Source of the DNA: a virus
Taxonomy: Duplodnaviria; Caudoviricetes
DNA length: 57,109 nt
Strand: one strand, 5' to 3'
Virus record (IMG/VR): IMGVR_UViG_3300047300_000237
Span: 1 to 57,109 of that record
Numbering within the stretch: position 1 is the stretch's first letter; each line of letters opens with the position of its first letter. The position numbers and the translations under genes were made by a program. This document shows positions 1 through 57,109 of this stretch, piece after piece. The notes under the pieces were generated by a model, which was not told the origin of the DNA, ran no database searches, and saw only the letters and a program-made list of their open reading frames with translations.

Positions 1-2478
1 CGAGGTGTTCATAATGGGGTGCGCTTTTCTCGTCGGGAAGACTTCTCTCCCGTTCTCTATGTGAAGAGCAAAGAAGAAAGTGTCCACAAGTCCCTATATG
101 GTGACAATCTCCAACCGATTGAATTTGAAAACAACAATGATGCCAAAGAGTTTATTCAGACCTATGGTGAAGTAGATAACTTTGCCATCTATGGACAGAC
201 TAACTTTGGCTATCAGTATATCACGCATAAGTTCCCGGGTGAAATCCAGTGGGACATGAATGCGTTGAAGATACAGACTATCGATATTGAAACGAAAGCC
301 GAACACGGCTTTCCAGATATCAATAATCCCATCGAAGAAGTTCTCCTTATCACCGTCAAGGATCTAATCTCTCGCCAGATTATTACCTATGGTTGTGGTG
401 ATTTTGATGATAAGAACTCCGAGATTATTAATAATCTTCGAGCGCAGGGTAATAAGTTTCTGTATGTCAAGTGTGATGATGAACGTGACCTACTAGAAAC
501 GTATATTCGTTTTCACTCGGACAACCATCCTGATATCATCACAGGTTGGAACTGCGAACTCTTCGATATTGCATATCTGATCGCCCGAGTAGAGCGGTTG
601 TTCAATGACGATAATGCCACGAAGAAGAAGTTTTCTCCGTGGGGTCTAGTGGCGCGTAAGAACATGAACGTCATGGGTCGCGAAATGTTTACCTATGAAA
701 TGAAGGGTATTGCGGTTCTAGACTATCTTGATCTATATAAAAAGTTCACTTACGCCAATCAAGAGTCTTATAAACTGGATCATATTGCCAGCGTAGAACT
801 CGGTAAGAAAAAGTTGGAACATTCGTATGAAACTTTCCGTGAGTTTTATACCAAAGACTGGCAGCGGTTCGTTGAATACAACGTGGTTGACGTTGAAATC
901 GTGGACGAACTTGAACGTAAGTTGAAGTTGATCGAACTCATTCTTACGATGGCATATGACGCCAAGTGCAACTACAATGACGTTTTCTCTCAGGTTCGGA
1001 CTTGGGATTGCCTTCTTTACAATCACCTGTATGACAAGAATATTCATATTCCACAGAAGCGTGACCAGCAGGGTCGTGGTATCGAAGGTGCATTCGTCAA
1101 AGAACCAAAGCCTGGTAAGTATGACTGGGTAGTTTCGTTTGACGCCACCTCGCTGTATCCGTCAATCATTATGCAGTATAACATGTCACCAGAAACTATG
1201 GTCAATGGGTATGTCAAAGACACTACGGTGCGAGGCCTTCTTGATCGTAACTATGATCTTGATGACCTCAAAGAAAATGATTACTGTATGACTTCGAACG
1301 GGTATTGCTATACTCGCACAAAGCAGGGTCTATTCCCAGAAATCGTAGAGAAGTTCTTTGGTGACCGTCAGCGTTATAAGAAGTTGATGATTGCAGCACA
1401 GCGAGAGTATGAAGAAACTAAGAACGAAAAACTAAAAAACGATATCTCTAAATATAATAACTTCCAGATGGCAAGAAAGATTCAGTTGAACTCTCTCTTC
1501 GGTGCCATGGGCAATGAATACTTCCGCTATTATGATGCCCGTGTAGCCGAAGGTATCACAATGACTGGTCAGTATATCATTCAAGAAGTTGGTAATGCGT
1601 TGAATGCATATCTAAACAAGGTTGTAGGTACCGAGAATCATGACTACTCTTTCTACAGTGATACTGACTCTTGCTATATTTCCCTGGAGCCTCTTGTTCG
1701 TAAGTTTTATCCTGATATGGACCGCGATAAACTCATTGGTATTCTCGATAAAATCTGCGAAGAGAAAATCACGGAGGCGATCAACAAGAGTTGTGATGGA
1801 CTTGCGGACTACACGAATGCATTTCAAAAGAAGATTATCTTCAAACGCGAAGCAATCGCGGAACGTGGCATCTGGGTTGCGAAAAAGCGGTATGCACTTA
1901 ATGTCTATGACAACGAAGGGGTCCGTTACAAAGATCCAAAACTCAAAGTCATGGGTCTTGAAATCGTCCGCTCGTCTACGCCAGCGCCGGTTAGAACGAG
2001 TCTCAAAGAAGCCGTCAGACTCTGCCTGACTTCCGATGAAACCACACTACAGAAATTCATTGAAGACACCCGTGAAGCATTTTACAAGATGTCGCCAGAA
2101 GAGATTGCATTTCCTCGTGGCGTAAATGGTCTTGAAAAATATACTTCCGCGTCGGACATCTATGCAAAGGGTACCCCGATGCATGTTCGTGGTGCCTTGA
2201 TGTATAACCACCTAATCAAGAAAGCAAATCTAGATAAGAAGTATGAATTGATCCAAGAAGGTGAAAAGATTAAGTTCCTTTATCTCAAAGAGCCGAATAC
2301 TATTCGTGAAAATTGCATTGCTTTTCTTGGAACCATGCCAAAAGAACTTGACATTCACAAGTATATAGATTATAAGATGATGTTCCAGAAAGCATTTCTT
2401 GATCCACTCAACATGATTGTAGACGGCCTTGGTTGGTCTACTGAGAAAAAAGCAACATTGGAGGACTTATTCGCATGA
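1..2478 (+). CDS. 43: Family B DNA polymerase (T4 gp43-like), 5'-truncated by the window edge
   Basis: Exo I DIET, motif A SFDATSLYPS, motif B KIQLNSLFG, motif C YSDTDS; frame is open from base 1. Confidence 0.98.
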   Translation, partial: RGVHNGVRFSRREDFSPVLYVKSKEESVHKSLYGDNLQPIEFENNNDAKEFIQTYGEVDNFAIYGQTNFGYQYITHKFPGEIQWDMNALKIQTIDIETKAEHGFPDINNPIEEVLLITVKDLISRQIITYGCGDFDDKNSEIINNLRAQGNKFLYVKCDDERDLLETYIRFHSDNHPDIITGWNCELFDIAYLIARVERLFNDDNATKKKFSPWGLVARKNMNVMGREMFTYEMKGIAVLDYLDLYKKFTYANQESYKLDHIASVELGKKKLEHSYETFREFYTKDWQRFVEYNVVDVEIVDELERKLKLIELILTMAYDAKCNYNDVFSQVRTWDCLLYNHLYDKNIHIPQKRDQQGRGIEGAFVKEPKPGKYDWVVSFDATSLYPSIIMQYNMSPETMVNGYVKDTTVRGLLDRNYDLDDLKENDYCMTSNGYCYTRTKQGLFPEIVEKFFGDRQRYKKLMIAAQREYEETKNEKLKNDISKYNNFQMARKIQLNSLFGAMGNEYFRYYDARVAEGITMTGQYIIQEVGNALNAYLNKVVGTENHDYSFYSDTDSCYISLEPLVRKFYPDMDRDKLIGILDKICEEKITEAINKSCDGLADYTNAFQKKIIFKREAIAERGIWVAKKRYALNVYDNEGVRYKDPKLKVMGLEIVRSSTPAPVRTSLKEAVRLCLTSDETTLQKFIEDTREAFYKMSPEEIAFPRGVNGLEKYTSASDIYAKGTPMHVRGALMYNHLIKKANLDKKYELIQEGEKIKFLYLKEPNTIRENCIAFLGTMPKELDIHKYIDYKMMFQKAFLDPLNMIVDGLGWSTEKKATLEDLFA

Positions 2479-3539
2479 ATGCCTTACTTGACAAACTAAA
2501 GAAGAACAGCACAATCAAAGAAACCAACGTGCTGTCCGATAGCAAACTGTTTAGCACAAAAGATTTGATTCAGACTTCTGTTCCAGCGTTGAACGTGGCT
2601 CTGTCTGGTCGTCTTGATGGTGGTCTGACCCCTGGTCTAACAGTCTTTGCTGGTCCATCGAAGCACTTTAAGACTGCATTTGCCATGATGTTGGCAAAGA
2701 GTTTCCAGCAGAAGTATGATGACGGTATCATTCTGTTCTATGACTCAGAGTTTGGTGCACCTCAATCTTATTTCGAGAACTTTGGTATCGATACAAACAA
2801 GGTTGTTCATACACCTATCACCGATATTGAACAGTTGAAGCATGACGTTATGAGCCAGTTGAATGAACTGGAACGTAAAGACCGCGTCATGATCATTGTT
2901 GACTCCGTTGGCAACTTGGCTTCGAAGAAAGAAGTTGATGACGCCCTAGACGGCAAGTCGGTCGCAGATATGACTCGCGCAAAGCAGATGAAGTCCCTGT
3001 TCCGTATGATTACGCCGCACCTTACCATCAAGGATATTCCGATGGTAGTTGTCAATCATACTTACATGGAAATCGGTATGTTCCCGAAGGCGATTGTCTC
3101 TGGTGGTACTGGCATCTATTACTCGGCTGACAATATCTTTATCATTGGTCGCCAGCAAGAGAAACAAGGAACTGAAATTGTCGGTTACAACTTTATCATC
3201 AACGTTGAAAAGTCTCGTTACGTCCGAGAGAAGTCAAAGATTCCTATTGAAGTTACTTTCGAAGGTGGTATCAGTAAGTGGTCTGGTCTTCTTGATATTG
3301 CTCTTGAAAGTGGCCACGTAATCAAGCCATCGAATGGCTGGTATCAGAATGCGAATGAAGAAAAGAAGTATCGTTTGAATGATACTTACACTAAGGAATT
3401 CTGGATGCCAATTCTTACCGATCCGACTTTCGGCGAATGGATCGAAAAGCGTTATCGTATGGCTGGTGGACAAATGATGGAGGGTGACAATGTGGAAATT
3501 CCTGACGAAGATATTTCAGAGGCATACGAAGACCTGTGA
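2475..3539 (+). CDS. uvsX: RecA-like recombinase UvsX
   Basis: AGPSKHFKT Walker A variant, YDSEFG, DSVGNLASKKE; T4 synteny 43-uvsX-41. Confidence 0.97.
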   Translation: MNALLDKLKKNSTIKETNVLSDSKLFSTKDLIQTSVPALNVALSGRLDGGLTPGLTVFAGPSKHFKTAFAMMLAKSFQQKYDDGIILFYDSEFGAPQSYFENFGIDTNKVVHTPITDIEQLKHDVMSQLNELERKDRVMIIVDSVGNLASKKEVDDALDGKSVADMTRAKQMKSLFRMITPHLTIKDIPMVVVNHTYMEIGMFPKAIVSGGTGIYYSADNIFIIGRQQEKQGTEIVGYNFIINVEKSRYVREKSKIPIEVTFEGGISKWSGLLDIALESGHVIKPSNGWYQNANEEKKYRLNDTYTKEFWMPILTDPTFGEWIEKRYRMAGGQMMEGDNVEIPDEDISEAYEDL

Positions 3540-3711
3540 ACACTGCGGTTGCGGCCTTAATCCTAAGAGAGATGCCGCAATCTGTCTTCATGGTTCAGAA
3601 CATGGCATACCATTTGAACAGTGGGTATGCGAAGACTGTTGCATGAAGGTTGCTTATGAATACGAAGAATATTTCGAACTAGAGGATGTAGTTGGTGCAG
3701 AAGAAGATTGA
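3490..3711 (+). CDS. Small Cys-rich (zinc-binding) hypothetical protein
   Basis: CEHCGC...CEDCC; fills the uvsX-41 gap with overlaps at both ends. Confidence 0.6.
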   Translation: MWKFLTKIFQRHTKTCEHCGCGLNPKRDAAICLHGSEHGIPFEQWVCEDCCMKVAYEYEEYFELEDVVGAEED

Positions 3712-5083
3712 AACAATCATTCTAAGTAAGTTGATTTCGGATGAGAATTACCTTCGTAAGGTAATCCCATTCATTAAAGATGAATATTTTACGGACAATG
3801 CCGAGAAGTTGATCTATCGGTATATCAATGACTTTGTTGGTAAGTATAACTCTCTGCCCACAATTGATGCAATCAATATTGCATTGCAAAATGACCGCAA
3901 TGTAAATGAAAAAGAATACCAACATGTGGTCGAGAAACTAACTGCACTTGATGATGAAGTTGATGCCAATGAAAAGTGGCTTCTAGATCAGACCGAAAAG
4001 TTTTGTAAAGACCGAGCCGTCTATAATGCTATCATGCAATCTATCCAGATCATTGATGGTGTTGACAAGGTCCATTCGCAAGATGGTATTCCTTCCATTC
4101 TTCAAGATGCCCTGTCAGTTGGCTTTGACAACAACGTAGGTCACGATTACCTTGACAATGCCGATAGCCGCTATGACTTCTATCACCGCGATGAAACCAA
4201 GTTGCCATTTGATCTTGAAATGTTCAACAAGATCACCAATGGTGGTCTGCCGAATAAGACGTTGAACATTGCTCTTGCTGGTACTGGTGTTGGTAAGTCG
4301 CTGTTCATGTGCCACATGGCAGCTGGTGCCCTCGGTATGAACAAGAACGTTCTCTATATCACCCTCGAAATGGCAGAAGAACGTATTGCAGAACGCATTG
4401 ACGCCAACTTGATGAACGTCAACATCCAAGAACTCAAAGACCTGTCCAAGTCTATGTTTGATCAGCGTATTGCCAAGATCAGAACCAAGACTGAGGGTCG
4501 TTTGATCGTCAAAGAATATCCAACTGCCAGTGCTCACGTTGGTCACTTTAAGGCTCTGTTGAACGAACTCCAACTCAAGCGAAACTTTAAGCCAGATGTT
4601 ATCTTCATTGACTATCTGAATATCTGTGCCTCCAGTCGATACAAAGCATCGTCTGGTGCTAACTCTTACACAGTCATCAAGGGTATTGCAGAAGAACTTC
4701 GTGGTCTGGCTGTAGAGTTTGATCTTCCAATCGTTTCAGCCACACAGACAACTCGTTCTGGTTATGCTAACTCCGATGTTGAATTGACGGACACTTCTGA
4801 ATCTTTCGGTCTGCCAGCGACGGCTGACTTGATGTTTGCTCTTATCTCTACAGAAGAACTTGAGAAGATGAGCCAGTTGATGGTAAAGCAGTTGAAGAAC
4901 CGCTACAATGATCCTGCGATGAACAAGCGTTTCATGGTTGGCATCGACCGCGGTAAGATGAAACTGTTTGATCTAGAAGATTCTGCACAAGATGGTATCA
5001 TGGACTCAGGTCAAGACGATGTTCCTGTCTTTGAAAATACCACTATTGGTCAACGAAGAGATTTTTCAAAGTTTGATTTTTGA
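3695..5083 (+). CDS. 41: Replicative DnaB-like helicase gp41
   Basis: AGTGVGKS Walker A, FIDYLNIC, SATQTTRSG, KQLKNRY; GTG start assumed. Confidence 0.97.
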   Translation: MQKKIETIILSKLISDENYLRKVIPFIKDEYFTDNAEKLIYRYINDFVGKYNSLPTIDAINIALQNDRNVNEKEYQHVVEKLTALDDEVDANEKWLLDQTEKFCKDRAVYNAIMQSIQIIDGVDKVHSQDGIPSILQDALSVGFDNNVGHDYLDNADSRYDFYHRDETKLPFDLEMFNKITNGGLPNKTLNIALAGTGVGKSLFMCHMAAGALGMNKNVLYITLEMAEERIAERIDANLMNVNIQELKDLSKSMFDQRIAKIRTKTEGRLIVKEYPTASAHVGHFKALLNELQLKRNFKPDVIFIDYLNICASSRYKASSGANSYTVIKGIAEELRGLAVEFDLPIVSATQTTRSGYANSDVELTDTSESFGLPATADLMFALISTEELEKMSQLMVKQLKNRYNDPAMNKRFMVGIDRGKMKLFDLEDSAQDGIMDSGQDDVPVFENTTIGQRRDFSKFDF

Positions 5084-5084
5084 C

Positions 5085-5113
5085 TTGACTAATCGTTATA
5101 AATGTAGTATAAA
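5085..5113 (+). promoter_or_regulatory. sigma70-type promoter for tRNA-Arg
   Basis: TTGACT-17 nt-TATAAA just upstream of the tRNA. Confidence 0.6.
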
Positions 5114-5121
5114 ATACAAAT

Positions 5122-5198
5122 GCGCCGGTAGTTCAACTGGATAGAATACGAGTCTTCTAAACTTGGGGTTGCAGGTTCGAGCCCTGCCCGGCGCGCCA
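5122..5198 (+). tRNA. tRNA-Arg(TCT), solitary
   Basis: Cloverleaf, loop CTTCTAA, GGTTCGAG T-arm, CCA end. Confidence 0.93.
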
Positions 5199-5214
5199 GA
5201 TTATAGGAAACAAT

Positions 5215-5562
5215 ATGGACCTTGAATTGAAATTAGTTGTATCGTCATTCGTATGGATGAATGTTGGTAGTGCTGATCTTCCTTTGTGGAAGACTGTCGG
5301 CGCCAAAGAATATATCGTTAAGTATTTTCGTGGTGAACCAACATTTGAGATGATCAACGAAGAACTTGATAAAGTAGCCCATATGTTTGAAGGTGGTGAT
5401 GCGGTAATGCGAGAGACAGTTGCTGGCTTTGAAGTCTACTTTGCAGATGCTCCTACCAATTCAGAAATGTTTCAAATCAATCTAAATGGAGCAATTGATT
5501 TTCCTCCAATCGACCTCACTCAGGTAGATGTTGAAGAAGATTTGAAGGCTATACTGCCATAA
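5215..5562 (+). CDS. Hypothetical protein
   Basis: 115-aa ORF with AGGA RBS. Confidence 0.75.
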   Translation: MDLELKLVVSSFVWMNVGSADLPLWKTVGAKEYIVKYFRGEPTFEMINEELDKVAHMFEGGDAVMRETVAGFEVYFADAPTNSEMFQINLNGAIDFPPIDLTQVDVEEDLKAILP

Positions 5563-5565
5563 TGT

Positions 5566-5573
5566 TATAAATA
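5566..5573 (+). promoter_or_regulatory. T4-type late promoter (gp55)
   Basis: Exact TATAAATA 27 nt before ATG 5601. Confidence 0.8.
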
Positions 5574-5600
5574 TAGGGTACTTTATAGAGATGGAACCCT

Positions 5601-6737
5601 ATGTTATCCTTTACACAATTCATCACAGAGGCTACCCACACAGGTGGTATTGCTCATATTGAGCATCCCTCTGATAGATCATTTGATAGTCAAGAAGCCG
5701 CGCACCACGCATTGGAAACTCTGCGTGGTGTTGCTCATGGGAAAACACCTATCACTCGTAAGATCGATGATAGAATGTCTTTTCATGCCATTCGCACACC
5801 AGAAGGTAAGATTGGTGTAAAGTATAAGGGCGCAGGTTCTCACTACAACTATTCGGCTGCTGATATTGAAAAGCAGCATGGTCATAAACCATATCTTGTT
5901 GGTCCACTAAAAGCACTTCATGCTCACTTGGGTAAGGTTCTTCCTAAAAAGCCCGGTGAGTATCAGGGTGGTTATATGAGTGAACCTCATGGTAGATCGG
6001 AATATAACACACACATTTCCCATACGCCTAACACCATTGAATATCGTGCAGCCGCTGGTAGCGAAGAAGCGAAGAAGTTAAAGCAGTCTAAGGTTAGTGC
6101 CACTATTCACACCGAACTAAAGGGCCCTGAAAGAGTTGCACATCCTATTACGGACATGTCGCACTTTCAATCTCACCCTGATGTCCATATGGTACAGCAT
6201 CTAGTATCACCAGAAGAGCGCAAACTTCATCCTTCTGTTAAAGCGCAAGCGGATGAACATCTAAATGCCGCTGAAAAACTAATGAAGGGACACACATATG
6301 GTCACTTATCTGGACATGAAACTCATCTAAGAACATATATCAATAGAACAGTTTCAAGCGGTGAAAAGCCTTCAGTTGAGGGTTATAGAAAGCATCTTGA
6401 AGCCGCACACCAAAAACTAGTAGATGCTGTTAAGACTCCTGCTGCCAAAGAGCGCAAGACTGCCACTATGAATGCTCAATTGGCACAAGTAGACAAACAC
6501 AAAAAAGAATTTCAAAGATCATTCCAAATCCATCATCACCTTCAACAAGCAACTAATCATCTTGCTAGAGGATTAGACAAAGCGGGTGGCGGTGGCTTTA
6601 CTACACATATCAATGGTGCTCCCGCTGGCGGTGAAGGCTATGTTGCCCACGGCCTAAAGGTTGTTGACCGCGAAGGCTTCTCGAAAGCCAATCGTGAACG
6701 TAGCGCCATACTAAGAGCAAGCAGAGGAAAGAAATGA
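5601..6737 (+). CDS. His-rich ligase/nucleotidyltransferase-like putative internal head protein (DUF6267-like)
   Basis: N-terminal MLSFTQFITE resembles the T4 capsid-targeting sequence; ligase-like motifs TRKIDD, EYQGG, EGYV, KVVDREGFS; about 9-10% His. Confidence 0.6.
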   Translation: MLSFTQFITEATHTGGIAHIEHPSDRSFDSQEAAHHALETLRGVAHGKTPITRKIDDRMSFHAIRTPEGKIGVKYKGAGSHYNYSAADIEKQHGHKPYLVGPLKALHAHLGKVLPKKPGEYQGGYMSEPHGRSEYNTHISHTPNTIEYRAAAGSEEAKKLKQSKVSATIHTELKGPERVAHPITDMSHFQSHPDVHMVQHLVSPEERKLHPSVKAQADEHLNAAEKLMKGHTYGHLSGHETHLRTYINRTVSSGEKPSVEGYRKHLEAAHQKLVDAVKTPAAKERKTATMNAQLAQVDKHKKEFQRSFQIHHHLQQATNHLARGLDKAGGGGFTTHINGAPAGGEGYVAHGLKVVDREGFSKANRERSAILRASRGKK

Positions 6738-7351
6738 CCGAAGTTCATCATCACATTACTCAGGGTCGTATGAACCCTATCACAGTCGGTCACGAAGCCG
6801 TTGTCAATCAAGTTCGTAAAGCGGCTGGTTCACACGGCCATACAATCGTTCTGACTGGTACACATGATGCTAAGAAGAATCCTCTGACACCAGAACAAAA
6901 GTTGAAGCATGCCAAGAGAGCATTTCCTGGTGCGAATGTTCGTCTACTAGATAAAGAGCATCCAACACTTCTGCACCAACTGTCAAGACTTCACAGCCAA
7001 GGCGTAACTCATCTTCATTTACACGTTGGCTCAGACCGCGCCCATGAGTTTCATGCATTGACGCATAAGTATAATGGTGTAGAGGGTCGTCACGGACATT
7101 ACAAGTTCAAGAAGATTACTATTCACACAGTTGGTAAAGAACGATCAGACGCCGATACTGGTGTTGCTGGTGCTTCTGGTACCAAGATGCGTCAACATGC
7201 CGCTTCTGGTAATGAAAAAGCATTTCATGCTATGGCTCCAAGTGCTATGTCAACTAAGCATAAGCACGAACTCTATAAAGATGTTCGCCATGGCATGGGA
7301 CTCCACGAGACACTATCATTTACACAGTTTGTAGGAACACTAAATGGCTAA
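6734..7351 (+). CDS. HIGH-superfamily cytidyltransferase-like nucleotidyltransferase, His-rich
   Basis: GRMNPITVGH, KKNPL, VGSDR, SGTKMR motifs. Confidence 0.8.
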   Translation: MTEVHHHITQGRMNPITVGHEAVVNQVRKAAGSHGHTIVLTGTHDAKKNPLTPEQKLKHAKRAFPGANVRLLDKEHPTLLHQLSRLHSQGVTHLHLHVGSDRAHEFHALTHKYNGVEGRHGHYKFKKITIHTVGKERSDADTGVAGASGTKMRQHAASGNEKAFHAMAPSAMSTKHKHELYKDVRHGMGLHETLSFTQFVGTLNG

Positions 7352-8087
7352 CTTTATTTGGCAAGACTGGCCCGGATTAAATCTGGCAAGAGGTAAAGTA
7401 AGAGGCGCGTCCATAATCCATAAGTTTGGTGCGACTCCTCAGATTTCCACTTCTGTCAACGCTACTATCTGGGATGTTCCCGACACTATATATCCCTGGT
7501 CAGCATTCGCAACTCCTGGTGTATTGAATGTTGATCTTGCCAGCACTTCCGATATTGGACATACAGTAACCATCACTGGTCTGGATGCTAACTTTAATGT
7601 TGTTTCCGAGACAATCAATCTTGATGTTCAAAACAATAATACTGGTACTCAAGTATTCAGTAGAGTTTATAGAGCATTCTTTGATGGCAGTGATTCGAAT
7701 GTGGGACAGATTAATATTCAACTCGGCTCAACAACAGTTGCTAGAATCCAAGCGGGTAAGGCACAGACGCTAATGGCAGTTTACACTGTCCCCGCTGGAT
7801 ATAAAGGTTATATTTTCAAGGGTGATTCCACCGTCAAAGCAAACTCGGACATGACACTCGGCATGTATGTTCGATACGGCGGCGTTGGTGCATTCCGTAT
7901 TGGTCACCAAGCAGAAGTTTCGCCAAATGGTTATCAGTATGATTTTCCTATTCCTCTCGAACTGCCAGAGAAGAGTGATATTGATGTGAGGGCTTACGCA
8001 AACACAAACAATATTCGAGCCACGGCCATTTTCGATGTTGTTCTAATCAAGGACAACGAGTTTAGCCAGTGGAGCAGCGGATACTAA
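7344..8087 (+). CDS. Hypothetical beta-rich protein, probably virion structural
   Basis: In late block; T/V/G/N-rich beta-strand composition. Confidence 0.6.
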   Translation: MANFIWQDWPGLNLARGKVRGASIIHKFGATPQISTSVNATIWDVPDTIYPWSAFATPGVLNVDLASTSDIGHTVTITGLDANFNVVSETINLDVQNNNTGTQVFSRVYRAFFDGSDSNVGQINIQLGSTTVARIQAGKAQTLMAVYTVPAGYKGYIFKGDSTVKANSDMTLGMYVRYGGVGAFRIGHQAEVSPNGYQYDFPIPLELPEKSDIDVRAYANTNNIRATAIFDVVLIKDNEFSQWSSGY

Positions 8088-8098
8088 GGAGGTATTTC

Positions 8099-8341
8099 AT
8101 GGGTAAAGTTCTATCTTATTTAAAACAGATGATGGAAGACAGCGCAGGCTCTCCATCTTCAAAGCGTTTAGTTACCATTCTTGCAACCCTTCTAGTTTGT
8201 GGCGCATTCGTTGCCAATCTAGGCTGGGGGTTGACTGTTGAAGAGTTTATGTATAACAACATGATGTATATTGTCATTGCTGGTTTAGGTATCACAGGTG
8301 CAGAAAAGTTTGCACCAAGGGCACCTACCAAAGAAGATTAA
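8099..8341 (+). CDS. Two-TM membrane protein, putative holin
   Basis: AGGAGG RBS, PSSKR followed by two hydrophobic helices; directly upstream of spanins. Confidence 0.55.
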   Translation: MGKVLSYLKQMMEDSAGSPSSKRLVTILATLLVCGAFVANLGWGLTVEEFMYNNMMYIVIAGLGITGAEKFAPRAPTKED

Positions 8342-8351
8342 GGATTAAGAT

Positions 8352-8873
8352 ATGTTCGGTATGATTCCACTTCCCGTTAAGATTTTCGCTATTATTTTTC
8401 TTGTGTTAGGTGCCGCTGGCTGGGGCTATATGAAAGGCTCTGCCCATGCCGAAGTGGAACTTGCCAACTATCAAGCAAAAGCAGAGAAGCAAATCTCGGA
8501 ACTAAAAACAGAAAACGCTCGTATTTCTGATAATGTCACTGTTGAATATGTCGATAGAGTGAACACCATTCATGATAAAGAAACCATATATCGTGATCGT
8601 CTTGTAAATCTGGGCGAAGGTGAAAATCAACTATCGACTGGCTGGGTTGAACTTCATGACGCTGCCGCAAAACTGGCAGATCCAGATGCACAACTAGCCT
8701 CAGATAAAGCACCATCTGGCATTATGGACAATGCTGCACTTGCGGTTGTTCTTTCCAACTATAGAGTATGCCATGAAAACAAGCAACAACTAATCAGCCT
8801 GCAAAGTTGGATCACACAGAATAAAGCAGCGATTGAGGCCGCAAATCTTAAAGCGCCCAAGGAGAAGAAGTGA
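8352..8873 (+). CDS. Putative inner-membrane spanin (Rz-like)
   Basis: N-terminal TM, periplasmic helical body, C-terminal CHENKQQLISLQSWI; overlaps a lipoprotein gene. Confidence 0.75.
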   Translation: MFGMIPLPVKIFAIIFLVLGAAGWGYMKGSAHAEVELANYQAKAEKQISELKTENARISDNVTVEYVDRVNTIHDKETIYRDRLVNLGEGENQLSTGWVELHDAAAKLADPDAQLASDKAPSGIMDNAALAVVLSNYRVCHENKQQLISLQSWITQNKAAIEAANLKAPKEKK

Positions 8874-9064
8874 TGAGAGTATTTACTATTGGTTTGATTG
8901 CACTAGCACTCACTGGTTGCGCTGGCAAGACTCGTCTTGTTCCCCAAGCATATATGCCTGAACCGCCTGCTATTCTTATGCAACCACCTAAAGACTTGAA
9001 GCCAATCAAGAACAACTTAGAAGTAACAGAAACAACCGTTGCAGTCTCTGGACCAAAGTCGTAA
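8870..9064 (+). CDS. Putative outer-membrane spanin lipoprotein (Rz1-like)
   Basis: Lipobox LTGC and Pro-rich mature part (PEPPAILMQPP). Confidence 0.75.
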   Translation: MMRVFTIGLIALALTGCAGKTRLVPQAYMPEPPAILMQPPKDLKPIKNNLEVTETTVAVSGPKS

Positions 9065-9068
9065 ATCT

Positions 9069-9076
9069 TATAAATA
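9069..9076 (+). promoter_or_regulatory. T4-type late promoter
   Basis: Exact TATAAATA upstream of ATG 9110. Confidence 0.8.
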
Positions 9077-9109
9077 TAGCAAACGATTTATCTTCTGGAG
9101 ATACTTTTA

Positions 9110-11194
9110 ATGGCTAATATTATTGAAAAAGCAAAGGCGAGACTTGCTGAAAAGCGTGGGTCTGATTACACACTGTATCACAAGTCGTATACAGATGCAA
9201 TCAATCATGCACTTTCGCACCACGAAAAGTCGGGTCTCCATGTAAGTGACGATGATAGATTTCAACACGTTGGTGTTGGCTCAAAGAAGCCAAGCGAAGG
9301 TAATACCACTTCTGTAAACATTCCCGCTACACATACTAGCGGCAAGAAGCACATGATCCACGTTCAAGTATTCAACAAGGGTGGCACACATCCTTATGAA
9401 CTGAATACCTATTCGAGCGGCATGGGTCGTCATGTCAAAGAAGAAAACGATTACTATCCTCGTGAAGGATTCCCAGAAGAAGGCGATTACGGATATCATC
9501 CAAATCCAGGTCTAAAGCCACAAGAGAGCGATAAAGATCAGGACATGGATAAGGCATATAAGGCTGCAACAGAAGCAGAAGCCAAGAAACCATTGAATGC
9601 CAAGAAGTTAGAAGTATCTAACAAGGTTGAAGAAGCATACGGCATGTGGAAGGTAGAGTTTCCTAAGCAACATGTCGGTAAGCAAGTAGAGGCTGGCTCA
9701 GTCCACGTTAAGGCCCAGAACACCGCCCATGCACACAAGGTTGCTGCAAAGAGAGTTGGTGTTGACCACAAGGTATTCAAATCGAAGGTAACTAAGTCTT
9801 CAATTCTTCCAGAAGAAGCAGAAGAACTGATGGAACGTGGTGCAGATGGTAAAGGTTACTATCGCAAGACAGAAGACGGCGCTGGACTAACTCGTAAGGG
9901 TGCTAAGGCCATGGGCGTCAAGACGGCCGTTACTACACCTCCTAGCAAGTTAGATCCAAATGGTGAGGCTGCAAAACGCCGCAAATCATTCTGCGCCCGC
10001 ATGGGTGGCATGAAGGGTCCTATGAAGGACGAAAAGGGTAGACCAACTCGTAAGGCTATGTCACTACGCCGTTGGAACTGCCGCACAGAAGAAACACAAC
10101 TTGACGAAGTTTTAGGTACAGACAACGAATGGGGTCGTCCAGAACTACGCAAGAAGTTTGCTGCTATGACACCTGGGCAAGAGGGTCTAGCCGCTGATCA
10201 AATTCCAATGATGGATCCATTTTCTGGTAATGCAATTCATGAAGAAGACCTGCACGAAATCTCGGCTCTTGGGGCCAAGAAGCGTTCTCAATTCGCTGCT
10301 AAACTACAAAAGAGACTTGCCGATCCGAAATCAATCGCAAAGGCGAAGAAAGAAGTAGCAAAGAAAAAGGCAGCCGAGAAAGCCCAAGCCGCAGAGGCAC
10401 CCAAGCATCTCGTAATGCAACTTCGCAAAGCATCATCTATTGGTGCCAAGGTTAAGTTCCATGATGGTTCAGAACACCACGTGGCACCTAACCACGTAGA
10501 GAAGTTCAATGATCGCTATCATTCATTGAAGTCTTCAATCGAAAAAGAAAGTCTCGTAAAGAGAGCGCACAAATCACATGCGGACTTTATGAGAGCCATT
10601 TCCGAAGAGACTGAAATGGGTCAACCAGAAGCACCTTGCACTTGCAACATTTCCCCTGCAAATTATCCTCACCCATCGCAACTATCACCTGAACCAATGC
10701 TCGGTGATATGAATGGTGATAATGAGGTAAATGAGTGGGATGAAGCCGCAATCGAAGCAGATGTTACAAACGAAATCGAAAACTCTTCATGGCAAGACCT
10801 AAGTAAGTATTACGAAGATGAAGGAGAGGATGAAGACGAGGATGAAGCAGAAGACCTAGACGAAGCAATCACTCCTCAGGGTCGTCTAAAGAAAAAGTTT
10901 GCTGCAATGCGTAACAAGACACGCCGCAATCTTGCGAAGAACATGGCTCTAAAGCGTATTGCTACACCCGATCGCATCAAGGCTCGTTCTATCCGTGCCG
11001 CTCGTCGTATGGTTTACAAGCGCATTCTTCGTAACCGCGATCCATCGTCGGTATCAGCCGCAGAGAAGGCTCGTATCGAAGCACAAGTAAAGCGTATGGC
11101 ACCTATGGTATCAAGACTTTCAATTCGCCTACAACAAAGCGAAAGAAAGCGTGACCAAGCCCGCGTAGTTAATGCAAGATCAAAGAAGAAATAA
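9110..11194 (+). CDS. Large modular putative internal head protein (prohead-protease-processed polyprotein)
   Basis: Basic/His-rich modules separated by (L/V/I)xE linkers; RRKSFCARM...LRRWNC module; basic C-terminal module. Confidence 0.6.
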   Translation: MANIIEKAKARLAEKRGSDYTLYHKSYTDAINHALSHHEKSGLHVSDDDRFQHVGVGSKKPSEGNTTSVNIPATHTSGKKHMIHVQVFNKGGTHPYELNTYSSGMGRHVKEENDYYPREGFPEEGDYGYHPNPGLKPQESDKDQDMDKAYKAATEAEAKKPLNAKKLEVSNKVEEAYGMWKVEFPKQHVGKQVEAGSVHVKAQNTAHAHKVAAKRVGVDHKVFKSKVTKSSILPEEAEELMERGADGKGYYRKTEDGAGLTRKGAKAMGVKTAVTTPPSKLDPNGEAAKRRKSFCARMGGMKGPMKDEKGRPTRKAMSLRRWNCRTEETQLDEVLGTDNEWGRPELRKKFAAMTPGQEGLAADQIPMMDPFSGNAIHEEDLHEISALGAKKRSQFAAKLQKRLADPKSIAKAKKEVAKKKAAEKAQAAEAPKHLVMQLRKASSIGAKVKFHDGSEHHVAPNHVEKFNDRYHSLKSSIEKESLVKRAHKSHADFMRAISEETEMGQPEAPCTCNISPANYPHPSQLSPEPMLGDMNGDNEVNEWDEAAIEADVTNEIENSSWQDLSKYYEDEGEDEDEDEAEDLDEAITPQGRLKKKFAAMRNKTRRNLAKNMALKRIATPDRIKARSIRAARRMVYKRILRNRDPSSVSAAEKARIEAQVKRMAPMVSRLSIRLQQSERKRDQARVVNARSKKK

Positions 11195-11195
11195 A

Positions 11196-11633
11196 ATGGA
11201 TGAATTGAAGACCTCTTTGAAAATAGTTCTCGCCAATACATATGCAATGTATTTCAAAGCGCATGGACACCACTGGAATGTAGAGGGTAAAGACTTCTCT
11301 CAATTTCATTCATTCTTTTCTGGCATATACGAAGAACTTTTTGCCGCTGTAGATACTATCGCAGAAGAAATCAGAGCGTTAGATGATTATGCTCCATACA
11401 ATATGTCAGAGTTATCATCTATGACTACTGTAAAAGAATCTAATATCTACGGTTTAGATGTTTCTGGTATGCTGGCTGATCTTATGGATGCTAACGGTTC
11501 TGTAATAGAAGCATTGAATTCAGCCCATAAATTAGCAGAAGCCGAAAACAATAGAGGTCTAGTAAATCTTTTAGAAGAGAGATTAGACGTTCACGCAAAG
11601 CACGGTTGGATGATCCGTGCATCCTCTAAGTAA
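11196..11633 (+). CDS. dps: Dps family mini-ferritin
   Basis: AHGHHWNVEG, FHSFF...YEEL, DTIAEEIRAL, KHGWMI signatures. Confidence 0.93.
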   Translation: MDELKTSLKIVLANTYAMYFKAHGHHWNVEGKDFSQFHSFFSGIYEELFAAVDTIAEEIRALDDYAPYNMSELSSMTTVKESNIYGLDVSGMLADLMDANGSVIEALNSAHKLAEAENNRGLVNLLEERLDVHAKHGWMIRASSK

Positions 11634-11658
11634 TAAATATAGAGGATAGGAGATAACA

Positions 11659-12609
11659 ATGTCACTAGAACAAACAATTAAAGATACGCTACTTTCTGAA
11701 TCTGTTGATTTAGATATGCGTCTACAGCAACTTGTTCGTGCAGGTCTAATGCCAGCCAACACACTACCTTTGCTCCGTAAAGGTATTGCTAAAGTTCAGG
11801 GTGGTTATCCACTTGTCGGCGCCGAGCGTGATGTAATGGCAAACTTCTTAAACGCCATGATGTTCATTGTTCTAGGTGATGATAGTATCTTCAATAAAGC
11901 CCGCACCGGTGCCAAGCACTACACTACAGAAGAAGTTGAAACTGTAGAAGAGGGCGAGAACAAAGAAATGAAGGGTAAAGATCCTTGCTGGAAGGGCTAC
12001 GAGATGGTAGGCATGAAGAAGAAAAACGGCAAAGAAGTTCCTAACTGTGTTCCTGCTAACGAAGAAGTCGAACAGATTGATGAAATCTCGAAGACAACTC
12101 TAAAGTCTTATTCCGCCAAGGCAGAAAAGCAAACTCGCGGCAATCAGCCTCATGGTAAAGATGCACTTAGAAAGCGCACTAACCGCGAGAAGGGCCTAAA
12201 AAGCGCATACAATAAGTATTATGGATACAAGACAAAGGTTCATGCAACGGAAGAAGTTGAACAGATCGACGAACTTTCGAAGGACACATTAAAATCTTAT
12301 CTAGATAAGAAAAAGGTTCCTTCAGGAACAGTAGTTGCAAACACTAACGATAAAGATAGTATGAGAAAGTATACTAATAGAGTTGTTGGTGGTGTTCGCG
12401 CCAGTCGTAAACTTCTTGCGAAGGAATCTCGCCGCACAGAAGCAATGGCAGATATTGCAGCCATCAAGCAGATGAATGAATCATACAAGACTACATTTAA
12501 TGCAGCACTTGAACAATACGGAATCAAGTCTCCCTCGGAACTTGATGAAGAAAAGCGTAAAGAATTTTTTAATTTCGTAGATCAAAACTATAAAAAGGGA
12601 GACAATTAA
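11659..12609 (+). CDS. Modular putative internal head protein with duplicated EEVEQIDExSKxTLKSY units
   Basis: Repeated acidic linkers; CWKGYEMVGMKKK...VPNCVP module; AATAAATA late-like box at 11632. Confidence 0.6.
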   Translation: MSLEQTIKDTLLSESVDLDMRLQQLVRAGLMPANTLPLLRKGIAKVQGGYPLVGAERDVMANFLNAMMFIVLGDDSIFNKARTGAKHYTTEEVETVEEGENKEMKGKDPCWKGYEMVGMKKKNGKEVPNCVPANEEVEQIDEISKTTLKSYSAKAEKQTRGNQPHGKDALRKRTNREKGLKSAYNKYYGYKTKVHATEEVEQIDELSKDTLKSYLDKKKVPSGTVVANTNDKDSMRKYTNRVVGGVRASRKLLAKESRRTEAMADIAAIKQMNESYKTTFNAALEQYGIKSPSELDEEKRKEFFNFVDQNYKKGDN

Positions 12610-13010
12610 TGTCCGCATGGTCAAAGACAAAGAAGCCAGTAGTTACTGGTCTAGATCCAGCAGATATCTACATGGTAGATGAAGCAGAATGTGCAGCAAC
12701 TCCAGGTATTGCACAACCAGGTTGGGTTCACGTTCAAACAGTAGGTAGCCGCAAGAAATATCAAACACTTGTTGCTATGGCAGATGCATTCACCGATGCT
12801 GAATATGAAGCAGGCGTTGGTGTTGTTGCAACTGCACTAGTAAATGGTACTGAATACAAGATCCTTACTGCGGGAACTACCGACTTCACTCTAGTCGGTG
12901 CTGCAAACAACAACGTTGGCACAGTCTTTACGGCAACAGGCGCTGGCACAGGTACAGGTACCGCAGTTGCCACTGCTAATGTTGACGACGACGAATTCCC
13001 AGAAGACTAA
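12609..13010 (+). CDS. Hypothetical protein, probably structural
   Basis: G/T/A-rich C-terminal half (ATGAGTGTGTA); late block. Confidence 0.65.
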   Translation: MSAWSKTKKPVVTGLDPADIYMVDEAECAATPGIAQPGWVHVQTVGSRKKYQTLVAMADAFTDAEYEAGVGVVATALVNGTEYKILTAGTTDFTLVGAANNNVGTVFTATGAGTGTGTAVATANVDDDEFPED

Positions 13011-13020
13011 GGTAATTTAA

Positions 13021-13476
13021 ATGGCAGATAGCAAAGTGACAGCCATGCAGCCAGCGTCCGAGATTGCCTCGGGCGACTGGTTGTATCTAGTGAAGCCAAA
13101 TACAAGTCCATATGATCATAAACTAAGCATTGCTAATCTGTTTGGGGGCATTCCTGTTCCCGTTACATTAGAAAAGACGCTGACACTTGGTGGCACTCCT
13201 CAGACCATTTCGGCACCCGGGAGTGCCATCGATATCACAACGTCTGTATCTAAGATCACTTCTCCTGATAACAATGGTACCTTAACTATTGTAGACGGAG
13301 TAGATGGTCAGATTAAGACCATCATTATGGTTTCAAATACTGGTAATAAAACTCTATCGATCACCTCTAATATTGGTCATTCGAGTATTGCTTTCTCTCA
13401 GGCTGGCCATACTGCTACATTAATGTTCATGGGTACCTCTTGGTATTTCATTGGGGGAACGGCGACAGTATCATAA
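13021..13476 (+). CDS. Hypothetical beta-rich structural protein
   Basis: MADSKVT start typical of tail/baseplate accessory proteins; DGQIKTIIM, ATLMF..WY. Confidence 0.6.
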   Translation: MADSKVTAMQPASEIASGDWLYLVKPNTSPYDHKLSIANLFGGIPVPVTLEKTLTLGGTPQTISAPGSAIDITTSVSKITSPDNNGTLTIVDGVDGQIKTIIMVSNTGNKTLSITSNIGHSSIAFSQAGHTATLMFMGTSWYFIGGTATVS

Positions 13477-13477
13477 T

Positions 13478-13840
13478 ATGTTTGAACTTAATGATGACAA
13501 TTTTTTGATCTTTGCTATTAAGAGTTATGACAATCGAGGTTGCCTCGGCATGTCAGACCTCGAAGAAGATTTGAAAAGATTTAAATATATCAAAAGACTA
13601 TTTCGTCGGTATGAAACAACAGATGTTTTGAGTGAAAGATTAATACTCAATCATTTGATTGTTTTATATAATGTGTTCGGTGAAAATACTTCCTTGATGC
13701 TTTTGTATAAAGTAGAAAAGAAGTATTGGAGTTATCTAAAGACATTTCTTGTCTATCTAAATAGAATGACTATGGATGATATACCAGAAATACCTTTAGA
13801 TATAAGAATAGCCACGGCACTAAGGAATATAGATGTCTAA
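13478..13840 (+). CDS. Conserved T4-like phage hypothetical protein
   Basis: EEDLKRFKYIKRLF, ERLILNHLIVLYNVFG, LKTFLVYLN motifs typical of cyanophage-type T4-likes. Confidence 0.8.
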   Translation: MFELNDDNFLIFAIKSYDNRGCLGMSDLEEDLKRFKYIKRLFRRYETTDVLSERLILNHLIVLYNVFGENTSLMLLYKVEKKYWSYLKTFLVYLNRMTMDDIPEIPLDIRIATALRNIDV

Positions 13841-14369
13841 GTTTATTGATAATGCATTAGCGTTTCGCATCTTATGGATGCTGACTACTCCGTTTGAAAG
13901 GACGGATGCATATCGCTTAGGTATTATCGATAAGACTGGCAAAGAAATTAAGCCTATCTCACAACTCAATACTGAGCCAGAGATGTCGGCATACACTTAT
14001 CTACATCGTTTGGTATTTCGCTTGAAGCGTATTATCAATAAGGTGCCAATTGAAAGTAAGAATTTTCTTTCGTTTGCCGCTGCTGTTGCCCTCGTCAAAG
14101 AAGGCGTAGAATATGACGATGATATTTTAGAGGAACTATACTACATGGCACACGAAGATCCAGAAGCAATTGCTCTTGCAGAAGAACTAGAGAACAAGAC
14201 GCTATCGTTCAAGCAGTTTGTCGAAGAGATGGGCGTTGGCGGTGGTGCAGTGGCTGGTATTGGTATTCCTCATCCAACTATTCCAAATCAGGCAGAACCT
14301 GGCGTTTCAAAGAAGACGCAAAAGAACTATAAAAAGAAAAATAAAATGTTTAGAAGGAATGCGAAATGA
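13833..14369 (+). CDS. Conserved T4-like phage hypothetical protein
   Basis: PFERTDAYRLGIIDKTG, YTYLHRLVFRLKRII; internal LSFKQFVEE motif. Confidence 0.75.
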   Translation: MSKFIDNALAFRILWMLTTPFERTDAYRLGIIDKTGKEIKPISQLNTEPEMSAYTYLHRLVFRLKRIINKVPIESKNFLSFAAAVALVKEGVEYDDDILEELYYMAHEDPEAIALAEELENKTLSFKQFVEEMGVGGGAVAGIGIPHPTIPNQAEPGVSKKTQKNYKKKNKMFRRNAK

Positions 14370-14818
14370 ATTTGTTAAACTTCTTTTCGGTAAGCAAAGA
14401 GATTGACACCCTAGAAGAACTAGAAATCGAAAAGGGTAAACTCCAACTTACCATCATGAAGATGGCTGCTACTATTCTTGGCACAATCATGTTGGCTGTG
14501 GTATTCATCTTCCTTATCGGCATGTTCATGCCAAATGATCTTATCGACAACAATGAAATCTTCAAGATCATTGGTCCAGCATTCTCGACTATCGTTGGCG
14601 CATTCGTAGGTGCATTCGCTACTATGATGGGCATGAAGACTGCCGAGTTTGATCCTAATGTAAAGGTTCAAGAACTTGGCAAGACAGACTATAAGCACCT
14701 TGCAGAAGCAAGAACTGAAACTGCCAAGGCACGTTCACTTGAAATTGAAAATGAAGAAAAGGAACTCGAACTACTGAATAAGTATAAGGATTCCGATGAT
14801 GATTGGGGACCATTCTAA
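14366..14818 (+). CDS. Two-TM membrane protein, possible holin/antiholin
   Basis: Two hydrophobic helices; translationally coupled (TAATG) to the endolysin. Confidence 0.55.
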   Translation: MNLLNFFSVSKEIDTLEELEIEKGKLQLTIMKMAATILGTIMLAVVFIFLIGMFMPNDLIDNNEIFKIIGPAFSTIVGAFVGAFATMMGMKTAEFDPNVKVQELGKTDYKHLAEARTETAKARSLEIENEEKELELLNKYKDSDDDWGPF

Positions 14819-15990
14819 TGACACAGTTGACAGAACACTTCACGCTTGAGGAGATGACAGTATCTCCGACTGCTAAGAAACTTGGATTGTCCAACACTCC
14901 AACTCCTGAGCATATTGAGAACATGCGCTATTGCTGTGAAATGATTCTCGAAAAGGTTCGTGCTAAATTTGGTCCAGTTACAATCAACTCTTCGTATCGT
15001 TCACCTCGCGTCAATCAGGCCGTTGGTGGTTCGAAGACATCACAGCATGTTAATGGACAAGCAATCGACTTCGAAGTTAAGGGTGTTGACAACAAGACTG
15101 TTGCTGACTGGGTCGCTGACAATCTAGAGTTTGACCAAGTTATTCTTGAGTTTTATACCAAGGGTGACAAGAACTCTGGTTGGGTTCACGCATCGATCAA
15201 GAAGGAAGGTGACAATCGTCGCCAACGTCTGATTGCTACTAAGTCTAAGGCAGGTGGCACATCTTATACTCCAGTCAAGGACTTCGATCCAAGCACAACC
15301 AAGGAAGCAGGTGCACCAGTTGTAGAAGCAGCGGTGCAAGTTGCTAAGACGGCTCCTGCTCCAAATCCATCAGGGCTTGGACCAATGGCATCACTTCAAG
15401 CAAAGTGCGGCGTTGCCGCTGATGGTAAGTGGGGTCCAGGAACATTCAAGGCCGCAAGAGATCACTTCAAACTTTCGACTGCACAAGCCGCACATTTCTT
15501 TGGCCAATGCGCCCACGAGTCGGGTAACTTCAAGGTATTCTCTGAAAATCTAAACTACTCGGCCGACGGTCTGAATAAGATTTTCAAAAAGTATTTCCCA
15601 ACAGTTGCCGCAGCACAACCATATGCTCGTAAGCCTGAAAAGATTGCGAACAAGGTTTACGCAAACCGTATGGGCAACGGACCAGAATCGTCGGGTGACG
15701 GATGGAAATTCCGTGGTCGTGGACCAATTCAGTTAACAGGCAAGGACAACTACACTGCATTCGCACAGTCAATCGGTCGTCCAGATGTTCTAACAAATCC
15801 TGATATCGTTGCAACCGAACTTGCCTTTGAATCCGCTCTATGGTTCTTCAATAAGAACGGTCTGTTTGCTATTGCAGATAAGGGTGTAACCGATGCCGTG
15901 ATCGGGCAGATCACTCGCCGAGTAAATGGTGGCACGCACGGTCTAGAAGATCGTATCAAGAAAACTAAACAATTTGCAAACTGGGGATAA
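14818..15990 (+). CDS. Modular endolysin: peptidase M15A + peptidoglycan-binding remnant + GH19 glycosidase
   Basis: INSSYRSPRVNQAVGGSKTSQH..GQAID, WVHAS; DGKWGPGT; FGQCAHESG, FRGRGPIQLTGKDNY, RVNGG. Confidence 0.93.
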   Translation: MTQLTEHFTLEEMTVSPTAKKLGLSNTPTPEHIENMRYCCEMILEKVRAKFGPVTINSSYRSPRVNQAVGGSKTSQHVNGQAIDFEVKGVDNKTVADWVADNLEFDQVILEFYTKGDKNSGWVHASIKKEGDNRRQRLIATKSKAGGTSYTPVKDFDPSTTKEAGAPVVEAAVQVAKTAPAPNPSGLGPMASLQAKCGVAADGKWGPGTFKAARDHFKLSTAQAAHFFGQCAHESGNFKVFSENLNYSADGLNKIFKKYFPTVAAAQPYARKPEKIANKVYANRMGNGPESSGDGWKFRGRGPIQLTGKDNYTAFAQSIGRPDVLTNPDIVATELAFESALWFFNKNGLFAIADKGVTDAVIGQITRRVNGGTHGLEDRIKKTKQFANWG

Positions 15991-15995
15991 TAAAT

Positions 15996-16169
15996 ATGCT
16001 TAATCAAATCAAAGATGCTTTAAAGAAACTCTTCGGTTTCGTTGATGCTAATAAAGATGGTAAGATTGATATCGCAGAGGTAACTGCCGCTGTTGATAAA
16101 GCAGAAGCAAAGATCGAAGAAGTAAAAGAAGTTGTAAAGAAAACTCGCGGCCGCAAAAAGGCTAAGTAA
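15996..16169 (+). CDS. 57-aa EF-hand microprotein (absent from ORF track)
   Basis: MLNQIKDALKKLFGFVDANKDGKIDIAEVTAAVDKAEAKIEEVKEVVKKTRGRKKAK; canonical DxNxDGxIDxxE loop; exactly fills the gap. Confidence 0.75.
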   Translation: MLNQIKDALKKLFGFVDANKDGKIDIAEVTAAVDKAEAKIEEVKEVVKKTRGRKKAK

Positions 16170-16637
16170 ATGAATACGTTAGAAACAAAAGTCGCCGTTC
16201 TGGAACATGACCTGAAACAAGTGCAGGTTGTGTTCGGTCGTCTTGATTTGGCGATTGAAAAGATCGGTGACGTTTCTAACTGTATCAATAAAATGTTGGC
16301 GGTACACGACACTAAACTTGAGGCGCAAGAAACAGTAAACGAAGATATTTACCAGAGTTTAGAGGTGCATAGACAAGAGACTAAGGCCAGCAACGCCGAG
16401 TTGCATTCGCGTATTACAACTACAACCCGAGAACTTGAAACTAAAATTCAGAATACAGAAGATAAACTTCTTTCCGCTATTACCGATCTAAAAAAATCAA
16501 TTGAGAAAGAAGAAGAAAAAAGTAAAGAACGTATTGACAAACTCGAAAAAGCCAAGTATCTATTTGTAGGTGGTGGTATCGTAGTTGGTGCAATCGTTAC
16601 TAAAATTCTACCACTATTCATGAAATTTATTGGATAA
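16170..16637 (+). CDS. Coiled-coil protein with C-terminal TM anchor
   Basis: Heptad-rich body, hydrophobic C-terminus. Confidence 0.75.
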   Translation: MNTLETKVAVLEHDLKQVQVVFGRLDLAIEKIGDVSNCINKMLAVHDTKLEAQETVNEDIYQSLEVHRQETKASNAELHSRITTTTRELETKIQNTEDKLLSAITDLKKSIEKEEEKSKERIDKLEKAKYLFVGGGIVVGAIVTKILPLFMKFIG

Positions 16638-16642
16638 ACGGG

Positions 16643-16671
16643 TTGACTTACACCCGTTTTGGGTGTATAGT
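16643..16671 (+). promoter_or_regulatory. sigma70-type promoter for primase, with hairpin in the spacer
   Basis: TTGACT-17 nt-TATAGT; TACACCC-GTTTT-GGGTGTA inverted repeat. Confidence 0.6.
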
Positions 16672-16677
16672 CAATTC

Positions 16678-17718
16678 ATGAGCGCATATATTGACATTCA
16701 GTTCCTTCATACCATCTCGTATCGGCTTGAGAACTTTAAGAAAAAATCAACTGATCTTTGGAACTGCAGGTGTCCCATCTGCGGTGACTCCTCGCGTAAC
16801 AAGAAGAAGTCACGCGGGTATTTCTTTTTGGCTAAAAACAATCTAAACTACAAGTGCCACAACTGCGGTGTATCGATGCAGTTTGGTACCTTTCTCAAGC
16901 AGTTTGATGACAATCAGTATAAGCAGTATGTGGTTCAGCGGTATGCTGATACCGCAAACATTGGCCCTGCTAAGGCGCACCGAAAGATCGAAGAAGTTAT
17001 AGACTTCTCTGAGCCGAAGTTTGAAAAGAAACCTGAACCGAAGTTGTTAGATAGTATCATGGATCGTCTTGATACTCTTCCCGATGATAATGAGGCTGTT
17101 CAATATGCTAAATCTCGCCTTCTACCTGTGTCTAGTTTCTCTCGCCTTTATTATATTGACAATATTAAGAATATCGTATCACTTTCTCCAAAATACAAAG
17201 AGTCCATTATCACTTCGGAACCCCGTCTCGCGATTCCTTTTATTGATGGTAGTGGGAAGTTGCTTTGCGTCAGCCTTCGTGGGATGCGCGGCGAGTCTCT
17301 TAGGTATATCCTAGTAAAGGTAGACGACGATGCGCCTTCTATTTTTGGTCTTGACCAAGTTGATCCAGAGAAAGAAATCCTTGTCGTGGAAGGACCACTT
17401 GATTCCCTTTTTCTGGATAATGCTATTGCTTGTGCAGGAACATCGTTCGGAAAGATCGATCAACTCCCAGTCCCAAAAGAAAAAGTAACAATTATTTTCG
17501 ATAATCAACCAAAAAACCGAGAAGTCGGTAAATTGATGAATAAGTATATAGAGATGGGTTACAAGATGGTCATCTGGCCAGACAGCGTTCCCGGTAAAGA
17601 TATTAATGAAATGATTGAGAATGGGTTGACTTCTGAGGAAATCCATAGTATTATAAATCTTAATACTTTTCAAGGTCTATCAGCGAAGGCGAAATACGCC
17701 ATGTGGAGAAAGATATGA
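16678..17718 (+). CDS. 61: DNA primase gp61
   Basis: CRCPICGDS...CHNCG zinc ribbon; TOPRIM VEGPLDSLF, FDNQP, KDINEM. Confidence 0.97.
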   Translation: MSAYIDIQFLHTISYRLENFKKKSTDLWNCRCPICGDSSRNKKKSRGYFFLAKNNLNYKCHNCGVSMQFGTFLKQFDDNQYKQYVVQRYADTANIGPAKAHRKIEEVIDFSEPKFEKKPEPKLLDSIMDRLDTLPDDNEAVQYAKSRLLPVSSFSRLYYIDNIKNIVSLSPKYKESIITSEPRLAIPFIDGSGKLLCVSLRGMRGESLRYILVKVDDDAPSIFGLDQVDPEKEILVVEGPLDSLFLDNAIACAGTSFGKIDQLPVPKEKVTIIFDNQPKNREVGKLMNKYIEMGYKMVIWPDSVPGKDINEMIENGLTSEEIHSIINLNTFQGLSAKAKYAMWRKI

Positions 17719-17981
17719 GCGAATTAGTCGCTAATGAATATGGTGTTGAATTTGACCATATTCGTATTACTAAGTTGCGTATTCACCGCACAGACGGTAA
17801 GTGGTTAGTAGAATATCGCCGAGAGCCTCGTTGGTTCTTAGGTTTGGACCGCTGGTGGTGGTTCGATGATGGCACCTATATTGAATATGCCGATGCGTCT
17901 AATCGGGTAGATCATCTATTGGGTGTGGGTTTTGTAAGCAAGGCACAGTTCCAGAGTGTCAAGGAGTTTGAAGTTGAATGA
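17715..17981 (+). CDS. Hypothetical protein
   Basis: ATGA overlap with the primase stop. Confidence 0.7.
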   Translation: MSELVANEYGVEFDHIRITKLRIHRTDGKWLVEYRREPRWFLGLDRWWWFDDGTYIEYADASNRVDHLLGVGFVSKAQFQSVKEFEVE

Positions 17982-18343
17982 AAGTAATTATTGCAGGTAG
18001 TCGTTCGATTGAAGATTATTCTTTAGTGGTTCAAGCAATGAAACGATGTGGTTATGAAGTAACAGAAGTTGTTTCTGGCTGTGCTACTGGTATTGATCGT
18101 ATGGGTGAACAGTGGGCAAGAGCAAACAACATTCCTATTAAAGAAATGCCAGCAGATTGGATGCGTCATGGAAACTCTGCTGGACCACAGCGCAATCGTG
18201 CTATGGCAGAATATGCAGATGCCGCAGTCATTATTTGGGACGGTGAGTCTCGTGGCACAAGAAACATGGTAGAGAATATGATTCGCCGAAAGAAACCATA
18301 TCATCTACAACTAACATCTGGCACGTTAGAGGATTTTATATGA
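17978..18343 (+). CDS. SLOG/YspA-like (DUF2493) protein
   Basis: IIAGSR, VVSGCATGID, AGPQRN, WDGESRGT. Confidence 0.85.
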   Translation: MKVIIAGSRSIEDYSLVVQAMKRCGYEVTEVVSGCATGIDRMGEQWARANNIPIKEMPADWMRHGNSAGPQRNRAMAEYADAAVIIWDGESRGTRNMVENMIRRKKPYHLQLTSGTLEDFI

Positions 18344-18537
18344 GCCAATCGGATGACTACCAGCGTGGTTACTTTGATGGATACCTAGCCGCAAAGAATG
18401 CACCGCTTCAACCGTATGCGCCTACACCAAGCGGTCAAGCTAAGGTAACTTGCCCGAAATGTAATATGGTATGGGAAGGGGTGATGGGATATGTATGTCC
18501 TAGCTTCGATTGTCCTATCCAACCTAAAGTTAGATAA
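18340..18537 (+). CDS. Small Cys-containing hypothetical protein
   Basis: YQRGYFDGY; CPKC...CPSFDCP. Confidence 0.65.
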   Translation: MSQSDDYQRGYFDGYLAAKNAPLQPYAPTPSGQAKVTCPKCNMVWEGVMGYVCPSFDCPIQPKVR

Positions 18538-18549
18538 CAAGGAAACATT

Positions 18550-18705
18550 ATGAGTGAAGAGGAATTTGATATTAAATGCAGAGCATTAGCAAAAGAAATA
18601 GATGATACACCTATAGAAGATCATGCAAACTTGATGAAGTTACTTACACAGACAGAAAGTATGCGGAAAGAATTTGTTAGACTATACGAACTGGACAGCG
18701 AATAA
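18550..18705 (+). CDS. 51-aa hypothetical protein (absent from ORF track)
   Basis: AAGGA RBS; MSEEEFDIKC...ELDSE; TAATG coupling to thyX. Confidence 0.6.
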   Translation: MSEEEFDIKCRALAKEIDDTPIEDHANLMKLLTQTESMRKEFVRLYELDSE

Positions 18706-19409
18706 TGAGTGAAGTTAATCTAATCGGTATTACCAAGCCGAGTGCCTATACAGAATGTACCACTGCAAATGAACTTGTTGCATGGGCAGCAAGAGTTTCT
18801 AATCCTTCAAATCAAAACAATACAGCAACCGCACCCAAGTTGGTTCGATATCTTATTCAGAACCAGCATTGGTCACCACTGGAGATGGTTCATGTCAGCA
18901 TGGAAATCCGAACAACCAGAGATATCGCCCGTCAAATCTTGCGGCATCGTTCTTTCTCATTCCAAGAGTTCAGTCAGCGTTACGCTGATCCAACCAAGGA
19001 TCTTGGATTTGTTACAAGGGAAGCCCGACTCCAAGATGCAAAGAATCGACAGAATTCCGTCGAACTAACTCCCGATGAAAATCGTCTCGCAGAAGAGTGG
19101 AATGTTATGCAGAAGCAGGCGTTGAATGCTGCTAACATGGCATATCAGTGGGCAATCGAACGCGGCATCGCCAAGGAACAGGCGCGAGTTGTTCTGCCAG
19201 AGGGTAATACTGAGTCAGTGATGATCATGGCAGGGTCGCTTCGTAGTTGGGTTCACTACTGCCAACTTCGTATGGATAAGGCCACTCAGAAAGAACACCG
19301 TATCGTAGCAGAACAGTGCTGGGAAATTATTGGTCAGCACTTCCCTGATGTAATCAAAGCCCTAGATGACATGAAGGCATGGGATGAGTTCGAAAGAAAA
19401 CTACCTTGA
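18705..19409 (+). CDS. thyX: Flavin-dependent thymidylate synthase
   Basis: HWSPLE, RQILRHRSFSFQEFSQRY signature. Confidence 0.97.
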   Translation: MSEVNLIGITKPSAYTECTTANELVAWAARVSNPSNQNNTATAPKLVRYLIQNQHWSPLEMVHVSMEIRTTRDIARQILRHRSFSFQEFSQRYADPTKDLGFVTREARLQDAKNRQNSVELTPDENRLAEEWNVMQKQALNAANMAYQWAIERGIAKEQARVVLPEGNTESVMIMAGSLRSWVHYCQLRMDKATQKEHRIVAEQCWEIIGQHFPDVIKALDDMKAWDEFERKLP

Positions 19410-19494
19410 CCAAAATACCAGGCACCTTTGAATCTCGGCAAGTCGCCTTTTTTTCGCGCCAAAATTTTGACTCCGAAAAGTCGGGAAGTAATTG

Positions 19495-20220
19495 ATGCGG
19501 ATATTGCTAACTGGTCATGAGGGATTTATCGGAAGGAATGCAATGCGTATTCTTTCCGAAGACTTTGAAGTTATTCCTTATGAAGGTGATATTAGAGATT
19601 TCAAAATCTCCGAATATTACTATGCCGTTCTTCACTTAGCAGCCCTTGCTGGTGTTAGAAAGAGTTGGGAAAATCCAGAAGAATATTGGGATGTAAATGT
19701 CACTGGATCAAAGAAAGTTTTCGATGAATGTAATAGACTAAATCTTCGGTGTGTCTATGCTTCGTCTTCATCTGTTTACGAATGGTGGAAGAATCCATAC
19801 GCAACTAGCAAGAAAGCGATGGAAGAACTTGCGCCAAAATATTCAGTTGGTATGAGATTTCATACAGTTTACGGACCAGACTCTAGACCAGATATGTTCT
19901 ATGATATGATGCTTAATAATAAAGTAGAATATCTAACGGAACACAAACGAGACTGGACACATGTTGAAGATGTTGTTTCTGCAATTAAAATTATCTTGAC
20001 AGACACTAGAATTTCTGATATCCTAGATATAGGAACAGGGCAGCCAGTTTCTGTTATTGATGTCGCTAATGCGTATGGCTATAGAGATGTGCCAATAAAA
20101 GAAGTTTTTGGTGAAAGAGAAATCACTCATGCCGATACTTCTAAGTTACTCGCTATGGGCTGGAAACCTAAGTTCAACATTCTAGAGGAAGCACGAAATG
20201 CCAGAAACAGTCAAAGTTAA
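19495..20220 (+). CDS. NAD-dependent epimerase/dehydratase
   Basis: TGHEGFIG, HLAA, ASSSSVY, YATSK, RFHTVYG. Confidence 0.92.
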   Translation: MRILLTGHEGFIGRNAMRILSEDFEVIPYEGDIRDFKISEYYYAVLHLAALAGVRKSWENPEEYWDVNVTGSKKVFDECNRLNLRCVYASSSSVYEWWKNPYATSKKAMEELAPKYSVGMRFHTVYGPDSRPDMFYDMMLNNKVEYLTEHKRDWTHVEDVVSAIKIILTDTRISDILDIGTGQPVSVIDVANAYGYRDVPIKEVFGEREITHADTSKLLAMGWKPKFNILEEARNARNSQS

Positions 20221-20740
20221 TTATGATCCTATTTCAGAAGAATATTATATTGCATGGGAAGGCTTTGAAGAGGCTGGTTTTAAGCCCGGTGATACTGTAA
20301 TATGGCAAGATAATGAAGATGGAAGTTTTACGCTAAAGAAAGAAGAAAATATGAGTTATCAGAATGATGTTGAAAAGTTTATGGCCGCGGCCGATCAGTA
20401 TATTGGCGCAACTCCACATCTTAACGAAAATAACGAGGATCAAGCCAAACTATATATTGATCTAATCGATGAAGAGTTTCGCGAGTTGTGCGATGGGTTT
20501 CTTCGTCGGCACATCGGTGACATTGCAGATGGTGGCGCAGATTTGGTTTGGGTTGTCAAGGGACTTTTCACGACTCTGGGCATCAACTTCGATCAGGTCT
20601 GGGAAGAAGTTCGTGCATCTAATATGAGCAAGGTTTCCGAGGGTGGCAAGATCAAGAAGCGGGCTGACGGTAAGATCCTGAAGCCAGATACATATTTTAA
20701 GCCCGATATTGAACGGGTATTGAAGGAACAGGGTCTATAA
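20198..20740 (+). CDS. MazG-like NTP pyrophosphohydrolase with N-terminal AbrB-like domain
   Basis: EEFREL, IADGGADL, SNMSK, DGKILKP; N-terminal GFKPGDTVIWQDNEDGSFTLKK. Confidence 0.8.
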   Translation: MPETVKVNYDPISEEYYIAWEGFEEAGFKPGDTVIWQDNEDGSFTLKKEENMSYQNDVEKFMAAADQYIGATPHLNENNEDQAKLYIDLIDEEFRELCDGFLRRHIGDIADGGADLVWVVKGLFTTLGINFDQVWEEVRASNMSKVSEGGKIKKRADGKILKPDTYFKPDIERVLKEQGL

Positions 20741-22540
20741 ATGGCAAAAGAAAACTATCTCGGAATTGAAATCGATCTGTCGCGTGACAGCCTGTTTGAT
20801 AAACTAGGCATCCAGCGCCTACAGGAATCGTATATGCGGGACGATGAAACTTCTCCGCAGCATAGGTTTGCTTTTGTATCGAAGACTTTTGGTTCTAATC
20901 CTGAACATGCCCAGCGCCTGTATGAGTATGCGTCAAAGCACTGGCTCTCGTATGCAACTCCTATTCTTTCGTTTGGTCGATCCAAGCGCGGAATGCCTAT
21001 CAGTTGCTTTTTGAACTTTATTGATGATACAGCGGAGGGACTAGTTGACAATCTATCAGAAACGAATTGGCTATCTATGCTTGGCGGTGGCGTTGGGATT
21101 GGGTTCGGTATTCGTGCCGCCGACGACAAGTCTACTGGGGTTATGCCTCACCTTCGCACTTATGATGCATCTTCTATGGCGTATCGTCAAGGGCGAACGA
21201 GACGAGGGAGTTATGCTGCTTATCTTGATATCAGTCATCCTGACATCGCTCTATTTCTAGAGATGCGTAAGCCAACGGGCGATCCGAACATGCGGGCGCT
21301 CAACTTGCACCACGGTGTTAATATCACCGACGACTTCATGCAAATTATCGAACGTTGCATGACCGACAAGGATGCAGATGATAGTTGGAATCTAGTCGAC
21401 CCTGCATCAAAGGAAATTCGTGATACTGTATCTGCTAAAGAACTTTGGCAGAAGATTCTCGAACTTCGAATGATGACTGGTGAACCATATATTCACTTCA
21501 TCGATACTTCGAACCGTCATCTTCCAGATTTTCAGAAGGCACTTGGTCTAAAGATTAATCAGTCAAATCTTTGCTCGGAAATCATTTTGCCAACTGACAA
21601 GAAGCGCACCGCTGTTTGCTGTTTGTCTTCTGTCAATCTAGAATACTATGATGCATGGTCGCGTGATCCTCTGTTCCTGCGTGATATGGCAGAAATGCTT
21701 GACAATGTTCTACAGTATTTTATCGATAACGCACCCAAGCAGGTTGCCCGTGCAATCTATTCAGCAAAGCGTGAACGCTCTATTGGTATCGGCGCTCTAG
21801 GATTCCATGCTTATCTCCAGCGCAAGGGTATTGCGTGGGAATCTGCTGTGGCTAAGGGCGTGAATATGCGTATCTTCAAGCATATCAAATCAAAGTTGGA
21901 TGCTGCCAATCTAGAACTTGGCGCAGAACGAGGAGAAGCACCGGATGCCGCGGGCACTGGCCGCCGTTTCAGTCACATGCAGGCCATCGCGCCAAATGCG
22001 TCTTCGTCTATCATCATGGGTAATACCAGTCCGTCGATTGAACCCTGGCGTGCCAACGCATATCGCCAAGATACTCTATCTGGTTCATTCCTGAATAAGA
22101 ACAAGTACCTCGACAAGATTATTCAAGAAGAAGCCAAGAACCGCAAGGAAGACTGGTATAACGAAACTTGGTCGTCAATTATCGCAAATGATGGCTCTGT
22201 CCAGCATCTAACTTGGATGGATGAAAACACGAAAAACATATATAAGACATCAATGGAAATTGATCAGCGGTGGGTTATTGAGCATGCCGCAGACCGACAG
22301 AAGTTTATTGATCAGGCACAGTCCCTCAATATTTTCTTCCGTCCGGATGCCAATATTAAGTATCTCCATGCGGTACATTATCTAGCATGGAAACAAGGTC
22401 TAAAAACGCTATACTACTGCCGCTCCGAAAAGATCGGTAAAGCAGATAAGGTTTCGAAGAAGATTGAGCGAGAAGCGATTAAGGAAATCGACTTTCAGGC
22501 AATGATCGACGGCGATACCTGTGTAGCCTGCGAGGGGTAA
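20741..22540 (+). CDS. nrdA: Class I ribonucleotide reductase alpha subunit
   Basis: PISCF, SNLCSEI, APNASSS, KTLYY, C-terminal CVACEG; no obvious ATP cone. Confidence 0.97.
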   Translation: MAKENYLGIEIDLSRDSLFDKLGIQRLQESYMRDDETSPQHRFAFVSKTFGSNPEHAQRLYEYASKHWLSYATPILSFGRSKRGMPISCFLNFIDDTAEGLVDNLSETNWLSMLGGGVGIGFGIRAADDKSTGVMPHLRTYDASSMAYRQGRTRRGSYAAYLDISHPDIALFLEMRKPTGDPNMRALNLHHGVNITDDFMQIIERCMTDKDADDSWNLVDPASKEIRDTVSAKELWQKILELRMMTGEPYIHFIDTSNRHLPDFQKALGLKINQSNLCSEIILPTDKKRTAVCCLSSVNLEYYDAWSRDPLFLRDMAEMLDNVLQYFIDNAPKQVARAIYSAKRERSIGIGALGFHAYLQRKGIAWESAVAKGVNMRIFKHIKSKLDAANLELGAERGEAPDAAGTGRRFSHMQAIAPNASSSIIMGNTSPSIEPWRANAYRQDTLSGSFLNKNKYLDKIIQEEAKNRKEDWYNETWSSIIANDGSVQHLTWMDENTKNIYKTSMEIDQRWVIEHAADRQKFIDQAQSLNIFFRPDANIKYLHAVHYLAWKQGLKTLYYCRSEKIGKADKVSKKIEREAIKEIDFQAMIDGDTCVACEG

Positions 22541-22544
22541 ACTA

Positions 22545-22781
22545 ATGACACAATATTTTGCACAAATAGTATCAAAGCCAGATTGCCCGTATTGCGTAAA
22601 GGCAAAAGAGTTCATGCTTGGCATGGATATTCAATATACTGAAATGGTAGTCGGTAAGGACTGCCAGTGGGAAGATGTTACAGCACAACTTCCTGGTGTG
22701 ACTACTGTTCCTCAAATTTGGATCAATGGTGAGCATGTTGGTGGTTATGATGATCTAGTAAATTGGGCAGCGGAGGTATAA
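22545..22781 (+). CDS. Glutaredoxin
   Basis: CPYC, TVPQI, GGY. Confidence 0.95.
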   Translation: MTQYFAQIVSKPDCPYCVKAKEFMLGMDIQYTEMVVGKDCQWEDVTAQLPGVTTVPQIWINGEHVGGYDDLVNWAAEV

Positions 22782-23755
22782 TGTCTAATCTTTTGAGCGA
22801 ACGCTCGTATTTCAAGCCTTTTAATTATCCTTGGGCATATGACGCCTGGTTGAAGCATGAACAGTCGCACTGGCTTCATACCGAAGTTCCAATGTTGGAA
22901 GATGTCAACGATTGGAAGAAGCGTCTAAAGCCAGAAGAGAAGCATTTTCTCACTAATATTTTTCGTTTCTTTACACAGGGCGATATCGATGTTGCGGGTG
23001 GCTATGTAAAGAACTATCTACCATATTTCCCTCAGCCTGAAATCCGTATGATGTTGATGGGATTCGCAGCAAGGGAGGCGCTCCATGTGGCAGCCTACTC
23101 ACACCTTATTGAAACTCTGGGTATGCCTGAAACAACGTACCAAGAATTTCTCGAATACGACTCCATGCGCGCCAAGCACGACTACTTTACAGATTTGTCG
23201 AATGCAAATGGAACGCCAGAGTCCGTCGCTACCAACATTGCCGCGTTTAGTGCATTCACTGAGGGTATGCAACTGTTCTCATCCTTCATCATGCTCCTCA
23301 ACTTCCCTCGTCACGGAAAAATGAAGGGTATGGGACAGATTGTCACTTGGTCGATTGTTGATGAAACGCAACACGCCGAGTCGATGATCAAGTTGTTTCG
23401 TGCATATGTTGAAGAAAATCGTGAACTTTGGAACGATGAATTGAAGTCTAGCATTTACACTATCGCAGAAAAGATGGTAGAACTTGAAGACAAGTTTATC
23501 GAACTTTCATTCTCCATGGGCGCGATGGAAAATCTGACAGAAGAAGATGTAAAGAAGTATATTCGTTATATTTGTGATCGTCGCTTGATTAGCCTTGGTA
23601 TGAAGGGAATCTTTAAGGTAAAGAAGAATCCTCTGCCTTGGGTAGAAGAAATGATTAATGCGCCTACTCATACAAACTTCTTTGAAAATCGTGCTACAGA
23701 TTATGCTAAGGGTGCCCTGTCTGGTAGTTGGGAAACAGTCTGGGCAAAAGCGTAA
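22781..23755 (+). CDS. nrdB: Ribonucleotide reductase beta subunit
   Basis: EALHVAAY, EGMQLFSSF, DETQH, NFFENRATDY. Confidence 0.97.
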   Translation: MSNLLSERSYFKPFNYPWAYDAWLKHEQSHWLHTEVPMLEDVNDWKKRLKPEEKHFLTNIFRFFTQGDIDVAGGYVKNYLPYFPQPEIRMMLMGFAAREALHVAAYSHLIETLGMPETTYQEFLEYDSMRAKHDYFTDLSNANGTPESVATNIAAFSAFTEGMQLFSSFIMLLNFPRHGKMKGMGQIVTWSIVDETQHAESMIKLFRAYVEENRELWNDELKSSIYTIAEKMVELEDKFIELSFSMGAMENLTEEDVKKYIRYICDRRLISLGMKGIFKVKKNPLPWVEEMINAPTHTNFFENRATDYAKGALSGSWETVWAKA

Positions 23756-23785
23756 ACAAATAAATAAAAGTTTAGGAGAAAATAC

Positions 23786-24094
23786 ATGGGTAAAAGAGTT
23801 ACAATTACAACAACAAGACAAGATCCATCTACACCATGGTTTCATGAGACAGACCAAGGCAGTTCTGTAGATCAGGCTGTATCCGAAGAACAAACATTTT
23901 TGATGAGCAATTACGAAAATGTATCTTTTAGTCGAACATCTACCGATACTACATTAACACTAACTTTAGATTTTGCGGACGCTGCAATTTTTGATCAATA
24001 TGCGGCCCTTATCGTAAATAATCTCGAATCTCCATATAGAACATACTGCGATGCTAATAACATGACAGTATCTAGAGATATTACTGATATCTAA
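23786..24094 (+). CDS. Hypothetical protein
   Basis: AGGAG RBS; AATAAATA late-like box at 23759. Confidence 0.7.
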   Translation: MGKRVTITTTRQDPSTPWFHETDQGSSVDQAVSEEQTFLMSNYENVSFSRTSTDTTLTLTLDFADAAIFDQYAALIVNNLESPYRTYCDANNMTVSRDITDI

Positions 24095-24095
24095 T

Positions 24096-24251
24096 ATGGA
24101 AGAACTAGAATGTTTTTCATGTGATGCCGTGTTTTTGGTAGAACATGATCAAGATCCTGAATATTATTCGATAAAGCATTGCCCGTTTTGCGGTACTAAG
24201 ATTTCAGAAGAGGAAAGCCTCGACTGGGATGAGTGGGACGAAGACGAATAA
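24096..24251 (+). CDS. 51-aa zinc-ribbon protein (absent from ORF track)
   Basis: CFSC...CPFCG with acidic tail. Confidence 0.75.
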   Translation: MEELECFSCDAVFLVEHDQDPEYYSIKHCPFCGTKISEEESLDWDEWDEDE

Positions 24252-24273
24252 ATAGTTCACTTTGGAGTGAACT

Positions 24274-24627
24274 ATGGCTATTAAAAAGAAGAAGCCGTCG
24301 CCAAAGAAAGTGCATAGAGTATATTGCACCTACTTTGACGACGGCAAATTTTATATTGGTTATTCATGTAAGACCGATAAACTATTTGAGAAATATTTCG
24401 GTAGTTCTTCGTATGTGACTAACTATGAAGGCGAAATGCGTAAAGAAGTGGTGGCTGAATATGACAGCAAATCACACGCTAAAGCCGTTGAACATATTCT
24501 ACAGTGGGAATATCGATTTGATGATCGGTGTATAAATGATATGTGGAATGTTCGTTTGCGTCTATCGCATTTGAAAGACTTAAAGATACCTGATTGGAGA
24601 CCTGGATGTTTTTCGCAGCACTCTTAA
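24274..24627 (+). CDS. Small GIY-YIG family nuclease-like protein
   Basis: RVY...FYIG, YFGSS, conserved E and N. Confidence 0.7.
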   Translation: MAIKKKKPSPKKVHRVYCTYFDDGKFYIGYSCKTDKLFEKYFGSSSYVTNYEGEMRKEVVAEYDSKSHAKAVEHILQWEYRFDDRCINDMWNVRLRLSHLKDLKIPDWRPGCFSQHS

Positions 24628-25580
24628 TGCTAGTAGCCCTAGCGATTACTGGTGTCGCTGGTTACTTTTCGATATTAGGTTTGATGGCAATTTTTCCTGC
24701 ATCACCTTTGGCCGTTGCGGCCATGGGTGTGGTACTAGAACTTGCAAAACTTGTAACAGCCAGTTGGGTATACAGAAACTGGAAGACAGCAAATAAACTA
24801 TTGAAATCATATTTTGTTGCTGCTGTATGTACCCTATCGTTTATTACCAGTATGGGTGTCTTTGGATATCTCAGTAAAGCGCACATTGAACACACCACTG
24901 TTGGTGGTTCAGCCCAGTTACAAATTGCACAACTAGAAAGCAAAAAAGAAGCGGCAGAAAGGAGACTAAAGAATGCACAAACATCTTTGGATACTCTGGA
25001 CCGACTCACTACTGGCGAAAATGTCCTCGATGCTAATTACATTCGAAATCGACAAAAGCGAGAACGTGCGGCCCTTAATAAGGAAATTGAGGGTGCGACT
25101 ACAGACATTCAGACTATTGAGGCTGATCTCATACCGCTCAAAACTGAAAACCTCAAACTCGAAGCCGAAGTAGGACCAATCAAATACGTTGCGGAACTAT
25201 TCTATGGTAGTGGTGATAACGCTACCATCGATAAAGCCGTGCGTATGATGATCATCGTTCTTATCTTTGTGTTCGATCCTCTGGCCATTCTATTGATAAT
25301 TGCTGCTAACATGACTCTTTTAGGGTTGACAAAGAAGCAAGAAGATAGTATAGTCGAAGATGTTGTGGTTGAAGAGTTTACTCCTGCGCCACCGACAAAG
25401 AAGTTGAAGGAAGTGGTTAGACGCGCCAAAAAGAACAAACAGAAGAAAGTGGAAGAAGTTCCCGATTTCTTTGCGTTTGAAAAGCATGTATCTACCCATG
25501 ACATTCCAGCACCTGACCCGCCGCGTAGAAATGCGAGAGGTCAAATCATAGTTGATGAAAGTAATATTAGGAGAATGTGA
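24606..25580 (+). CDS. Multi-TM membrane protein with coiled coil (conserved in T4-like phages)
   Basis: LELAKLVTASW, SMGVFGYLSKAH, EVGPIKY, FVFDPLAI. Confidence 0.8.
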   Translation: MFFAALLMLVALAITGVAGYFSILGLMAIFPASPLAVAAMGVVLELAKLVTASWVYRNWKTANKLLKSYFVAAVCTLSFITSMGVFGYLSKAHIEHTTVGGSAQLQIAQLESKKEAAERRLKNAQTSLDTLDRLTTGENVLDANYIRNRQKRERAALNKEIEGATTDIQTIEADLIPLKTENLKLEAEVGPIKYVAELFYGSGDNATIDKAVRMMIIVLIFVFDPLAILLIIAANMTLLGLTKKQEDSIVEDVVVEEFTPAPPTKKLKEVVRRAKKNKQKKVEEVPDFFAFEKHVSTHDIPAPDPPRRNARGQIIVDESNIRRM

Positions 25581-25581
25581 A

Positions 25582-25848
25582 ATGATGACTACTGTGGAAG
25601 CGATGCGCGAAGACCTTAAGAATAGTCTTCGCGCCAAGATTGGTACTGTGACTTTTACCAAACAGAATGGCGAAGAGCGAGTGATGCGTTGCACACTTCA
25701 GGATTCTATTCTTCCTAAGCAGGTAGACCTTGAAGAAGCGGTGCAGAAGAAGGGCCCCACTGATTCGCTGGCCGTATGGGATCTTGATAAGAACGCATGG
25801 CGCTCTTTTCGCTATGACTCTGTAATTTCAGTAACTTTTGAGGGTTGA
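25582..25848 (+). CDS. SH3/WYL-like beta-barrel protein (DUF2693-like)
   Basis: VTFTKQNGEERVMRCTL...WDLDKNAWRSFR. Confidence 0.8.
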   Translation: MMTTVEAMREDLKNSLRAKIGTVTFTKQNGEERVMRCTLQDSILPKQVDLEEAVQKKGPTDSLAVWDLDKNAWRSFRYDSVISVTFEG

Positions 25849-25897
25849 CAAAAGCCTTAATATATCGTATATTGAGATATATTAAGAAGGAGTGATC

Positions 25898-27013
25898 ATG
25901 TATAAACTTAAGGTACCCGTTGCAGAATCCAAGTTTGTTGGCACCGAGCCTGTATGGGCTGATGGTTATGAGCCAGCAGACTATCAACGAGAATTCGGTA
26001 ATGCCCTGAACTGGTATAATTATATTGCCGACGCCAAAGATTGTCGAGCATTTTTGGTTGACTGGTTCAAGAGTGACAAGCAGAAGTTAAAGGCTCTTAG
26101 TCAGGTACCTGATAAGTTTCTTCCTCGAACCTATGCGAATACCGCTCGTATCGCTCTACGAGGGTTCCCAGTTAGCGAAGTTCATAAGAATCGCATCTGG
26201 GAAAAGGTAGAGGAAGTAGTCAATAAGCGCATCAAGTCCGACGAAGATGAGCCAACTGCCGAACCGACTGCCAAGATTGTCAAGCCAATCAAACTGGCAT
26301 CTACTTACATCCTTTCGGATGTCAATGACGAAATTGAAAATCTAATCAACGGCGAAGACACTAAAACTATGGGTCAGATCCTGATGCCATACAAGATGTC
26401 TGATAAGCAGTATATGGAATGTGCAGATAAGTTGCAGCCTCTTCTGGCAGAATATGCCGAAGTGCTTGAACTTCGTCGGACTAATCGTAAGACTTTGACC
26501 GAAGAACAGAAAGAGTTCATGGACTCTTTCCCATTCTCTGGCATCACAATCATCAAGAACATTGTTCAATTGATCGAAGGTTATATTAACGACCTCAAGA
26601 AGTCTTATATCAGCAAGTCTGTTGCCAAGGTTCGTAAGAAGAAGCCCAAGGACAAAACAAAGTTGGTCAAGGGCATCAAGTATCTTGCCGAAGATGAAAA
26701 GTTCGGTAAGAGCGTTGATCCTGTCAACCTTCTGAATTGTAGCGAAGTCTGGACTTTTGATACTAAGACCCGTAAGTTGTCTAAGTATTTCAGTCCGATC
26801 GGCGGTGGCATCACTGTGAAGGGTGCCTCGCTTATTGGCTATGAAGAGTCGATGTCCAGTTGCAAGTTGCTACGAAAGCCAGAAGATCAGATTCCTGCTT
26901 TTACTGCTACTGCCAAAAAAGACTTGACAAAGTGGTACTCTTCTGTTAAAAGTAAGACTGCGAATGTTCGCCCTCGACTTACGGCAACAACTCTAATTTT
27001 GAAAGTGTTTTAA
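25898..27013 (+). CDS. Conserved T4-like hypothetical protein
   Basis: ALNWYNY, FDTKTRKL, LRKPEDQ; TTGACA-17-TATATT promoter upstream. Confidence 0.8.
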   Translation: MYKLKVPVAESKFVGTEPVWADGYEPADYQREFGNALNWYNYIADAKDCRAFLVDWFKSDKQKLKALSQVPDKFLPRTYANTARIALRGFPVSEVHKNRIWEKVEEVVNKRIKSDEDEPTAEPTAKIVKPIKLASTYILSDVNDEIENLINGEDTKTMGQILMPYKMSDKQYMECADKLQPLLAEYAEVLELRRTNRKTLTEEQKEFMDSFPFSGITIIKNIVQLIEGYINDLKKSYISKSVAKVRKKKPKDKTKLVKGIKYLAEDEKFGKSVDPVNLLNCSEVWTFDTKTRKLSKYFSPIGGGITVKGASLIGYEESMSSCKLLRKPEDQIPAFTATAKKDLTKWYSSVKSKTANVRPRLTATTLILKVF

Positions 27014-27333
27014 TGGCAGACAATGATAATGTGACTTATCTGAAATTTCAGCCCAAGAATCCAGATGCTGAGGCATACAATTATTTTCTTGAGGGTGCCA
27101 CAGAATATGCGGCATATCAGGATGCAGAAGCCATGGCTGCTGCTTGTATGAATGGTATCATTCGACTTCTTGAGCGAAAGTTTGGTAGAGTCAATGATTC
27201 CATTAACGGTGATGCTGCTGTTATTGCTGTTCTACTACAGGGTGCGTTTATGCGTCAAGCGGGTGTAGAATGTCCAGAGACGCATCTGTTAGATGACATT
27301 CGCGAAATTCTAACTAAAAAGGTTACAGAATGA
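27013..27333 (+). CDS. Hypothetical protein
   Basis: Translationally coupled at both ends. Confidence 0.7.
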   Translation: MADNDNVTYLKFQPKNPDAEAYNYFLEGATEYAAYQDAEAMAAACMNGIIRLLERKFGRVNDSINGDAAVIAVLLQGAFMRQAGVECPETHLLDDIREILTKKVTE

Positions 27334-28211
27334 TTGTAGTAGACTTTAATCAGGTTGCAATTAGCAACATGATGGCAGAACTTGGTGGTCGCCGTGACGT
27401 AGAGGTTAATCTGCCTCTGATCCGTCACATGATCATCAATTCGATACGTTCTTACAAGCGCAAGTTTGGCGCCGAGTTTGGTGAAATTGTCATTGCATGT
27501 GACAATCGCCACTACTGGCGCCGTCAGTTCTTCCCGAACTACAAGGCTAATCGTAAGAAGAGTCGTGCGGATAGTGGCTTTGACTGGAATTCGATCTTCG
27601 AAGCCCTGCACCAAGTTCGCGCAGAATTGTCAGAACACTTCCCGTATCCTGTTATCGATGTTGATGGTGCAGAAGCCGATGACGTAATCGCAACTCTTGC
27701 TGAATATAGTCAGACTTCGAACACCGATGGTCTTCTGCCCAGTGCAGAGCCATTTCTGGTTCTCTCTGGTGATCACGACTTCAATCAATTACAGAAGTGG
27801 TCGAATGTCAAGCAATATGCTCCTGTGCAGAAGAAGTTTATCAAGTTGACAGAACGCCCAGAGGTTGTTCTCATGGAACATATCATTTCTGGTGACAAGG
27901 GCGACGGTGTGCCAAACATTCTGTCTAGTGATGATACGTTTGTCACTGGTTCACGCCAGCGTCCTATTCGCAAGAATCTGATCGCAGAGTGGAAGTACCA
28001 GCAGCCCGAACAATTCATCACCAATGATGAAATGTGGCGCAACTTCCAGCGCAATCGTGAACTTGTAGACTTGTCTCGTATTCCAGAAGATATCAAGGCT
28101 GCAATTATTGATAGTTACGAGAAGCAGAAGAATGGTGACCGCAGTGGTCTCCTGAACTACTTTATTGCCAATCGTATGAAGCAGATGATTGAGTTGATCG
28201 ATGAATTTTAA
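27330..28211 (+). CDS. rnh: T4 RNase H / 5'-3' flap exonuclease
   Basis: VDFNQ, YWRR..FPNYKANR, EADD, SGDHDF, GDKGDGVPN. Confidence 0.95.
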   Translation: MIVVDFNQVAISNMMAELGGRRDVEVNLPLIRHMIINSIRSYKRKFGAEFGEIVIACDNRHYWRRQFFPNYKANRKKSRADSGFDWNSIFEALHQVRAELSEHFPYPVIDVDGAEADDVIATLAEYSQTSNTDGLLPSAEPFLVLSGDHDFNQLQKWSNVKQYAPVQKKFIKLTERPEVVLMEHIISGDKGDGVPNILSSDDTFVTGSRQRPIRKNLIAEWKYQQPEQFITNDEMWRNFQRNRELVDLSRIPEDIKAAIIDSYEKQKNGDRSGLLNYFIANRMKQMIELIDEF

Positions 28212-28632
28212 TAACTCCGACGAACGAGTTGGCATCACCGCCAGTTGTTTTGACCTGTTTCACGCAGGTCATGTTCTTATGCTACAGGAAGCCAGGGAAC
28301 AATGTGATCGTCTTGTAGTTGCCCTACAGACTGATCCTACTATTGATCGTCCTGAGAAGAACAAGCCAGTCCAGTCTCTGGTAGAACGCTATATTCAAGT
28401 TGCCGCATGTAAGTATGTGGATGAAATTATTCCATATACTACGGAAGAGGACTTGCTAAATATACTACAATGTTACGACTGGGATGTTCGTATCATTGGT
28501 GAAGAATATTACGGTAAACCTTTTACTGGTCATGAATTGGGAATTGAAATGTATTACAACTCTCGTAGGCATGGCTTTAGCACAAGCGAATTGAGAAAGC
28601 GAATTGAAAATGGCAGAACGACTACAGCCTAA
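28201..28632 (+). CDS. Glycerol-3-phosphate cytidylyltransferase-like (TagD family)
   Basis: FDLFHAGH, IGEEY, RRHGFSTSELR. Confidence 0.9.
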   Translation: MNFNNSDERVGITASCFDLFHAGHVLMLQEAREQCDRLVVALQTDPTIDRPEKNKPVQSLVERYIQVAACKYVDEIIPYTTEEDLLNILQCYDWDVRIIGEEYYGKPFTGHELGIEMYYNSRRHGFSTSELRKRIENGRTTTA

Positions 28633-29119
28633 AAAGTTTAAGTATATCAACGAGGCTCTAGACTGGGCTACAGAGGTAAAGAACGTTGACGAATTGCGCG
28701 AACGGGTTCGTGCAATCTCTATGGGCAACTCTATTCTTATGCGCTTCCTTGCATGGGGCGTAGGTTACGAACAGGGCCCTTACAATTTTCCAGAGGGCAA
28801 GACGCCTCTTAAGGAAGAAGGTCTGCCCGACGGTATTGCAGATACCACTATCACGATGGAATTTCGTCGGCTTCTTTCTCTACTGCCGAATGGCGGCGCA
28901 AAGAATCTTCCGCAGTGGCGCAGAGAAGAAATCTGGCTACAAACATGCCAGGGTGTTCATCCGAAAGAAGCAGCGTTGCTGGATGCTGTGAAAGATCAGA
29001 AGATTTTGGATCTTTATCCATCTCTCGGTAATGTGCTTGAAGATTTTCTTGTTGGTTGGAAGAAGCCAGAGGTTAAGAAGAAGCGAGTATCAAAAAAGTC
29101 CGAGACGGTTTCGGAATAA
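28610..29119 (+). CDS. Conserved T4-like hypothetical protein (DUF6433-like)
   Basis: PEGKTP, RREEIWLQ..GVHPKEA.LL..VKD; ends in an A_AAA_AAG slippery site. Confidence 0.75.
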   Translation: MAERLQPKKFKYINEALDWATEVKNVDELRERVRAISMGNSILMRFLAWGVGYEQGPYNFPEGKTPLKEEGLPDGIADTTITMEFRRLLSLLPNGGAKNLPQWRREEIWLQTCQGVHPKEAALLDAVKDQKILDLYPSLGNVLEDFLVGWKKPEVKKKRVSKKSETVSE

Positions 29120-29244
29120 TTTCGAAACTGTTTAGAAGGTCATACAGTCCACCCGTAGAATGGGCCAAGAAGCGTCCCTGGGGAATTTAAGGTTTGGGTG
29201 ACAGATAAATAACTGTTCTCGAACTTTAACACGGAGTTACTTTG

Positions 29245-29649
29245 ATGGGCGCAATTCTGGAACATAAGCATCTAATTATCCGCGCGGAACTTAAAAATCC
29301 ACCCAAGTGCGCGGAAGCCATTCAAGATTGGATGAAGGTGCTGGTCGATAAGATCGGCATGAAGATACTTATGGGTCCATATGCGGTCTATTCTGATATG
29401 GTTGGCAATCAAGGTCTAACAGCCGTTACGATCATTGAGACAAGTCATATTGCAATGCATGTCTGGGATGAAGTTGATCCCGCTTTGATGCAACTGGATG
29501 TCTACACATGTTCTACATTGAACATTCAAGATGTCTTTGAGGCTTTGAGCGACTTTTCTCCAGTGGATGTGCAATATAAGTATATTGATCGTGAACATGA
29601 CTTGACATTGCTGGACAAAGGTGTTATAAGTGAGATACTTCCTCTTTAA
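29245..29649 (+). CDS. speD: S-adenosylmethionine decarboxylase proenzyme
   Basis: IIETSHIAMHVW cleavage motif, LDVYTCS. Confidence 0.88.
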   Translation: MGAILEHKHLIIRAELKNPPKCAEAIQDWMKVLVDKIGMKILMGPYAVYSDMVGNQGLTAVTIIETSHIAMHVWDEVDPALMQLDVYTCSTLNIQDVFEALSDFSPVDVQYKYIDREHDLTLLDKGVISEILPL

Positions 29650-30136
29650 ACACCGAGATGAAATCTGGCTTGTAAAGGATCCCAATATTGTTCCTAAGCC
29701 CAGAGAACTTTTACTTCAAAATTCTAATATCGAATTTATTAGAGAAAAAGTAAAAAGTTTAGGAAAAGGGTTGACATTTAGGGACAAAGTTAGTAGAAAG
29801 AAGATACCGAATTTGACAGCAGAGCATAAACGAAAAATTGCTCTAGCGTTAAGCGGTAGTAACAACCCCAACTGGGGTGGTTTGAAAGAAGAAACCAAAG
29901 CCAAAATTCGGCGTAAGATGCGCGGAACTAGGCGTAACGAAGATAATCCTATGTATGGTAGGCGCCAAACATGGGAAACTCGCAATCTCATAGCAATGAG
30001 AGCGAGGCAAAGAAGAAGAGCGTGGTGTGTAGAACCATCTGGTAAAACGCATTTGGTTGATCCAGTCACGTTCATTTTACCTTCTGGTTGGATGTGGGGA
30101 AGATTTTACGATCCATATAAACCAGAAGATTTTTGA
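29630..30136 (+). CDS. NUMOD3 DNA-binding repeat protein without a recognisable nuclease domain
   Basis: TAEHKRKI..GSNNPNWG, EETKAKI, NPMYGR. Confidence 0.7.
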   Translation: MRYFLFKHRDEIWLVKDPNIVPKPRELLLQNSNIEFIREKVKSLGKGLTFRDKVSRKKIPNLTAEHKRKIALALSGSNNPNWGGLKEETKAKIRRKMRGTRRNEDNPMYGRRQTWETRNLIAMRARQRRRAWCVEPSGKTHLVDPVTFILPSGWMWGRFYDPYKPEDF

Positions 30137-30155
30137 AAAAAGTTGAAAATAGTTG

Positions 30156-30186
30156 TTGACTTTTTCAGCGAATCGTTATATATACT
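30156..30186 (+). promoter_or_regulatory. Promoter of the tRNA/ncRNA operon (CGAATC-type)
   Basis: TTGACT, CGAATCG in the spacer, TATATATACT -10 region. Confidence 0.7.
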
Positions 30187-30191
30187 AGTTC

Positions 30192-30203
30192 TGCTCTTTG
30201 ACA
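30192..30203 (+). promoter_or_regulatory. rrn-like boxA antitermination site
   Basis: TGCTCTTTGACA versus consensus TGCTCTTTAACA, in the operon leader. Confidence 0.7.
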
Positions 30204-30227
30204 TTGTTGGTAGATTCTTTTCTTTGC

Positions 30228-30317
<90 letters not shown>

Positions 30318-30325
30318 AGATAAAG

Positions 30326-30482
30326 ACTTATTTGATTACTTCTACTGGGAGTAGCGCATATGGACGCATATGCTAGGGACTAGATGGGCCATCATACTAG
30401 ACCTGAAATAATCTCAGCAATGGCTTACCACGGCTGCAACCGACTGAAAAATTCGCTTATAAGTAGAAGTAATCAAATAAGT
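30326..30482 (+). ncRNA. Unidentified structured RNA enclosed by a perfect 21-bp inverted repeat
   Basis: ACTTATTTGATTACTTCTACT (30326-30346) / AGTAGAAGTAATCAAATAAGT (30462-30482); internal hairpins. Confidence 0.65.
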
Positions 30483-30493
30483 TTTTAAAGTTT

Positions 30494-30568
30494 GCCGGAT
30501 TAGCTCAGTGGTAGAGCAACCGCCTTGTAAGCGGTAGGTCGTGAGTTCGAATCCCACATCCGGCACCA
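30494..30568 (+). tRNA. tRNA-Thr(TGT)
   Basis: Loop CTTGTAA, CCA end. Confidence 0.95.
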
Positions 30569-30575
30569 TTTTCAT

Positions 30576-30650
30576 TCGGATGTGGCGCAGCGGTAGCGCA
30601 GTTGACTGTTAATCAATTGGTCGCAGGTTCGAATCCTGCCATCCGAGCCA
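30576..30650 (+). tRNA. tRNA-Asn(GTT)
   Basis: Loop CTGTTAA, CCA end. Confidence 0.95.
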
Positions 30651-30733
30651 GATAGTGTGGCAGAGTATCTTTACGGGTAATGCCGGTCCTCGTAAGTCCA
30701 TCAGACCTCGATATGTCTTCAAACTGTCGACCA
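30651..30733 (+). ncRNA. Degenerate tRNA-like RNA ending in ACCA
   Basis: GATAGT/ACTGTC acceptor-like stem, TGGCAGAGT..AATGC D-like arm, CTCGTAA loop, non-canonical T arm. Confidence 0.45.
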
Positions 30734-30738
30734 TTTAT

Positions 30739-30817
30739 CGTGGGGTAGAGGAGTCAGGTCGTCCTCGCTGGTCTCATAAGCCGGAAATCGTTGGTTCAAA
30801 TCCAACCCCCGCAACCA
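30739..30817 (+). tRNA. tRNA-Met(CAT), initiator type
   Basis: C1:A72 mismatch, loop CTCATAA, GGTTCAAATCC, ACCA end. Confidence 0.9.
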
Positions 30818-30820
30818 GTT

Positions 30821-30917
30821 TGTAACGTAGTGTAGTGGTAGCACCCGGAAGTCCGAGACACCAGCAGGTGGAGTAGGCATCCAAATGCCGTGCAGAGGTT
30901 CGATTCCTCTCGTTACA
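30821..30917 (+). ncRNA. tRNA-like RNA with the anticodon arm replaced by three mini-hairpins
   Basis: TGTAACG/CGTTACA acceptor, TAGTGTAGTGGTAGCAC D arm, AGAGG-TTCGATT-CCTCT T arm; no CCA. Confidence 0.65.
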
Positions 30918-30923
30918 TAAAGT

Positions 30924-31052
30924 TTGTATCTTTGATCTGGGACACGGTGGTCCGTGCATTTAGACTAAGATCCCTCGCATTCGAGGGTACGTGGGGGTGG
31001 ATCCCACAAGATACAACAAGCGCCGCCCGTATGCTTGTAAAATATCCCGGGC
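30924..31052 (+). ncRNA. Four-way-junction RNA followed by an H-type pseudoknot
   Basis: TTGTATCTT/AAGATACAA closing stem with three hairpins; ACAAGC/GCTTGT and GCCCG/CGGGC crossing stems. Confidence 0.5.
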
Positions 31053-31084
31053 ATAGTTTCTCGTAAATATTTTTCAAAAAAGTA

Positions 31085-31113
31085 TTTACAAACGTCACAT
31101 GTTGGTGTATAAG
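31085..31113 (+). promoter_or_regulatory. Putative promoter for the large ncRNA
   Basis: TTTACA-17 nt-TATAAG after an A/T-rich UP-like tract. Confidence 0.5.
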
Positions 31114-31124
31114 TAGAGAATAAG

Positions 31125-31967
31125 AAATGGGGGCATAGCCTCGTTAGAATAACCTTGGTAACAAGGCCAAAGCAGGGAATCCTACGCACCTGCGCCAGTG
31201 ATGGTTCATCTATGCAAGCCCAAGTTAGAGATGACTCGCCGTTGTGCGAAAGCATCTCCCGTCAATAGGATGGCGGTAGGCAGTAAGTGAGTGATATAGT
31301 CCGAAAGGATAAGAACAGAGCCAGTCGGTGAGTTCTAATAGACTGTGGTGGTCTGGCTGTATCAAACCAAACTCGCGAATGCTGAAAACTAATGGGTAAT
31401 CGCTAAGTCTGACTTCGCAAGGGAAGGCAAAGCGGTAGTATGATAGTTGAACCGATGAGGGGAGACTTGAAATACGGTTGAGTAGCCCGCAAGGCAAAAG
31501 ACATGAGGAGTGTTGTATTTTGTATCTAACAAGATACGAAGCAACTGGAGCAGCACTTCTTGGTAGGTTCGCAAATTGTCTAATGGTAAGACAACAGTTT
31601 TAGATACTGTCGATCTAGGTTCAACTCCTGGTTTGTAACAAAAAGCGAAAGACTGCTCCAGTGCTATGTGAAAGGTGCTTAATACCTAACACGGAAGTGA
31701 ATTGGGTTCACGGATTCCCGCAAGGATGAAGTGATTGATCCGAGCGAAGACGTAGCGGTTTAGCGACTGCGAATAGCCCGCAAGGCTAGCGGAAGAGCAA
31801 AGGTCGAATAGCATAGCATGATAAGTGACAAGCCACACTTCAAAAAAGGCAGCACTGAGGAATACTAGATGACCAGCGATGGCTCTAGTGGATAACGGGT
31901 TAACACTTCTCGCAAGGAAGTCGGTACGGCTCAAAGGTCCTCACTAGAAGGTGTAATCTCAACCTTC
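31125..31967 (+). ncRNA. Large ornate RNA, probably GOLLD-like (~840 nt; 5' boundary approximate)
   Basis: No credible ORF; many GAAA/GCAA-capped hairpins; long-range stems; 3' GAAGGT-GTAATCTCA-ACCTTC hairpin; located in a phage tRNA cluster as GOLLD RNAs are. Confidence 0.75.
31567..31639 (+). ncRNA. tRNA-like domain embedded in the large RNA (anticodon-position TAG, no CCA)
   Basis: GTC-TAATGGTAA-GAC D arm, ACAGT-TTTAGAT-ACTGT, CTAGG-TTCAACT-CCTGG. Confidence 0.7.
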
Positions 31968-31970
31968 ATT

Positions 31971-32049
31971 AAGACTTCTTAGATGAATGCATTATTAGTA
32001 TTGTAGAAGATAACTTCTCTATTAATAGTGCATTCTTCTAACAAGTTTT
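31971..32049 (+). repeat. Long AT-rich hairpin between the large RNA and tRNA-Ala
   Basis: GAATGCATTATTA/TAATAGTGCATTC; termini AAGACTT...AAGTTTT as in the 30326 element. Confidence 0.6.
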
Positions 32050-32125
32050 GGGGCCTTAGCTCAGATGGGAGAGCACCTGCTTTGCAAGCAGGGGGTCATC
32101 GGTTCGATCCCGATAGGCTCCACCA
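32050..32125 (+). tRNA. tRNA-Ala(TGC)
   Basis: G3:U70, loop TTTGCAA, CCA end. Confidence 0.96.
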
Positions 32126-32131
32126 AATATA

Positions 32132-32261
32132 GACCACCCCTGCTGAACCCCGCCGAAAGGCATAGAGGAAGTGGTAGTTGATTGTTGTTGCAACAGCGAT
32201 TGATTACCTGGGAAGATTGCAACGTCCGGACGTAAGCAATCAAGGCACACTGCGGGTGGTC
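32132..32261 (+). ncRNA. Unidentified multi-branched structured RNA
   Basis: GACCACCC/GGGTGGTC closing stem, GCC-GAAA-GGC, 16-bp G:U-rich hairpin. Confidence 0.6.
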
Positions 32262-32267
32262 ACTAAA

Positions 32268-32344
32268 TTGATGAAGTAGGAACGCATAGCGTATCAACAC
32301 GGCCTTCGGGTAGAGCGAAATGTTCTAGTAATTGTGAATCCTAC
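32268..32344 (+). ncRNA. Pseudoknotted RNA with HDV-like stem order
   Basis: TTGAT/ATCAA, GTAGGA/TCCTAC, ACGC/GCGT, CACGG/TTGTG. Confidence 0.45.
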
Positions 32345-32348
32345 ACAT

Positions 32349-32431
32349 GCGGGTATGGCGAAATTGGTAGACGCACTAGTTTTAGGTACTAGCGGGCAAC
32401 CGTGGGGGTTCGAGTCCCTCTACCCGCACCA
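32349..32431 (+). tRNA. tRNA-Leu(TAG)
   Basis: Loop TTTAGGT, V-arm, CCA end. Confidence 0.95.
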
Positions 32432-32437
32432 GAATAC

Positions 32438-32513
32438 GCCTCTGTAGCTCAGTTGGTAGAGCATGGGATTGAAGATCCTAGTGTCGGGGGTTCGATTCCC
32501 TCTGGAGGCACCA
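32438..32513 (+). tRNA. tRNA-Phe(GAA)
   Basis: Loop TTGAAGA (G37, unusual for bacteria), CCA end. Confidence 0.93.
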
Positions 32514-32516
32514 TGA

Positions 32517-32614
32517 ATTGGGGCTAAGCGGTGCGAATAGGGAACCCGCTGAATGTGGACTGCTGGTATAACCGTTAAATCTCACCTATGAGAAGCAAAA
32601 CACAAGACCCCAAT
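32517..32614 (+). ncRNA. Unidentified ~98-nt RNA with potential kissing loops
   Basis: ATTGGGG/CCCCAAT closing stem; loop TAGG complementary to loop CCTA. Confidence 0.55.
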
Positions 32615-32621
32615 ACTTTTT

Positions 32622-32715
32622 GGGCCCTTAGTTTAGCGGTAAAACACCCGCCTTATACGCGGCATCGTCTCCAGATTAGAGAGCGTCGGTGGTTCGAATC
32701 CACCAGGGCCTACCA
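32622..32715 (+). tRNA. tRNA-Ile(TAT) with a long extra arm
   Basis: Loop CTTATAC, ~24-nt variable region, canonical T arm, ACCA end. Confidence 0.8.
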
Positions 32716-32722
32716 AATTTAC

Positions 32723-32808
32723 GCATGGGTGGGTGAGTGGTTAATACCAGCAGACTGTAAATCTGCCGTCGAGAGGCTACGTTGGTTCGAATCCAACCCC
32801 ATGCACCA
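32723..32808 (+). tRNA. tRNA-Tyr(GTA)
   Basis: Loop CTGTAAA, V-arm, CCA end. Confidence 0.95.
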
Positions 32809-32815
32809 TAACTAC

Positions 32816-32892
32816 GGTCTGGTAGTTCAATTGGTCAGAGCACCAGCCTGTCACGCTGGAAGTTGCGGGTTCAAGTCCCGTCCAGATCGCCA
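32816..32892 (+). tRNA. tRNA-Asp(GTC)
   Basis: Loop CTGTCAC, GCCA end. Confidence 0.95.
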
Positions 32893-32898
32893 TTATTT

Positions 32899-32973
32899 GC
32901 GGATGTAACTCAGTGGTAGAGTGTCAGCCTTCCAAGCTGTTCGTCGTCGGTTCGATCCCGATCATCCGCTCCA
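32899..32973 (+). tRNA. tRNA-Gly(TCC)
   Basis: Loop CTTCCAA, TCCA end. Confidence 0.95.
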
Positions 32974-32974
32974 T

Positions 32975-33057
32975 GGGCACGTGGCGAAATTGGTAAACGC
33001 AACGGACTTAAAATTCGTCGAGAAATCTTGCGGGTTCGAGTCCCGCCGTGCCTACCA
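32975..33057 (+). tRNA. tRNA-Leu(TAA)
   Basis: Loop CTTAAAA, V-arm, CCA end. Confidence 0.95.
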
Positions 33058-33063
33058 GTTTAT

Positions 33064-33144
33064 ACCCTCGTATACCCTCTGGCTACGAACCAGTTGAAAG
33101 GTTAACTGAATGACATGCAGGTTTGAGTCCTGTCGAGGGTTCCA
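33064..33144 (+). tRNA. Atypical tRNA-Arg(ACG) lacking a D arm at the normal position
   Basis: ACCCTCG/CGAGGGT acceptor, CTGG-CTACGAA-CCAG, long insert before the T arm, TCCA end. Confidence 0.7.
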
Positions 33145-33149
33145 AGTTT

Positions 33150-33225
33150 CGGGAAGTGGCGCAAGTGGTAGCGCACCTGCTTTGGGAGCAGGGGGTTGCA
33201 GGTTCGAGTCCTGTCTTCCCGACCA
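33150..33225 (+). tRNA. tRNA-Pro(TGG)
   Basis: Loop TTTGGGA, CCA end. Confidence 0.95.
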
Positions 33226-33290
33226 GGGTAGAGTTTTCGGTAATCTCTAGCACGAAGGCGGTGCACTTAGCCAAGCGTGAAAACCGACCC
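33226..33290 (+). ncRNA. Small structured element abutting the tRNA-Pro 3' end
   Basis: GGGT/ACCC, GTTTTC/GAAAAC, TAGAG/CTCTA, GCAC/GTGC pairings. Confidence 0.4.
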
Positions 33291-33296
33291 GTTTTT

Positions 33297-33371
33297 GTTG
33301 GTGTGTTGTAACGGTAACATGCAGGTCTCCAAAACCTTGCGATCCGGGTTCGAATCCTGGCACCTTCGCCA
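33297..33371 (+). tRNA. tRNA-Trp(CCA)
   Basis: Loop CTCCAAA, GCCA end; two U:U mismatches in the acceptor stem. Confidence 0.85.
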
Positions 33372-33390
33372 TTTCAATGACAGGTGACTT

Positions 33391-33831
33391 ATGTATGATC
33401 AAGCAAGAGAAGCAATTCTAAATTCTAGTGAATCGTCATCTGTTTATATTGGTGCCGATTCTATTCGGTTCAAGCGCAAAGACGGTCATTGGTACGCCAA
33501 GTATTCTACCGTTATTATCCTTCACATGGATTCTAAGCACGGCGCCAAAATTTTCCACAAAAATATAGAAATGCGAGACTTCGGTAACTTGCGCCAGCGT
33601 CTGATCACAGAAGCAGGCTTTGCAATCGAAGCGGCGACAAGTATTCTTGATGTTTTGGGTGATAGAAAGTTAGAAATTCATCTTGACATTAACCCAAATC
33701 CCAAGTATAAGAGTAATATCGCAGTGAAAGAAGCACTGGGATATGTAAAGGGTTCTCTTGGTATTGATGCTAAGATCAAGCCAGAGTCCTTCGCTGCTAC
33801 ACATGCAGCGGACCATGTAGTGCGGAATTAG
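33391..33831 (+). CDS. RNase H-like YkuK (DUF458) family protein
   Basis: YIGADS, EIHLDIN, AADH; stop codon lies inside tRNA-Val. Confidence 0.85.
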   Translation: MYDQAREAILNSSESSSVYIGADSIRFKRKDGHWYAKYSTVIILHMDSKHGAKIFHKNIEMRDFGNLRQRLITEAGFAIEAATSILDVLGDRKLEIHLDINPNPKYKSNIAVKEALGYVKGSLGIDAKIKPESFAATHAADHVVRN

Positions 33832-33896
33832 CTCAGTGGTAGAGCGCCTCGTTTACACCGAGGATGTCGGGAGTTCGACCCTCTCATTCCGCACCA
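33822..33896 (+). tRNA. tRNA-Val(TAC)
   Basis: Loop TTTACAC, CCA end. Confidence 0.95.
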
Positions 33897-33898
33897 GT

Positions 33899-33972
33899 TG
33901 CCCCTTCGTCTAAAGGTAGGACAACAGATTTTGATTCTGTTTGTGTTGGTTCGAGTCCAGCAGGGGCATCCA
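33899..33972 (+). tRNA. tRNA-Gln(TTG)
   Basis: U1:A72, loop TTTTGAT, CCA end. Confidence 0.93.
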
Positions 33973-34021
33973 GTTTCAACGAGTTGTTGAACTCGTTTAT
34001 CCATTGAAAAGGACATATATA

Positions 34022-34258
34022 ATGAGTGATATTATTGCAGTAGATCAACTTCGCCAGTTTATTGAACGCATTGAAACTATCGAAGCCGAGATTGATGAGA
34101 AGAAGACTGATCGCAAGGAAGTCTATTCCGAACTCAAGGGTGAAGGCTTTGATGCCAAGGCAGTTCGTAAGATCGTGCGCCTCCGTAAGTTGGACGCACA
34201 TGTTCGTCAGGAAGAAGATATGATCCTTGATACATATCGTACCGCAGTAGGAGTCTAA
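34022..34258 (+). CDS. gapR: GapR (DUF2312) nucleoid-associated protein
   Basis: [11 protein letters not shown]...[25 protein letters not shown]...EEDMILDTY; AAGGA RBS. Confidence 0.92.
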
Positions 34259-34839
34259 TGGACTATAACAATCTTCTTTGGTTACCTATTGATATTCCAA
34301 AGTTTCCGTATCCCAATATGGAGCTGGCCCAAGATACGTCTTGGGCCTTTTGGAATTTCACCAAGATGGTAGAAGGCGATAGTCCGTATGAAACTACAGT
34401 CTTGAAGCAAGAGATATTGGACGCATATCCAAAACTCTTAGAATGGTTTCAGTATTTTCCATACAAGACCATTCGAAATATCAAATGGAATACTCAGGTC
34501 GGTGAAGTCCGTTCGCACATAGACTTTACTAAACCAGTAAATAATCCCGATCTTTTCAAAAACAACTCTGAAAATGAGCCATGTGGTTACAGAATTCTTA
34601 TTCGCGGTAGCAGAACAAATAAGTTGTTTGTGATGCGAGATGATGAAAAAGTTTACGTTGACATTCCAGAAGATACAGATGTATATGTTCTAAGACATAC
34701 AGATGGATTACACGGAGTGGATGCAGATGAAGACCGAACAACCATCTTTACGCATTTCGAGATTGATCCTATACGTCACAGACTTTTGATTGAAAAAAGT
34801 TTGGAAAAATACAACAATTATGCAGTTTGGGTAAAATGA
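34258..34839 (+). CDS. Putative 2OG-Fe(II)/cupin-fold protein
   Basis: HID...LHGV...R pattern. Confidence 0.5.
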   Translation: MDYNNLLWLPIDIPKFPYPNMELAQDTSWAFWNFTKMVEGDSPYETTVLKQEILDAYPKLLEWFQYFPYKTIRNIKWNTQVGEVRSHIDFTKPVNNPDLFKNNSENEPCGYRILIRGSRTNKLFVMRDDEKVYVDIPEDTDVYVLRHTDGLHGVDADEDRTTIFTHFEIDPIRHRLLIEKSLEKYNNYAVWVK

Positions 34840-34843
34840 CCTA

Positions 34844-34904
34844 TTGACTTTTGGTCGCGAATCGCTTATAAAGAGAATGTAGCGAAGTGAGAAAGTGATT
34901 CGAA
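34844..34904 (+). promoter_or_regulatory. Early promoter cassette (CGAATCG spacer + TGATTCG leader)
   Basis: TTGACTTTTGGTCGCGAATCGCTTATAAAG...GAGAAAGTGATTCGAA-ATG. Confidence 0.85.
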
Positions 34905-35291
34905 ATGCTTACCCTGTCTCAGATCAATGAAGTCACCAACAGCCATGACGGTGACATCTATTCAGACCTTTACAAGGACGTTTTCGGTTCGCGGCCTCGC
35001 GGTCATGTCTTCTCTTCAACCGAAGAGTTTGACGCCGAATTTGAGCGTCTGGTAAATCTTCTGTCGGAAAAGATTGACGAAGATTCCATTCGTCAGGCGG
35101 CTAATCTTGAGAAGTTCAAGGAGCGTGTGGCAGAAACCATGCTGCTTTGTAACTGCGACAAGGTTCGTGCTGTAGAAATCATTGCAGACGCCGAAGATGA
35201 AGCCGATGCATACAAGTGGTACGGTGCAGAGCGTCTTGAGTGGTGCTTCGACCTTAAGTTTGGCGCACTCAAAGAGTGGCTTGCTGAATAA
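34905..35291 (+). CDS. Hypothetical early protein
   Basis: YSDLYKDVFGSRPRG motif; follows the promoter cassette. Confidence 0.8.
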   Translation: MLTLSQINEVTNSHDGDIYSDLYKDVFGSRPRGHVFSSTEEFDAEFERLVNLLSEKIDEDSIRQAANLEKFKERVAETMLLCNCDKVRAVEIIADAEDEADAYKWYGAERLEWCFDLKFGALKEWLAE

Positions 35292-35297
35292 GTTTTT

Positions 35298-35372
35298 GCG
35301 CCTGTAGCTCAAAGGTAGAGCCAGCCGCTCATAACGGCCAGGTTGCGGGTTCGAGTCCTGCCGGGCGCACCA
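35298..35372 (+). tRNA. tRNA(CAT), probably Ile2 (lysidine type)
   Basis: GCCG-CTCATAA-CGGC anticodon arm typical of Ile2; CCA end. Confidence 0.88.
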
Positions 35373-35381
35373 AGTTTTTAT

Positions 35382-35457
35382 GGACCATTAGCTCAGTTGG
35401 TAGAGCGCGGGACTCTTAATCCTTAGGTCGTAGGTTCGAATCCTACATGGTCTACCA
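35382..35457 (+). tRNA. tRNA-Lys(CTT)
   Basis: Loop CTCTTAA, CCA end. Confidence 0.95.
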
Positions 35458-35463
35458 TTTCAC

Positions 35464-35539
35464 GGACACTTAGCTCAGTAGGTAGAGCAACGGGCTTTTA
35501 ACCTGTAGGTCCTGGGTTCGAACCCCAGAGTGTCCACCA
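35464..35539 (+). tRNA. tRNA-Lys(TTT)
   Basis: Loop CTTTTAA, CCA end. Confidence 0.95.
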
Positions 35540-35543
35540 ATTT

Positions 35544-35618
35544 AGTTTCGTAGCACAACGGTTAGTGCATTCGACTGATAATCGAAAGATGCAAGTTCGA
35601 TTCTTGCCGAAACTACCA
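35544..35618 (+). tRNA. tRNA-Ile(GAT)
   Basis: Loop CTGATAA, CCA end. Confidence 0.93.
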
Positions 35619-35619
35619 T

Positions 35620-35691
35620 GCCAGCAGAACAAGTGTTCGGCCGACTCTCATAAGGTTGGCTCGGTTGGAGCGTTACCAACTGCTGGTACCA
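35620..35691 (+). tRNA. Atypical tRNA-Met(CAT) with minimal D arm and non-TTC T loop
   Basis: GCCAGCA/TGCTGGT acceptor, GAAC-AAGT-GTTC, CCGACT-CTCATAA-GGTTGG, GTTGG-AGCGTTA-CCAAC, ACCA end. Confidence 0.75.
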
Positions 35692-35692
35692 A

Positions 35693-35770
35693 GGGTCGAT
35701 GGCAGAGTGGTCCAATGCAAGGGACTGCAAATCCCTAAAGCCGCCAGTTCGAATCTGGCTCGGCCCTCCA
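35693..35770 (+). tRNA. tRNA-Cys(GCA)
   Basis: Loop CTGCAAA, TCCA end. Confidence 0.93.
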
Positions 35771-35774
35771 ATAT

Positions 35775-35849
35775 GCGGGAGTAGCTCAGGGGTAGAGCGT
35801 CACCTTGCCAAGGTGAATGTCGTGGGTTCGAATCCCATCTTCCGCTCCA
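35775..35849 (+). tRNA. tRNA-Gly(GCC)
   Basis: Loop TTGCCAA, TCCA end. Confidence 0.95.
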
Positions 35850-35851
35850 TT

Positions 35852-35927
35852 GGCCCCATCGTCTAGCGGCCTAGGACGCGGCCCTTTCACGGCTGAAACA
35901 CGGGTTCGATTCCCGTTGGGGTCACCA
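35852..35927 (+). tRNA. tRNA-Glu(TTC)
   Basis: Loop CTTTCAC, CCA end. Confidence 0.95.
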
Positions 35928-35942
35928 GTTAAGGATTATATC

Positions 35943-36119
35943 ATGAGTAAGATGATTATAGCATTTCTAATTCTGTTTTGCCTTATATTTGCTGGAATTG
36001 AAGTTTTTCAGACCCTGACCAAATCTGAAAAAATTAACTTGACAAAGTGGGTCATTTATAGTATAGTGTGTGCAGTGATGACAATGGTTGTCATTGCTGG
36101 TATTGTGTTCATCTTTTAA
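35943..36119 (+). CDS. Small two-TM membrane protein
   Basis: AAGGA RBS; typical partner upstream of phage SPFH genes. Confidence 0.75.
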   Translation: MSKMIIAFLILFCLIFAGIEVFQTLTKSEKINLTKWVIYSIVCAVMTMVVIAGIVFIF

Positions 36120-36132
36120 GGATTAATTTGTA

Positions 36133-36930
36133 ATGAATCGTATTGCTAAGATTTCGGCTCTGGGTCTTCTGATGGTTACCACGGCTGCTTGTACCCGAAT
36201 TGAGACTGGTGAAGTCGGTGTTCGTCGCTCGTTTGATAAGACGATTGAAACTACAGAACTTCTGCCTGGTAGTGTGAACCAGACCATCTTCGGTGATGTT
36301 ATGACTTTCCCGACTAAGGATGTGTCGGTAGATGTTGCTGATATGACGCCACTAGCATCTGACAACTCTACAGTTGCAGACTTTGATCTTTCGGTTGTCT
36401 ATTCGATCAATCCCACTTCGGTGGCAGAACTTTACATCGAAAAGAACCGTGGCTTTCATGCTGAAACCGAAGATGGCGATACGCTGTTGATGTATAACTA
36501 CATTCGCCAGTTGGCTCGTAATGCTGTCTACAAGACCGCTCGTAAGTATGAATCGCTCAAGATGGCAGATAATCGTGCTGAAATCGAAAATCTTGTTCGT
36601 CAGGAGATTGTAGAAAATCTTGCAGATGAAAAGTTGGATAGCGCAATCACTGTCTCACAGGTTCTGGTTCGCCAGATTACCCCCGCCGAGAACATTGTCC
36701 AGTCGGCTAACCTGCTTGTTCAGGCACAGAATGAACAGAAGCGCAAGGAAGTCGAAGTGAAGACTGCCAAGTTGGAAGCAGAACGAATTGCCGCTCTTAA
36801 TGCCAACAAGGGTGCTACCCAGTATATGGCTGCAATGGCGCTTCAGGATATCGCAACTGGTGTCAAGAACGGCAAGGTGAATACTGTTGTTGTTCCTTAT
36901 GACTTCAAGGGTATCATCAACGTCAAGTAA
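36133..36930 (+). CDS. SPFH/Band 7 (prohibitin-like) lipoprotein
   Basis: Lipobox TAAC, IETGEVGV, C-terminal EAERIA coiled coil. Confidence 0.9.
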   Translation: MNRIAKISALGLLMVTTAACTRIETGEVGVRRSFDKTIETTELLPGSVNQTIFGDVMTFPTKDVSVDVADMTPLASDNSTVADFDLSVVYSINPTSVAELYIEKNRGFHAETEDGDTLLMYNYIRQLARNAVYKTARKYESLKMADNRAEIENLVRQEIVENLADEKLDSAITVSQVLVRQITPAENIVQSANLLVQAQNEQKRKEVEVKTAKLEAERIAALNANKGATQYMAAMALQDIATGVKNGKVNTVVVPYDFKGIINVK

Positions 36931-36938
36931 GACTGACT

Positions 36939-37025
36939 GGAAGGTGGGCAGGACGGTAATGCAACGCACTGCTAATGCGTCAACCAGAAATGGTTGAGTG
37001 GGTTCGACTCCCACACCTTCCGCCA
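36939..37025 (+). tRNA. tRNA-Ser(GCT)
   Basis: Loop CTGCTAA, long V-arm, GCCA end. Confidence 0.95.
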
Positions 37026-37044
37026 GTTATAAGTAATCCTGTAT

Positions 37045-37121
37045 GGTGTCGGTAGCTCAGTTGGTAGAGCGCGGGCTTGTGGTGCCTGATGTCGCGGGTT
37101 CGAACCCCGTCCTTCACCCCA
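37045..37121 (+). tRNA. tRNA-His(GTG) with G-1 and C73
   Basis: Loop TTGTGGT, CCCA end; two acceptor-stem mismatches. Confidence 0.9.
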
Positions 37122-37131
37122 GGAGAACAAC

Positions 37132-37884
37132 ATGGACATATTGATCGGAATCTTAACATCTAAAGATCAACAAAAACTAAAACGTTGTGTAGAGAGTGTT
37201 CTGCCGCAAACCACCAATGTGGTAGTGGTATGTAATACTCTCGATTTGTCGTATGTGAAGGAGGCACAAAAGATTGCCGATGATCATGGACTAAAATTCA
37301 TAGTCACGGAATCCAATGGCACTCCTGCAAAAGGCAAAAATTCTGTTCTGGAATATTTCAGAACTACTAATCATCAATACTTCATGCAAGTTGATGGTGA
37401 TGATGAACTTACTCCAGATTGTCTTGAAAAACTGAAAAGAATCGTTACTGACAACCCAACTGTTGATGTTATAGGTCTGACTTATAACTACATGCTATAC
37501 GACAATTCTGTGACCACCGCAGAAGATTTCTTTGAGAGCAAAGACATTTACTCTTTTGCTGGTATAAAAGGCGCACACGGATTGCGACTTATCCAATTGG
37601 GTAAATTTCTAGCAAACAATCTTGTCTATAATAGAATGTTATTATACTCAAGAAAATGTTTAGATCATTTGATATTTGATGAAAAGTTCTTGGGATCAGA
37701 AGATGTTGTGGCTTCATATAAATTATTCTATAATAAACAAATAGAATACGTTCTAACAAATGAACATCTGTATGTGTATCACTTGGAAGATGGAGGAAAC
37801 TTCAACTCGTTTTTAAGTAGTTCCTCAGAAATCAAAAAGGTTCTCGGTGAGTTGGAGAGAATAGTAAATGACCCACAAGATTGA
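37132..37884 (+). CDS. Glycosyltransferase family 2
   Basis: LKRCVESVL, SNGTPAKGKN, VDGDD, GSED. Confidence 0.85.
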   Translation: MDILIGILTSKDQQKLKRCVESVLPQTTNVVVVCNTLDLSYVKEAQKIADDHGLKFIVTESNGTPAKGKNSVLEYFRTTNHQYFMQVDGDDELTPDCLEKLKRIVTDNPTVDVIGLTYNYMLYDNSVTTAEDFFESKDIYSFAGIKGAHGLRLIQLGKFLANNLVYNRMLLYSRKCLDHLIFDEKFLGSEDVVASYKLFYNKQIEYVLTNEHLYVYHLEDGGNFNSFLSSSSEIKKVLGELERIVNDPQD

Positions 37885-38533
37885 TTATAGAACGGCGTAT
37901 AAGGTCGCAAAGAAGTTATTGAAAAATCCTGAAAATACAATTTTCATATTTCAGTTTCTCCATGCTACCAATCCGCCATCTTTAATATGGGCATATAATA
38001 AACTTCTTTCTACTGATCATGGCGGTGAAATAGCATATAACTCCGAAGAAGTCTCAGAGTATTTTGACACCCTTGCTGATAGACCAGAAAATTCTGTCGG
38101 TAAAGAATGTCATTCTCTTTTCCCGAATCAACAAATTCTGTTGAAGATAAGTCGGCGCAAGTCCAACGACAAATGGATCGAAGCGAAGCATCCCTATAGT
38201 TGGATGTCAAGACGCTATAGAGATACCCACGATACTTGGCACACTCTGACAGGCTATAAGGCCAAGATTGTGGGCGAAATGTGTCTTGCCATGTTCTCAT
38301 ACACACAAACAAAATCCCTTGGTTGGCTTCTGATTGCGCTGATCGTATTCATCTATAGAGGTATGAAACTTTCTGATATTAAACTATTGCGGGAAGCATA
38401 TGCCAATGGAAAGAATGCCAACTTTTTATTGGCAGAAAATTACGATAAACTCTTGAATGAAGACTTAAATCATGCTAGAGTGAGACTTAACATTCTGCCT
38501 CCGAAAGAATACTATGCATCTACAGAAGATTGA
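37868..38533 (+). CDS. Coq4-like protein
   Basis: RYRDTHDTWHTLTGY...GEM (HDxxH) motif, PENSVG. Confidence 0.85.
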   Translation: MTHKIDYRTAYKVAKKLLKNPENTIFIFQFLHATNPPSLIWAYNKLLSTDHGGEIAYNSEEVSEYFDTLADRPENSVGKECHSLFPNQQILLKISRRKSNDKWIEAKHPYSWMSRRYRDTHDTWHTLTGYKAKIVGEMCLAMFSYTQTKSLGWLLIALIVFIYRGMKLSDIKLLREAYANGKNANFLLAENYDKLLNEDLNHARVRLNILPPKEYYASTED

Positions 38534-39140
38534 TAGCAGTTATCCTATAGATAAGATATTACCTTTTTGTAAAGAATCTATCGACGATGAGCGCCCAGGT
38601 GCTATTAACATGTCACCAGAAGACTGGGCAAGAAATCCCAGTAGTTTTCTATATCTGCTTTACATCGAAAAGAGGTATGACGGACCAGGTAATGGATATT
38701 TTATCCACGAGAGAGGCGGTAAAATTCTGTGCGGAGGGGGCTTCTCAGTATCCGACATTGACGACCGAATGACACATTTGAGTTCTAGGAGTTACACGAT
38801 TCCTGGAATCAGACTGCCGAGAGTTCACGGCGCAATACATGACTTATCGATAGACCTCAGTATCGAGGCTGGTAGAGCGGGCGCATTTTCATCGTTGAAT
38901 GAATATAACGCCCATAAGATTCCTGGTTACATAGATATTAACACCCCAGCCAACCATCCAAACTATTTTGTTGAAGATGGTAAACACTATGCAAAACCAG
39001 GTGTTAGAATTCATCCTGATATGAAAATGCTAGGACCAGTAAAAATCCGAGGCTCTAAGCAATGGATTGCATATATGATTTGGGATAAGAGCCACGAGAC
39101 TAAATTTTTAGAGACTATGGAGAATTTGGCATGGAAGTAA
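38514..39140 (+). CDS. Hypothetical protein, possibly GNAT-like
   Basis: YFIHERGGKILCGGG strand-turn pattern; weak. Confidence 0.55.
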   Translation: MHLQKIDSSYPIDKILPFCKESIDDERPGAINMSPEDWARNPSSFLYLLYIEKRYDGPGNGYFIHERGGKILCGGGFSVSDIDDRMTHLSSRSYTIPGIRLPRVHGAIHDLSIDLSIEAGRAGAFSSLNEYNAHKIPGYIDINTPANHPNYFVEDGKHYAKPGVRIHPDMKMLGPVKIRGSKQWIAYMIWDKSHETKFLETMENLAWK

Positions 39141-39793
39141 CTTGTGGTCCAGAAAATAACAGACAGACTTTTACACTGACTGTACCAGAGGGTCGTCAAC
39201 TTGCTATCATGTTAAGTAGTGGTGCAGATAGTGCCATTCTTTTGTATATGATTTGCACAGAATTGATGCGACAGAGTAGAAGCACGGACGAGATAAAATA
39301 TATCTTCACGGTGCCAAAGACGGATGGTGCAGAAGCACATTCTCCTAGCATAGTATCGGCAATCAATGAGATGTTGAATATCAACTTGCCTATGCCCACG
39401 ATATTTGGAGCAGAAGCGGTTCAAACTCTTCATCACTCCAATCAAATCTTGGAGAGCATTCGTGCGGTATTCAATAAGTATGATCCAGACAGAAACAATC
39501 TATTCTTATATTTGGCAGATAATAGAGCGGTGTCAGAGTTAGTTCTTAACCCAGAAGAACAGCCATATAGAGTTGCCCAGAATCCATATCCAGAGTTGCT
39601 GGGACTACCATTCAACGATCTACTGAAATGCCATACAATTGATTTGCACTTTATACACGGTACAGAAAGATTGTTGGAATTGTCACACTCTTGCACACAA
39701 CAGACATATGGTAGATGTGGTAAGTGCTACCACTGCAGGGAAAGACAGTGGGCATTCGATCAACTAGGTAAAACTGATCCAGGACAAAATTAA
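39131..39793 (+). CDS. QueC-like PP-loop ATPase
   Basis: LSSGADS PP-loop; SHSC...CGKCYHCRER zinc site. Confidence 0.8.
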   Translation: MEVTCGPENNRQTFTLTVPEGRQLAIMLSSGADSAILLYMICTELMRQSRSTDEIKYIFTVPKTDGAEAHSPSIVSAINEMLNINLPMPTIFGAEAVQTLHHSNQILESIRAVFNKYDPDRNNLFLYLADNRAVSELVLNPEEQPYRVAQNPYPELLGLPFNDLLKCHTIDLHFIHGTERLLELSHSCTQQTYGRCGKCYHCRERQWAFDQLGKTDPGQN

Positions 39794-39795
39794 TA

Positions 39796-41394
39796 ATGAC
39801 TATGCGCGGAATGATTTTTGGTGGTATGATCAACTCGGACGAGCCAGCTCGTCCAGCTGATCTTCCTGGTGTCAGCTACAGTTCTGTGCGCCGTCATGCC
39901 GGGTCACATAGAATTGCTTCCTTTCTACGCCAGAATGGAGTGGAGGTAGAAGTAATCGATTTTGCACCTTCGTGGAAGTTCGAAGAGTTCCAAGAACTTG
40001 TTCGATCCAGAAAAATGTCAGAGATGAAATTTGTCGGTCTAGGTGCAATTTTCAATATGAACACCGAGACATTGTGGCGGTGCTTTACTTGGCTAAAACA
40101 AACTTATCCCGATGTCTTGCTTATCACTGGGTCTACTGAATTTCACAACATTCAACATATTCCTGCGGACTACATGGTGGTGGGGTATGGTGAATACGCC
40201 ATTCTAGAAATTCTAAAAGGTACCGCAAAGTGGACAGAACAGGTAATCAACAAAGAAGGTAATACTCGCAAGACGGTTCATGCACTACGGGACTATCCTG
40301 CATATCCTATGAGAAATCTATCCATTGACTTTGAAGATAGAGACTTTATGCAGCCGTTCGAAGCGGTTACTATGGAAACATCGCGCGGATGTAGGTTCAA
40401 ATGTTCATTCTGCACATATTCTATTCTGGGTGTAAAAGAAGACCATACAAGATCCGCCGATGATTTTCGTGATAATTTGATGCGTAACTATGACAAATAC
40501 GGTCTTCATAGATATTCCATCGCGGATGAGACCTTCAATGACTACACCGATAAGATCATCAAGTATGCCGATGTGGTAGAAAAACTACCCTTCAAGCCAA
40601 ACTTTGGTGGTTATGTCCGAGCGGACTTGCTCCATAGCAGGCCAGATGATATCGAACATTTGGCTAGAATGCGCTTCAATGGACAATTCTATGGCATTGA
40701 ATCATTCAATCATGCTAGTGCCAAGGCCATCGGTAAGGGACTGGATCCAGAAAAAATTCAGGCTGCTATTCTTAAAACCAGAGACTATTTTCTCAAACAT
40801 AATGGATATTACAAAGGCACGATTAGTCTTATCGTAGGTCTTCCACATGAAACCTCAGAGACTTTAGACGAGACTTTGAAGTGGTGTAAGGAAAATTGGA
40901 AGACACAACATCTTGGATGGACGCCACTGTTTATCACAAGCACACATAATAATGTAGTGCAAAGCACACTCTCTACAGAATACTCCAAGAAGGGCTATAG
41001 TCTAGTCGATCTTGATGAGATTATGTTAGATGAAACTCACCCAGATGTTAAGAGTATTCTGGATAGTAACCATGTTGTGCCAGAGATGAAGCACTATGTT
41101 AGAATGTTCCTGCGTAACTTTACCAATACTGTTCTTTTCCAGCACTGGAAGAGTAACACTGGTATGACAGAACGTGATGCCATTCTATGGATCATCAACA
41201 ATGTATGGAAGAAAGATGAATACATGGACTTCGGCGTTGATCATTGGAGAATGGACGAATGGTATGTTCATGGAAAGACAGATCAAGATATGCTAGGTTC
41301 ATATCGTGACTTAGGTGGCATACGACCGCCGATTGATGTCAAAGTAGATTTTATCGAAGAATATAAGAAAAAGAAACTAAACTATGTTGACTGA
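39796..41394 (+). CDS. B12-binding-type radical SAM protein
   Basis: SRGCRFKCSFC, IADETFN, YGIESFN, IVGLPHET; N-terminal Rossmann-like domain. Confidence 0.88.
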   Translation: MTMRGMIFGGMINSDEPARPADLPGVSYSSVRRHAGSHRIASFLRQNGVEVEVIDFAPSWKFEEFQELVRSRKMSEMKFVGLGAIFNMNTETLWRCFTWLKQTYPDVLLITGSTEFHNIQHIPADYMVVGYGEYAILEILKGTAKWTEQVINKEGNTRKTVHALRDYPAYPMRNLSIDFEDRDFMQPFEAVTMETSRGCRFKCSFCTYSILGVKEDHTRSADDFRDNLMRNYDKYGLHRYSIADETFNDYTDKIIKYADVVEKLPFKPNFGGYVRADLLHSRPDDIEHLARMRFNGQFYGIESFNHASAKAIGKGLDPEKIQAAILKTRDYFLKHNGYYKGTISLIVGLPHETSETLDETLKWCKENWKTQHLGWTPLFITSTHNNVVQSTLSTEYSKKGYSLVDLDEIMLDETHPDVKSILDSNHVVPEMKHYVRMFLRNFTNTVLFQHWKSNTGMTERDAILWIINNVWKKDEYMDFGVDHWRMDEWYVHGKTDQDMLGSYRDLGGIRPPIDVKVDFIEEYKKKKLNYVD

Positions 41395-42160
41395 AAATTT
41401 ACCCTGGAATCTACCTAACAAGAGATATGCCATTCTGGGTGTGCCTCGTTCTGGAACACAACTGGCGGAGGCATTTACTAATTATTCTCTCAGTAAGAAA
41501 TACGGCGAGGTAGTATCACTCCAAGAGATTTTTACCACGCAAGCAGCCCTATTCAACACAATTGAACTAACAGATGGTAAATTAAGTTTTACAGAAGCAC
41601 CCACGGACGTGGCTCTCGGTTCTGTACCAGCAGTCATGGAAGAGCGGTTAAAGCGAATCGCAAGAGCCGATGGGACTCAGCCACTGACATGCAGAGTATT
41701 TCTTGATGACCGAATGGCCAGCAGAAGTTTTGCAGATGGCATACTATATTTGCTAAATCTGGGATTTGATTTCATATATGTAAACCGTAGTTTTGAACAT
41801 AAGATTATTAGCGGAATGTTCGCCAAGAAGAGTTTCATCTTCAACCGTGAAAAGAATACAATGAAGTTGCATATCGACATTGAAGAATTAAAAACATTCA
41901 TCATTGCCAGATATCTAATTGAGGAACAGAACAAAAAGGTATTGAACAAATACACCGACTACCTCGAAGTGAATTATGATGATTTGACATCCATGGCAGA
42001 AGACTTGTCTCCCGAAGAGCGAGAACAAGCATTCGGCATCTTCAAAGAAAAGCAACTGGCTTTGGATCCGTATGAGCAAATTCTAAACGCGGACGAGGTA
42101 AAAGAGGTATTTGAAGTCTTCTATCCTAAACTTCAACAACTTGCAGCCGAGTTGCTATAA
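41384..42160 (+). CDS. Sulfotransferase-like P-loop protein
   Basis: GVPRSGT 5'-PSB loop, EIF, YVNRS, VNYDDL. Confidence 0.7.
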   Translation: MLTENLPWNLPNKRYAILGVPRSGTQLAEAFTNYSLSKKYGEVVSLQEIFTTQAALFNTIELTDGKLSFTEAPTDVALGSVPAVMEERLKRIARADGTQPLTCRVFLDDRMASRSFADGILYLLNLGFDFIYVNRSFEHKIISGMFAKKSFIFNREKNTMKLHIDIEELKTFIIARYLIEEQNKKVLNKYTDYLEVNYDDLTSMAEDLSPEEREQAFGIFKEKQLALDPYEQILNADEVKEVFEVFYPKLQQLAAELL

Positions 42161-43377
42161 TGGATAAACTTTGCATCGCGCCATTTGTTCACTCTCATGT
42201 TAGCGCAAAATACGAGAGAAAACTTTGCTGTGTTGCAAAGACCATTCCTGGTATGGATAAGACTTCTACGGAACAATACTGGAATTCCGATTACGTCAAA
42301 CAAGCCAGACTTGATATGATGGCTGGTAAAGAATTGCCCGATTGCTCGTTCTGTTATGACCACGAGAAAAATAATAGAACCTCTCTTCGACAACAACTAA
42401 ATGCGTGGTATGATGTAAATGGAATAGTCTCTCAGACTTTACCCGATGGCACCATGCCGCTGTATCCTAGTTACTTTGATGTAAGATCCATTCGCTGTAA
42501 TATGCATTGTGTTACCTGCGATGACAATCACAGTTCCAAGCACTTCACCATTGCGAAGGAAGTTTTGGGTAGAAACTCTAGACATGTTATTGATCCAGAA
42601 TATGAGAACACTCTGGCGCAGGAGATAATTCAAGGACTTCTCACTAAAACAACTAAGCACATATACTGGGCGGGTGGGGAGCCACTGATAACTCAAATGC
42701 ATTGGACAGTTATCGATAAGATGGAAGAACTTCTGGAAGATCCAGAATATACCGATTACATTCGGTCAATACAGATGTTTTATAATACCAACATGACAAA
42801 GTTGGAAAGAAACGGCAGACTTATACCAGAGATACTTGCCAAATTCGATACTACAATTTGGACCAGTATGGACGGCATCGAAAGAACATTTGAATATTGC
42901 AGGGATGGTGGCACCTGGGAGAAAATACGCGGTAATTGGCTAGAGTATAAGAAGTATGTCCCCAAGTCTGGCATAACTGCCGTGCTATCTGCACCCGTTC
43001 TCATGGACATAGAAAAGTTGGTGAACTTTCTAGAAGAGCATCAAGCATCGATGTTCAATCATGAATATGCGCCGAACGACTATATCAATCTGATGGATAT
43101 TCGGTTATGGCCGCAGCACCTGTTTGATGAAATAATCGACAATGCAGAGCAAATACTTAGAAAAACATCTTTACACGGCAAAGAATATACGCTATCAATA
43201 CTAGATAAGTATAGAGAAGAAAAGAAGACTTTTCCCGTTCCAGACTATGCTTTTGTGAAGCAACAAATACAGAAGCGAGATAAGTTTTTGCGGTATGAGG
43301 TTTCTTTTGAAAATCTACTGAAACATATTCACGAAAATGCCTATGAATGGTATTCAAATATTTTATGGATGGAATAA
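42160..43377 (+). CDS. Radical SAM protein with N-terminal twitch/SPASM-like domain
   Basis: CIAPF..LCC..CSFC, CNMHCVTC, WAGGEPL, YNTN, SMDG. Confidence 0.9.
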   Translation: MDKLCIAPFVHSHVSAKYERKLCCVAKTIPGMDKTSTEQYWNSDYVKQARLDMMAGKELPDCSFCYDHEKNNRTSLRQQLNAWYDVNGIVSQTLPDGTMPLYPSYFDVRSIRCNMHCVTCDDNHSSKHFTIAKEVLGRNSRHVIDPEYENTLAQEIIQGLLTKTTKHIYWAGGEPLITQMHWTVIDKMEELLEDPEYTDYIRSIQMFYNTNMTKLERNGRLIPEILAKFDTTIWTSMDGIERTFEYCRDGGTWEKIRGNWLEYKKYVPKSGITAVLSAPVLMDIEKLVNFLEEHQASMFNHEYAPNDYINLMDIRLWPQHLFDEIIDNAEQILRKTSLHGKEYTLSILDKYREEKKTFPVPDYAFVKQQIQKRDKFLRYEVSFENLLKHIHENAYEWYSNILWME

Positions 43378-43701
43378 ATGCCCGTATATGATTTAAGAAA
43401 TAATGAAACTGGTGAAGAGTGGGAAGAACGACTGTCGTATGATGACATGAAGGCTCTCACCGCCGATGGTAAGATTGTTCTTGTCTACAACAAGTTTCCA
43501 GGTGTTGTCCATGCTACTGGCTCAGATGGTGGTGGCAAGGTGCCAGATCACTTTAAGGAAGTTATGAGTCGAGTTGCCGAACAAAACCCCAACACACCCG
43601 TTGCTGAGAAGTGGGGTTCCAAGTCTATCAAGGAAGTCAAGACCCGTGATGCGGTTGACAAGGCTCGCAAGAAAGCGGGCGGCTCTTTGATGACGCCGTA
43701 A
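43378..43701 (+). CDS. Conserved T4-like hypothetical protein (FmdB-like N-terminus)
   Basis: MPVYDLRNNETGE, KVPDHFKEVM. Confidence 0.75.
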   Translation: MPVYDLRNNETGEEWEERLSYDDMKALTADGKIVLVYNKFPGVVHATGSDGGGKVPDHFKEVMSRVAEQNPNTPVAEKWGSKSIKEVKTRDAVDKARKKAGGSLMTP

Positions 43702-43709
43702 AATACCGC

Positions 43710-43770
43710 TTGACATTTCCGACGAATCTGCTAGGATGTAAGAGTAGTCAGAAAGAGAAAGTGATTCGTT
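43710..43770 (+). promoter_or_regulatory. Early promoter cassette
   Basis: TTGACA..CGAATCTGC-TAGGAT..AGTAGTCAG..GAGAAAGTGATTCGTT-ATG. Confidence 0.85.
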
Positions 43771-44103
43771 ATGATTAAGGTTTACCAGATCCAGTTGTCG
43801 AATGCCGACATTCATCTCATCAACAATGATGGTGAGCATACTCCCAAGATCAAGGCTTTCTTTGATCGTTCTTTCGAACGCACTTTCAAGGCTGAAAACT
43901 TCCAGTATTACACCCACGTTGCCAACGTTGACGTTGACGGCTTCGAACAGGCTTTCCGAGTGATGAACCTCTGGGAAGATGATGAGAACTTCGACCGTCT
44001 CGAACTCCTTGAGCGTTGTGCATCAATGTCGGTTGGTGATATCGTTGCTGATCATGACGGTACGCTGTATCGTTGCGCTTCGTTTGGGTTCACTAAGATT
44101 TAA
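43771..44103 (+). CDS. Hypothetical protein (YodL-like SMSVGD motif)
   Basis: VYQI...SMSVGDIV...YRCASFGF. Confidence 0.75.
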   Translation: MIKVYQIQLSNADIHLINNDGEHTPKIKAFFDRSFERTFKAENFQYYTHVANVDVDGFEQAFRVMNLWEDDENFDRLELLERCASMSVGDIVADHDGTLYRCASFGFTKI

Positions 44104-44684
44104 TGGAGATAGTCATGTCTGATTATAAGGAAATGTCTTCTTGGGTAGATTTTGGACTATGGAATAAGATTTGCTCCATAGTATACAACACGAAGTCGCT
44201 AAATAGTCCCAGCAATAGATTCCTGAAGGAACAATACATTCTTGCTGGGTTGCAACAATCAAATGTTCGGAATAACATATCTTGGTTAGACTATCAAGAT
44301 TACGACATTTCATTCAATGATTGGCAAGCAGGAAAAATCGAAGTTAAAACCGGAAACGGAATGCTTTTTACTCCAAAGGGTAAAGCGAAAAAGGTAGTTA
44401 AAATCAAAGTCAAGAACAATCTGGGTGGTGTTCAGGGTAGAACTACACTAGATAAAGTCTTTGATCATATGATGGTAGTTCAGTTGTATCCTATTTTCTG
44501 CGTTGCATTTGTTCCCTATAGCACAGTAGAAAAATATCTAACTATTTTGAGTGATGGTTTTGGTGCAGACATTCCATTTGAAGAATTTGAAATTGTATAT
44601 CAGCAAAAAACATTTGCTACCGATGCTATGCTACCAGATCCTAAACAAATCGTATTGGCTCAATTGAAGAGCATGGAGTTATGA
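44103..44684 (+). CDS. Putative PD-(D/E)xK nuclease
   Basis: YDI...IEVKT motif; AT-rich. Confidence 0.55.
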   Translation: MEIVMSDYKEMSSWVDFGLWNKICSIVYNTKSLNSPSNRFLKEQYILAGLQQSNVRNNISWLDYQDYDISFNDWQAGKIEVKTGNGMLFTPKGKAKKVVKIKVKNNLGGVQGRTTLDKVFDHMMVVQLYPIFCVAFVPYSTVEKYLTILSDGFGADIPFEEFEIVYQQKTFATDAMLPDPKQIVLAQLKSMEL

Positions 44685-44690
44685 CTTATA

Positions 44691-45542
44691 ATGTATGATA
44701 ATATTGACCCGCAGACGTTAGATCCCTCTAAAATTAGAGTGGTTCAAATCGATGCGGGTAAGATGATAAAATTTCAAAAAAATATGTCCAAGGCTATCTG
44801 GCGTCCAGCGCCAGGTAGAAAACTTGCATTCATGGTAATGCATGAAACCTCTTTGCTTGGATTGATATTCTTGGCTAGTCCTGTGATCAATATGACCGAT
44901 AGAGACAATGCTTTAGGTCTATCTAAAGATAAGAAACTTAAAGGAAAACAACTACGAAACATCGCAGATGTTTCGGTTTGCGTTCCCTCGCAGCCCTTTG
45001 GCTGGAGATGGAACGGCGGTAAACTAATGGCTATGATTGCTACTACTCTGGGCGATTACTGGGAAGATCGTTATGGAGATAAACTAGAACATGTGGTAAC
45101 CACATCTCTTTGGGGTAAAGGCTCTCAGTATAATAGAGTGTATAAATTCGTTGGATACACAAAAGGAAACGGCCACGAACATATACCAGACGAAGAATAT
45201 AAAAAAATGCTGGAATGGATGCGTAACAATAATGTTGAGATTCCATCTTGCCGGTTTGGAGCAGGCCCTAATCCAAAAATGAGACGGATTGCAGCATACC
45301 GCAAAGCGTCTGGCGATAAAACTGTTCATCTCAAACACAATAAAATTAGAGGAATATACGTCCATCCTGCAATTGACCCCGCGGACAGACTTCAAGTGAT
45401 TGAAAACTGGTATCAAAGGTGGGGCAAACCTCGTTTCGATAAAAAGAAAAATGATATTCCTCCGTATACCAACGGTCTTTCGGATAAAGACAATTTTGTT
45501 TCTCCTGATCAAACGGAGACCCTAGAAAATCTTTTTGCTTGA
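44691..45542 (+). CDS. DUF4338 / Druantia DruA-like protein
   Basis: PGRKLAF, VPSQPFG..NGGKLMA, TTSLWGKGSQYNR, GYTKG. Confidence 0.8.
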   Translation: MYDNIDPQTLDPSKIRVVQIDAGKMIKFQKNMSKAIWRPAPGRKLAFMVMHETSLLGLIFLASPVINMTDRDNALGLSKDKKLKGKQLRNIADVSVCVPSQPFGWRWNGGKLMAMIATTLGDYWEDRYGDKLEHVVTTSLWGKGSQYNRVYKFVGYTKGNGHEHIPDEEYKKMLEWMRNNNVEIPSCRFGAGPNPKMRRIAAYRKASGDKTVHLKHNKIRGIYVHPAIDPADRLQVIENWYQRWGKPRFDKKKNDIPPYTNGLSDKDNFVSPDQTETLENLFA

Positions 45543-45599
45543 CATTCCCTCTGATTATGCTATTATAAAATGTAAGTTGAAGAGAGAAAGTGATTCGTT
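45539..45599 (+). promoter_or_regulatory. Early promoter cassette (leader TGATTCG only)
   Basis: TTGACA-16 nt-TATTAT..GAGAGAAAGTGATTCGTT-ATG. Confidence 0.8.
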
Positions 45600-45749
45600 A
45601 TGAAGTATGCCCTGATGATTGCCGGTCTGATTGTGATGTGTGTTCCTGAACAGGCTGGTCTGCTTCGTTTCGCCCTGCAGGGTGGTTTCGGTCTGCTGAT
45701 GTTCATCGGTGGTGTGGCTCTCGCTCTAGAAGAAGAAAAGTATGCTTGA
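45600..45749 (+). CDS. 49-aa membrane peptide (absent from ORF track)
   Basis: MKYALMIAGLIVMCVPEQAGLLRFALQGGFGLLMFIGGVALALEEEKYA; follows the cassette. Confidence 0.7.
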   Translation: MKYALMIAGLIVMCVPEQAGLLRFALQGGFGLLMFIGGVALALEEEKYA

Positions 45750-45948
45750 GATTTTGAAATGGCTCGGCACCGCGTGTGTCATCATCGCAGCGGCATGTCG
45801 GTCGTTTGATCTTCATGCTGCTGATATGTTCTTTTCGATTGTTGGTGCCCTTGTCTGGGCGTATGCTGCTGTGAAGATGAAGGATAAGCCTCTCATGGTT
45901 GTCAACGGCTTCATCACCGCGATCCTTCTTTATGGAGTTGTGAAATGA
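45742..45948 (+). CDS. Small three-TM membrane protein
   Basis: LKWLGT...KDKPLMVVN. Confidence 0.75.
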   Translation: MLEILKWLGTACVIIAAACRSFDLHAADMFFSIVGALVWAYAAVKMKDKPLMVVNGFITAILLYGVVK

Positions 45949-46160
45949 GTTATTGGCTTCTAGTTTTTCTGTTCAACCTTGATGGTGAATTTATCGGTAA
46001 GGAAGTCTACGAGACTGCCAGCCCAGCCCAGTGCCAGCAGTTTGCAGGTGATGTCACCAAGACGATCATCAATACCAAGGTGAAGGCGCAGTTCTTCTGT
46101 GTCAGTGATGATCATTACCAGGGGCGTAAGCAGGATGAGGGTATTGACTACGATGGGTAA
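45945..46160 (+). CDS. Hypothetical protein
   Basis: Coupled ORF with two Cys. Confidence 0.7.
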   Translation: MSYWLLVFLFNLDGEFIGKEVYETASPAQCQQFAGDVTKTIINTKVKAQFFCVSDDHYQGRKQDEGIDYDG

Positions 46161-46581
46161 GTGGTCAAAGCGTTTCCTCGATCTGGCCGAGCATATTGCC
46201 GATTGGTCATATGATCCGCGCACCAAGGTAGGCGCAGTCATTGTTGATGATCAGAATCGTATCATATCGATCGGATACAATGGCTTCCCACGCGGCGTCA
46301 AGGATCTAGCCAAGCGATACGAGGACCGACCTACCAAGCACCTATTCGTGGCTCATGCCGAGCGCAATGCACTAGACAACTCTCCCATGTCGGTAGAGGG
46401 TTGCACGATGTATGTACCGCTGATGCCCTGTAATGAGTGTGCCAAGAGCATCATCCAGCGCGGTATCAAGAAGGTTATTTGTTATGAGCCTGACCGAGAA
46501 GATAACTTCAATTGGGAGATTACCGAGTTGATGTTCCGAGAGGCGGGTGTTATGTTGTATAGGATGAAACGAGATGGATAG
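46153..46581 (+). CDS. cd: dCMP deaminase
   Basis: VGAVIV, GYNG, HAERNA, PCNECAK. Confidence 0.95.
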   Translation: MGKWSKRFLDLAEHIADWSYDPRTKVGAVIVDDQNRIISIGYNGFPRGVKDLAKRYEDRPTKHLFVAHAERNALDNSPMSVEGCTMYVPLMPCNECAKSIIQRGIKKVICYEPDREDNFNWEITELMFREAGVMLYRMKRDG

Positions 46582-46756
46582 AAATTGGGTCTGGTTGCTA
46601 AATTCTATTGACAAATGTCTAGAAATATCGTATCATGCAAAGAGTGATTGGGCAAAAGAATACTGGATCAAGGTCGCTGATGATCTTGAAGAAAAATATT
46701 CTTATTTACTCGCTGGTCAACCGTGGCTGCGAACTTATGATGGAAAGCTAAACTAA
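46574..46756 (+). CDS. Hypothetical protein
   Basis: Coupled ORF; AKSDWAKEYW. Confidence 0.65.
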   Translation: MDRNWVWLLNSIDKCLEISYHAKSDWAKEYWIKVADDLEEKYSYLLAGQPWLRTYDGKLN

Positions 46757-46983
46757 TGAATCTACCTGGCGTAAGTGCTTATCGACAGCCCGTGCAGTTG
46801 CCTGGCATGAAGTATGGTGATGACCATTTTCTCAATGGTTTCACATGGCCTTACGTCAACTCTAAGGGTAAGCAGTATAACACCACGTTGACCCCTCGTG
46901 GTTGGGTTTGTGATTGTATGGGGTATAATTTCCACAACAAGTGTAAGCACATTGTTGCGGTTCATGAAAAGGTTACGTCATGA
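46756..46983 (+). CDS. SWIM zinc-finger protein
   Basis: CDCMG...KCKH. Confidence 0.8.
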   Translation: MNLPGVSAYRQPVQLPGMKYGDDHFLNGFTWPYVNSKGKQYNTTLTPRGWVCDCMGYNFHNKCKHIVAVHEKVTS

Positions 46984-47390
46984 TTATTCAGAATGCCGTG
47001 ATTTGTAACGTTTGTGATGATCTGATCTTTTCGAAGACCCGACATGACTTCGTTGAATGTAAGTGTGGTAACATTGCAGTTGATGGTGGTCAGGAATATC
47101 TGCGCCGGGTTGGCAAGGGTATCACTGATCGAACCTACACGGATATCAGTTGGGAACTTCCCGAGGAACTGTATCGTGCTTGTGCTGTTGCAGCCCAAGA
47201 AGCAGCCGACACTGGTCGCAACGCAATCGGAGTGGCTAATGCAGTGATGCGTAAGTTGCGAGAACATGATCGTATTATCGCTGACCATGAACCACGTGTC
47301 ATGGCAACGTATCAAGATGAACTAATGGTTGTGGAAGCAGATGGCACCATCAACCGCTATAAGAAGGTAATTGAAAATGAAGCATCCTGA
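46980..47390 (+). CDS. Zinc-binding hypothetical protein
   Basis: CNVC..HDFVECKCGNIAVDGG. Confidence 0.75.
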   Translation: MIIQNAVICNVCDDLIFSKTRHDFVECKCGNIAVDGGQEYLRRVGKGITDRTYTDISWELPEELYRACAVAAQEAADTGRNAIGVANAVMRKLREHDRIIADHEPRVMATYQDELMVVEADGTINRYKKVIENEAS

Positions 47391-47535
47391 TCCTAAGAAG
47401 CACCGTGATTTGTCGTTCATCAAGAGTGGTATTCGTATTGCCGCTTGCTTGATGGGAATTGGCGGATCACTAACTCTACTGGCAGTAGGTCTGTTGGTAG
47501 CAGAAATCGTTGGCGTATATGAGGAATTGGTATAA
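47377..47535 (+). CDS. 52-aa membrane protein (absent from ORF track)
   Basis: MKHPDPKKH..SFIKSGIRI..AEIVGVYEELV; coupled at both ends. Confidence 0.7.
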   Translation: MKHPDPKKHRDLSFIKSGIRIAACLMGIGGSLTLLAVGLLVAEIVGVYEELV

Positions 47536-47774
47536 TGACTAAGTTTACAGTTGAAATCGATTATGATATGTCGGATCGTATCACGTTTGAAAATCTGGCA
47601 GATTGTCGCCAGAATTTCCTAAATGACCTTGGTGCTGGCAATTCAGTGTTTGCTTGGGATGATCCAGAGCAGGATGATGCAGAAATCCAGCGCCATATCG
47701 ATGCGCTTGAGGTAGTTCTCAAGTGGTACGGCAACAAGGAACAACTTGAAAGCATCGGACTGAAATATGAATAA
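47535..47774 (+). CDS. Hypothetical protein
   Basis: Coupled ORF. Confidence 0.7.
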   Translation: MTKFTVEIDYDMSDRITFENLADCRQNFLNDLGAGNSVFAWDDPEQDDAEIQRHIDALEVVLKWYGNKEQLESIGLKYE

Positions 47775-47943
47775 GGACGGTGTAAAGCAGAAGGCACTTG
47801 ATCTTCTGCCAGCAGTGGCCGTATTTGGTATCACCGCACTCGCCGTATATGGAATCACTAAAGTAGTTAAATCTGTAAAAGATATTGACTTTCCGCTTGA
47901 TTTCGGTTATGATGAGCATCTAGAAAAGTTTATTGGTAAGTAA
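47767..47943 (+). CDS. 58-aa single-TM protein (absent from ORF track)
   Basis: MNKDGVKQKALDLLPAVAVFGITALAVYG... Confidence 0.55.
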   Translation: MNKDGVKQKALDLLPAVAVFGITALAVYGITKVVKSVKDIDFPLDFGYDEHLEKFIGK

Positions 47944-47956
47944 AGGCGTTAAAACA

Positions 47957-49129
47957 GTGACTTATTATCTTCGTAATGCAAATACCTTCCGTGTCACCGA
48001 CGAAAACTCGATTGACATTACCACTCACCTTCCTGCTGACAACTATCTGGTCAAGCAGGACCAGTTCGGCAATCTCTTCCTTGAGACTGTCGATCGGTTC
48101 GAACCTCTGACCAAGTATTACGGAGATACTCTTCGAAATGCTGATCGTATCTGGCGCACCTTCAAGGATCGCAGTGTATCCACTGGTGTTCTACTGACGG
48201 GCGAAAAGGGTTCGGGTAAGACGCTACTTGCCAAGCACCTGTCGATCCTGGGTTATCAGGAAAATATGCCTACTATCGTGATCAACTCACCGTGGGTAGG
48301 TGACAACTTCAACAAGTTGATCCAGGACATTGAACAACCGTCGGTCGTTCTGTTTGACGAATTCGAAAAGGTGTATGACCGCGACCAACAGGAGCGTATG
48401 CTTACCCTGCTTGATGGTGTGTATGCAAGCAAGACCCTGTTCGTTCTCACCTGCAACGATAAGTGGCGTGTCGATTCCCATATGCGAAATCGTCCTGGTC
48501 GTATCTTCTATGCGATTGACTTCAAGGGTCTGTCGGAAGAATTTATTCGCGACTACTGTGAGGACATGCTGAATAACAAGTCGTATATCGACCAGATCAC
48601 CAAGATCGCTACCCTGTTCTCGGAATTCAACTTCGATATGCTCAAGGCGCTTGTTGAAGATATGAACCGCTACAACGAAACGCCACAGGAAGCAATGCGT
48701 CTTCTGAATGCCAAGCCTGAGTATGATAATCAGGAACCAGATTATATGGTGCAACTGATCATCGATGGACAGATTGTTCCTGAACAGTATCTTGGCACCA
48801 AGGAACTGGATTGTAATCCTCTGACTAATGAAAGTTGGACCATCTATTATGGTCTTGATTATGCCGATGAAGAAGAGTATCTGGACAACGAGTTTGATGA
48901 ACTGGTAGCCGCACCCTCTACTACCGCTATTGGTCGTAATGAACCTTGGCGTCCAAATCGGAATCGTGTTGCGAAAAAGGTTACTAACGGTCGTGCGGTG
49001 TTTACACCTGCCGATCTTACCAGCGTCAACGCAAAGGCAGGTTCGTTTGTCTTCACTAACACAGAAGGCCAGCGTGTCCAACTGACTAAGAAGGTCGCTA
49101 AGAACAACTTCTATTGGGGTGCGCTGTAA
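47957..49129 (+). CDS. AAA+ ATPase
   Basis: GEKGSGKT, VVLFDEFEK, RPGR; GTG start assumed. Confidence 0.92.
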   Translation: MTYYLRNANTFRVTDENSIDITTHLPADNYLVKQDQFGNLFLETVDRFEPLTKYYGDTLRNADRIWRTFKDRSVSTGVLLTGEKGSGKTLLAKHLSILGYQENMPTIVINSPWVGDNFNKLIQDIEQPSVVLFDEFEKVYDRDQQERMLTLLDGVYASKTLFVLTCNDKWRVDSHMRNRPGRIFYAIDFKGLSEEFIRDYCEDMLNNKSYIDQITKIATLFSEFNFDMLKALVEDMNRYNETPQEAMRLLNAKPEYDNQEPDYMVQLIIDGQIVPEQYLGTKELDCNPLTNESWTIYYGLDYADEEEYLDNEFDELVAAPSTTAIGRNEPWRPNRNRVAKKVTNGRAVFTPADLTSVNAKAGSFVFTNTEGQRVQLTKKVAKNNFYWGAL

Positions 49130-49431
49130 TGACGTATTCTCTTCGTCGCACCCGTGATGGCGCAGGTGATAGTGGATTGATGAGTCTTGCACTCATTCCC
49201 ACTTTCGACCACGATACAGGCAAGGTTCTTAGTGTAGAGACTATCGATAACGGTCGTCCGCAACTGGGTGCTGCCATACGTGTCGGTAGTCATTATGCTC
49301 GGACCTTTGGAACTGACTGGTGGCAAACAACTCCAATTACTGCAATCCTTGAGGAACGAGTCGAAGAAGATGGAACTGAATACGTTCGCTTCAAGACTGG
49401 TAACTCTGAATATGAATGGACAAAACGATGA
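49129..49431 (+). CDS. Hypothetical protein
   Basis: DWWQTTPI..FKTGNSEY. Confidence 0.75.
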   Translation: MTYSLRRTRDGAGDSGLMSLALIPTFDHDTGKVLSVETIDNGRPQLGAAIRVGSHYARTFGTDWWQTTPITAILEERVEEDGTEYVRFKTGNSEYEWTKR

Positions 49432-49991
49432 AAGTAGAAATCGGACCATATCGTAACTGGTTTGGTCCATACCAACTGGCAGAAAAGATCATGTTCTGGA
49501 AGGACAAGGACGATGATGCCGTGTATGACTTTGGTGAAAAACTTAGCAACACATTCATCGGTGATTTCCTGCAGTGGGTAGACAGCAAGAAGAAGCGCAA
49601 GGTAAAGGTCCGTATCGATAAGTATGATACTTGGGGTATGGACCACACCCTTGCTCTTATCATTCTGCCCATGTTGAAGCAGATGCGTGACACCAAGCAC
49701 GGTTCACCTGCTGTTGATGACAAGGATGTTCCTAAACATCTTCGCTCTGGTGTTGAACCTGCGGCTGAGGACTATGAACCAGATGGCAAGTGGCACCAGC
49801 GTTGGGAATGGGTGCTGGATGAGATGATCTGGGCATTTGAACAGATTATAAATGATGATAATGATCATCAATTTTTTGATCACTCGACCGATCCTATCAC
49901 CTACGATAAGGAAGGTCACAAGAAGCACAACGAACGTATCAATCGTGGTACTACCCTGTTTGGTAAATATTATAGAGGACTTTGGGACTAA
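49428..49991 (+). CDS. Conserved phage hypothetical protein
   Basis: DTWGMDHTLA..HGSP..WVLDEMIWAF..LFGKYYRGLWD. Confidence 0.85.
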   Translation: MKVEIGPYRNWFGPYQLAEKIMFWKDKDDDAVYDFGEKLSNTFIGDFLQWVDSKKKRKVKVRIDKYDTWGMDHTLALIILPMLKQMRDTKHGSPAVDDKDVPKHLRSGVEPAAEDYEPDGKWHQRWEWVLDEMIWAFEQIINDDNDHQFFDHSTDPITYDKEGHKKHNERINRGTTLFGKYYRGLWD

Positions 49992-50170
49992 TGGTTAAAG
50001 AAGCAAAAGGTGGCACATTTGCACCCACAGACATTCCAGTGATTAAGCGGGCTTTGCACTCGTATCTACTCGACCTTATGCGTGTAGAGGGATATAGCGA
50101 AAGAGAGCCTCATCCAGATGTTGCAGTAATCTCTAATCTCCTTCACCGACTGGGACGCCTCGATGGCTAA
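49991..50170 (+). CDS. Hypothetical protein
   Basis: Coupled ORF. Confidence 0.65.
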   Translation: MVKEAKGGTFAPTDIPVIKRALHSYLLDLMRVEGYSEREPHPDVAVISNLLHRLGRLDG

Positions 50171-50441
50171 GTATCTTGTAGAGACAATCTCCATGTTCCG
50201 TATGCGGTATGTGGTTGAAGCCAATAACGCCGATGATGCGAAAGACGAAGTTACCATGAACAATGATGGTTCTCTCCATGAATTTTCACAACAACACCTA
50301 GATGAAGTAATTACCTCTGCCCGCGAGATTGACCGCGAAGAATATCTCCGCATGTTCAACGAGGATAATGATTATCTACAGGACTGGGATGAAGAACAAA
50401 AGTTCAAGTTTGTTAACGTAATCGATTATGATAGCGAGTGA
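50163..50441 (+). CDS. Hypothetical protein
   Basis: YLVETISMFRMRYVVEA. Confidence 0.75.
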   Translation: MAKYLVETISMFRMRYVVEANNADDAKDEVTMNNDGSLHEFSQQHLDEVITSAREIDREEYLRMFNEDNDYLQDWDEEQKFKFVNVIDYDSE

Positions 50442-50613
50442 AGAAGAACAGAATAGACGATTGGCTATATGCCAGCAATGTGAACACCTGAATGGCAATA
50501 CATGTGGCATTTGCCATTGCTATATGCCTGCTAAAGTGAAACTACTATATACTAAGTGTCCGCAATCAAAATGGGCGGGCGAAACATTCGTCCCCTTCTG
50601 GAGAAGAACATGA
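50428..50613 (+). CDS. Small Cys-rich protein (DUF6171-like)
   Basis: RLAICQQC..CGICHC..CP..KW. Confidence 0.75.
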   Translation: MIASEEEQNRRLAICQQCEHLNGNTCGICHCYMPAKVKLLYTKCPQSKWAGETFVPFWRRT

Positions 50614-51338
50614 AGTTATATGTAAATGGTTGTAGTTTTGCATATGGTATTGGTATCGAACGCTACAATCCTGGTAAAATGCAAGAGGTATATGAAAAGT
50701 GTGAAGCCAAGAGGTTCTCTAAGCAACTAGCCGATGCGTGGGGTTGGGAAGAAATGAACGTGGCTATCCCAGGTTCTTCAAATTCTCGTATTGCCCGTCG
50801 GGCTTTTATTGATATTCAAAAGCATCGTCCAGAACGTGCTATCATTGTTTGGTCTGATCCTTCTCGGTTCGAGTTCACCGACTACCGTGACGAACCGTAC
50901 GGTTTTAATGCAGATGCATTACAACTTCGCGGGTCATCTATTGATTTTGACGATATTCCCCGTTCTACCAAGAAAGCGTTGAAGGTTTACTACGAGCATC
51001 TATCGTCGTATCATTCGGATCTCCAGAAGACCTTATACCATGTAGCAACCATCAAGAACCTATGCGATTCGCTGAATATTCCGTGTGTGCAGATGTGGTT
51101 TAGAAATGCATGTATTGAAAACGCATTGAAGCGAGGCTTGCAGACCCGGCGACAAGCAACCAGAGATACACTAGACGAATACATTGACTACTTGGAAAAC
51201 GATCCTAATATCTTTCTGTTCAATCAAGAGCGCACCTTTGAGGCTCTAGGACATAATCTTCTGTGTCCATGGGACGATCATCCAAGTGAACAAGCACATA
51301 TTCATGTGGCCGACTGGTTCAAGGAATATTTCGAATAA
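50610..51338 (+). CDS. SGNH-hydrolase-like protein
   Basis: NGCSF, GSSN, DHPSEQAH. Confidence 0.75.
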   Translation: MKLYVNGCSFAYGIGIERYNPGKMQEVYEKCEAKRFSKQLADAWGWEEMNVAIPGSSNSRIARRAFIDIQKHRPERAIIVWSDPSRFEFTDYRDEPYGFNADALQLRGSSIDFDDIPRSTKKALKVYYEHLSSYHSDLQKTLYHVATIKNLCDSLNIPCVQMWFRNACIENALKRGLQTRRQATRDTLDEYIDYLENDPNIFLFNQERTFEALGHNLLCPWDDHPSEQAHIHVADWFKEYFE

Positions 51339-51340
51339 AT

Positions 51341-51640
51341 ATGTTTATGATAGAAAACCCATATGATCCTCACCGTCGCCTAACGACAAGAGAACGCAAA
51401 GAAAAGCGCGTTTCTTTGATGGAAGATGTTGATGACTATATCCAAGAAATCATCATGTATTGCGATGACGAAGAAGACCTCATCGCTCTAGGATCCCTCC
51501 TTCAAGTTCTATCCAAGAATGTTCTAACTTCGGTCATGGACAAGGGTGATTGGCGCCACGTAATCGACAAGTTTACCAAAGATGTCGAGAGGCACCAAAC
51601 ACCCACAGATACGCTGGAGATGATTCGCAAACACCTGTAA
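51341..51640 (+). CDS. Hypothetical protein
   Basis: 99-aa ORF. Confidence 0.65.
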   Translation: MFMIENPYDPHRRLTTRERKEKRVSLMEDVDDYIQEIIMYCDDEEDLIALGSLLQVLSKNVLTSVMDKGDWRHVIDKFTKDVERHQTPTDTLEMIRKHL

Positions 51641-51651
51641 AGGAGTATATT

Positions 51652-51840
51652 ATGACGGAAGACAGTGTTAGAAATCGTATTCGATCACTAGAACTAAAGC
51701 ACAAAGAACAAGAAGACTCCCTAGCAGAATGCTACAGGCGCCCTCAGACACCAGAATGGCTGATCAACACCATCAAGCGCCGCAAACTCAAACTAAAAGA
51801 TGAAATTGAAAGACTAAAAAATGAACATAGCCTTGGCTAA
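51652..51840 (+). CDS. DUF465/YdcH-like small coiled-coil protein
   Basis: LELKH...IKRRKLKLKDEI; AAGGAG RBS. Confidence 0.8.
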   Translation: MTEDSVRNRIRSLELKHKEQEDSLAECYRRPQTPEWLINTIKRRKLKLKDEIERLKNEHSLG

Positions 51841-52048
51841 TTGGTTTATTGACAATTGTATCAAAGGCTTTGTCTTTGCTGCATTTGTAGCAGCAACCAA
51901 ATTTTTCGTTGACGGTGAACATATTGGTAATCACGCTTTTATCGCATGGTGGATAGCGGCTATCGTTCTCGTTACAGTAACTCGCATTCTAGATGCGTTA
52001 CACCGTGCAAATCTCATTATGGAGGCCATGAATAAACATGACAATTAA
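51821..52048 (+). CDS. Small membrane protein
   Basis: Two hydrophobic segments. Confidence 0.65.
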   Translation: MNIALANWFIDNCIKGFVFAAFVAATKFFVDGEHIGNHAFIAWWIAAIVLVTVTRILDALHRANLIMEAMNKHDN

Positions 52049-52232
52049 TACTCAAATCTTTTACAGTGATATGACCAGTGATATGGAAACTGAGGCTGGC
52101 GAAAGCACTCTCAATTGTAACATTTACATTGATGCACAAGGCGTTATGCCGTCTGAAAAGGCTGCTATCAAGAAGGTATTGGACCAGGCATATAAGGATA
52201 TCAGGGCCGCGCTCTATGCCAAACAGATGTAG
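52038..52232 (+). CDS. Hypothetical protein
   Basis: Coupled ORF. Confidence 0.6.
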   Translation: MTINTQIFYSDMTSDMETEAGESTLNCNIYIDAQGVMPSEKAAIKKVLDQAYKDIRAALYAKQM

Positions 52233-52401
52233 AATTGACAACGATCATTGGCAGCATGTAGGTAAGATTTACTTTGTGCATGAAGCCAAGACCCGGGAAA
52301 ACTCCACTGCGGTGGAGTTGACCCTCGAAGATGATCACGGTAACATTTTAACCACAGTAGTGGCTAATCACCAAATCGAATGGATTGAAGATAACGCTTG
52401 A
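52216..52401 (+). CDS. Hypothetical protein
   Basis: Coupled ORF ending inside the next promoter. Confidence 0.6.
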   Translation: MPNRCRIDNDHWQHVGKIYFVHEAKTRENSTAVELTLEDDHGNILTTVVANHQIEWIEDNA

Positions 52402-52426
52402 CTTTTGGTCGCGAATCGCTTATAGT
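52398..52426 (+). promoter_or_regulatory. Early promoter cassette
   Basis: TTGACTTTTGGTCGCGAATCGCTTATAGT, nearly identical to the 34844 copy. Confidence 0.85.
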
Positions 52427-52448
52427 CAATCTGTAAGCGAAAGAGGTT

Positions 52449-52967
52449 ATGATGCAAATCAACGTTATTGGTATGGTTGGAAAGCGGGCTGAGAAAGCCA
52501 AGTTGATCGAGGCTACTGAGTTTTTTGCTGCCAAACTGATGGACCCTCGCATGGTCCGCAACCTGGTGATCGACCTTGAGATCCGCAAGAACCTAGATGT
52601 TCAAGGTGAATGCGTCGATGAAGACGGCTGCCGTAACCCTCGGTTCTTCACCATTGCCCTCAAGCACCAAGATGATCTGGACGAGATGATCAAGACCCTA
52701 GCACATGAAATGGTCCACGTCAAGCAACATGCCAAGAACGAGTTGCAGAGCGGCATCATGGTCGCCGCCCGCGGTGGCTTGAAGATGCACAGCAAGTGGA
52801 AGGGTGAAATCTGGAAGCCCAAGGCGCGTCAAGACGCCTACTACGATAGCCCGTGGGAGATTGAAGCCTACGGAATGGAAGTCGGCCTGTTCGCCAAGTG
52901 GCAGGCCACGCAAAAGGCAGAATATCAGGCTCAACTGGCTGATAGCCTTGCAAACATTTTTGAGTAA
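52449..52967 (+). CDS. Zinc metallopeptidase-like protein (HExxH)
   Basis: TLAHEMVHVKQ...PWEIEA. Confidence 0.88.
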   Translation: MMQINVIGMVGKRAEKAKLIEATEFFAAKLMDPRMVRNLVIDLEIRKNLDVQGECVDEDGCRNPRFFTIALKHQDDLDEMIKTLAHEMVHVKQHAKNELQSGIMVAARGGLKMHSKWKGEIWKPKARQDAYYDSPWEIEAYGMEVGLFAKWQATQKAEYQAQLADSLANIFE

Positions 52968-52974
52968 TGAGACA

Positions 52975-53547
52975 ATGAGTAATAGATTCCTAATCAGTGA
53001 TACCCATTTCGGTCATACCAATACGTGGCAGAAGTTCACTCTGCCCGATGGTAATCCGTTGCGTCCGTTCACCTCTACCGAAGAGATGGATGAGACGATG
53101 GTAGATAACTGGAACCGAGTGGTGCGTCCCAAGGATACAGTGTATCATCTTGGTGACGTAGTGATCGCCCGACGCAATCTGGAAACAGTGAAGCGCCTGA
53201 ATGGGCGGAAGATCCTTATTCGTGGAAACCATGACATTTTCAGGGATAAGGACTACTACGAAGCAGGATTCGAACAGATCCATGGCGTTCGCGTGTTTGT
53301 GGACAAGTTCATTCTGTCTCATATTCCACTGCATCCAGACTGTGTGGGTGAGCGGTTCAAGCGAAACGTTCATGGTCACCTACATGGCAATCGGATCATG
53401 CAAAGAGTGTTTAATCATTCGGATGATCCAGAAGATTGGGGAAGTCCGTTTGGCGATCTACGTATCGATCCTCGCTATCTGTCGGTGTGCGTGGAGCAGA
53501 TTAACTTCACTCCCGTTTCTTTTGATGAGGTTGAAAATATGACTTGA
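52975..53547 (+). CDS. Calcineurin-like metallophosphoesterase
   Basis: SDTHFGH, HLGD, GNHD, HGHLH. Confidence 0.93.
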   Translation: MSNRFLISDTHFGHTNTWQKFTLPDGNPLRPFTSTEEMDETMVDNWNRVVRPKDTVYHLGDVVIARRNLETVKRLNGRKILIRGNHDIFRDKDYYEAGFEQIHGVRVFVDKFILSHIPLHPDCVGERFKRNVHGHLHGNRIMQRVFNHSDDPEDWGSPFGDLRIDPRYLSVCVEQINFTPVSFDEVENMT

Positions 53548-53599
53548 CATAATGGCACATCCTGCTATTGTGAGTAAGTCGTTTGAAAGAAAGATAACA

Positions 53600-54184
53600 A
53601 TGAAATTGATTCTTACGGACTGTGATGGTGTTCTCCTAGACTGGAACGCCACGTTTATTGAGTGGATGGCCCTCCAGGGTTATCAAGAAGTTCGCACGGA
53701 TGTCTATGGCATCAACGAACGCTACGGCATTGACAAGAAGAAGAGCAAGGAACTGGTCCGCGAGTTCAACGAGAGCGCAGCTATTGGGTTCTTGAAGCCA
53801 TTCCGTGACGCCCTTTACTACGTTCGGCGCATGTATGAAGAGCAGGGCTATCGGTTCCGTGTGATTACCAGCCTGAGCAAGGACCCATGGGCAGTTAAGG
53901 CGCGTGAAGCAAACCTTAAGCAGTTCTTTGGTGATGCCATTGAGAGCGTCATTTGTCTTGACTGTGGTGCCGACAAGGACGAAGCACTTGCTCCCTATAA
54001 GGACAGCGGCCTGTTCTGGATTGAAGATAAGCCCGAGAACGTTGAGGCTGGGCTAAAGGTTGGTCTCCGTGGCATTCTGATCGATCACGAACATAACGCC
54101 AACACCATGGTCAATGTTGGTGGCAAGCTGGCGTTTCGTGCTGAAACGTGGGCAGACATTTACGATGTGGTAAAGGGTCGTTGA
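53600..54184 (+). CDS. HAD-superfamily 5'-nucleotidase-like protein
   Basis: DCDGVL, VITS, IEDKPEN. Confidence 0.88.
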   Translation: MKLILTDCDGVLLDWNATFIEWMALQGYQEVRTDVYGINERYGIDKKKSKELVREFNESAAIGFLKPFRDALYYVRRMYEEQGYRFRVITSLSKDPWAVKAREANLKQFFGDAIESVICLDCGADKDEALAPYKDSGLFWIEDKPENVEAGLKVGLRGILIDHEHNANTMVNVGGKLAFRAETWADIYDVVKGR

Positions 54185-54186
54185 TA

Positions 54187-54194
54187 TATAAATA
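54187..54194 (+). promoter_or_regulatory. T4-type late promoter
   Basis: Exact TATAAATA before ATG 54217. Confidence 0.8.
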
Positions 54195-54216
54195 GACGCA
54201 ATAAGGAGTCTATTAT

Positions 54217-54894
54217 ATGCTATCATTTGCCGCTTTTCTATCTTTGGTTGAAGAAGTCCTAGACGAGGGTCTTCATGATCAAGCCCGCCGCAAGGTTATC
54301 TTCCTAGCAGGTGGTCCTGGTTCGGGTAAGTCTTATGTATCAAAGAAGACTACGCATGGTCTTGGCTTCAAGCATGTCAACTCGGATGACCTATTCGAGA
54401 AGGGTATGAAGAAGCACGGTATGGCAGCAACTCCTGAGAATATCTATTCCAAGAAGGGTCAAGAGATTCGCGCCCATGCCAAGGAACTAACTAAGAAGCG
54501 TGAACACCACTACACCAAGGGTCGCCTCGGCATGGTTATTGATGGCACCGGTAAAGACCCAGAGAAGATCAAGCGCCACTCAGAGCGTCTCCGTAAGATG
54601 GGCTACGATACACACATGGTATTCGTAAACACCTCACTGGAAACAGCCCAGAAGCGCAATGCCCAGCGCGAACGTTCGCTGCCCACACATGAAGTAGAAA
54701 AGATGCACCGTCAGGTTCAAAGTAACCTCGGTCACTTCCAGAAGCACTTCGGTCGCGAACACATGCATATTGTGGACAATGACCATGCAGACGAACATGC
54801 CCTGCACCAGGTCCACAAGCACATTCGTAAGATTGCCCAGTCGGAAGTTCGTAATCCTATCGGCAAGAGAGAAGACGCCGCTCACCAAAAATAA
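54217..54894 (+). CDS. His-rich zeta-toxin/AAA-like P-loop kinase, putative internal head protein
   Basis: LAGGPGSGKS, VNSDD, VIDGTG, RNAQRER; MLSF..F..EE leader; about 9% His. Confidence 0.8.
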   Translation: MLSFAAFLSLVEEVLDEGLHDQARRKVIFLAGGPGSGKSYVSKKTTHGLGFKHVNSDDLFEKGMKKHGMAATPENIYSKKGQEIRAHAKELTKKREHHYTKGRLGMVIDGTGKDPEKIKRHSERLRKMGYDTHMVFVNTSLETAQKRNAQRERSLPTHEVEKMHRQVQSNLGHFQKHFGREHMHIVDNDHADEHALHQVHKHIRKIAQSEVRNPIGKREDAAHQK

Positions 54895-54898
54895 CCGC

Positions 54899-54959
54899 TT
54901 GACATTTCGGTCGAATCTGCTACATTTAGAAAGTAGTCAGTGAGAGAAAGTGATTCGAA
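54899..54959 (+). promoter_or_regulatory. Early promoter cassette
   Basis: TTGACA..CGAATCTGC-TACATT..AGTAGTCAGTGAGAGAAAGTGATTCGAA-ATG. Confidence 0.85.
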
Positions 54960-55154
54960 ATGCTCCAAGTTGCCCTCGACCTCGTTGTGATCCACGAAGA
55001 ACTCCCTGTTCGGGTGTGGTACGTTGAACCCCGCGAGAAGGTCTGGCTGGTCAAGCCCGATGGGGTCATGAAGTTGTTTCCTGTCGAAGAAGTTCTGGCG
55101 ATGCCCGTTGCTCCTGCTGCCCTTGCTGCTGGGGCTTTTGCCGCTACGAAATAA
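54960..55154 (+). CDS. Hypothetical early protein
   Basis: Follows the cassette. Confidence 0.7.
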   Translation: MLQVALDLVVIHEELPVRVWYVEPREKVWLVKPDGVMKLFPVEEVLAMPVAPAALAAGAFAATK

Positions 55155-55158
55155 TCGC

Positions 55159-55219
55159 TTGACATTTGGTCGCGAATCGAGTATATTATAAAAGTAGTCA
55201 GTGAGAAAGGTGATTTGTT
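55159..55219 (+). promoter_or_regulatory. Early promoter cassette
   Basis: TTGACATTTGGTCGCGAATCGAG-TATATT..AGTAGTCAGTGAGAAAGG. Confidence 0.85.
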
Positions 55220-55576
55220 ATGGCTTATATGTGTCAGAGTGAGAAGGCCCGTCTGGCCCCGAAGATCAAGTCGATCCTCAAGAAGTATGGTATGAAGGGG
55301 TCGCTTGCGGTTCGCAACTACAGCACCCTGGTTCTCAACCTTAAAGAAGGTCCTCTTGACCTCGCTGATCCTGAGCGTGGTTACAGTCAGGTCAATATGT
55401 ATTGGCTTGCTGATAACTATCAGGGCAAGGAACTTGCCTTCCTTCAGGAAATCAAGGCTGCTATGAACGATGGCAACCATGATAACAGCAACGCCATGAT
55501 CGATTACTTCGATGTTGGTTGGTACGTCAACGTCAACGCTGGTCAGTGGGACAAGCCTTACAAGAAGGTAGCATAA
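55220..55576 (+). CDS. Conserved phage hypothetical early protein
   Basis: MAYM.Q..K, DNSNAMIDYFDVGWY..GQWDKPY. Confidence 0.85.
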   Translation: MAYMCQSEKARLAPKIKSILKKYGMKGSLAVRNYSTLVLNLKEGPLDLADPERGYSQVNMYWLADNYQGKELAFLQEIKAAMNDGNHDNSNAMIDYFDVGWYVNVNAGQWDKPYKKVA

Positions 55577-55854
55577 TGTATACTGTGGAAGAAACACTTG
55601 ATCAGATTAACCGACTCGATGGTTGGGGTGAACTCCTCGACACCTGGTCGGTCGAGGATCGCACCGCAATCGTGTGGAACGAAGAGGTAGAAGACAAGCA
55701 GGGCAATGGTACTTGGCGTACCTCGTATGTTGTTCGATACTGGGAGAACAACGAGTGGATCGATACTCGGTCGTTCTACACCGAAGACGCGGCTCTTGAC
55801 TTCGCCCGTGATTTTGTCAACGGGCCGCATCGCCTGCCTTATCCCACGGATTGA
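55576..55854 (+). CDS. Hypothetical protein
   Basis: TAATG-coupled ORF. Confidence 0.7.
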   Translation: MYTVEETLDQINRLDGWGELLDTWSVEDRTAIVWNEEVEDKQGNGTWRTSYVVRYWENNEWIDTRSFYTEDAALDFARDFVNGPHRLPYPTD

Positions 55855-55856
55855 TC

Positions 55857-56435
55857 ATGGCTTTCTCTAATGAAGATGTAACGAAGATCGGCGCCATCAA
55901 GAGGCTCATCCGTAATCGCCTTGAATTGTTTGATGACCAACTTCCTAAGCATGTCACTCAATATTTGAAAGACGGTATTATCACAGGTGGGGCATTTGCC
56001 TCCCTGTGGCATCATGAAGAGCCTAAGGACTGGGACTTCTATTTCAACGATAGTAATATGATGTCCAATTTTCAGGCTCTTGTATATAATACCAGTCCCA
56101 ACAGCATGATGATGGATCATGTCAAGGACGCTGGACCATACTTCAAGCAGACACAGATTGATGGCAAGTTGGTTACCGCTAATGCGGTGACATTCAAATG
56201 TGGTCTCCAGATGATCATCATGGCTACGGCCAATCACCGCAAGTATTTCGATTTTGTCCATTGTATGCCATACTATGACTACAACAAGGATGAATTGCGG
56301 GTCAGTCCTCAGCAACTGGACTCCATCAAGCGTAAGCAGATTATCAAGAACCCTAATTTCAAGGGCACACCGAAGCCGTTTCGGGTAGAGAAGTATCTTG
56401 ATCGCGGCTGGGGTCTATTGACAGAAACCGCTTGA
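55857..56435 (+). CDS. Pol-beta-superfamily nucleotidyltransferase-like protein
   Basis: ITGGAFAS...KDWDFY, FDFVHC, RVEKYLDRGW. Confidence 0.75.
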   Translation: MAFSNEDVTKIGAIKRLIRNRLELFDDQLPKHVTQYLKDGIITGGAFASLWHHEEPKDWDFYFNDSNMMSNFQALVYNTSPNSMMMDHVKDAGPYFKQTQIDGKLVTANAVTFKCGLQMIIMATANHRKYFDFVHCMPYYDYNKDELRVSPQQLDSIKRKQIIKNPNFKGTPKPFRVEKYLDRGWGLLTETA

Positions 56436-56459
56436 CATTTCCTACGAATCTGCTATTGT
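56432..56459 (+). promoter_or_regulatory. Early promoter cassette
   Basis: TTGACATTTCCTACGAATCTGC-TATTGT. Confidence 0.8.
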
Positions 56460-56487
56460 AAGAATATAGAGTGAAAAGGAGATAGTT

Positions 56488-56745
56488 ATGCGAGTCGAAC
56501 CTGTTGGTCTGAATATCCAGGGCGTTGTGAGCCAGATTTGTGATTTCTTGGCTTATGTCGGTGACTTTTATGCCGATGGTGGTCTTTACGATATGGGTGC
56601 TACCTCGCGCCAGATTGTTGATGCCTTCGACATTTACGCCAAGCGCGTTGGTTATGAGAACCTCGCACTAGATTCGGTCGACCGTGAAGGCGTCCGTGAT
56701 GTTATGATTGAACTCTTTGGATTGAAGTTTCCCCATGAAGCATAA
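56488..56745 (+). CDS. Hypothetical protein
   Basis: AGGAG RBS; DSVDREGVRD. Confidence 0.75.
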   Translation: MRVEPVGLNIQGVVSQICDFLAYVGDFYADGGLYDMGATSRQIVDAFDIYAKRVGYENLALDSVDREGVRDVMIELFGLKFPHEA

Positions 56746-57109
56746 GTGGATTGAACAACTAAACGAGTCCGACAGCCGCCTGCATAAGGAAGATGTTCTT
56801 ATGCGGGCCCTGGCTGCAAAGGACCATATTTTCCTCAACGGTCTGCGGATCTGTTATAATCCGTATATCACTTTTGGTGTGAAGCAGATACCGTCAACGG
56901 AGAGCATCACTGGTGCACCTAATCCGTATGAGGAGTTTGAAGACCTGCTTACCAACCTGATGATCCGTCAGTTGACTGGTAATGCGGCTCGGGATGCCAT
57001 TCTTGGTCTGTCACTCAAGTTTGACAGTGACGAATGGAATCTGTTCCTTGCTCCTATCCTGCGCCGTGATATGCGGTGCGGTATCAGTGAGAAGACCATC
57101 AACAAAATC
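56735..57109 (+). CDS. 30: ATP-dependent DNA ligase, N-terminal part (3'-truncated; absent from ORF track)
   Basis: SRLHKE, YNPYITFGVK, RQLTGNAARDAI, ILRRDMRCGISEKTINK. Confidence 0.88.
   Translation, partial: MKHKWIEQLNESDSRLHKEDVLMRALAAKDHIFLNGLRICYNPYITFGVKQIPSTESITGAPNPYEEFEDLLTNLMIRQLTGNAARDAILGLSLKFDSDEWNLFLAPILRRDMRCGISEKTINKI

Follow-up and report, generated by a model that had tools for sequence, protein, structure and literature searches.

A GOLLD RNA in a phage tRNA island

The 57,109 nt of DNA studied here (the window) make up one entire IMG/VR contig from an uncultured phage, with an estimated completeness of 35%. An earlier note on it had called its carrier a T4-like phage with many small RNAs around the locus, and both descriptions agree with what we found: a T4-type DNA polymerase, UvsX, a DnaB-like helicase and ribonucleotide reductase are present, and ARAGORN reports 27 tRNAs, 26 of which lie on the plus strand within 30228-37121 (a count that includes the tRNA-like module discussed below). 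When the whole window was compared with Rfam 15 by cmscan, 29 matches reached the gathering score, one to GOLLD and 28 to tRNA, with no family besides these two; within 29500-37500, at E up to 0.1, the extras were sub-threshold plastid-motif matches antisense to tRNAs and nothing else. The GOLLD match (RF02032) lies at 31505-31965 on the plus strand and, at 195.3 bits (gathering score 150; E 1.3e-53), covers model positions 1-416 of 416. A search of the phage's own genome repeated this result, and the same search of 14 control genomes gave zero matches. The family had first been named by resemblance, and the covariance model bears the name out over its full length, with no match to ROOL in a library in which the presence of a ROOL model is unconfirmed.

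The RF02032 model describes the conserved 3' half of GOLLD only, and the extent of the RNA was obtained by homology. Homologues were retrieved from viral contigs by their 3' ends, using a pattern (GTGGATAA, 30-60 nt, GTAATCTCA) that matches at least 118 stretches, and positions 31050-31504 of the window were compared by blastn with the 1,150 nt that precede each of these 3' ends. In close relatives the alignment sets in at the promoter region, and in distant ones (L146, L167, L138, L165, L192, L183 and L164) it starts at 31120-31128. Together with the Rfam match on the 3' half and a 15-sequence alignment, this delimits a full-length GOLLD RNA of ~848 nt at 31120-31967 (+). Of the extent proposed previously (31125-31967, ~840 nt) the 3' end stands, and the homologue alignment shifts the start to 31120. 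The RNA has in common with the family a full match to the 3'-domain model, a structured 5' domain of ~385 nt that is contiguous with the 3' domain, a total length of 848 nt (~800 nt for GOLLD), a variable linker between the domains, a place in a phage tRNA island, the invariant end loop GUAAUCUCA and a number of C-GCAA-G loops. Total length, tRNA-island setting and structured 5' half all fit the family, and we regard the membership of 31120-31967 as virtually certain. This RNA is a new member of a known family, and is ordinary except for the outright-swapped anticodon loop of a tRNA look-alike in its linker.

The earlier note had given the RNA a putative promoter of its own, and a sigma-70-like match found by eye supports this: TTTACA at 31085-31090 and TATAAG at 31108-31113 (+), separated by a 17-nt spacer. 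Our promoter scan skipped TATAAG because it demands T as the last base of the second hexamer. The hexamers are kept in relatives while the spacer has diverged (TTTACA/TATAAG in L100, TTTACT/TATAGT in L086 and L103), and 10-60 nt upstream of most other homologues there are sites of the TTGACA-17-TATAAT type. Transcription is predicted to start near 31120, ~7 nt past this promoter. On the other side, between GOLLD and a tRNA-Ala, a long hairpin occupies 31971-32049 (+; MFE -31.9 kcal/mol); its arm motifs TTAGATGA...TTCTTCTAA recur 3' of GOLLD in L086, L103, L109, L183, L176 and L164 with variable inner sequence, and in L086 a run of seven T follows the arm-motif hairpin. This hairpin may be a terminator or a processing site, and the RNA probably ends at or before it.

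Part of 31000-32100 was found in 20 public runs, 8 of them recorded as RNA. Three RNA libraries from three studies yielded contigs over parts of 31204-31931, with 0-10 differences per piece and a depth of ~60 to 1,100, which is compatible with an abundant transcript, contigs as such neither proving transcription nor showing ends. One RNA-library contig (30646-31470) crosses the proposed promoter uninterrupted, as would fit either transcription running on from the tRNAs upstream or DNA present in that library. Contigs of the three libraries do not cover 31944-32007 and hardly cover 32136-32327, where a probable DNA run (X1) continues; as the last pieces stop at differing places (31891 and 31931), no 3' end was assigned from them.

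A covarying secondary structure in both domains

The secondary structure was worked out on an alignment (A1) of window positions 31120-31967 with the 14 homologues whose 5' part gave blastn E <1e-20 (n=15). L113, whose scores are identical to those of L146 in both blastn searches, was left out, as were the weaker or partial L130, L107, L178, L002, L004 and L106. Of the 206 pairs predicted by RNAalifold, 140 showed compensatory change. The tRNA cloverleaf was added to these before counting, together with the outer stem of the Rfam model in the form of a pseudoknot. The proposed structure comprises 227 pairs in 45 helices, with 96.8% of the cells paired in A1, and when the 3' partners were slid by 1-3 columns as a control, 226-227 pairs remained with 34.7-40.6% of the cells paired. 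Pairs changed on both sides numbered 151 (28-42 in the slid versions), the covariation score was 0.567 (slid, 0.064-0.081), and none of 500 shuffles reached the observed values. Folding of the single sequence was weakly better than that of shuffles (z = -2.09, with 1 of 20 shuffles equally good), and the support for the structure comes from covariation, not from single-sequence folding.

The variable 5' domain (31120-31504, +) lies outside the Rfam model and holds helices 1-21 (A1 columns 10-446), which span 31129-31504 and of which 17 have at least one pair with compensatory change. A GAAA-capped hairpin at 31299-31310 is invariant. The GAAA loops and the repeated CC-CGCAA-GG hairpins of the earlier note were both recovered, the former at 31248-31251 and 31303-31306, the latter as CGCAAGG, which occurs five times within the 848 nt; the 57-kb window has 12 matches to this motif on both strands, against a shuffle mean of 4.8 for the whole window. 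There follows the first hairpin of the Rfam model (31505-31561, +; model positions 1-59), which consists of an outer stem and an inner hairpin with a conserved internal strand; in A1, helix 22 has three pairs with compensatory change and helix 23 has seven.

Three long-range helices that had been proposed for this RNA are all present and covary in the 15 homologues. The first, ACTGGAGCAG/CTGCTCCAGT, is our helix 24 (5' strand about 31544-31554, 3' strand about 31651-31662, +), with nine pairs, three of them compensatory, and 97.8% pairing. As it crosses the Rfam outer stem (helix 22), it forms a pseudoknot around the linker, as a stalk that closes it; the Rfam consensus of GOLLD annotates this strand as unpaired, whereas in the subgroup of the window it is paired. 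The second, TGCTATG/CATAGCA, is helix 31 (nine pairs, six compensatory), and the third, TGAGGA/TCCTCA, is helix 40 (six pairs, four compensatory). Both belong to the conserved 3' domain (31653-31967, +; within the Rfam alignment, and with our helices 24-45), which ends in a terminal hairpin whose loop at 31953-31961, previously noted as GTAATCTCA, is invariant in all 15 sequences. When the helices of the tRNA-like module (25-30) are set aside, 17 of the 18 helices left among 22-45 contain pairs changed on both sides, with 91-100% pairing per helix. Near 31825-31842 the Rfam alignment draws another stem, while the window subgroup has a covarying hairpin there (helix 39, with compensatory change in 5/5 pairs).

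Two conserved strands flank the module within the linker, the near-invariant GGTAGGTT at 31562-31569 (+) and the A-rich AAAAAGCGAAAGA on the 3' side at 31640-31652 (+; A1 columns 610-621). The GUAGG of the first (31563-31567) is complementary to a CCUAC loop in the 5' domain (31181-31185), and pairing is possible in 15/15 sequences; L176 has a double change from A-U to G-C. Since this is one double-change event only, we treat the pairing as a candidate tertiary contact.

The earlier description of the region as free of ORFs holds for the sense strand, where the longest ORF has 41 aa, and fails for the antisense strand, where stop-free stretches in the window reach lengths of 84-124 aa. Over the 3' domain, 11/15 homologues keep one antisense frame open, as would be expected if an antisense protein were encoded and the RNA structure were incidental. 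This frame is, however, interrupted by a stop in the copy of the window, and its column entropy (0.606, 0.624 and 0.518 for codon positions 1, 2 and 3) has no codon periodicity, the third position being the least variable instead of showing an excess of variability, on which ground we rejected an antisense protein. The 151 compensatory base pairs also point to selection on RNA pairing and not on such a protein. Purine-rich sense strands deplete antisense stops. With 58% purine in the sense strand, we read the open stretches as a by-product of composition, and we give the protein-coding explanation next to no credence.

A tRNA-like module with exchanged anticodon loops

The linker between the two domains (31562-31652) contains a tRNA-like module of 71 nt (31569-31639, +), with the anticodon loop UUUAGAU (anticodon UAG) and without CCA, on which the earlier note had not remarked. 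Its cloverleaf is recognised by RF00005 with 51.1 bits against a cut-off of 29 (cmscan), and ARAGORN reports it, inside the GOLLD match, as a 71-nt tRNA-Leu(tag). In A1 pairing is 89-94% in the D, anticodon and T stems, which covary, and 82.5% in the acceptor helix. A cloverleaf kept by covariation and a canonical anticodon loop are equally expected of a working tRNA. The acceptor end has C2 opposite A71 and G3-U70, less than a full stem of seven pairs, and pair 2-71 is unpaired in 10 of the 11 sequences with letters there. The module is followed by AAAAAG, whereas an encoded CCA follows 26 of the 28 Rfam tRNA matches of the window; the two matches that lack it are the module and an odd 98-nt match at 30821-30918, and all 26/26 free tRNAs have it.

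The body of the module is at odds with its anticodon. Bacterial tRNA-Leu and tRNA-Ser are class II, and the phage's own tRNA-Leu genes measure 83 nt; the 71-nt module, with a 4-nt variable region, has no long variable arm, and the same body bears CUU in nine distinct relatives. What the linker holds is a Leu anticodon on a short class I, Lys-type body. No free tRNA of the window is more than 66% identical to the module. Identity to the L100 and L109 modules reaches 94-95%, in GOLLD backbones that match the window by only 86% (L100) and 77% (L109). Linker tRNAs are not general in the family: ARAGORN finds them in 19 of 124 sampled GOLLD 3' ends (103 of these ends preceded by 1,150 nt or more), so that the function of GOLLD in general is not accounted for by the module. 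Among the 19, a CCA end is present in L164 only, and perhaps in L161.

The comparison of the window with L100 separates body from loop: 3 of 65 body positions have changed, against 5 of 7 in the loop (TTTAGAT vs CTCTTAA; Fisher p = 7.8e-5). A search with a pattern that fixes parts of the body and allows any loop (AACAGT, 7 bases of any kind, ACTGTCGATCTAGGTTCAA) retrieved 10 viral and 11 metagenome loci, which with the window make 22 entries and 16 distinct sequences, some entries being the same contig in both collections. Within this small sample of 16, in which the pattern itself forces identity at 25/64 body positions, the common body carries six different anticodon loops. CTCTTAA is the most frequent (14 entries, 9 distinct contexts; L100, L109, L220 and others), followed by TTTAGAT (two entries in two contexts, the window and L224), TTATGGA (L222 = L231) and TCTGAAT (L227 and L228), each with two entries in one context, and ATTGAAG (L218) and TTTGTAT (L233), each with one entry. 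Each variant has 4-6 of its 7 positions changed relative to CTCTTAA, and loops of intermediate sequence were absent from the 16 distinct sequences. U33 is kept in 5/6 loops and a purine at position 37 in 6/6, and the phages' genuine Lys, Leu, Thr, His and Ser tRNAs have loops similar to these.

The loop is either constant or replaced. CUCUUAA is exact across carriers whose backbones are 67-95% identical, and L100 and L227 (backbone 88% identical) have 64/64 body positions and only 1/7 loop positions in common. The two carriers of TTTAGAT, the window and L224, are not nearest relatives (backbone 72%), and the nearest neighbours of each carry CTCTTAA. In L233, a divergent GOLLD (164 bits; backbone aligned at 42% identity), the body is identical to that of the window at 63/64 positions. 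Such a pattern, in which relatives have either the same loop or an altogether different one, suggests a partner able to read anticodon loops. In the literature on GOLLD in phages, supplementary alignments aside, we found no account of loop switching on a conserved body, and it is a new detail of the linker module.

Several origins and partners of the loop were considered. A search within the same GOLLD for a kissing partner that covaries with the loop found no complement of at least 6 nt. Pairing of UUAGAU with the AUCUAA of the first hairpin was rejected, since AUCUAA stays the same where the loop is a different one. Gene conversion by tRNAs that the phage itself encodes was rejected too, as the loop of the free tRNA-Ser(UGA), CTTGAAA, differs from the UGA-type module loops ATTGAAG and TCTGAAT; in the window and L218 the anticodon stem of this free tRNA is identical to that of the module. 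Two contigs fit exchange of the module as a cassette in natural populations: in a probable DNA run, a contig with near-identical flanks has 79 other letters instead of 31571-31639, and in an RNA library, a contig with 2 differences in the 134 nt upstream runs on into an L103-type tRNA. The comparison of L086 with L103 is mosaic as well (identity 98.5% for the 5' domain, 86% for the 3' domain and 76% for the module).

A different view of the linker element takes it to be a real tRNA gene, with GOLLD as a carrier or store from which RNase P and 3' processing would free a working tRNA when the cage opens; an "inhibited storage" idea for the linker tRNA is put forward in PMC12990946 and in the preprint of Kretsch (bioRxiv 10.1101/2024.12.08.627333). 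The RF00005 score, the covarying D, anticodon and T stems, the 7-nt loops with U33 and purine 37, and the ACCA end of the sampled L164 module are all in keeping with it. Against it stand the missing CCA and the acceptor end mismatched in 10/11 relatives; bacteria can add CCA post-transcriptionally. Furthermore, the same short class I body bears Lys-, Leu-, Ser-, Thr- and His-type anticodons. By the rules of tRNA identity, such a body is unsuited to LeuRS and SerRS, and swaps of the anticodon break the anticodon-based recognition by LysRS. Free tRNAs with the anticodons UAG and CUU are already present in the phage, and for a mycobacterial GOLLD the account in PMC6582537 reports a Northern blot that showed no separate pseudo-tRNA, which goes against release. 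We consider release of a working tRNA unlikely.

Alternatively, the module could be a decaying passenger, a tRNA gene in a tolerant linker with no present role and an unconstrained loop. That 105 of the 124 sampled 3' ends lack an ARAGORN linker tRNA, that L146, L138 and L186 have a degenerate module or none (A1), that L138 and L183 have backbones 93% identical and only L183 has the module, and that the linker is unresolved in a GOLLD cryo-EM map (bioRxiv 10.1101/2024.12.08.627333) would all agree with decay. Yet the body (94-95%) is better conserved than the GOLLD backbone around it (77-86%), its stems covary, and a CUCUUAA identical across backbones of 67% identity is not expected from neutral drift, which makes a mere passenger more doubtful still than a released tRNA. 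We favour the reading of the module as a tethered mimic, and probably not a released, chargeable tRNA.

The layout itself is already published and the tethered position is not new: a tRNA or pseudo-tRNA in linker J13/15 is described for mycobacterial tRNA arrays (PMC6582537), and a tRNA-Phe for Mycolicibacterium (as cited in PMC12990946). The mycobacterial cases resemble the window in having a tRNA-shaped insert at the same place, flanking tRNA genes and doubtful tRNA function, and the module family of the window differs from them in its conserved Lys-type body with at least six anticodon loops.

Carriers, cage architecture and a possible role of the loop

Nothing was found in support of the alphaproteobacterial host that the earlier note had assumed, and polymerase and UvsX point to differing phage groups. 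The best cultured matches of the polymerase are Synechococcus phages (50% aa), those of UvsX are Stenotrophomonas/Xanthomonas phages (59-63%), the gene order polymerase-UvsX-helicase is the same as in DLP_6, and cultured phages yielded no match to a 532-aa protein (39796-41394). It is only the nearest cultured GOLLD sequences that lie in phages of Alphaproteobacteria: blastn of the GOLLD against cultured phages gave 20 records, namely 18 records of the Caulobacter phiCbK group, roseophage DSS3_MAL1 and Sinorhizobium phage Phosso. The four cultured loci examined all score above the GOLLD cut-off (160.5-186.6 bits), each with a tRNA match inside, and their annotations list only that inner tRNA or nothing, leaving GOLLD unannotated. 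In the literature, one paper that mentions both GOLLD and Caulobacter makes no connection between them, and the phiCbK noncoding-RNA papers are irrelevant by title or abstract. One of the four cultured T4-like phages closest by UvsX has a GOLLD, Xanthomonas phage BUDD (181.9 bits), with no tRNA match inside its 428-nt GOLLD match; none was found in DLP_6, Mendera or C48C1.

Within the group of the window, GOLLD is also of scattered occurrence. By polymerase there are 587 uncultured relatives, and 1 of the 5 large contigs examined has it. In G006, whose polymerase is 92% identical, the segment matching 30637-32038 is replaced by a manA RNA (65.1 bits, L216 2293-2465) and an ORF of 511 aa; G003 (92% complete) has nothing in the slot, its flanking tRNA regions being ~70 nt apart. 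As the slot holds manA or nothing in relatives, GOLLD is an accessory element that can be exchanged within the T4-like tRNA island. The manA RNA (RF01745) is likewise a structured phage RNA of tRNA-rich regions, found in the same island slot in this close relative; it differs in its size (~190 nt), its unrelated structure and its Rfam class, cis-regulatory. ROOL is another large ornate phage RNA near tRNA genes, and is described as forming RNA-only cages (bioRxiv 10.1101/2024.12.08.627333).

GOLLD RNAs are among the largest of those bacterial and phage RNAs that have no known function, and they form protein-free cages. Two have solved structures according to PMC12990946, the env-38 GOLLD (833 nt, a 14-mer, PDB 9MEE) and that of Streptococcus agalactiae (700 nt, a 12-mer, 9L0R), and the architecture of cage and lumen is described there and in bioRxiv 10.1101/2024.12.08.627333. 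A Lactobacillus prophage GOLLD accumulates in lytic growth and is dispensable, as PMC7567579 relates, citing Weinberg 2009. Unlike the solved examples, the RNA of the window has an uncultured T4-like phage as its carrier. By analogy with env-38 and S. agalactiae, ~12-14 copies of it would assemble by themselves, as a protein-free dihedral cage that is capped by 5' domains and has rings of 3' domains; that it does form a cage we hold to be reasonably likely. The linkers, and hence the tRNA-like modules, would then face the interior. The internal strand of the first hairpin pairs across the linker to make the stalk. The module would stay in the RNA and take no part in decoding, presenting an authentic-looking anticodon loop to a partner that reads such loops. 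Taken as a whole, a full-length GOLLD with a tethered module and the proposed cage is the best explanation of the locus, and in our judgement a probable one.

What the loop might be for is a matter of much lower confidence. One idea is that the module is a tethered bait, with 12-14 copies in the lumen serving as a multivalent decoy or trap for a reader of anticodon loops. A non-chargeable body would move between diverged GOLLD backbones, and its loop would be frozen or replaced in imitation of Lys, Leu, Ser, Thr and His loops; the target could be, for example, host anticodon nucleases used against phages. We offer this as a speculation that is unlikely to be right, and if it were true, the swap from Lys to Leu(UAG) in the window would record one step of an arms race.

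In conclusion, the copy in the window adds little by itself, and the earlier expectation of a tractable model does not hold for an uncultured phage on a contig 35% complete. It is the comparison that yields leads: cultured carriers, accessory status and the loop switch. Unannotated GOLLDs are present in cultured, genetically workable phages, of which the phiCbK group, DSS3_MAL1 and Phosso have the linker tRNA module, and BUDD is another. With a loop that behaves like a switch, the question of what the cage does becomes the question of what binds the loop.

Mosaic GOLLDs and a candidate contact with the linker

In our alignment of 15 GOLLD sequences, which includes that of the window, two pairs of homologues differ in the linker between the 5' and 3' domains (31562-31652). 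The 5' domains of L086 and L103 share 98.5% identity, but their 3' domains only 86%, and the two carry different tRNAs in the linker. L138 and L183 are 93% identical, and the tRNA-like module is deleted in L138. Judged from the alignment, both pairs are mosaic GOLLDs, and the linker seems to be the site of the recombination break-points. GUAGG (31563-31567), part of a near-invariant strand of this linker, is complementary to CCUAC (31181-31185) in a hairpin loop of the 5' domain; this pairing is possible in all 15 homologues, and in L176 a double change converts an A-U pair to G-C. The two segments are a candidate contact between cap domain and linker, which could form within one chain or between chains.

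GOLLD in annotated genomes

GOLLD scored above the Rfam cut-off in five cultured phages: DSS3_MAL1 (L001 2525-2988), CcrKarma (L002 2545-3031), Phosso (L003 2528-2996), phiCbK (L004 2529-3015) and Xanthomonas phage BUDD (L209 1501-1928). The record tables of the first four hold no GOLLD entry, listing the inner tRNA alone or nothing. The Caulobacter phages and DSS3_MAL1 have a permuted tmRNA next to GOLLD. A frame antisense to the 3' domain (31686-31934 of the window, minus strand, and its equivalents) remains open in 11 of the 15 homologues and shows no coding signature. Gene callers are likely to annotate this frame as a hypothetical protein.

Putative structured elements around GOLLD, and alternative RNAs in its slot

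Upstream of GOLLD, a 98-nt element (30821-30918) matches the tRNA model at 40.1 bits, and ARAGORN calls no tRNA there. Its acceptor stem is a perfect 7 bp (TGTAACG/CGTTACA), CCA is lacking and the middle carries about 25 nt extra. It could be a tRNA bearing an insertion or intron, or else another tRNA-like RNA. Between this element and the GOLLD promoter lies a compact multi-hairpin element recognized by eye (30926-31014; closing stem GTATCTT...AAGATAC), which had no Rfam match at E values up to 0.1 and is contained in a contig (30646-31470) of the RNA library X4. On the other side, the 220-nt spacer between tRNA-Ala and tRNA-Leu (32126-32348) holds GC-rich hairpins, e.g. GCCGAAAGGC; none of its ORFs exceeds 79 aa, and an Rfam search gave no match there.

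The slot occupied in the window by tRNA-Met, the odd tRNA-like element and GOLLD holds, in the relative G006 (polymerase 92% identical to that of the window), a manA RNA (RF01745; L216 2293-2465; 65.1 bits) with an ORF of 511 aa behind it, and is empty in another relative, G003. The slot is a hot spot of alternative structured RNAs.

Follow-up and report, generated by a model that had tools for sequence, protein, structure and literature searches.

D-armless mitochondrial tRNAs need adapted partner proteins. Circularly permuted tRNA genes, in which the 3' half precedes the 5' half, and split tRNA genes are known from the red alga Cyanidioschyzon and from Archaea; they give a standard cloverleaf after processing. 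The allo-tRNAs have acceptor/T arrangements off the usual 7/5 (8/4, 9/3 or 9/4 among allo-tRNAs and tRNA-Sec). In a normal tRNA the D loop is locked to the T loop by the pair G19-C56. In the passages concerned, a review of non-canonical tRNAs from 2020 describes metazoan mt-tRNA-Ser(AGY) and nematode mt-tRNA-Ser as flexible molecules that have lost the D loop, and lists tRNA-Sec as departing from the 7/5 acceptor/T cloverleaf (PMC7609411). For the arginine tRNAs of Bacteria, the relevant passages of another paper name A20 in the D loop as the main determinant of arginyl-tRNA synthetase (ArgRS), unique among the tRNA families; the identity set consists of A20, C35 and G36 or U36, with A, G or U as discriminator (PMC9976931).

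The window considered here, a stretch of 57,109 nucleotides, comes from a divergent T4-like myovirus, with a DNA polymerase about 50 % identical to those of cyanomyoviruses. UvsX, a DnaB-like helicase, a primase and ribonucleotide reductase are encoded as well. ARAGORN in default mode finds 27 tRNAs in the window, and the element at 33064-33144 is not one of them; it is not called in the intron and mitochondrial modes either, and the tRNA model of Rfam (RF00005) gives no match to it at E ≤ 10. The element occupies a 92-nt gap between a tRNA-Leu(taa) upstream (32975-33057) and a tRNA-Pro(tgg) downstream (33150-33225), followed by the open reading frame 33391-33831 for an RNaseH-like protein. 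Contigs from RNA libraries of two studies span it (X15, 33010-33195, and X18, 33062-33226, a close relative, at depths of 2.1 and 4.3); they show no RNA ends and may stem from DNA carry-over, and are therefore not counted as evidence of expression.

From comparison with its relatives, the element is likely to be a functional elongator tRNA-Arg(ACG) and a member of a widespread family of arginine tRNAs from phages and mobile elements in which the D arm is strand-swapped. Its parts, together with the second arginine tRNA of the window, are the following.

33064..33070, + strand: 5' strand of the acceptor stem (positions 1-7), 7/7 pairs with 33134-33140
33071..33073, + strand: start of the connector, UAU (U8, A9 and one more base); U8 and A9 invariant in 69 ACG-type and 33 UCU-type sequences
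33074..33076, + strand: ACC at connector positions 4-6, counterpart of the 3' strand of a D stem, pairing with GGU 33100-33102 in covarying columns
33077, + strand: single base resembling position 26, treated as unpaired; its candidate partner pairs in 10/33 sequences
33078..33094, + strand: anticodon arm, with stem 33078-33082/33090-33094, loop 33083-33089 (CUACGAA) and anticodon ACG at 33085-33087
33095..33099, + strand: linker of 5 nt joining the anticodon stem and the relocated D-stem strand; the first one or two bases vary, AAA is conserved
33100..33102, + strand: GGU, equivalent of the D-stem 5' strand, covarying partner of 33074-33076
33103..33110, + strand: U and the relocated D-loop motif AACUGAA, with G18 at 33108, A19 at 33109 and A20 at 33110
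33111..33116, + strand: linker between D loop and T stem, with AU at its end (invariant in 69 sequences)
33117..33133, + strand: T arm, with stem 33117-33121/33129-33133, loop 33122-33128 and U56 at 33124
33134..33144, + strand: 3' strand of the acceptor stem (33134-33140), discriminator U73 (33141) and encoded CCA (33142-33144), read from the sequence
5122..5198, + strand: canonical tRNA-Arg(UCU) called by ARAGORN, the sole other arginine tRNA of the window

The patterns used to search for relatives contained the anticodon loops, AAAGGU, AACUGRA, GGAGUAU and A20, so the constancy of these segments in the sets obtained with them was imposed by the search. The connector U and A are numbered 8 and 9 after the canonical tRNA of a related contig (L023, see below), an assignment made by analogy. 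The acceptor stem with CCA, an anticodon loop of 7 nt with U33 and A37, and the T arm are those of a standard tRNA (RF00005), and the closed D hairpin between positions 9 and 26 is missing; a 7-nt connector takes its place in all 69 ACG-type and 32 UCU-type sequences. An earlier note on this DNA had read an arginine ACG tRNA with intact acceptor, T stem and CCA, and had called it the only reader of CGN codons in the window; both points hold, with a 7-bp acceptor stem, a regular T arm and UCU as the only other arginine anticodon called. The layout that it gave, with about 8 nt before and about 23 nt after the anticodon stem, is confirmed with exact lengths of 7 nt (between acceptor and anticodon stems) and 22 nt (between anticodon and T stems). 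Two details belong to the window element: its anticodon stem has 4 bp and a U.U at 27-43, a feature of its subtype, and its T loop carries U instead of the usual C at position 56, compensated by A19. A direct repeat, TATACCCTC at 33061-33079, was considered as a trace of duplication and rejected; it is a chance product of the acceptor of this lineage and is absent in relatives with other acceptor stems.

Relatives with the anticodon ACG were gathered in several ways. Via the neighbouring protein (33391-33831) 35 IMG/VR loci were collected, and the element was detected by BLAST in 12 of them; at one locus (L029) the neighbouring protein is only 58 % identical and the element 86 %. An exact 36-nt match to the core of the window element is absent from the viral contigs searched, so degenerate motifs were required. 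The motif scan of viral contigs gave 100 stretches, 75 of them distinct, and 73 of these 75 have the full layout although no pairing filter was applied. A scan of 185,579 species genomes gave 23 stretches, of which 10 are real, among them Bradyrhizobium sp. BR13661 and several alphaproteobacterial MAGs. Six of the real genome loci were scanned for tRNAs. In five (Bradyrhizobium and four alphaproteobacterial MAGs) the element lies within arrays of 15-23 tRNAs, in which a canonical Arg CCG is present, in some together with UCU and CCU, and a canonical ACG is absent; the sixth (L148, a 24.8-kb contig from a Bacteroidetes MAG) carries 16 tRNAs, none of them for arginine. Cultured phages with the ACG form are Streptomyces phages (Mildred21 and others), the Microbacterium phage A3Wally and the Rhodococcus phage Trina. 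Altogether the phage contigs, the cultured actinophages and the tRNA arrays of Bacteria gave 69 distinct ACG-type relatives.

A search with the Trina copy as query led to enterobacterial phages in which the same layout carries the anticodon UCU. This form matches 268 records of cultured phages, 256 of them over at least 80 % of its length, and its carriers include Felix O1, phi92, the PBECO4-like jumbo phages, Klebsiella phages KB57, Roth37 and Sugarland, and Proteus phage Mydo. A UCU motif scan of viral contigs gave 91 stretches, 60 of them distinct, with 32 real members; the remaining distinct sequences were discarded as AT-rich chance matches. No match to the UCU-type element was found in 5,426 complete E. 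coli genomes, which argues against a resident prophage or a chromosomal gene in this species; in E. coli the UCU form is a property of virulent phages. A descriptor blind to the anticodon was run on 256 loci and the window (2.24 Mb), and additional hits of a covariance model were also checked. The only anticodons found were ACG, UCG, UCU and CCU, all of them for arginine; the other descriptor hits were rejected as canonical tRNAs, mostly of class II, which the descriptor had misread. UCG occurs in L041, L046, L116 and Mildred21 (91367-91442), and CCU in L076, a contig that carries three rewired arginine tRNAs (ACG, UCU and CCU). Most family members are about 76-79 nt long overall. The linker between D loop and T stem varies from 4 to 21 nt across the family, with an extra hairpin there in some members, and CCA is encoded in most members whose contigs also encode CCA in the neighbouring tRNAs.

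The shared helices are supported by covariation in a MAFFT alignment of the 69 distinct ACG-type sequences. Changes on both sides were found in 7/7 pairs of the acceptor, 5/5 of the anticodon stem and 3/5 of the T stem. The covariation score is 0.642 in comparison to 0.200 in shuffles (none of 500 reached the value), and controls with slid helices give at most 0.142. The acceptor cells are paired to 100 % in this set, a value inflated by a filter that kept sequences with at least 11/12 acceptor-plus-T pairs and at least 4/5 anticodon-stem pairs, by which the variety of pair types is not affected. In a second alignment of 110 rows, which was fitted to a covariance model and includes four non-members (three canonical tRNAs and one odd tRNA-like RNA), 99.9 % of the acceptor cells are paired; the T stem is paired to 99 %. 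The UCU-type set and the 110-row set gave the same result for the helices as the 69 ACG-type sequences.

There are two further contacts, whose pairing was never used for the selection of sequences. The first is a helix of 3 bp, here called the D-stem analogue. One of its strands consists of connector positions 4-6, the other of the base triplet that is followed by a U and the D-loop motif. In the 32 UCU-type sequences 96/96 cells are paired in eight combinations (CUC/GAG, CGC/GCG, CAU/AUG, CAG/CUG, CGG/CCG, CUU/AAG, CAC/GUG and CGU/ACG), in comparison to a mean of 67.6 cells (sd 3.4) in shuffles, of which 0/2000 reach 96, and the three pairs are also 100 % paired in a structure-blind MAFFT alignment of this type. 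Elsewhere the analogue is ACC/GGU in the subtype of the window, UCC/GGA in Trina, CCG/CGG in the UCG copy of Mildred21 and CGG/CCG in the CCU member. Among the 110 rows, column pair 12-79 is occupied by CG in 74, AU in 28, GC in 2 and UA in 2, and column pair 13-78 by CG in 69, UA in 18, GC in 11 and AU in 8; in a B subtype two of the pairs are C-G (in its UCG variants G-C and C-G) and the third is a C.A, which leaves 40 cells in the category "other". A fourth pair at connector position 7 was dropped, being paired in only 10/33 sequences. The second contact is the elbow pair 19-56, which is G:C in 63 and A:U in 6 of the 69 ACG-type sequences with no mixed case, the window being one of the six; these A19:U56 sequences may go back by descent to one or two events. 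In the model-fitted 110-row alignment, with its four non-members, the counts are 97 GC, 6 AU and 6 other.

Read from these data, the chain would run from the acceptor through U8-A9-N, the D-stem 3' strand of three bases and one further base into the anticodon arm, then over a linker of 5-8 nt to the D-stem 5' strand (three bases), a U, the D loop (A14 A15 .. G18 G19 A20) and a short linker ending in AU, and finally into the T arm, the acceptor, N73 and CCA. The two strands of the D stem would pair across the anticodon arm, and their helix is presumably stacked on the anticodon stem, the usual arrangement in tRNAs. Since the retained strand enters the anticodon stem like positions 22-26 and the moved strand enters A14 like positions 10-13, the stacking would be the normal one, with the loop pointing toward the T loop. 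The covariation of 19-56 indicates that the elbow of D loop and T loop is kept, and hence probably the L shape, which the earlier note had regarded as possible. That note had placed the whole D arm 3' of the anticodon. As far as the sequences tell, this is right for the D loop and the D-stem 5' strand, which are moved to the 3' end of the variable region, and has to be corrected for the 3' strand, which stayed in place in the 7-nt connector. The rewired topology as such is borne out by the D-loop sequence 3' of the anticodon arm and by the covariation in the family, and the same topology, for which it had proposed a search in other phages, was found in the 69 ACG-type relatives as well as in the UCU, UCG and CCU forms.

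The kind of gene from which the rewired form may descend is seen in the related contigs L022 and L023, in which a canonical tRNA-Arg(acg) lies at the same place just upstream of tRNA-Pro. The L023 gene (3697-3774) shares with the element the 7-bp acceptor, U73, CCA, the anticodon loop, the T arm and the total length. Its D loop starts with AACUGGA including A20, like the relocated motif; a run GAAAGGTT over the last base of the anticodon stem and the variable region matches the 5-nt linker of the element, and both forms have a run GAAAGGUU after the anticodon loop. The acceptor stem of the canonical tRNA in L022 and L023 differs in one base from that of the rewired copy in L021. In contrast to the canonical tRNA-Arg, which has a closed D hairpin at positions 9-26, the rewired form has only the 3' strand there, and the 5' strand and loop lie between variable region and T stem. 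The shared place and parts suggest that the rewired form is derived from such a gene and can replace it.

Single-sequence folding of the element is unremarkable (z = -0.65; 48/200 shuffles fold equally well), so the case against chance rests on the comparison of sequences. A covariance model built without the window element from the 32 UCU-type sequences and the Trina copy gives the element 49.9 bits (E 2.9e-12), whereas the canonical tRNAs of the window score at most 31 bits; a second rewired tRNA in the window was not found by this model. With the Rfam tRNA model the relatives score 25.2-34.9 bits, on either side of the gathering threshold of 29 bits. RNAalifold predicts the helices of the acceptor, of the anticodon arm (4 bp) and of the T arm, but not the 3-bp D-stem analogue. 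That the standard finders reject the element and that its folding is unremarkable would also be expected of a decaying tRNA-Arg pseudogene, in which the D arm was lost and a junk insertion gained. Such decay is extremely improbable in view of the 69 distinct ACG-type and at least 32 UCU-type sequences from unrelated phage groups, the compensatory changes in every helix including the new one, and a length fixed at about 76-79 nt in most members.

The proposed fold of the window sequence has -19.5 kcal/mol, and the minimum free energy is -21.3 kcal/mol. With a lowered threshold (-ps80) ARAGORN calls a tRNA at 33074-33144 whose acceptor is taken from the second copy of ACCCTC, with a stem of 5 bp and an anticodon loop of 8 nt that is read as "aagg". 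However, this 5-bp stem takes up the 3' strand of the anticodon stem, so that only members with that stem sequence could form it, and most relatives have other acceptor stems and lack the ACCCTC repeat. Another arrangement would be a tRNA without a D arm in which the local hairpin GTTA/TGAC, pointed out in the earlier note, forms a long variable arm, and at -20.9 kcal/mol it is slightly lower in energy than the proposed fold. The window does contain this hairpin, but of the 69 distinct members just 1 has all of its pairs, and most have at most 2/4 of them. Both of these folds taken together are very unlikely, and the strand-swapped D arm is preferred.

The reading as a working tRNA-Arg is based on four observations: the rewired genes are hardly ever redundant, they fit the codon use, they would fill a known gap in Felix O1, and they carry the identity bases of ArgRS. 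Among 175 locus-by-anticodon cases from 169 loci there are only 4 in which a canonical tRNA shares its anticodon with the rewired one; each locus covers part of a genome, with a median of 12 canonical tRNAs, and a canonical duplicate may exist elsewhere in the genome. Among the arginine codons of the window CGU, CGC and CGA together make up 66 % and AGA 21 %, and these major codons are the ones covered by the element, after conversion of A34 to inosine, and the canonical UCU tRNA. For Felix O1, the genome paper reports an over-representation of AGA and states that, contrary to expectation, no matching tRNA had been found (PMC3185647). A rewired UCU gene lies unannotated at about 25951-26029 of this genome, between tRNA-Ile and a gene for an HNH endonuclease. 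The arginine identity bases are all present in the window element, with A20 at 33110, C35 at 33086, G36 at 33087 and U73 at 33141. The host ArgRS would charge the element through A20, C35 and G36, and the host TadA would convert A34 into inosine via the unchanged anticodon loop, so that CGU, CGC and CGA would be read; we infer that the RNA is processed, charged, modified to I34 and used by the ribosome. The restriction of the family to arginine fits a single origin followed by changes of the anticodon within the arginine set, which ArgRS tolerates, and it may also reflect a pressure specific to arginine tRNAs.

This restriction to one amino acid across four anticodons can be read differently. 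Colicin D is an enzyme acting on all isoacceptors of tRNA-Arg, and the range of the family resembles the specificity of such enzymes. The element might then be a tRNA-shaped RNA outside decoding, charged or not: a decoy or sponge for a nuclease or modifier that targets tRNA-Arg, or an RNA with some other non-translational role, whose odd core might block use by the ribosome and keep the recognition surfaces. A related proposal exists for long bacterial tRNA arrays, whose tRNAs may be sponges for toxin RNases as their authors suggest in the relevant passage (PMC8421152), and RtcB lies beside one array that carries the element. However, a decoy would have no need to fill a missing anticodon, as the 4/175 redundant cases indicate, or to fit the codon use of the phage, nor would it need to combine a perfect 7-bp acceptor with an encoded CCA, a T arm and A20. 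Moreover, canonical and rewired forms at the same locus of related phages suggest that the two are interchangeable. We therefore regard a role outside decoding as improbable and continue with the element as a decoding tRNA-Arg.

Why a decoding tRNA should be rewired is a separate question, for which only a tentative and rather doubtful answer can be offered, namely that the swapped D arm has spread among virulent phages and the tRNA arrays of Bacteria as an adaptive counter-measure, by which a closed D hairpin needed by some nuclease was removed. The surfaces for ArgRS, TadA, EF-Tu and the ribosome would be kept and the closed D hairpin would be gone. The enzyme depending on this hairpin could be a host enzyme specific for tRNA-Arg, such as a colicin-D-like or defence nuclease, or an activity of the phage itself that degrades host tRNAs; once the normal tRNA-Arg was destroyed, the rewired tRNAs would keep arginine decoding going. 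The evasion of host tRNases that the earlier note had considered would not extend to a nuclease guided by the anticodon loop only, as the canonical tRNA of L023 has an identical loop; an enzyme that requires the closed D hairpin might be evaded.

Several genes in the surroundings of family members concern RNA repair. RtcB adjoins the Bradyrhizobium tRNA array carrying the element, an RNA ligase gene stands at the end of the tRNA cluster of A3Wally, and an RNA-repair HAD domain is found beside one family member. A link of RtcB with long tRNA arrays is already mentioned in parts of the paper on these arrays (PMC8421152), and the neighbouring repair genes are suggestive rather than evidence on the motive. 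The open reading frames within 120 nt of 106 rewired elements (the 110 rows minus the four non-members, some elements being without a nearby frame) number 105, with six HNH and two GIY-YIG-type matches; these counts cover rewired elements only, and no association is claimed from them; three further nearby frames are annotated as HNH in their records.

Judged by their sequences, rewired arginine tRNA genes recur in hundreds of phages and go unrecognised in databases. The ACG form of the cultured Streptomyces, Microbacterium and Rhodococcus phages is either unannotated or labelled "tRNA-OTHER", a label that is found on the copies in Trina, Roth37 and REP11. The UCG copy of Mildred21 (91367-91442) is annotated as tRNA-Phe(gaa), and in Yaboi, a candidate member known from the position of the match alone, a tRNA-Val feature lies under the search match. 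In the full-text literature searched, mostly without subscription journals, the layout is undescribed; the supplementary tables of the tRNA-array and Felix O1 papers might list such genes. The passages considered of the 2020 review give no description of it and contain neither "phage" nor "permut" (PMC7609411), and the same absence of a description applies to those of the tRNA-array paper (PMC8421152) and of a survey of 4-bp anticodon stems (PMC13092985).

If the rewired tRNAs are charged and used, the strands of the tRNA core need not follow one another in a single fixed order, and bacterial translation would accept a tRNA with a D stem built from two segments far apart in the chain. This would matter for the question of what specifies the L shape and for designing orthogonal tRNAs. 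An immediate practical consequence is that the annotations of many phage genomes lack arginine tRNAs or mislabel them, which biases studies on phage tRNA sets and codon use. Arginine is the only amino acid for which the main synthetase determinant of the tRNA is in the D loop, and the restriction to it points to a specific selective pressure that could be tested in coliphage systems.

Compared with the known systems, the rewired family shares with the D-armless mitochondrial tRNAs the short connector where the D arm belongs. However, in those tRNAs the D-loop and D/T contacts are lost, whereas the rewired family keeps the D loop elsewhere in the molecule, a D-stem analogue and a covarying 19-56 pair, and it occurs in phages that use ordinary bacterial machinery. 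With the class II tRNAs (Leu, Ser and bacterial Tyr) it shares a long stretch between anticodon and T stems. These tRNAs have a normal D arm and a self-contained extra hairpin, whereas the rewired form is without a D hairpin and has a complete local hairpin in 1/69 members, its extra stretch pairing with the 5' connector and carrying the D loop. Like the circularly permuted and split tRNA genes, it departs from the standard order of tRNA parts, but its acceptor strands stand in normal order with a terminal 3' CCA, and it would be the mature RNA itself that is newly connected. The allo-tRNAs and tRNA-Sec, finally, are natural and working tRNAs off the 7/5 arrangement and resemble the rewired family in their departure from the standard form; what they alter is the length of the helices, not the order of the strands.

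In part of the ACG-type members of the rewired tRNA-Arg, in which the D arm is strand-swapped, the relocated D loop is separated from the T stem by an additional 10–17 nt. These members belong to the B subtype, whose D-stem analogue consists of two Watson-Crick pairs plus C·A, and were found at the loci L043, L049, L086, L088, L110, L120, L042, L057, L079, L087 and L154. Since the added stretch is able to fold as a small hairpin of its own and the paired bases vary from member to member, it may represent a further arm of the rewired tRNA.

In Bradyrhizobium sp. BR13661 the rewired Arg(ACG) sits within an array of at least 17 tRNAs, directly followed by the gene of the RNA ligase RtcB:
L149 6606–7943, tRNA array and RtcB site of the Bradyrhizobium contig
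Because ordinary metabolic genes (PdxA-like and Fe-alcohol dehydrogenase) are located upstream, the site appears to be a long tRNA array of the chromosome and not a prophage.

Two protein genes of the window lie in or next to its tRNA cluster:
29630–30136, NUMOD3-motif protein, close upstream of the cluster
33391–33831, RNaseH-like protein (PF04308), inside the cluster
The NUMOD3 motif is typical of homing endonucleases. The RNaseH-like protein shows 58–94 % identity across 29 related contigs. Two tRNAs of the window have a length unusual for their type, tRNA-Ile(tat) at 32622–32715 with 94 nt and one tRNA-Leu(tag) at 31569–31639 with just 71 nt. The 71-nt spacer between tRNA-Pro and tRNA-Trp (33226–33296) was not called by any of the tools applied, and in one related RNA-library contig it is exchanged for 637 other letters. 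The base 33074, part of the connector between acceptor and anticodon stems of the rewired tRNA, is missing from one RNA-library contig of low depth (2.1); its absence could reflect a sequence variant or an error of the assembly.

Other contigs contain two more tRNA or tRNA-like genes:
L041 3635–3709, minus strand, tRNA-like RNA distinct from the rewired type
L007 3337–3411, ARAGORN call of a CUA-anticodon tRNA, given as 'Pyl'
In the former, the acceptor and T arms are good and CCA is present; it further has a 5-bp stem closing an 11-nt loop, along with the stretch AAUUGGAG. A recognisable 7-nt anticodon loop is absent from it. The latter adjoins tRNA-Pro in the contig of a related phage and is possibly an amber suppressor.

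Several rewired tRNA genes have an HNH or GIY-YIG/T5orf172 homing-endonuclease-type gene at a distance of up to about 120 nt, an adjacency recorded for rewired tRNA genes alone:
L256 1251–1643, homing-endonuclease-type gene
L162 874–1383, homing-endonuclease-type gene
L137 1126–1488, homing-endonuclease-type gene
L257 1–166, homing-endonuclease-type gene
L218, L203, L187, L176, L128, L209 and L076, further loci with such a gene
Among cultured phages, a gene of this type overlaps the 3' end of the rewired tRNA in Felix O1 and stops 1 nt ahead of the tRNA in the Streptomyces phage Mildred21.
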